Shown one piece after another: positions 1 through 14,352 of a stretch of 14,352 nucleotides of DNA. This stretch comes from Promethearchaeota archaeon (GTDB taxonomy: Archaea; Asgardarchaeota; Lokiarchaeia; Sigyniarchaeales; SOKP01). How positions within the stretch are numbered: the first letter of the stretch is position 1; each line of letters starts with the position of its first letter. The stretch covers positions 1 through 14,352 of the forward strand of contig JAEOTP010000050.1 in assembly GCA_016839765.1 (NCBI GenBank). The letters are read 5' to 3'. A program made the translations under genes and the position numbers. The notes beneath the pieces are model-generated. The model was not told the DNA's origin. It ran no database searches and saw only the letters and a list, made by a program, of their open reading frames with translations.

Positions 1-2931
1 AAGAGAATGAGAGGTTTTAAAGTAACAGATACACCTGGTTATGATACTCATGGATTGCCAATAGAGGTCCAGATGGAAAAAGAACTGGGGATAAAGAACA
101 AGCAAGAAATTTTTGATTATGGGGTAGATAAGTTCATAAAAAGTTGTAAGGAGTTTGCTCAAAAAAATCTCATAATTATGAATGAACAATTTAAGCGGTT
201 AGGTTGTTATTTCTGGGATTGGGAGAACCCCTATATTACTTTTAAAAATAGTTATATTGAAGGAATTTGGTGGACATTAAAGAAAGCTTGGGAAAATGAT
301 TTATTATATCGATTTTATAGACCTTTAAATTGTTGCCCTAGATGTGCTACTGCACTTGCAAAACATGAGCATGATTATAAAAATATCAAGGATACAAGTC
401 TATTTCTAAAAATAAAATCGGCAGACATGGATAAAACCTATTATATAATTTGGACTACAACGCCGTGGACGTTAGTTGCGAACTCAGCGATAATGGCAAA
501 TCCAATTGCGGAGTATGCTAAGGTATATATTGAAGATATTGATGAGTATTGGATCCTTTCAAAAGCATCTATAACTCATTTAATTTCAGGAGAATTAGGA
601 TATAAATATAAAATAGTAGAAGATTTTATTGGAGAAGAATTGGAGGGAAAGAAGTACATACATCCCTTATTAGAAGAAGTTCCTTATCAAAATGAACTTG
701 CAAAAGAAAGCGATAAAATGCATTCAATAGTTCTTTCTGAAGAATATGTTTCAGTATCAGAAGGTGTTGGGTTGGTTCATTCAGCGCCAGGGCATGGACC
801 TGAAGATTTTGAAGTAGGTGTTGAGAATAATATACCAATATTCAATCCTGTGAATATCAGAGGAATTTACAAAAAAGAAGCAGGAAAGTTTGAAGGAATG
901 CATGTTTTTGATGCGAATAGTGAGATATTAGACTTATTAGACAAAAAAGGAACGCTCATATTAACAAATGAGATTGAGCATGAATATGCACACTGTTGGA
1001 GATGTGATTCAAAATTAGTTTATAGAGCAACGAACCAATGGTTTTTTAAAACAGAAAGTCTAGTTTCTGAATTACTAAAAAAGAATGAAGAGATATATTG
1101 GATACCTGATTGGGCAGGAAGCAGATGGTTTAAAAGCTGGTTAACAACCCTAAAAGATTGGTGCATTTCACGACAACGTTTTTGGGGTATCCCTTTAAGT
1201 GTGTGGATATGTGATAATGAAGATTGTGGAGAAATTACCGTAATAGGCTCAAGTAAAGAATTAAAGGAGATTGCGGGAGAATGCCCTAAAGATTTGCATA
1301 GACCATGGATAGACCAAGTAACATGGAAATGTAAAAAGTGTAATAAAGGTACAAAGAAGAGAATTCCCGATATTTTAGACGTATGGTTAGATTCTGGTTC
1401 GGTGGTATGGGCTGCTCAAGAGGTTTATGACGGTGAAAGTCATTATGATACGTGGGTTCCAGCAGATTTTATCATAGAAGGGAAAGATCAGATAAGGGGG
1501 TGGTTTAATAGTTTATTAAACAGCGCAATGTTGTCTTCAGGTCGAAAAAATTACAATGCATGTTATATGCATGGATGGGTGTTAATGGAAAGAGCCAAAA
1601 TGAGCAAATCAAAAGGTACAGTAATAAACCCTGAAGATCTTATAGAAGGTACAGTTCCCGAGTTACAGAAGAATAAGTCATTTTCGAATATTAAAGGAGC
1701 TGAGACATTTAGATTTTATTGTATAGGGGTTACTCAGCCAGGTCGGGATTTCAATTTTAATCTTAAAGAATATACAGATACATATAAGATTCTTAATACA
1801 ATATGGAATGTCTATGTATATGCAAATGAAAAATTTAGCTTAGCTGAATTCAATCCTTCAAAGATAAAATTCGATCTAAAAAAGATAAGCAAATTAGATA
1901 AATGGATAATTTCAAGATTACATTCTACAATCAAAAAAATAACAGAATTATCAGATGGATATCAACTTCCTTGGATTGTGGGTGAATTAAGGGATTATAT
2001 TGTTAATGATATAAGTAGATGGTATATAATGTTGAATCGGGAAAAGCTTGATATTTATTCTGATGACCCAGATAAATTACAAATAATGGCTGTATTGTAT
2101 CACGTGCTGTATAATTATCTATTATTACTGGCACCTGTTAATCCGATGATAACTGAAGAGATTTTTCTAACTATGTTTAAATCTAATCTTAATTCAATGG
2201 GTTCAAAAGAGACTGAGAGTCTACATTTACAGGAATGGCCTCATTTTAATGAAAAAATGATTGACTTAGAATTAGAGACACAAATGCATTTTACAAGAGA
2301 CTTAATAGAAAATGTCAGAGCCTTAAAGGATGAGAATAGGATTAGGTTAAGATGGCCAAATAAGAAAATAATCATAGAACCTAAAGAAGATATGCCGAAA
2401 ATTGAATTTCCAGAAATAGTTAAGCAAATTGGAAATGTGAAAGAATTAGAAGTTTCAAAATCGGTGAAACAAACAAATAATCTATTAAAAATGGAAACAA
2501 GATATTGTAATATATATTTAGATACAAGCATGGATGATGATCTTTTAGCTGAGAGGGTAGTTAATGATTTAATTAGAAACATTCAATTCTCCCGTAAAAA
2601 AAATAAATACAATGTTGGAGAGGATATATCGTTGATAATAGGAACAGATACTAATTACTTAAATGATTATCTCCAGAAAAATAAAGAGTTTATCTCGGAG
2701 AAAGTAACAGCAGGTAAAATAAATGTAATTGAAAAAGACATTGAAGAAGAAAAGGATAAAGTTTATGGCCAACTTTATATTTGCCCTAATAAACATTGTT
2801 CTGCGTCACTAAAACAAAATATAATATCAAAGTTTAAAAAGCAATCTGAAGTTAAATGTCCTTACTGTGATACCAAGTTGAAGGAAAATCAAATAAAAAC
2901 AGTAAAGTTTAATTTTAAAAGACAATCTTAA
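1..2931 (+). CDS. ileS: Isoleucyl-tRNA synthetase, archaeal/eukaryote-like (IleRS2); 5'-partial, frame is open at the window edge
   Basis: Motifs GYDTHGLPIE, WTTTPWTL and GLVHSAPGHGPEDF (CP1 editing domain), HCWRC, DWCISRQRFWG, EGKDQIRGWF, KMSKS (1597-1611). The HIGH motif is absent and bases 1-6 (AAG AGA) continue the frame, so the ATG at 7 is internal. Confidence 0.96.
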   Translation, partial: KRMRGFKVTDTPGYDTHGLPIEVQMEKELGIKNKQEIFDYGVDKFIKSCKEFAQKNLIIMNEQFKRLGCYFWDWENPYITFKNSYIEGIWWTLKKAWENDLLYRFYRPLNCCPRCATALAKHEHDYKNIKDTSLFLKIKSADMDKTYYIIWTTTPWTLVANSAIMANPIAEYAKVYIEDIDEYWILSKASITHLISGELGYKYKIVEDFIGEELEGKKYIHPLLEEVPYQNELAKESDKMHSIVLSEEYVSVSEGVGLVHSAPGHGPEDFEVGVENNIPIFNPVNIRGIYKKEAGKFEGMHVFDANSEILDLLDKKGTLILTNEIEHEYAHCWRCDSKLVYRATNQWFFKTESLVSELLKKNEEIYWIPDWAGSRWFKSWLTTLKDWCISRQRFWGIPLSVWICDNEDCGEITVIGSSKELKEIAGECPKDLHRPWIDQVTWKCKKCNKGTKKRIPDILDVWLDSGSVVWAAQEVYDGESHYDTWVPADFIIEGKDQIRGWFNSLLNSAMLSSGRKNYNACYMHGWVLMERAKMSKSKGTVINPEDLIEGTVPELQKNKSFSNIKGAETFRFYCIGVTQPGRDFNFNLKEYTDTYKILNTIWNVYVYANEKFSLAEFNPSKIKFDLKKISKLDKWIISRLHSTIKKITELSDGYQLPWIVGELRDYIVNDISRWYIMLNREKLDIYSDDPDKLQIMAVLYHVLYNYLLLLAPVNPMITEEIFLTMFKSNLNSMGSKETESLHLQEWPHFNEKMIDLELETQMHFTRDLIENVRALKDENRIRLRWPNKKIIIEPKEDMPKIEFPEIVKQIGNVKELEVSKSVKQTNNLLKMETRYCNIYLDTSMDDDLLAERVVNDLIRNIQFSRKKNKYNVGEDISLIIGTDTNYLNDYLQKNKEFISEKVTAGKINVIEKDIEEEKDKVYGQLYICPNKHCSASLKQNIISKFKKQSEVKCPYCDTKLKENQIKTVKFNFKRQS

Positions 2932-2953
2932 TTATTTTTTAAATTCTCTTTCT
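2932..2953 (+). terminator. Possible archaeal-type T/pyrimidine-rich terminator after ileS
   Basis: TTATTTTTTAAATTCTCTTTCT lies directly after the stop codon, with no GC hairpin. Weak evidence in such AT-rich DNA. Confidence 0.35.
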
Positions 2954-3010
2954 ATTGATTAAGCGTTAAATTGAAAAATTAAATCAATTTTAATATGATA
3001 TTATTTATTA

Positions 3011-3026
3011 TTACTTGTCCAAGTAA
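3011..3026. promoter_or_regulatory. Inverted repeat TTACTTG-TC-CAAGTAA, candidate transcription-factor operator for the heptose/PPP operon
   Basis: Perfect 7-bp arms with a 2-nt spacer, 36 nt before the likely hddA ATG and just downstream of a TATA-like TTTTAATA (2988-2995). Confidence 0.4.
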
Positions 3027-3062
3027 AAATTAAGATTTGAAATAAGATAATTGGTGCCTTAT

Positions 3063-4076
3063 ATGATTATACGTTCGAAAGCCCCTTTTAGAGTGAGTTT
3101 TGGAGGGGGAGGTACTGATATGGCACCTTATTGCACAGAACATGGAGGTTGTGTAATTAATTCAACAATCGACCGCCATGTATTTATTACAATTAAACCT
3201 CGAAATGATAACAAGATTAGAGTGATTTCCACGGATTATGATGAAGATTATAAATTTAAAGTTGGAGATAACAATTATTCTAAGGGTTATGAGTTATTTA
3301 AGGGTACAGTTAATGTCTTGGAAATCAGAGATGGGTTTGATATTGTTGTGTCTTCAGAATTACCTGCTGGTTCGGGGATGGGTGGATCTTCTACTCTATG
3401 TGTTGCACTTATAGGAGCATTTAATGAATTCTATACATTGAACTTGACAAAACATGAAATTGCTCAAAAAGCTTATGATATTGAAAGAGTTGAGTTAAAG
3501 CAGAAAGGAGGATATCAAGATCAATTTGCTGCTGCTTATGGGGGCTTCAATTTTATTGAATTCACAGATATAGTAAAGATATTTCCAATAAACACAACAG
3601 TAGATATGATTAACGAGATACAATATAGAACAATTTTATGTTATGTAGGTGGTTCTCATTTTTCTTCGGACATCCAAGATGAAGTATTAAAAGGTTATAA
3701 AGTTGAAAAGAAATCTTTTATTGAAACAATGCAGGACCTAAAAAATGTTGCATATGAAATGAGAACAATAGTTGAATCTAAAGATGTGAGTAAATTAGAT
3801 CAGTTTGGGGAACTTATTCATAAAGGATGGTTAGCTAAGAAAAGTCTTAGTTCGAAAATCACAAATGAAAACATAAAAAATTTCTATTTAACCTCAAGAA
3901 AATTTGGCGTAATTGGTGGTAAATTACTTGGTGCAGGAGGAGGTGGACATCTTCTTCTCTTTTCAGATCCTGATAAAAAATTTGATGTTATTCATGAATT
4001 AAAAAAAATTGGAGGAGTTATAGTAAATTTTCATTTTAATCCCAAAGGATTAGAAGTTTGGAAATATAATATTTAG
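3063..4076 (+). CDS. hddA: D-glycero-alpha-D-manno-heptose-7-phosphate kinase (GHMP kinase, HddA family)
   Basis: N-terminal APFRVSFGGGGTD, GHMP motif LPAGSGMGGSS, GGYQDQFAAAYGG, GGKLLGAGGGG; adjacent to gmhA/gmhB. Start moved from TTG 3051 to ATG 3063, which has an SD-like GGTG at 3053-3056. Confidence 0.88.
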   Translation: MIIRSKAPFRVSFGGGGTDMAPYCTEHGGCVINSTIDRHVFITIKPRNDNKIRVISTDYDEDYKFKVGDNNYSKGYELFKGTVNVLEIRDGFDIVVSSELPAGSGMGGSSTLCVALIGAFNEFYTLNLTKHEIAQKAYDIERVELKQKGGYQDQFAAAYGGFNFIEFTDIVKIFPINTTVDMINEIQYRTILCYVGGSHFSSDIQDEVLKGYKVEKKSFIETMQDLKNVAYEMRTIVESKDVSKLDQFGELIHKGWLAKKSLSSKITNENIKNFYLTSRKFGVIGGKLLGAGGGGHLLLFSDPDKKFDVIHELKKIGGVIVNFHFNPKGLEVWKYNI

Positions 4077-4105
4077 ATGTAAAGATAAAATATAAAGTGA
4101 TATTT

Positions 4106-4672
4106 ATGGAAAATGAAATAATTTCTATATTGAATGAAAGTATCAAAATTAAGGAAGATATTAAAGAGCTAACCCCTCTAATAGTAAAAGTTTCTAAAGA
4201 AATTATAAAGGCATATAGAAATAAGAAAAAAGTTGTATTATTTGGAAATGGTGGAAGTGCTGCAGATGCACAACACATTGCTGCAGAATTTGTAGGAAAA
4301 TTCTATAAAGATCGTGAATCCCTTCCTGCTTTAGCATTTCACACAAACACATCTGTAGTTACAGCAACTGCTAATGACTATGGTTATGATTTTATATTTG
4401 AAAGACAAGTTTCTTCTTTTGTTGAGGCGGGAGATATTGCTATAGGAATTAGTACTTCTGGAAATTCTCCTAATGTTATAAAGGGATTAATCAAGGCTAA
4501 AGAGAAGGGAGCAATTACTGTAGGTTTTACGGGACAAAAAGAAAATCAGACCGAAAAAGTTGTAGATTATTGCCTAAAGATGCCTTCTACAGATACACCA
4601 AGAATTCAGGAAGGGCATATCACTGTGGGGCATATTATATGTTATTTAGTTGAAAAAGAACTATTTAGTTAA
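4106..4672 (+). CDS. gmhA: Phosphoheptose (sedoheptulose-7-phosphate) isomerase, SIS fold
   Basis: GNGGSAADAQHIAAEF, NDYGY, STSGNSPNV, TPRIQEGH. ATG 4106 is preferred; GTG 4097 is the alternative start. Confidence 0.95.
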   Translation: MENEIISILNESIKIKEDIKELTPLIVKVSKEIIKAYRNKKKVVLFGNGGSAADAQHIAAEFVGKFYKDRESLPALAFHTNTSVVTATANDYGYDFIFERQVSSFVEAGDIAIGISTSGNSPNVIKGLIKAKEKGAITVGFTGQKENQTEKVVDYCLKMPSTDTPRIQEGHITVGHIICYLVEKELFS

Positions 4673-4690
4673 TATATAATTAGAAAAAGT

Positions 4691-5251
4691 ATGATAACCG
4701 ATAATAAAGCGATTTTTCTAGATAGAGACGGAGTTATAAATGAAGAAGTCAGTTATCTCTCTAATCCTGACAACCTTAAGTTAATTGAAGGATCTACTGA
4801 AGCTTTAAGAATTCTTAAGAATTTAGGCTATTTTCTAATTGTAATAACTAATCAAGCGGGAATAGCGAGAGGATATTATACAGAAGAAACTCTTAAGAAA
4901 ATTCATAATAAGATGATTCAAATTTTAGAACAAAATAGTATAGAACTCGATGATATATTTTATTGTCCTCATCATCCTGATTTTACAGGACCGTGTAATT
5001 GCAGAAAACCTAACCCTGGGATGATATTACAAGCAAAAGAAAAATATAATATTAACTTAAGAGAATCTTTTATGGTTGGGGATACATTAAATGATATTAA
5101 AACGGGTTTAGCAGCTGAATGCCAAACGGTATTAGTTTTAACTGGTTATGGGATTGAAGAAAAGAAGAAGATTGATGATGTAATACCTGATTATATTTTT
5201 ACTAATTTATTGGAATTTGCTAAAAATTTAAAATTAGATTCAAAATTATAG
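4691..5251 (+). CDS. gmhB: D-glycero-D-manno-heptose-1,7-bisphosphate 7-phosphatase (HAD IIIA)
   Basis: FLDRDGVIN, TNQAGIARG, zinc motif CPHHP...CNCRKP, MVGD; follows gmhA. Confidence 0.92.
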   Translation: MITDNKAIFLDRDGVINEEVSYLSNPDNLKLIEGSTEALRILKNLGYFLIVITNQAGIARGYYTEETLKKIHNKMIQILEQNSIELDDIFYCPHHPDFTGPCNCRKPNPGMILQAKEKYNINLRESFMVGDTLNDIKTGLAAECQTVLVLTGYGIEEKKKIDDVIPDYIFTNLLEFAKNLKLDSKL

Positions 5252-5281
5252 ATTATTAAAAAAGAATGATGTGAAGATAAT

Positions 5282-5938
5282 ATGAAATTCTTTATAGATA
5301 CCGCTAATTTAGACCAAATTAAAGAAATGCAAGATTTGGGAATAATTGATGGAGTAACCACCAATCCTACATTGTTATCAAAAGAGGGTGCTGAGCCTAT
5401 AGAACAACTAAAAAAAATTTGTGAAATAGTAGATGGACCCATAAGTGCAGAAGTTGTTGGATTAAAAACAGAAGAAATGGTTAAAGAGGCAAGAGAGTTA
5501 GCTAAAATCGCTCCTAATATTGTTATTAAAATTCCAATGACAAGAGATGGCATTAAAGCTGTTAAAATTCTTGAGTCAGAAGGAATCAAAACTAATGTGA
5601 CATTAGTTTTTTCCCAGAATCAAGTCTTAATCGCAGCTAAAGCGGGTGCTTCCTATATAAGTCCCTTTATTGGGAGATTAATGGATGATGGACAAGATGA
5701 GATTGATATGCTATGGGAAACCATGGATATTATTAAAGCTTATAATTTTAAATCTGAATTAATAGTAGCTTCTGTAAGAAATTCCAGACATGTAATTGAA
5801 GCTGCAAAGATGGGGGCTCACATCGCAACAATTCCTTTTAATGTACTTGAAAAAATGTTCAAACATCCTAGAACAGACCAAGGTTTAGATGCATTTCTTA
5901 AAGATTGGGAAAAGTTACAAGCTCAATTAAAAAAATAA
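5282..5938 (+). CDS. tal: Transaldolase (short TalC/FSA-like family)
   Basis: FIDTAN, GVTTNP, Schiff-base Lys in VIKIP, TNVTL. Glu in SAEV and Phe in SPFIGR are the transaldolase-type residues (FSA has Gln/Tyr). Confidence 0.93.
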
Positions 5939-5951
5939 TCAAGATTTAAAA

Positions 5952-6947
5952 ATGGATTTAATTGAATTGATACCTAAATGGAAGAATAAAAAAGTCTTAG
6001 TAATAGGAGAAGCATTAATAGATAGATATATTTTTGGACAAGCTGATAGGATTTCTCCTGACGCTCCGATCCCTAATGTAAAAATTGAACGCCACGAGAC
6101 TTATTTAGGGGCTATTGGCTTAGTTTTACAATTTATAAAGTCATTAGGTGGAAATCCTGAGCTTTGCACAATTGTAGGTGACGATTATGAAGGTGATTTC
6201 TTTGTCAAAAAAATCGAAGCTTTGAACGTTGATTCTTCGAATATTATTATTGATAGTGATACTAACACTCCCCAGATTACTCGAATAAAAGCGATGAACC
6301 AACATTTATTAAGACTTGAAACAGATTATACAACAGAGATTTCACCTACCGCTATTAACGATTTGATTGGCACAATTCAAACGGGTTATGAAAATATTGA
6401 TTCAATTATAATTTTGGATTATGGTGCTGGTGGTCTTTTTCAATATGATTTTATATCGAGATTATTGAGTACTTTAAAAGAAAAACATAAAGAGATTCCC
6501 ATACTAGCGCGTCCGAATGTATCAAATTACTACCTTTATGAAGATATTGATTTAATAAAGATTAATTTACAAAAAGCGTTAACCAATTTTTCAATAGATT
6601 GTTGTACTGAAACTAGTATCATTATTGCTGGTAAGCGTATTATCAACTCATCCAAATGTAAAAATTTACTTCTAAACTATTTAGAAACCGATTCTTTTCT
6701 TTTTTATAAAGATCAAGAAAAGGTTGAAAAAATAAAACCGATTTTAAACCAACCTGTTAGAAGCCATGTGGCAGTTGGTAGTTCTATTATAGCAGTTTTA
6801 GGCTTAACTTATGCTTCTAACATTCCTGTTTTAGAAGGGGCAAAAATTGCTATGTCTGCAGCAGCACTTTCGGCAACTTTTCCACCAGTAGAATTTTTTA
6901 ATTCAGAAACTCTCAAGAATTATATTTCAACAAATTTTGTAGACTAA
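5952..6947 (+). CDS. HldE/RfaE kinase-domain-like PfkB-fold protein, probably catalytically inactive
   Basis: VLVIGEALIDRYIFGQADRISPDAPIP matches the HldE GDVMLDRY..RISPEAPVP motif; QHLLRLE and LDYGAG also match. The NxxE and GAGD motifs are degenerate. Confidence 0.85.
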   Translation: MDLIELIPKWKNKKVLVIGEALIDRYIFGQADRISPDAPIPNVKIERHETYLGAIGLVLQFIKSLGGNPELCTIVGDDYEGDFFVKKIEALNVDSSNIIIDSDTNTPQITRIKAMNQHLLRLETDYTTEISPTAINDLIGTIQTGYENIDSIIILDYGAGGLFQYDFISRLLSTLKEKHKEIPILARPNVSNYYLYEDIDLIKINLQKALTNFSIDCCTETSIIIAGKRIINSSKCKNLLLNYLETDSFLFYKDQEKVEKIKPILNQPVRSHVAVGSSIIAVLGLTYASNIPVLEGAKIAMSAAALSATFPPVEFFNSETLKNYISTNFVD

Positions 6948-6959
6948 TTATAAAAAATT

Positions 6960-7817
6960 GTGTATGATTTAGTGAAAATCTCGAAAGAAGATGAAAAACA
7001 GATTTTAGGAGAGATTATTGAGCTTAAAAAAGATATCTTAAAAATGCTATATCAAGCACAATCAGGACACCCAGGAGGCTCATTATCCTGCGTAAATATA
7101 ATCTTTCTACTGTATACTAAAATTATGAGATTTAAAAAGGATAATCCTTTATGGAAAAAGAGAGATATATTTATCTTAAGTAAAGGTCATGCTGCCCCTG
7201 CATTATATGCAGTATTATCTAAAATTGGACTTATCGACAGACAAGAATTATTTACACTTAGGAAATTTGGATCTGATTTACAAGGTCATCCCGTAAAAAA
7301 TCCTAAATTAGGAATAGAGATTTCCACTGGTTCATTAGGAATGGGTTTATCAATAGGAGTCGGATGTGCTTTAGCATCTAAAATAGATAAAAAGCAAAAT
7401 TTGATTTATGTGCTGATTGGTGACGGAGAATTAAATGAAGGTGCAATATGGGAAGCAGCAATGGCAGCAAGTCATTACAAATTGGATAATTTAATTGCGA
7501 TTGTAGACCGTAATGGTATTCAGATAGATGGATCAACTGAAGAAATTATGGCGTTAGAACCCCTAGCTGAAAAATGGAAAGCCTTTGGCTGGGAAGTAAT
7601 AGAAGTGGATGGTTCAAATCTCAATGATATAATTCAAGGATTTGAAAAATCTAAAAAAATTTTAAGAAAACCTAAAGTAATAATTTTTTACCTTATCAAG
7701 GGCTCAGAGGTCTCATTCATGGAGCACACTAGAAAATTTCATGGAAGGGCGCCTAATAAGGAAGAATATGAGACAGCAATTATCGAGCTTGAAAAAATTA
7801 AAAAAGATTTAGTTTGA
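6960..7817 (+). CDS. Transketolase, N-terminal (ThDP-binding) subunit
   Basis: SGHPGGSLS, LSKGHAAP, LQGHP, STGSLGMGLS, ThDP motif GDGELNEG...N, C-terminal HG; GTG start. Confidence 0.95.
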   Translation: MYDLVKISKEDEKQILGEIIELKKDILKMLYQAQSGHPGGSLSCVNIIFLLYTKIMRFKKDNPLWKKRDIFILSKGHAAPALYAVLSKIGLIDRQELFTLRKFGSDLQGHPVKNPKLGIEISTGSLGMGLSIGVGCALASKIDKKQNLIYVLIGDGELNEGAIWEAAMAASHYKLDNLIAIVDRNGIQIDGSTEEIMALEPLAEKWKAFGWEVIEVDGSNLNDIIQGFEKSKKILRKPKVIIFYLIKGSEVSFMEHTRKFHGRAPNKEEYETAIIELEKIKKDLV

Positions 7818-7827
7818 GGTAAATTAA

Positions 7828-8763
7828 ATGGAAGAAAAATTACTTCGCGACACTTTTGGAGACTATTTAGTGAAAGTGGGTAAAAATAATGCAGATCTTG
7901 TGGTATTAGATGCTGATTTGTCCACTTCAACAAGAACCAACAAATTTGCTAATGAATTTCCACACAGATTTTTTAATATGGGGATTGCCGAACAGAACAT
8001 GGTTGGTGTAGCTTTAGGTTTTGCTATTTCTGGTAAAGTTCCGGTAGTTAGTGGTTTCTCGATATTTACTACAGGAAGAGCTTGGGAGTTTATACGGTTA
8101 GCTTCTCATGACAATTTGAACATTAAATTCATAACCACCCATGCGGGTATTGTGGGTGAAGATGGAAGCACTCATCATGCTCTAGAGGACTTGAGTTTAA
8201 TGTCTGTTTTACCTAATTTGAATGTTTTAGTACCTTCTGATAATATTGAGCTGAATGAGATTTTGGATTATGCTTTAAAATCCCACGGGCCTTTTTATAT
8301 AAGACTGCCGAGAGGATCTTTTCCAAAGATTCATAATCAAGATTATAATTTTACACTTGGAAAACCTGACATATTGAAAGAGGGGAATGATATCTGCTTA
8401 ATAGCAGCTGGATATGGTAATTTTTTAGCCTTGGAATCAATATCAAAAATTGAAAAAGAGTTAAATATCTCCGCGAAAGTTATTAATCTTCCCAGTATAA
8501 AACCAATTGACAAAGAAGCTTTAATAAAAGAAGTAAATGATATGAAAGCTATAATAGTAATTGAAGAACATAATGTTTATTGTGGATTTGGCTCTATTAT
8601 AACAAGGATAATAACAGAAGTATATCCAATAAAAATAAAATGTATAGGAGTAGAAAATTCATTTGGGTCTTCAGGAAATAGAGAAGACTTATTAAACTTT
8701 TTCAACTTAAATACAGAAAAAATAATTGAAGAAATTAAATTAATGCTGAAAATAAATGTTTAA
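7828..8763 (+). CDS. Transketolase, C-terminal subunit
   Basis: DADLSTST, GIAEQNM, GEDGSTHH, YIRLPR, IEEH; SD-like GAGGT at 7816-7820 overlaps the upstream stop codon. Confidence 0.95.
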   Translation: MEEKLLRDTFGDYLVKVGKNNADLVVLDADLSTSTRTNKFANEFPHRFFNMGIAEQNMVGVALGFAISGKVPVVSGFSIFTTGRAWEFIRLASHDNLNIKFITTHAGIVGEDGSTHHALEDLSLMSVLPNLNVLVPSDNIELNEILDYALKSHGPFYIRLPRGSFPKIHNQDYNFTLGKPDILKEGNDICLIAAGYGNFLALESISKIEKELNISAKVINLPSIKPIDKEALIKEVNDMKAIIVIEEHNVYCGFGSIITRIITEVYPIKIKCIGVENSFGSSGNREDLLNFFNLNTEKIIEEIKLMLKINV

Positions 8764-8802
8764 ATTAAGATCTAATCATTTAAATTTAATTTTGAAATAA
8801 TT

Positions 8803-9426
8803 ATGAAGAAAATCGCAGTATCTATACATGCTAATGAGAATTTTAATCCAGATATTTTAAAAGATTTAAAAGATATAGATTTCATTCACATTGATGTTAT
8901 GGATGGTAAGTTTTTAGATACTTTAAATTTGAATTTAGAAATTTTTAAAGTAGTTAAAGAAAATTTTAACATACCAATATTAGCTCACCTTATGGTGGTG
9001 GATCCATTAAATTACATTAATGCGATCATTGATTATGTTTATGCTTTTCTATTTCATTTTGAAATAGATACAGATATTACCAGCGTTATTAAAGAGGTAA
9101 AAAAACACAACAAAAAAGTAGGTTTAGTAATAAATCCCGTTACTAAAATTTCAGATGTTTTAGAATATCTATCTTTATTAGATATTATTTTGGTTTTGGG
9201 AGTTAATCCAGGATGGTCTGGACAGAAATTCATCCCAGATACTATAATTAAAGTTGAAAATTTAGCGAAATATAAAACAAAATATAATTTTTTAATAGAT
9301 GTTGATGGTGGTATAAACCCTATAACTGCTAAAATGTTGGTAAAAGCGGATATTTTAACAAGCGCAAGCGCAATCTTAAATGCAGATGAACCAAACAAAG
9401 TAATTCAAAAATTGAAAGTTATATAA
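8803..9426 (+). CDS. rpe: Ribulose-phosphate 3-epimerase family protein
   Basis: HIDVMDG, AHLMV, VNPGWSGQKF, DVDGGIN retain the His/Asp/His/Asp metal ligands; co-located with tal and tkt. Confidence 0.9.
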   Translation: MKKIAVSIHANENFNPDILKDLKDIDFIHIDVMDGKFLDTLNLNLEIFKVVKENFNIPILAHLMVVDPLNYINAIIDYVYAFLFHFEIDTDITSVIKEVKKHNKKVGLVINPVTKISDVLEYLSLLDIILVLGVNPGWSGQKFIPDTIIKVENLAKYKTKYNFLIDVDGGINPITAKMLVKADILTSASAILNADEPNKVIQKLKVI

Positions 9427-9446
9427 AATTATAACTTATTTGTTAT

Positions 9447-9473
9447 TATCTTATTTTTAAGATACTCCTTTTT
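9447..9473 (+). terminator. Possible terminator between the convergent operons
   Basis: Hairpin TATCTTA-TTTT-TAAGATA (9447-9464) followed by CTCCTTTTT. Confidence 0.35.
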
Positions 9474-9543
9474 CAATAAATAGGCTAAACGCATTTAAAT
9501 CAAAAGTCCTATTTGATAACAATTTAATGAAAATTGAAATTAT

Positions 9544-10401
9544 TTATTTCTTATATTTAGAAAGGATTAGACTCAATTTAGAATTATCTCCCCAAAAGGC
9601 CATCGGCACATAATCGAGGTAAGGGAAATATCCTAAATTTAACTTTATATCTTTCTTTTTAGATTCTAAATAATTTTCAATTAATCTTCTAACTGAAATA
9701 GGTTTTCCACTACAACAATTAATAATTCCACAAATCCCATTTTGTAATGATATTTTTACAATATATTCTGCTACTTTTTCTACAGATAAAAAATCTCTCA
9801 ATTGTTCGCCACCAGACATATTAAAAACTTCTGCATTATTTTCCAATGCTTTATCTAATTGTGGAATTAAGGATTTTGAGGATTGGCCTTTTCCACACAT
9901 ATAGAAAAGCCTTATCCATTTAAATTTAAAATCATATATTGGTTTTAATTGATCAATAAATTTTCTAAGAGTATCTTTTGCTAGTGAATAACTAATATTT
10001 GGTTCCGAAGGTAAATCCTCTGATAAGCAACCACTTTGAAATCCATATTCAAAACAAGTTCCCATTACATTCAAATCTTTAAGACCATTAATGACCATGT
10101 TTTTTATAAAATTATAATTAGAGAATAGATTTTTTTCGAAATGAAATAATTCCTTGAAATTCGGTAGCCCTTCCCAAGCCAAATGTATTAATAAATCTGG
10201 CTCTCCAAAGAACTCAAAATAATTTTGTTTACTTTCATTTAGGTTACTCCTAATATATTTCACTTTATTATACCAATTATATTTTTTAGCTTTATCTTGG
10301 TTTGTAGAAGTAGCAATAATCTCGTTTTTCCCCATTTTTAATAATTCTTGAACTACGTAATTGCCAATAAATCCTGTAGCTCCAGTTATAAGAATTCTCA
10401 A
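9544..10401 (-). CDS. Extended SDR, probable NDP-4-keto-6-deoxysugar 4-reductase
   Basis: TGATGFIG, HLAW, GTCFEYG, YxxxK (YSLAK), GGEQLRDFL; TTG start with SD-like GAGGT (complement of 10409-10413); last gene after rfbF-rfbG-epimerase. Confidence 0.85.
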   Translation of the reverse strand: MRILITGATGFIGNYVVQELLKMGKNEIIATSTNQDKAKKYNWYNKVKYIRSNLNESKQNYFEFFGEPDLLIHLAWEGLPNFKELFHFEKNLFSNYNFIKNMVINGLKDLNVMGTCFEYGFQSGCLSEDLPSEPNISYSLAKDTLRKFIDQLKPIYDFKFKWIRLFYMCGKGQSSKSLIPQLDKALENNAEVFNMSGGEQLRDFLSVEKVAEYIVKISLQNGICGIINCCSGKPISVRRLIENYLESKKKDIKLNLGYFPYLDYVPMAFWGDNSKLSLILSKYKK

Positions 10402-10404
10402 CTT

Positions 10405-10956
10405 TTATACCTCAATATCTTTAAAAACTTCAGAAATTAGTTTTAGATTCTTATCTTTTTCTGAAATGTCACTTATTTCTAAAGGCCATTTAATTCCTAT
10501 TTTAGGATCATTATATCTAACCCCTCCTTCATTTTCAGGGCTATAAAATTCTGTCGTAAAATAAATCAACTCTACATCTTTCTCTAAAGATTGAAATCCA
10601 TGAGCAAAACCTTCTGGTATATATAACATTTTCATGTTTTTAGCAGATAATATCTCACTATGATACTTTAAGAATGTTTTGGAATTTTTTCTTAAATCGA
10701 TTGCAACATCAAAGATTGACCCCTTAATACATTTTATTATTTTGATTTCTGCTTTCGGAGGATATTGAAAATGTATTCCTCTAATAGAACCTTTCTTTTT
10801 AGTGACCGAATGATTAATATTAACAATTTCTTTATAATGACCAATTTTTTTTATATCATTTTTACAAAAAACTCTAGCAAACATTCCACGATGGTCTCTA
10901 AAAGGTTCTGGTTCAATTACGTATACATCTTTAATTTTTGTTTTGAAAAATTTCAT
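10405..10956 (-). CDS. rfbC: RmlC/RfbC-like NDP-4-keto-6-deoxyhexose 3(,5)-epimerase (cupin)
   Basis: DHRGMFAR, RGIHFQ, GSIFDVAIDLR, YIPEGFAHGF, YNDPKIGIKWP, ISEKD. Start set to ATG 10956, 4 nt after the rfbG stop. Confidence 0.9.
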   Translation of the reverse strand: MKFFKTKIKDVYVIEPEPFRDHRGMFARVFCKNDIKKIGHYKEIVNINHSVTKKKGSIRGIHFQYPPKAEIKIIKCIKGSIFDVAIDLRKNSKTFLKYHSEILSAKNMKMLYIPEGFAHGFQSLEKDVELIYFTTEFYSPENEGGVRYNDPKIGIKWPLEISDISEKDKNLKLISEVFKDIEV

Positions 10957-10960
10957 AATA

Positions 10961-12040
10961 TCAAGTGATATAATTTTTAAAATACTCATTTATAAGTTTA
11001 ACATTATAATCATAATCGATATCTTCATAAAAATACCAATCACATGTGAATTTTATAGCATCATCTAAATTTATTGCTGGCTCCCATGCTAAATATTTTT
11101 TAGCTTTAGTAATATCCAATATTAAAAATTTAGTTTCATGAAAATCATCTTCTATGTTTTCAGATTGAATTTGATAATTGCCTTTCCCTGTGTATTTTAT
11201 AATCTTTTCAATAACTTCTATAACTTTATAAATGTCATATTGATTAGGTCCAAAATTCCATGCACTTGAATAAAAATTATCTCCTTTCCACATTTTCATA
11301 GTTAGCATTAAAAAGCCCCGGAGAGGCTCTAAAACATATTGCCATGGTCTCACTGAATTTGGATTTCTTATGATAAGATCTGTATTATTTTCTATTGCGT
11401 TCATAAAATCTGGGATTAATCTGTCTTCTTGCCAATCTCCTCCACCAATTATATTTCCGCATCTCACAGTAGAAACTATTTTTCTATTTTCAACTGAATT
11501 TTCATTAAAAAAGGATTTTCTATAGGAGGCAGTTATAAGTTCGGAACATGCTTTACTCGAACTATAGGGGTCAAAACCACCAAGTCTATCATTTTCATTA
11601 TATCCTCTTTTTAACTCTAAATTTTCATAACATTTATCTGTTGTAAAATTTATCATCAATTTAGAGCTTTTAGATTTTCTAAAAGCTTCAAATATATTTA
11701 TTGTTCCAATAATGTTTGTTTCAAATGTTTCTTTAGGAAATGTATATGATTTTCTTACAATTGGTTGAGCAGCCAGATGAAAGATTATTTCAGGACGGCA
11801 TATTTTAACAATACCATTAAGTTTATCATAATCTCGAATATCTCCAATAACACTTTCGGTTTTCGCTTCTAAATTAGCTTTAACAAAATTTCCTTTATCA
11901 TTATAAGGGGAGAGTGCATATCCTATTACTTTTGCTCCAAGTTCATTAAGTATAATGGCTAACCAAGAACCAATAAAACCAGTGTGTCCTGTAAGGAGAA
12001 TTTTTTTATCTTCAAAAAATCCTCCAAAAATTTTCTTCAT
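10961..12040 (-). CDS. rfbG: CDP-glucose 4,6-dehydratase
   Basis: TGHTGFIGSW, HLAAQPIVR, TDKCYEN, DPYSSSK, GNIIGGGDW, RPWQYVLEPL, WNFGP, HE. ATG 12040 overlaps the rfbF stop (ATGA). Confidence 0.93.
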   Translation of the reverse strand: MKKIFGGFFEDKKILLTGHTGFIGSWLAIILNELGAKVIGYALSPYNDKGNFVKANLEAKTESVIGDIRDYDKLNGIVKICRPEIIFHLAAQPIVRKSYTFPKETFETNIIGTINIFEAFRKSKSSKLMINFTTDKCYENLELKRGYNENDRLGGFDPYSSSKACSELITASYRKSFFNENSVENRKIVSTVRCGNIIGGGDWQEDRLIPDFMNAIENNTDLIIRNPNSVRPWQYVLEPLRGFLMLTMKMWKGDNFYSSAWNFGPNQYDIYKVIEVIEKIIKYTGKGNYQIQSENIEDDFHETKFLILDITKAKKYLAWEPAINLDDAIKFTCDWYFYEDIDYDYNVKLINEYFKNYIT

Positions 12041-12813
12041 TTCCAATTGTTCCAAAATGCTCTATTTGTATTCCATAATTTATTTAAGTAAATCACATCT
12101 CTTTCATGATCCATACATGACCAACTTCCGTCATATTTATAAACCATTACTTCTCCTTTTTTAGCTAAATCTTCTAACGGTCCATGTTCGAAATCACAAT
12201 CTTCATCAGCACTAAGATAATCTAATAAATCATTATTGAAGACCATAAAACCTCCATTTATTAATCCAACTGATGTTTGTGGCTTCTCTTCAAAAGTTAA
12301 AACTTTCCCGCTTTTTTCATACAACTCTCCAAAACGAGATGGAGGATGAACTCCAGTAATTGTAATAATTTTTCCATGTGATTTATGAAATTCAATTAGA
12401 TTATTGATATTAATGTTGGCTAAACCATCTCCATAAGTTAGCATATTCATTTCAGGATCTAAATATTTTTCTACCCTTTTAATTCTTCCACCTTTTAATG
12501 TATTTAATCCTGTGTCAATTAAAGTAACTTTCCAATCTAACTTATCATTGATATTATGAAATTGGATATTTTCATTTGATAAATCCATTGTGAAATCATT
12601 ATTCTGTATATAGTAATTGTAAAAATAATCCTTAATGATTTCTCCTCTCACTCCTAAGCATATAATAAAATCTTTGTATCCATAATGCGCATAAATTTTC
12701 ATAATATGCCATAATATGGGTTTATTACCTATTTTTACCATTGGTTTTGGAATTAATTCAGTAAGACGACCAAGTCTAGTTCCCCATCCTCCCGCTAATA
12801 CTATAACCTTCAT
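12037..12813 (-). CDS. rfbF: Glucose-1-phosphate cytidylyltransferase family protein
   Basis: LAGGWGTRL, PKPMVKIG, DTG...GGRIKR, LTYGDG, FEEKP, INGGFMV, Trp-rich C-terminus; translationally coupled to rfbG. Confidence 0.9.
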   Translation of the reverse strand: MKVIVLAGGWGTRLGRLTELIPKPMVKIGNKPILWHIMKIYAHYGYKDFIICLGVRGEIIKDYFYNYYIQNNDFTMDLSNENIQFHNINDKLDWKVTLIDTGLNTLKGGRIKRVEKYLDPEMNMLTYGDGLANININNLIEFHKSHGKIITITGVHPPSRFGELYEKSGKVLTFEEKPQTSVGLINGGFMVFNNDLLDYLSADEDCDFEHGPLEDLAKKGEVMVYKYDGSWSCMDHERDVIYLNKLWNTNRAFWNNWK

Positions 12814-13059
12814 TTTTTAAACCTATTCTAGATATTATTAACAAAACATTTCTATAAAATATTATTTGGAATTTTTTGTTTCTTAATCAATTTTTAAAAA
12901 GTATGTTATAATAAAACTTGTTATTTTTTACGAAGAATTTTTCTCTTTAATTTTTTTGATCCTATTCTTGTTTGGAATATTTTATAACTGCCTATTTGCT
13001 TTAATATATTTATATGCAGAAATGGGTAAGAGATGAAAAATTTTGAAGTATTTGGAAAC

Positions 13060-14178
13060 TCAAATTAACTTATTTAAAACTAAATTTAATTTCTTGCTTA
13101 ACTTTTCAATTGTACAACAACTATTAAATAATATATGTGCATTTTCTTTAATTTTATTTCTTAACAATTCATCATTTTTTAACTTAATTATTGAATTTGC
13201 TAAAACTTTTGGGTTAGCAGGTTCACATAAAAGAATATCTTCATTATGCGTCAATAATTCTTTTATTGCCGAGCTTTCACATGTAATCATTGGAATTTTC
13301 ATTGCCATCCCTTCGAATAGTTTATTTGGAATGACTAAAAGAGTTTTTAAATCTTTACCAAATAATCCTAATCCTATGTCAAAATTTGATATCATTTCAG
13401 ATAGTTCATTTAGATTTCCTTTTAGAAAGATTTTTTCAATAAAATTAATATTTTTAAGATTTAATTTTTCTGCTAATTCTTTATTGCTTTTTAATGTCTG
13501 TCCTGTTCCAATTAATTGAAATAAAATATTTTTTTCGTTTTCAATCAGCTTAAATGCTTGAATCATATATTTTACGCCATGTAAAGGTATAAAAGTACCC
13601 CAATATCCAATTATAAATTTATCTTTTGCTTTTTTTTTAATTGGATGAAAAATGTCATCTCTCGCACCAACATAAATTTTTCGAAATTTTTTTAGAGGAA
13701 CTTTATATTTTTCATGAAAATATTTTATGTGTGAAGCTGTATCTAATAAAATATAATTAGATAAATGACACTCCAAGAAATCAAGAAGATAGTAATAAAA
13801 CCAATAATAAATTTTTGGTTTAAACCTCTTTTTAACATTTGCTAATTTACGATCATAAAAATATGTAAGAAGTTTAGAGATAAAAATATCGTGTACAAAA
13901 GGAATTCGCTTGATATAGGCAAAAATTCTAGATAATATAAAATTAATAATTGAAGTCCTTATTGAGTAAAAGATTACAATATCAATTCTTCTTTTTTTAA
14001 ATTTCTTAAAACTTTTTAAAAGTACTTTTATTCTTTGTTTCTTATTAAAGTTAGTAAGATTTATTTGATATACATTAATTCCTTGGTTCCTTAAGCCATT
14101 TATAAAAATGTAATTTCGAGAATAATTCTCATCATAATCACCTATATATAAAACATTTTTTATTTCATTCGAAGGCAT
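13060..14178 (-). CDS. Glycosyltransferase, GT4-like (GT-B fold)
   Basis: YWGTFIPLHGV, LIGTGQ, PNKLFEGMAMKIPMIT typical of the Glycos_transf_1 C-terminal domain; upstream of NDP-sugar genes. Confidence 0.85.
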   Translation of the reverse strand: MPSNEIKNVLYIGDYDENYSRNYIFINGLRNQGINVYQINLTNFNKKQRIKVLLKSFKKFKKRRIDIVIFYSIRTSIINFILSRIFAYIKRIPFVHDIFISKLLTYFYDRKLANVKKRFKPKIYYWFYYYLLDFLECHLSNYILLDTASHIKYFHEKYKVPLKKFRKIYVGARDDIFHPIKKKAKDKFIIGYWGTFIPLHGVKYMIQAFKLIENEKNILFQLIGTGQTLKSNKELAEKLNLKNINFIEKIFLKGNLNELSEMISNFDIGLGLFGKDLKTLLVIPNKLFEGMAMKIPMITCESSAIKELLTHNEDILLCEPANPKVLANSIIKLKNDELLRNKIKENAHILFNSCCTIEKLSKKLNLVLNKLI

Positions 14179-14352
14179 AATTTATGAGATTTATATATTT
14201 TTTATTAATTTTTAAATTATAGAGTTATTTGAAAGTTAATGAAATCTGTGTAATATTGATAAATTTTAGAATTTAGAAAAAAATATTAAATTTTTTATGT
14301 AGATAAAGCATGATTCTATAATGAAGTTTAAATTAACCTTTCTAGTTGAATT

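Follow-up and report, generated by a model that had tools for sequence, protein, structure and literature searches.

A gene cassette pairing putative heptose biosynthesis enzymes with transketolase and transaldolase shows block-wise presence and absence in a Loki-type Asgard family

Organization of the cassette and its enzymes

The window analyzed here (14,352 nucleotides) is the whole of a contig from the MAG of an Asgard archaeon (Promethearchaeota). Between positions 3063 and 9426 it contains eight co-directional genes in the order hddA-gmhA-gmhB-tal-PK*-tktN-tktC-rpe, where PK* denotes a HldE-like protein of the PfkB family. The genes have ATG starts and are separated by gaps of 29, 18, 30, 13, 12, 10 and 39 nt; the one-strand order and gap lengths given in the initial annotation are reproduced exactly from the open reading frames and family assignments. 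The features of the region are the following:

2932..3062, forward strand: AT-rich spacer 5' of hddA, with a T6 tract just past the ileS stop codon
3063..4076, forward strand: hddA, GHMP kinase (Pfam GHMP_kinases_N and GHMP_kinases_C; alternative TTG start at 3051)
4106..4672, forward strand: gmhA, predicted sedoheptulose-7-phosphate isomerase of the SIS fold (SIS_2, E 8e-25; alternative GTG start at 4097)
4691..5251, forward strand: gmhB, predicted heptose-1,7-bisphosphate 7-phosphatase, HAD-IIIA (NF006506, TIGR00213)
5282..5938, forward strand: tal, short-type transaldolase (TIGR00875, 304 bits, cut-off 246)
5952..6947, forward strand: PK*, PfkB-fold protein derived from HldE/HldA and devoid of the catalytic motifs of kinases
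6960..7817, forward strand: tktN, N-terminal, thiamine-diphosphate-binding subunit of transketolase (Transketolase_N, E 4e-49)
7828..8763, forward strand: tktC, C-terminal subunit of transketolase, with pyrimidine-binding and C-terminal domains (Transket_pyr, Transketolase_C)
8803..9426, forward strand: rpe, ribulose-phosphate 3-epimerase family (PF00834, E 1e-37, 130 bits)
9427..9543, no strand assigned: intergenic spacer where two convergent transcription units meet, containing two T5 tracts

Inspection of the sequence reveals a Shine-Dalgarno-like GGTG or GTGA motif 5' of each ATG start, and T stretches of five or longer are lacking from every internal gap of the cassette; the T6 tract lies 3' of ileS and the two T5 tracts 3' of rpe. 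The promoter of the cassette is probably located within the spacer 2932..3062, and the spacer 9427..9543 is the likely transcription end both of the cassette and of an opposing CDP-sugar operon; we infer that the eight genes are co-transcribed. The gene order is non-random, far beyond chance, and the synteny survey proposed along with the initial annotation recovers the same cluster in 11 genomes of related species, in 20 further regions that were fetched and in 6 metagenome contigs. A search of the literature found no paper describing it. In the 96%-complete genome tal, tktN, rpe, gmhA, hddA and PK* are present in one copy each.

HddA aligns over its full length with the solved heptokinases 3k85, 4n3o and WcbL 4usk (E 3e-55, i.e. 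about 1e-55), whereas its match to fucokinase is much weaker (E 1e-21). Its GHMP motifs PAGSGMGGSS and GAGGGG are intact, and its best NCBIfam match, NF049969, reaches 235 bits, under the cut-off of 600; the protein is predicted to be the GHMP-family heptose-7-P 1-kinase of the GDP-D-glycero-alpha-D-manno-heptose pathway. The best NCBIfam matches of GmhA are all GmhA models, with 166–174 bits under equivalog cut-offs of 209–276 (TIGR00441, 166 bits against 209; NF010546, 174 bits), and the motifs GNGGSAADAQH and ISTSGNS of a SIS-fold isomerase are present, sedoheptulose-7-phosphate (S7P) being the predicted substrate. Since both proteins score under the NCBIfam equivalog cut-offs, their substrates could differ from those assigned here. 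GmhB lies above the cut-offs of NF006506 (203 bits against 178) and TIGR00213 (172 against 150) and contains the motifs DRDGV (DxDG) and CRKP as well as a Cys/His zinc motif, as expected for a heptose-1,7-bisphosphate 7-phosphatase.

Alignment of Tal with TacTal 3s0c places the diagnostic residues of transaldolases, namely the Glu of SAEVV, the Schiff-base Lys of KIPMT and the Phe of SPFIGR. Its best solved relatives are the transaldolases 1vpx, 3r8r and 3s0c, and structures of this group score 232–278 bits versus 113 bits for those of F6P aldolase (FSA), an identity that is discarded on the basis of these residues, the TIGR00875 score over its cut-off and the weak FSA match. Tal is strongly conserved, is nearest to housekeeping archaeal and bacterial transaldolases and is encoded by the only TAL_FSA gene of the genome. 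Transketolase is split into an N-terminal subunit carrying the GDG-x-N thiamine-diphosphate (TPP) motif, of which the genome has a single copy, and a C-terminal subunit carrying GIAEQN, with the catalytic Glu, and GSTHH. Rpe, with 159.7 bits slightly under the NF004076 cut-off of 165, is the sole Rpe of the genome; its gene is located between gmhA and gmhB in other genera. The RpiA gene is found elsewhere in the same genome (C96:130024-130719).

Distribution in the family and probable supply of sedoheptulose-7-phosphate

The distribution of the cassette was analyzed in 135 species genomes of the family, which are related and hence not independent samples. TktN, GmhA, cluster-type Tal and PK* occur together on one contig in approximately 65 of these genomes and are absent from approximately 67. 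PK* and TktN are both present in 65 genomes and both lacking in 67, with PK* alone in two, at contig edges in both cases, and Tkt alone in one; for GmhA and TktN the corresponding distribution is 61 / 5 / 5 / 64. Cluster-type Tal (at least 81% identity) always adjoins PK*, which in turn always adjoins tktN, and variants of the cassette that contain no tal (one genus and two further genomes) retain gmhA and hddA. Within the window's own genus the cassette is found in 10 of 41 genomes, and Tkt, GmhA and PK* are absent even from 100%-complete genomes. In the cassette-free genomes G249 and G234 the genes ileS-SDR-CysC-phosphodiesterase-Sat are joined directly, whereas cassette-bearing genomes have the eight genes inserted between SDR and CysC. 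Because cassette-free genomes of the same genus join the flanking genes directly, the cassette behaves as one block, either present or absent, within a glycan island. The flanking genes of this island encode paralogues of an SDR dehydratase/epimerase, glycosyltransferases of GT4 and GT2, WecB, an ABC-2 exporter, Sat and CysC, and sulfotransferases.

Gene identities, co-occurrence, the block pattern and the loss of motifs in PK* described below, like the genomic background against which they stand, are direct observations. Fae-Hps scores over its cut-off in 116 of the 135 genomes and has matches in all 36 high-quality ones; the window's own genome contains a PHI-like gene (152.5 bits, cut-off 160) and encodes DHQ synthase II (DHQS-II) in addition to RpiA, and has no PF00793 match that would indicate a DAHP synthase. 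Core metabolism can do without the cassette: the housekeeping work usually done by Tkt and Tal falls to other genes, pentoses being served by Fae-Hps, the PHI-like gene and RpiA, and aromatic amino acids by DHQ synthase II. The inventory of further tal, tkt, rpi and hps-phi copies suggested with the initial annotation accordingly finds tal and tktN single, and RpiA, Fae-Hps and the PHI-like gene outside the cassette. Within the family, transketolase and cluster-type Tal occur exclusively inside the cassette, beside the heptose genes; as these are the only copies in the cells and are joined to genes for heptose synthesis, Tkt and Tal probably feed mainly the surface-sugar pathway, which fits a private supply of S7P to GmhA, HddA and GmhB for the formation of heptose-1-P.

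The initial annotation had regarded all the pentose phosphate enzymes of the operon as such a dedicated supply. This is well supported for Tkt and Tal, cassette-bound in the 135 genomes and gained or lost with the block, but not for Rpe: the family is present in 89 of the 135 genomes, including cassette-free ones, where the gene is located in purE-rpiA-rpe, and the cassette copy is the only one of its genome. Ribose-5-phosphate isomerase had further been considered dispensable for the Tkt and Tal route from F6P/GAP to S7P. The cassette indeed contains none; in the variants lacking tal, however, S7P must come from pentose phosphates via Tkt, and RpiA would be needed in trans. In cells that have them, Tkt and Tal would in addition link pentoses to glycolysis, so that an exclusive function goes beyond what genomes can tell.

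We consider it likely that the cassette is an accessory, block-inherited part of a surface-glycan island in one Loki-type Asgard family, encoding a heptose route with its own S7P supply. It appears improbable that the cluster is a standard operon of the non-oxidative pentose phosphate pathway that works for central carbon metabolism, e.g. by channeling pentoses or nucleosides into glycolysis, with the heptose genes as mere neighbors. Such operons do exist: rpe-tktN-tktC-tal or tktN-tktC-tal arrangements in Thermoplasmata, Methanoperedens, Methanococcales and other Asgard families have the same split TktN/TktC, short Tal and Rpe, with 50–58% identity for TktN and 61–66% for Tal, and no heptose genes within the flanks examined, unlike the cassette. 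Moreover, given the xylulokinase-like gene and the lone Rpe of the genome, Tkt and Tal would open a route from pentoses to hexoses. On the other hand, Tkt is never found away from gmhA, hddA and PK* across the 135 genomes, the genes are interleaved instead of forming adjacent blocks and are gained or lost as one block in the glycan island, and half of the family, 100%-complete genomes included, lives without Tkt. This bears on the old question of where among archaea a pentose phosphate pathway occurs and what it is for. The distribution suggests that, in a whole Asgard family, transketolase and transaldolase were acquired or retained to supply a single precursor sugar of a surface glycan and not for central metabolism, which changes what the presence of the non-oxidative pathway means when the metabolism of Asgard archaea is reconstructed. 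Surface glycans that contain heptose and are probably sulfated are predicted from the cassette in about half of the Loki-type lineages.

Proposed pathway and comparison with known systems

In the heptose route that we propose, the split transketolase and the transaldolase, helped by Rpe and, in trans, by RpiA, would produce S7P either from F6P and GAP or from pentose phosphates delivered by the housekeeping RuMP route (Fae-Hps and PHI). From S7P, GmhA would form D-glycero-D-manno-heptose-7-P, HddA would phosphorylate C1 to give the alpha anomer and GmhB would remove the 7-phosphate, leaving heptose-1-P. Activation to NDP-heptose would take place in trans, probably by a ManC-like nucleotidyltransferase of the genome, and the product would be used by glycosyltransferases of the surrounding island; the enzyme chemistry and the glycan end product are predictions, as is the role of PK*.

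Known examples of the GmhA-HddA-GmhB-HddC pathway are those of Aneurinibacillus thermoaerophilus, Campylobacter and Burkholderia (WcbL), for bacterial S-layer glycans and capsules. The cassette shares with this GDP-D-glycero-alpha-D-manno-heptose pathway a SIS isomerase, a GHMP 1-kinase and a HAD-IIIA 7-phosphatase encoded in one operon, and differs from it in the lack of an HddC guanylyltransferase in or near the cassette, in the interleaved transketolase, transaldolase and Rpe, in the additional HldE-derived pseudokinase and in its Asgard host. Indeed, no nucleotidyltransferase of the HddC, ManC, RfbF or HldE-domain-II type is found in the cassette or within approximately 7–10 kb of it at 31 related loci, which leaves the route to the glycan incomplete on paper. 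Two ManC-like nucleotidyltransferases are encoded elsewhere in the genome. A search of the genome for the HldE domain II or HldC type is negative (TIGR02199, 56 bits against 181), the two top-scoring of the four PF01467 matches being RibL-like (beside a riboflavin kinase) and PPAT. The nucleotidyltransferase NT258 of the window was discarded as an HddC: it scores as a glucose-1-P cytidylyltransferase equivalog (325 bits, cut-off 300), its gene lies on the opposite strand, and its adjacency to the cassette is not conserved. The sole published Asgard glycoproteome, from another organism, reports no heptose (PMC11284389).

In the documented octose pathway of lincomycin and celesticetin, a transaldolase gene accompanies those of a GmhA-like isomerase, of a GHMP kinase and of a phosphatase resembling GmhB, and the product is an activated higher-carbon sugar; the pathway comprises LmbR (transaldolase), LmbN (GmhA-like), LmbP (GHMP kinase), LmbK (GmhB-like) and LmbO (nucleotidyltransferase) (PMC4351081, citing Sasaki 2012 and Lin 2014). 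The likeness to the cassette is at the level of enzyme classes. In the lincomycin pathway, part of an actinomycete antibiotic gene cluster and not of a glycan island, the transaldolase uses a pentose-5-P acceptor, which it lengthens to an octulose, the isomerase acts on octulose-8-P, a guanylyltransferase is present and there is neither transketolase nor Rpe. This precedent, together with the scores of GmhA and HddA under the equivalog cut-offs, raises the idea that the cassette makes another higher-carbon sugar or S7P-derived product, such as an octose formed by transaldolase chain extension. We hold this to be quite improbable, given that the variants without tal keep gmhA and hddA, that Tal is highly conserved and closest to housekeeping transaldolases, that the invariant partner is transketolase, the enzyme directly forming S7P, and that HddA is nearest to solved heptokinases.

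The HldE-derived PfkB protein

PK* matches HldA 4e84 with an E value of 4e-17. In a Foldseek search its AF2 model (pLDDT 89.5, pTM 0.90) retrieves HldA 4e84 and 4e8y on top (E 1e-26), followed by Pfk-2 and ribokinases, and comparison with HldA (TM 0.81–0.87) predicts a fold of the ribokinase type that includes a beta-clasp lid. Toward the N-terminus, the lid motifs D..Y..G...RISP[DE]APVP, T..TR and Q.LR.[DE] are conserved as in HldA/HldE, whereas the catalytic Asp, the Glu of NxxE, the Asp and Lys of DPK and the second Gly of GG are not: in every orthologue GAGD is replaced by AVGS (Asp277Ser), NxxE by NLQK, DPK by RPN and GG by GA. These changes hold in 24 of 24 clade members, and 122 canonical representatives retain the motifs. 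Thr242, Gly247, Asn301 and Gly312, conserved C-terminal positions presumed to be ATP-loop residues, are also replaced in every clade member. The active site has lost three acidic residues (Asp187 to Arg, Glu208 to Lys, Asp277 to Ser), replacements that would suit a bisphosphate or sugar-1-phosphate ligand. A dN/dS ratio of approximately 0.19 indicates purifying selection.

PK* thus retains the lid that binds sugar phosphates but lacks, along with its ATP and Mg residues, the GG, NxxE and catalytic Asp of GAGD that mark an active PfkB kinase; judged from its sequence, it is probably not a kinase, and a pseudokinase or heptose-phosphate-binding protein is the probable identity. The hldE-like label of the initial annotation needs correction in this respect, with GAGD, NxxE and DPK replaced in all orthologues. 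That PK* is nevertheless an active beta-anomer heptose-7-P kinase, with both alpha- and beta-heptose-1-P being made and an ADP-, CDP- or UDP-heptose route fed as well, is barely credible: it is a full-length conserved HldA homologue with an intact sugar-binding N-terminal half, and archaeal beta-heptose enzymes are known (PMC11573728), but the changes of the catalytic Asp to Ser, NxxE to NxxK, DPK to RPx and GG to GA are universal in the clade, the C-terminal positions, presumed ATP-binding ones among them, are replaced, and the HldE-domain-II-type nucleotidyltransferase is missing from the genome matches described above.

Most likely, PK* binds heptose phosphate or sedoheptulose phosphate without catalysis and serves as a partner or regulator of the transketolase encoded beside it, not as a second kinase. 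A bolder version, in which PK* founds a new functional class, either as a sensor of heptose or sedoheptulose phosphate that physically controls the split transketolase and sets S7P output to glycan demand, or as an enzyme repurposed for the missing activation step, seems rather unlikely; if true, the cassette would be a heptose factory, self-regulating or self-sufficient, for which no counterpart has been described. The orthologues form a conserved clade of pseudokinases linked to transketolase. The adjacency of PK* to tktN extends to another family, where genome G133 has the order gmhB-PK*-tktN-tktC with a PK* of 35% identity. PK* also resembles other PfkB pseudokinases, e.g. the plant FLN proteins, to which it is not related by descent.

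Organization of the cassette and identity of its enzymes

The window corresponds to contig C26 in full, with a GC content of about 30%, and belongs to a 3.32-Mb metagenome-assembled genome that is 96% complete and in which no SSU rRNA was found. Its genes are arranged as follows.

7–2931, plus strand: ileS, 5'-truncated at the contig start
3063–4076, plus strand: hddA, the next gene after ileS
4106–4672, plus strand: gmhA
4691–5251, plus strand: gmhB
5282–5938, plus strand: tal
5952–6947, plus strand: HldE-kinase-like PfkB protein
6960–7817, plus strand: tktN
7828–8763, plus strand: tktC
8803–9426, plus strand: rpe
9544–12813, minus strand: convergent four-gene CDP-sugar operon (RfbF/RfbG/RmlC-like and SDR reductase)
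13060–14178, minus strand: GT4 glycosyltransferase, beyond the CDP-sugar operon

Re-reading of the sequence gave the same eight-gene row as the initial annotation and the same gaps of 29, 18, 30, 13, 12, 10 and 39 nt, the first of which presupposes that gmhA starts at the ATG at 4106, with a GTGA motif 9 nt upstream. Runs of five or more T residues are absent from all internal gaps of the cassette, ileS is followed by a T6 tract and rpe by two T5 tracts; this pattern is consistent with a single transcription unit. The left neighbour of the cassette site is ileS in several genera. The window copy (1–2931) carries the archaeal/eukaryotic-type C-terminal DUF5915, and the ileS products of relatives have approximately 1050–1060 residues.

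HddA aligns end to end with the solved heptokinases 3k85, 4n3o and WcbL 4usk (E ~1e-55) and has intact GHMP motifs. GmhB scores over its equivalog cut-offs; GmhA matches GmhA models only, yet scores under their cut-offs. The nearest solved structures to Tal are the transaldolases 1vpx, 3r8r and 3s0c, and the protein carries the Glu, Lys and Phe residues that tell transaldolases from fructose-6-phosphate (F6P) aldolase, so that the latter assignment is ruled out and Tal is classed as a true transaldolase. All of its nearest relatives (81–98% identity) come from MAGs labelled as Promethearchaeota or other Asgard archaea. TktN and TktC together contain the thiamine-diphosphate and catalytic motifs. 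Homologues of two of these enzymes occur in relatives. In two genera, a second GHMP kinase gene, its product 34–35% identical to HddA, is located alongside the cassette in divergent orientation next to SDR genes (L137:4197-5186, L138:15983-16969). A second TAL_FSA-type gene, for either a transaldolase or an F6P aldolase and 38–44% identical to the cassette Tal, is found in many genomes of the family that lack transketolase altogether (G234:C37:20732-21379, G260:C32:6308-6958 and about 25 others).

Completion of a CDP-heptose route by the convergent operon is unsupported, since its nucleotidyltransferase (NT258) exceeds the glucose-1-phosphate cytidylyltransferase equivalog cut-off (325 bits vs. 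300) and the operon adjoins the cassette in no relative. Its second enzyme scores as a CDP-glucose 4,6-dehydratase (440 bits vs. an equivalog cut-off of 278), and the remaining two genes encode an RmlC-type 3,5-epimerase and an SDR reductase.

A divergent HldE-like protein

The PfkB-fold protein encoded between tal and tktN is clearly HldA-like: it matches HldA 4e84 with an E-value of 4e-17, and its AF2 model (pLDDT 89.5) finds HldA as best fold matches, with TM-scores of 0.81–0.87. The hallmarks of the family are nevertheless replaced, GAGD by AVGS (Asp277Ser), NxxE by NLQK, DPK by RPN and GG by GA. These replacements are found in 12 of the first 12 orthologues and extend to a larger clade with identities as low as 31% (proteins P0007, P0010, P0013, P0014 and that of genome G133), whereas canonical HldE-kinase representatives retain every PfkB motif. 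The comparison used 58 positions with a conservation of at least 80% in 122 such representatives. Of the 37 located up to residue 160, on the lid and sugar side, the clade retains 26; of the 21 located from residue 187 onwards, on the catalytic side, it retains only 6. We assume that the catalytic side comprises the ATP and Mg site. A decaying pseudogene is ruled out, since more than 60 genomes have an uninterrupted reading frame and dN/dS is ~0.19, inside the 0.07–0.22 range of the neighbouring genes, a rough value as dS is close to saturation. Taken together, the loss of motifs, the erosion of the catalytic side and the dN/dS indicate that the protein is maintained, and kinase activity is very unlikely.

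Scanning of metagenomes with an alignment of this protein yielded six contigs with a close relative of the cassette, and all other matches were canonical HldE kinases with GAGD; no longer, fused forms were found in the search, which is weak evidence. In the ESM Atlas, the only match was the cluster of the protein itself, which carries the label 'hypothetical protein' and is 97% archaeal. Another divergent lineage of HldE-like proteins, in which GYRD.../GYWD replaces GAGD, is represented by L141:675-1667 (genome G073, outside the family) and protein P0017; in G073 the gene adjoins tktN, and a CmcI-type rhamnosyl O-methyltransferase lies nearby.

Distribution of the cassette

A gene-order survey reveals that the cluster recurs in relatives within the family, with variants of order. 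It covered 135 species genomes of the family, which are related, so that the counts do not represent independent events. Relatives with the HldE-like gene number 66, those with TktN 65 and those with GmhA 65, the genes being mutually adjacent on the same contigs, and cluster-type Tal (at least 81% identity) lies beside the HldE-like gene in every case. The HldE-like protein and TktN occur together in 65 genomes and are both missing from 67; the former is alone in two and the latter in one, all three cases being at contig edges. In the genus of the window, the cassette is found in only 10 of 41 genomes, and Tkt, GmhA and the HldE-like protein are absent from several 100%-complete genomes. Cassette-bearing loci read Sat-phosphodiesterase-CysC, then tktC-tktN-HldE-like-tal-gmhB-rpe-gmhA-hddA, then SDR and ileS; in the cassette-free genomes G249 and G234 of the same genus the flanks are joined directly (ileS-SDR-CysC-phosphodiesterase-Sat), with approximately 180 bp at the cassette site. 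Thus, the cassette is present or absent as one block at a single site.

The position of rpe varies: most genera have it between gmhA and gmhB, the window's genus at the 3' end of the cassette. In one genus the cassette is missing tal, and in two genomes it is devoid of tal as well as gmhB. Beyond the family, G133, which belongs to the same taxonomic order, has gmhB-HldE-like (35% identity)-tktN-tktC-Sat. Simple rpe-tktN-tktC-tal operons occur in other Asgard families, and in one large family 78 of 89 genomes encode Tkt as a fused protein of 680 aa. No heptose genes lie within 7 kb of tal in any of the 70 closest non-Asgard loci. In two metagenomic loci (L211:6001-8622, L214:6001-7577) a Tal-like gene (33–36% identity) comes immediately after the gene of a canonical HldE-type kinase (GAGDA), with a gmhA-like gene close by in L211; this is a separate coupling of heptose and transaldolase genes, unrelated to the cassette.

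Proposed supply of sedoheptulose-7-phosphate and probable fate of the product

The initial annotation had interpreted the operon as a self-contained module leading from F6P and GAP via sedoheptulose-7-phosphate (S7P) to heptose-1-phosphate, with the pentose phosphate enzymes as a dedicated S7P supply. Comparative genomics lends good support to the core of this interpretation; corrections concern the HldE-like protein, probably a pseudokinase instead of a second kinase, Rpe, which is shared, and the activation step, which is missing.

Archaea can form pentoses via the reverse RuMP route. The Fae-Hps fusion scores over its cut-off in 116 of the 135 genomes and has matches in all 36 high-quality ones; outside the cassette, the window's own genome contains Fae-Hps, a PHI-like gene (152.5 bits vs. 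a cut-off of 160) and RpiA, and pentoses can therefore arise by this route. Many genomes of the family have, beside Fae-Hps, an ORF of about 500 residues of which the first 160 match the Fae domain alone, a fusion of Fae with another partner (e.g. G241:C62:19432-19911). DHQ synthase II, a marker of the erythrose-4-phosphate-independent route to aromatic amino acids, is present in the own genome (PF01959, 342 bits), in which a search for DAHP synthase with PF00793 gave no match. Other genes thus take care of the two classical housekeeping functions of Tkt and Tal; together with the absence of these enzymes from half of the family, this constitutes the strongest support for a dedicated S7P supply.

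The same does not hold for Rpe, whose family is present in 89 of the 135 genomes. In cassette-free genomes, an Rpe-family gene is part of a purE-rpiA-rpe row that adjoins the gene of a divergent, xylulokinase-like FGGY kinase (L233:2957-6365 in G234, with parallels in L232, L234-L238 and L246), an arrangement suggestive of a pentulose route without transketolase. The own genome has kept purE-rpiA (C96:130024-131129) with no rpe at that site, and the cassette gene is therefore the cell's only Rpe. In the cassette-free G264, of the same genus, rpe is kept at the ileS-SDR locus corresponding to the window's cassette site (L231:7532-8152), where it could be a cassette remnant or the ancestral state.

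The heptose genes of the cassette are, HddC excepted, the ones that make up the GDP-heptose route in bacteria, and its pentose phosphate genes are the ones found in archaeal split-Tkt operons; it is a variant on known pathways, and the observation itself is real. Its product might instead be an octose-type sugar, a rival still alive given that the closest known parallel, in which a transaldolase is likewise encoded amid GmhA-, HddA- and GmhB-type genes, is the lincomycin octose pathway (PMC4351081); the cassette variants devoid of tal count against it. Beta-type heptose enzymes are known in archaea, their purpose being called elusive (PMC11573728), and in the literature on heptose, transketolase and RuMP in Asgard archaea/Lokiarchaeota we found no description of the cassette or of the HldE-like clade.

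For a heptose product, no heptose-type nucleotidyltransferase accompanies the cassette in 31 related loci, and we therefore infer the step from heptose-1-phosphate to a glycan donor. The two annotated PF01467 matches of the own genome are a RibL-like gene and PPAT; two ManC-like enzymes encoded elsewhere in it are the obvious candidates. Around the cassette, relatives have SDR 4,6-dehydratase/epimerase paralogues, GT4 and GT2 glycosyltransferases, WecB, an ABC-2 exporter, sulfate adenylyltransferase (Sat) and APS kinase, sulfotransferases and an FkbM methyltransferase, a gene content that corresponds to a surface-glycan island with sulfation. The SDR genes adjoining hddA persist in cassette-free genomes, which rules them out as cassette-specific heptose modifiers. 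A conserved trio of Sat, a 460-aa protein of the type I phosphodiesterase/nucleotide-pyrophosphatase family and APS kinase borders the cassette site (L131:5226-8353, L229:4972-7351), with sulfotransferases nearby (L139:2071-2949), which suggests sulfated glycans.

Follow-up and report, generated by a model that had tools for sequence, protein, structure and literature searches.

Among described proteins, the nearest counterparts of the protein considered here, which we call HldX (the name coined here for the product of the open reading frame at 5952–6947), are the heptose-7-phosphate kinases HldA and HldE, which are its closest family in sequence (TIGR02198 and the PDB entry 4e84) and in fold (TM 0.80–0.85). 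HldX shares with these enzymes the lid motif GD..D.Y....RISP(E/D)APVP, the T..TR and LR motifs, and the setting of a heptose operon, but it scores at less than half of the equivalog cut-off of the family, it has lost the catalytic Asp, the anion-hole glycines, the TxGxxG motif, the adenine-side Asn, and, in Lokiarchaeia, the Glu of NxxE, it carries Arg in place of D187, it has lost the sugar-side residues N57, K109, and K159, and it co-exists with HddA instead of HldC. In the ribokinase family, the Asp of the GXGD motif is catalytic, the glycines of the same motif hold the donor phosphates, and NXXE serves Mg binding (PMC5931981). The pyrophosphate (PPi)-dependent kinases of this family, such as TM0415, are likewise PfkB-fold proteins, in which the adenosine pocket is occluded and the donor site carries additional basic residues; their signature comprises RxGRGD, a Lys placed two positions ahead of the N/D of NXXE, and a pair of bulky side chains that block the adenosine pocket (PMC5931981). 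The TM0415-type enzymes keep the catalytic Asp, the Glu of NXXE, and RxGRGD, whereas HldX has none of these.

HisZ is a catalytically dead paralog of HisRS that acts as the regulatory subunit of the short-form ATP-PRT HisG. As the dead paralog of an enzyme that handles a pathway metabolite, co-encoded with the pathway enzymes and with its former substrate pocket reused for sensing, it provides an analogy, and only an analogy, to HldX: the folds and pathways are unrelated, and the HisZ–HisG complex has been demonstrated, whereas any complex of HldX would be hypothetical. Among sugar-kinase homologs, a regulatory rather than catalytic role has been described for Gal3p, a galactokinase-like sugar sensor, and for FLN1 and FLN2, kinase-like plant proteins of the pfkB type that form part of the plastid RNA polymerase complex (PMC3409070). 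In contrast to HldX, these proteins are eukaryotic, belong to transcription-related complexes, and are not linked to heptose, and Gal3p has the GHMP fold and still binds ATP, whereas HldX has the PfkB fold. FLN1 needs two vicinal cysteines for partner binding (PMC3409070), and these can be likened to a Cys-Cys pair in Lokiarchaeial HldX as regards the presence of the pair, not its position. No pseudoenzyme of HldA or HldE was found described in the literature searched.

The heptose operon and its kinase-like gene

The window, that is, the whole stretch of DNA analyzed, is one entire contig of approximately 14.4 kb with a GC content of 29%, from a genome of 3.3 Mb that is 96% complete. Its plus strand carries a class-I aminoacyl-tRNA synthetase gene (7–2931) and a tightly packed gene string with spacers of 10–39 nt: hddA (3051–4076), encoding a homolog of the GHMP-type heptose-7-phosphate kinase with its GHMP motifs intact (NF049969, 235 bits, below the cut-off of 600); gmhA (4097–4672), encoding the sedoheptulose-7-phosphate isomerase; gmhB (4691–5251), encoding the heptose-1,7-bisphosphate 7-phosphatase (NF006506, 203 bits, above the cut-off of 178); tal (5282–5938), encoding a tal/fsa-type transaldolase (TIGR00875, 304 bits, above the cut-off); the HldX gene (5952–6947), encoding an HldA/RfaE-domain-I-like PfkB-fold protein of 331 aa without the phosphoryl-transfer motifs, intact from its ATG start to its TAA stop; tktN (6960–7817) and tktC (7828–8763), encoding the ThDP-binding half and the pyrimidine-binding plus C-terminal half of a split transketolase; and rpe (8803–9426), encoding the ribulose-phosphate 3-epimerase. 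The two transketolase halves score like an ordinary transketolase (NF004559, 304 + 266 bits), and the motifs of HddA, GmhA, GmhB, Tal, Tkt, and Rpe are intact. With tal ending 13 nt before the HldX gene and tktN starting 12 nt after it, the earlier note's description of an unbroken 331-codon frame packed tightly between tal and tkt is confirmed. The minus strand of the window holds a CDP-glucose-type deoxysugar gene set with a GT1 glycosyltransferase; its NTP-transferase was considered as HddC and rejected, being a glucose-1-phosphate cytidylyltransferase that scores above its own cut-off.

Beyond the window, the gene order hddA-gmhA-(rpe)-gmhB-tal-HldX-tktN-tktC is found in 16 of 18 wider loci, each from a different genome. 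The other two, both g6 loci, have no tal and gmhB at this place, one of them having gmhA-gmhB about 6 kb away, and in both HldX again directly precedes tktN. In a family sample of 71 genomes, HldX occurs in 39, TktN in 38, and both in 37, the three mismatches (G183, G307, and G304) being due to genes truncated where a contig ends. The heptose module is missing from 19 genomes of the window's own genus, and Transketolase_N gave no match in five module-lacking genomes of this genus that are ~100% complete; transketolase in this family appears to exist only within the heptose module, and the module itself appears to be an accessory unit leading from S7P to heptose that supplies its own S7P. In other genomes, it is flanked by GDP-mannose-dehydratase-like, sulfate-activation, GT2, GtrA, and methyltransferase genes, a gene content suggestive of an island for a surface glycan.

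HldX always occurs together with an intact HddA, and it is to this predicted GHMP kinase that the kinase step of the operon can be ascribed. A search at E ≤ 1e-10 found no second HldA-like match in the 71 family genomes, and since these genomes hold no canonical HldA paralog, it is improbable that HldX joins an active HldA as the non-catalytic partner in a heteromeric kinase, as had been suggested. At the other end of the pathway, the source genome has no HddC or HldC above cut-off, no nucleotidyltransferase was seen in the conserved neighborhoods, and the best small nucleotidyltransferase candidate belongs to the core genes, occurring in 64 of the 71 genomes without linkage to the operon, which leaves one pathway step without an assigned gene.

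Homology, active-site replacement, and selection

HldX matches the equivalog-domain model rfaE_dom_I (TIGR02198) with 159.3 bits (E 1.2e-46), and although it does not reach the curated cut-off of 345 bits, it is the best HldA-like locus of its own genome, in which the other PfkB genes lack the HldA N-terminus. It matches the HldA structure 4e84 at E 3.9e-17 and the Pfam family PF00294 with 36 bits, above the cut-off of 25.8, over the N-terminal residues 13–134 only. The AF2 model of HldX (pLDDT 94, pTM 0.92, from a 132-sequence alignment) has HldA chains as its top Foldseek matches, at the TM values given above, and at least 495 PfkB-type chains of the PDB match it at E ≤ 0.001. In the ESM Atlas, the only matches to HldX were its own cluster and PfkB kinases of the ordinary kind. 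The relationship of HldX to the heptose-7-phosphate kinase HldA and to HldE domain I is genuine, and as modeled the protein has the ribokinase-like α/β fold with a β-sheet lid that marks the PfkB superfamily (PF00294).

For comparison at the residue level, the HldX clade was aligned to a canonical reference of 107 HldA/HldE cluster representatives, all with Asp at position 277, and residue roles were assigned from family-wide conservation and PMC5931981. All motif coordinates, which refer to the plus strand, were checked by translation, and each of the replacements listed in the earlier note was found where it had been placed. In the anion hole, GAGD with its catalytic Asp is replaced by AVGS (6771–6782, positions 274–277, with Ser277 at 6780–6782): xVGS is present in 48 of 48 genomic copies of HldX, position 277 is Ser in 25 of 25 clade members versus Asp in 107 of 107 canonical sequences, position 274 is Ala versus Gly in 107 of 107, and the canonical Asp at position 271 has become Ser. 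The D-P pair is replaced by R187-P188 (6510–6515), a charge reversal common to the whole clade (RP in 48/48 genomic copies; R187 in 25/25 clade members versus Asp in 102/107 canonical sequences). The Mg-binding motif NxxE is replaced by NLQK (6564–6575, positions 205–208), so that the Glu found at position 208 in 97 of the 107 canonical sequences is Lys208; NLQK occurs in 41 of the 48 Lokiarchaeial genomic copies, and the loss is a trait of the Lokiarchaeial subclade only, with the distant members P0128 and L063 retaining NxxE. The nucleotide-phosphate loop T-x-G-x-x-G is replaced by NYLETDS (6675–6695; T242 to N, G244 to L, and G247 to D/E, position 247 being Gly in 107/107 canonical sequences), and the adenine-side Asn at position 301, present in 96 of 107, is Leu or Met.

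The sugar side presents a mixed picture, and the earlier note's statement that the substrate-side motif is kept stands in part. Retained are D24, G53, T106, R111, R121, and D156, together with the lid or β-clasp motif RISPDAPIP (6048–6074), in which Glu is replaced by Asp37 clade-wide; changed are N57 to Leu (Asn in 105/107 canonical sequences), K109 to Ile (Lys in 104/107), K159 to Ala, Leu, or Thr (Lys in 105/107), R104, which is near-invariant in canonical HldA, to Ile, and the second Gly of the GG/Asn motif, where GAIGL (6108–6122) takes the place of GGAAN. A vicinal Cys217-Cys218 pair (6600–6605) is conserved in the Lokiarchaeial subclade only, as DCC or ECC in 44 of 48 copies. Overall, the HldX clade keeps 29 and replaces 25 of the 54 near-invariant HldA sites (conserved at ≥85% in the 107 sequences), with D277, D187, E208, G247, G274, N57, K109, and K159 among those replaced.

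These replacements extend well beyond the window. A word-indexed search with HldX found 291 relatives, the best 120 of which are 60–95% identical, full-length (326–346 aa), and mostly from MAGs of Lokiarchaeia/Promethearchaeota. In an exhaustive HMMER search, the close relatives collapse into one 50% cluster, followed by four full-length distant relatives (P0128, P0131, P0134, and P0135) with 32–37% identity and then by ordinary HldA/HldE; a fifth distant Asgard member, L063, is 35% identical to HldX. The motifs xxGS and RP are shared by these five and by all 32 unique sequences of the genomic ortholog set (48 copies, 326–333 aa). A metagenome scan returned mostly canonical GAGD kinases and identified no further member of the xxGS clade. 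Genomic context among the distant members was covered for L063 only, in which the locus reads gmhB-HldX-tktN-tktC-ATP sulfurylase, with the open reading frames of HldX (904–1899) and tktN (1883–2779) overlapping by 17 nt. In a maximum-likelihood tree, the xxGS clade is monophyletic with an SH-aLRT of 99 under midpoint rooting only; it shows long stems of 0.7 and 1.06 (Loki core) followed by short internal branches, its neighbor is a canonical sequence, P0161 (SH-aLRT 96), and the rest of the tree is canonical HldA/HldE. HldX is a member of an Asgard-specific clade that apparently descended from active HldA-type heptose-7-phosphate kinases, and the loss of the motifs is a trait of the clade, not the decay of a single copy.

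All 48 extracted HldX copies have an unbroken reading frame. For the 40 species pairs in which none of the eight operon genes is saturated, the median dN/dS of HldX is 0.15, and the same pairs give 0.06 for Tal, 0.08 for GmhA, 0.12 for HddA, 0.12 for TktN, 0.14 for GmhB, 0.16 for TktC, and 0.21 for Rpe; the three pairs closest to the HldX of the window have values of 0.09–0.17. The earlier proposal of retained function rather than decay is upheld by the intact frame and by a dN/dS like that of the intact neighboring enzymes (0.15 versus 0.06–0.21), and the ortholog survey that it called for has found the motif loss to be common to every ortholog examined and to be under purifying selection, so that a scenario in which orthologs keep GAGD while this single copy drifts is ruled out. 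The replaced positions are themselves constrained: the 25 sites have a mean within-clade conservation of 0.82 versus a background of 0.71 (99 of 10000 random sets reach 0.82), a further 35 positions are conserved at ≥95% in the HldX clade yet variable in canonical HldA, and strong conservation extends to the substituted residues themselves, among them S277, R187, and K208. The pattern is that of an old active site which is re-tooled and not released from constraint. One might still read HldX as a decaying, functionless relic of a displaced kinase, given that its catalytic motifs are lost and that HddA renders a second kinase redundant, but the intact frames, the low dN/dS of the closest pairs, the unusually high conservation of the replaced sites, and the persistence of the clade down to 31–37% identity make the probability of this vanishingly small, and a pseudogene was rejected on the grounds of the frames, dN/dS, and the replaced sites. 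With its catalytic residues lost and the gene under purifying selection, HldX is a predicted pseudoenzyme.

Origin and candidate functions

Related operons suggest how this situation may have arisen. On bacterial and CPR contigs (L143, L080, L137, and L154), canonical GAGD-bearing HldA/HldE is clustered with gmhA plus tktN-tktC or tal. In another Asgard family, genome G295 encodes a relative of HldX that has RP, has lost the Glu of NxxE, and has a shortened anion hole, TQGD, in which the Asp is retained; its gene sits directly upstream of tktN, and no HddA ortholog was found in this genome, which is 94% complete and whose best GHMP match scores 59 bits versus 235 for the HddA of the window. 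P0138 is a similar intermediate, with the motifs YWD and KP. The simplest history would start from an ancestral operon for heptose in which the gene of an HldA-type kinase stood ahead of tktN; the GHMP kinase HddA would then have arrived and taken over the kinase role, and the displaced HldA-type kinase would have been kept and remodeled into HldX. The adjacency of HldX and tktN was probably inherited from the operons with an Asp-keeping kinase, and adjacency alone is therefore no proof of a partnership with the transketolase. Rate covariation among the eight operon proteins singled out no partner, with a partial r of only 0.08 even for TktN and TktC. A fused HldX–TktN chain, modeled with AF2 as the natural in-frame read-through with stops read as Gly, gave a pTM of 0.64, both halves folding well with no confident mutual placement, in what is a crude model that includes neither TktC nor a dimer and that uses unpaired alignment rows; it lends an HldX–TktN interface no support and weighs little against one.

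The roles of sensor, regulator, or scaffold put forward in the earlier note are plausible hypotheses. The reading we favor, tentatively and with a probability that falls a little short of even, is that HldX may be a non-catalytic, ligand-binding accessory protein or regulator of the S7P/heptose module, following a logic like that of HisZ or Gal3p. HldX retains the PfkB fold; its preserved lid, which forms the dimer, and its preserved pocket core of D24, G53, R111, R121, and D156 argue for a bound sugar phosphate, whereas the missing adenosine and Mg-ATP elements and the reversal of charge near the old transfer point (D187 to R in all members, E208 to K in Lokiarchaeia) argue against ATP-dependent transfer. 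HldX would, accordingly to such a scheme, no longer transfer phosphate from ATP and would bind heptose phosphate or sedoheptulose phosphate. As N57, K109, and K159 have also changed, the ligand may not be H7P; with the changes of D187 to R and E208 to K, the place once taken by Mg-ATP has gained positive charge that could accommodate an anionic moiety, for example a 1-phosphate, and the putative ligand is possibly a 1-phosphorylated product. By binding it, HldX might tune the flux of S7P through the private transketolase/transaldolase supply of the operon or, alternatively, the hand-over of S7P into the GmhA-HddA-GmhB steps. Counted against an accessory role is the NxxE of the distant members, which hints at a retained Mg-phosphate site.

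It is also conceivable, if unlikely, that HldX is a neofunctionalized enzyme whose re-tooled pocket (Ser277, at the former point of phosphoryl transfer to O1, Arg187, and Lys208, or the retained NxxE) catalyzes a different heptose-phosphate reaction. Candidates are a phospho-Ser heptose-phosphate mutase, an anomerase, and the formation of NDP-heptose, a step for which the operon holds no gene of its own. Few parts of HldX are as conserved as the former active site, distant members of the clade retain NxxE, and the pathway has the gap described above, with no HddC or HldC above cut-off in the genome, no nucleotidyltransferase in the conserved neighborhoods, and a best small candidate that is a core gene not linked to the operon; yet a generalist nucleotidyltransferase could supply the last step, HddA and GmhB already cover the conversion of H7P to H1P and would make a mutase redundant, and in Lokiarchaeia the lost NxxE makes phosphoryl chemistry that depends on Mg less likely. 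Our literature search yielded no precedent for such chemistry on this fold, and the more specific proposal that the pocket, with Ser in place of the catalytic Asp and Arg/Lys in place of the Mg-ATP site, is a new active site for a reaction not known on the PfkB fold, namely that of a phospho-Ser heptose-phosphate mutase or NDP-heptose formation, we consider quite unlikely.

Very unlikely, in our estimation, is a heptose-7-phosphate kinase that would work by an unconventional mechanism or with another donor, such as PPi or polyphosphate. The ribokinase family has evolved ADP and PPi donors (PMC5931981), the site in HldX has gained the basic residues R187 and K208 and has K203 two residues before N205, and the G295 form, with a degenerate anion hole and its Asp kept, lies upstream of tktN in a genome without an HddA ortholog, but the universal G247 and G274 are lost in HldX, an intact HddA always accompanies it, and the PPi-type signature was rejected: K203 is present, but position 272 is His or Tyr, position 275 is Val, and both the motif Asp (now S277) and the NXXE Glu (now K208) are missing, as is RxGRGD. 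Similarly improbable is a structural role alone, in which HldX would bind no small molecule and would serve to scaffold or assemble the split transketolase or some other enzyme of the operon. Its gene always immediately precedes tktN, also in the 35%-identical L063 with its 17-nt overlap, but the retention of the buried D24 and G53 and the conservation of former active-site positions fit ligand binding better than a surface interface, split transketolases exist elsewhere without such a partner (L143), and the pTM of the fused chain also speaks, if weakly, against a scaffold.

Meaning for annotation and for the Asgard archaea

HldX is solidly established as a real and conserved protein. Public records name its relatives [quoted passage not shown] or hypothetical proteins; the bifunctional HldE label is almost certainly wrong for the HldX proteins, and it would mislead metabolic reconstructions as well as surveys of heptose-producing organisms. 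Should HldX prove to be a dead kinase that senses a ligand, it would, to judge from the literature searched, be the first pseudoenzyme described in the heptose-kinase family and a rare case of a prokaryotic PfkB-fold protein recruited as a regulator. The clade offers a natural series for the repurposing of a kinase active site, which starts at the canonical GAGD, passes through degenerate variants in which the Asp persists (QGD and YWD), and ends at xxGS. The Lokiarchaeia that host the module are among the closest archaeal relatives of eukaryotes, and in them it comes with its own transketolase, transaldolase, and epimerase, which apparently only feed heptose synthesis for a surface glycan.

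HldX and HldA-like intermediates

HldX, which lacks the phosphoryl-transfer motifs, carries a pair of vicinal cysteines, Cys217-Cys218 (SIDCCTETS, window 6600-6605), which is kept as DCC or ECC in 44 of 48 genomic copies of the Lokiarchaeial subclade and is absent from both the distant clade members and canonical HldA. The pair could form a redox or metal site; the plant PfkB-like protein FLN1 also possesses two vicinal cysteines and binds its partner through them (PMC3409070). Two of the orthologue matches each contain one in-frame stop, TAG in G270:C123:5035-6024 and TAA in G312:C51:4628-5611, and these may represent C-terminal alignment overruns, assembly errors or real disruptions.

Forms intermediate between HldX and the canonical kinases are found in other Asgard lineages, namely the locus L196 (672-1667, on G295:C371) and P0138, in which the DP motif has become RP or KP, the Glu of NxxE is gone, and the anion hole is degenerate (TQGD, GYWD) with its Asp kept. 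The G295 gene is directly followed by tktN, and no HddA orthologue was found in that genome.

Nucleotidyl transfer and neighbouring glycan genes

No HddC- or HldC-type heptose-1-P nucleotidyltransferase scored above its own cut-off in the genome that carries the window. Its best small NTP-transferase, a protein of 242 aa on G000:C67, belongs to the core genes, occurring in 64 of 71 family genomes, and so is not tied to the heptose operon. No gene is assigned to the activation step.

A CDP-glucose-type deoxysugar set occupies the minus strand of the window (9544-14178), with glucose-1-P cytidylyltransferase (12037-12813; TIGR02623, 325 bits), CDP-glucose 4,6-dehydratase (10961-12055; TIGR02622, 440 bits) and an RmlC-like 3,5-epimerase (10405-10989; TIGR01221, 191 bits) all scoring above cut-off; the strand also encodes a GT1 glycosyltransferase (13060-14178) and, at 9544-10401, an SDR epimerase/reductase. 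Two further genomes (L051, L056) likewise have the dehydratase, epimerase and SDR genes close to the heptose operon. The 158-aa plus-strand reading frame antisense to the GT1 gene (13043-13519), which has no family match, probably arose by chance in AT-rich sequence.

Several genomes have ATP sulfurylase close to the operon, including that of the distant clade member L063 (3970-5133); a phosphodiesterase/sulfatase-like gene accompanies the sulfurylase in L046 (region 168-3156) and L050 (region 601-3189), and in L046 so does an APS kinase. The proximity of these genes hints that the glycan built from the operon's heptose may be sulfated.

Transketolase and the supply of S7P

Within the archaeal family, as sampled by 71 genomes, those with the heptose operon (its tal-to-rpe part at window 5282-9426) are the only ones that possess transketolase, and five congeners of ~100% completeness that lack the operon gave no Transketolase_N match. 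Because of this restricted distribution, the tkt genes seem to provide heptose synthesis with its own source of S7P and not to belong to a general pentose-phosphate pathway. Split transketolase or transaldolase also adjoins heptose genes on bacterial and CPR contigs (L143, L080, L137, L154, L075), in clusters that combine a canonical GAGD-bearing HldA/HldE with gmhA and, at L075, additionally hddA and a nucleotidyltransferase; operons that join heptose genes to their own source of S7P are thus not confined to the Asgard archaea.
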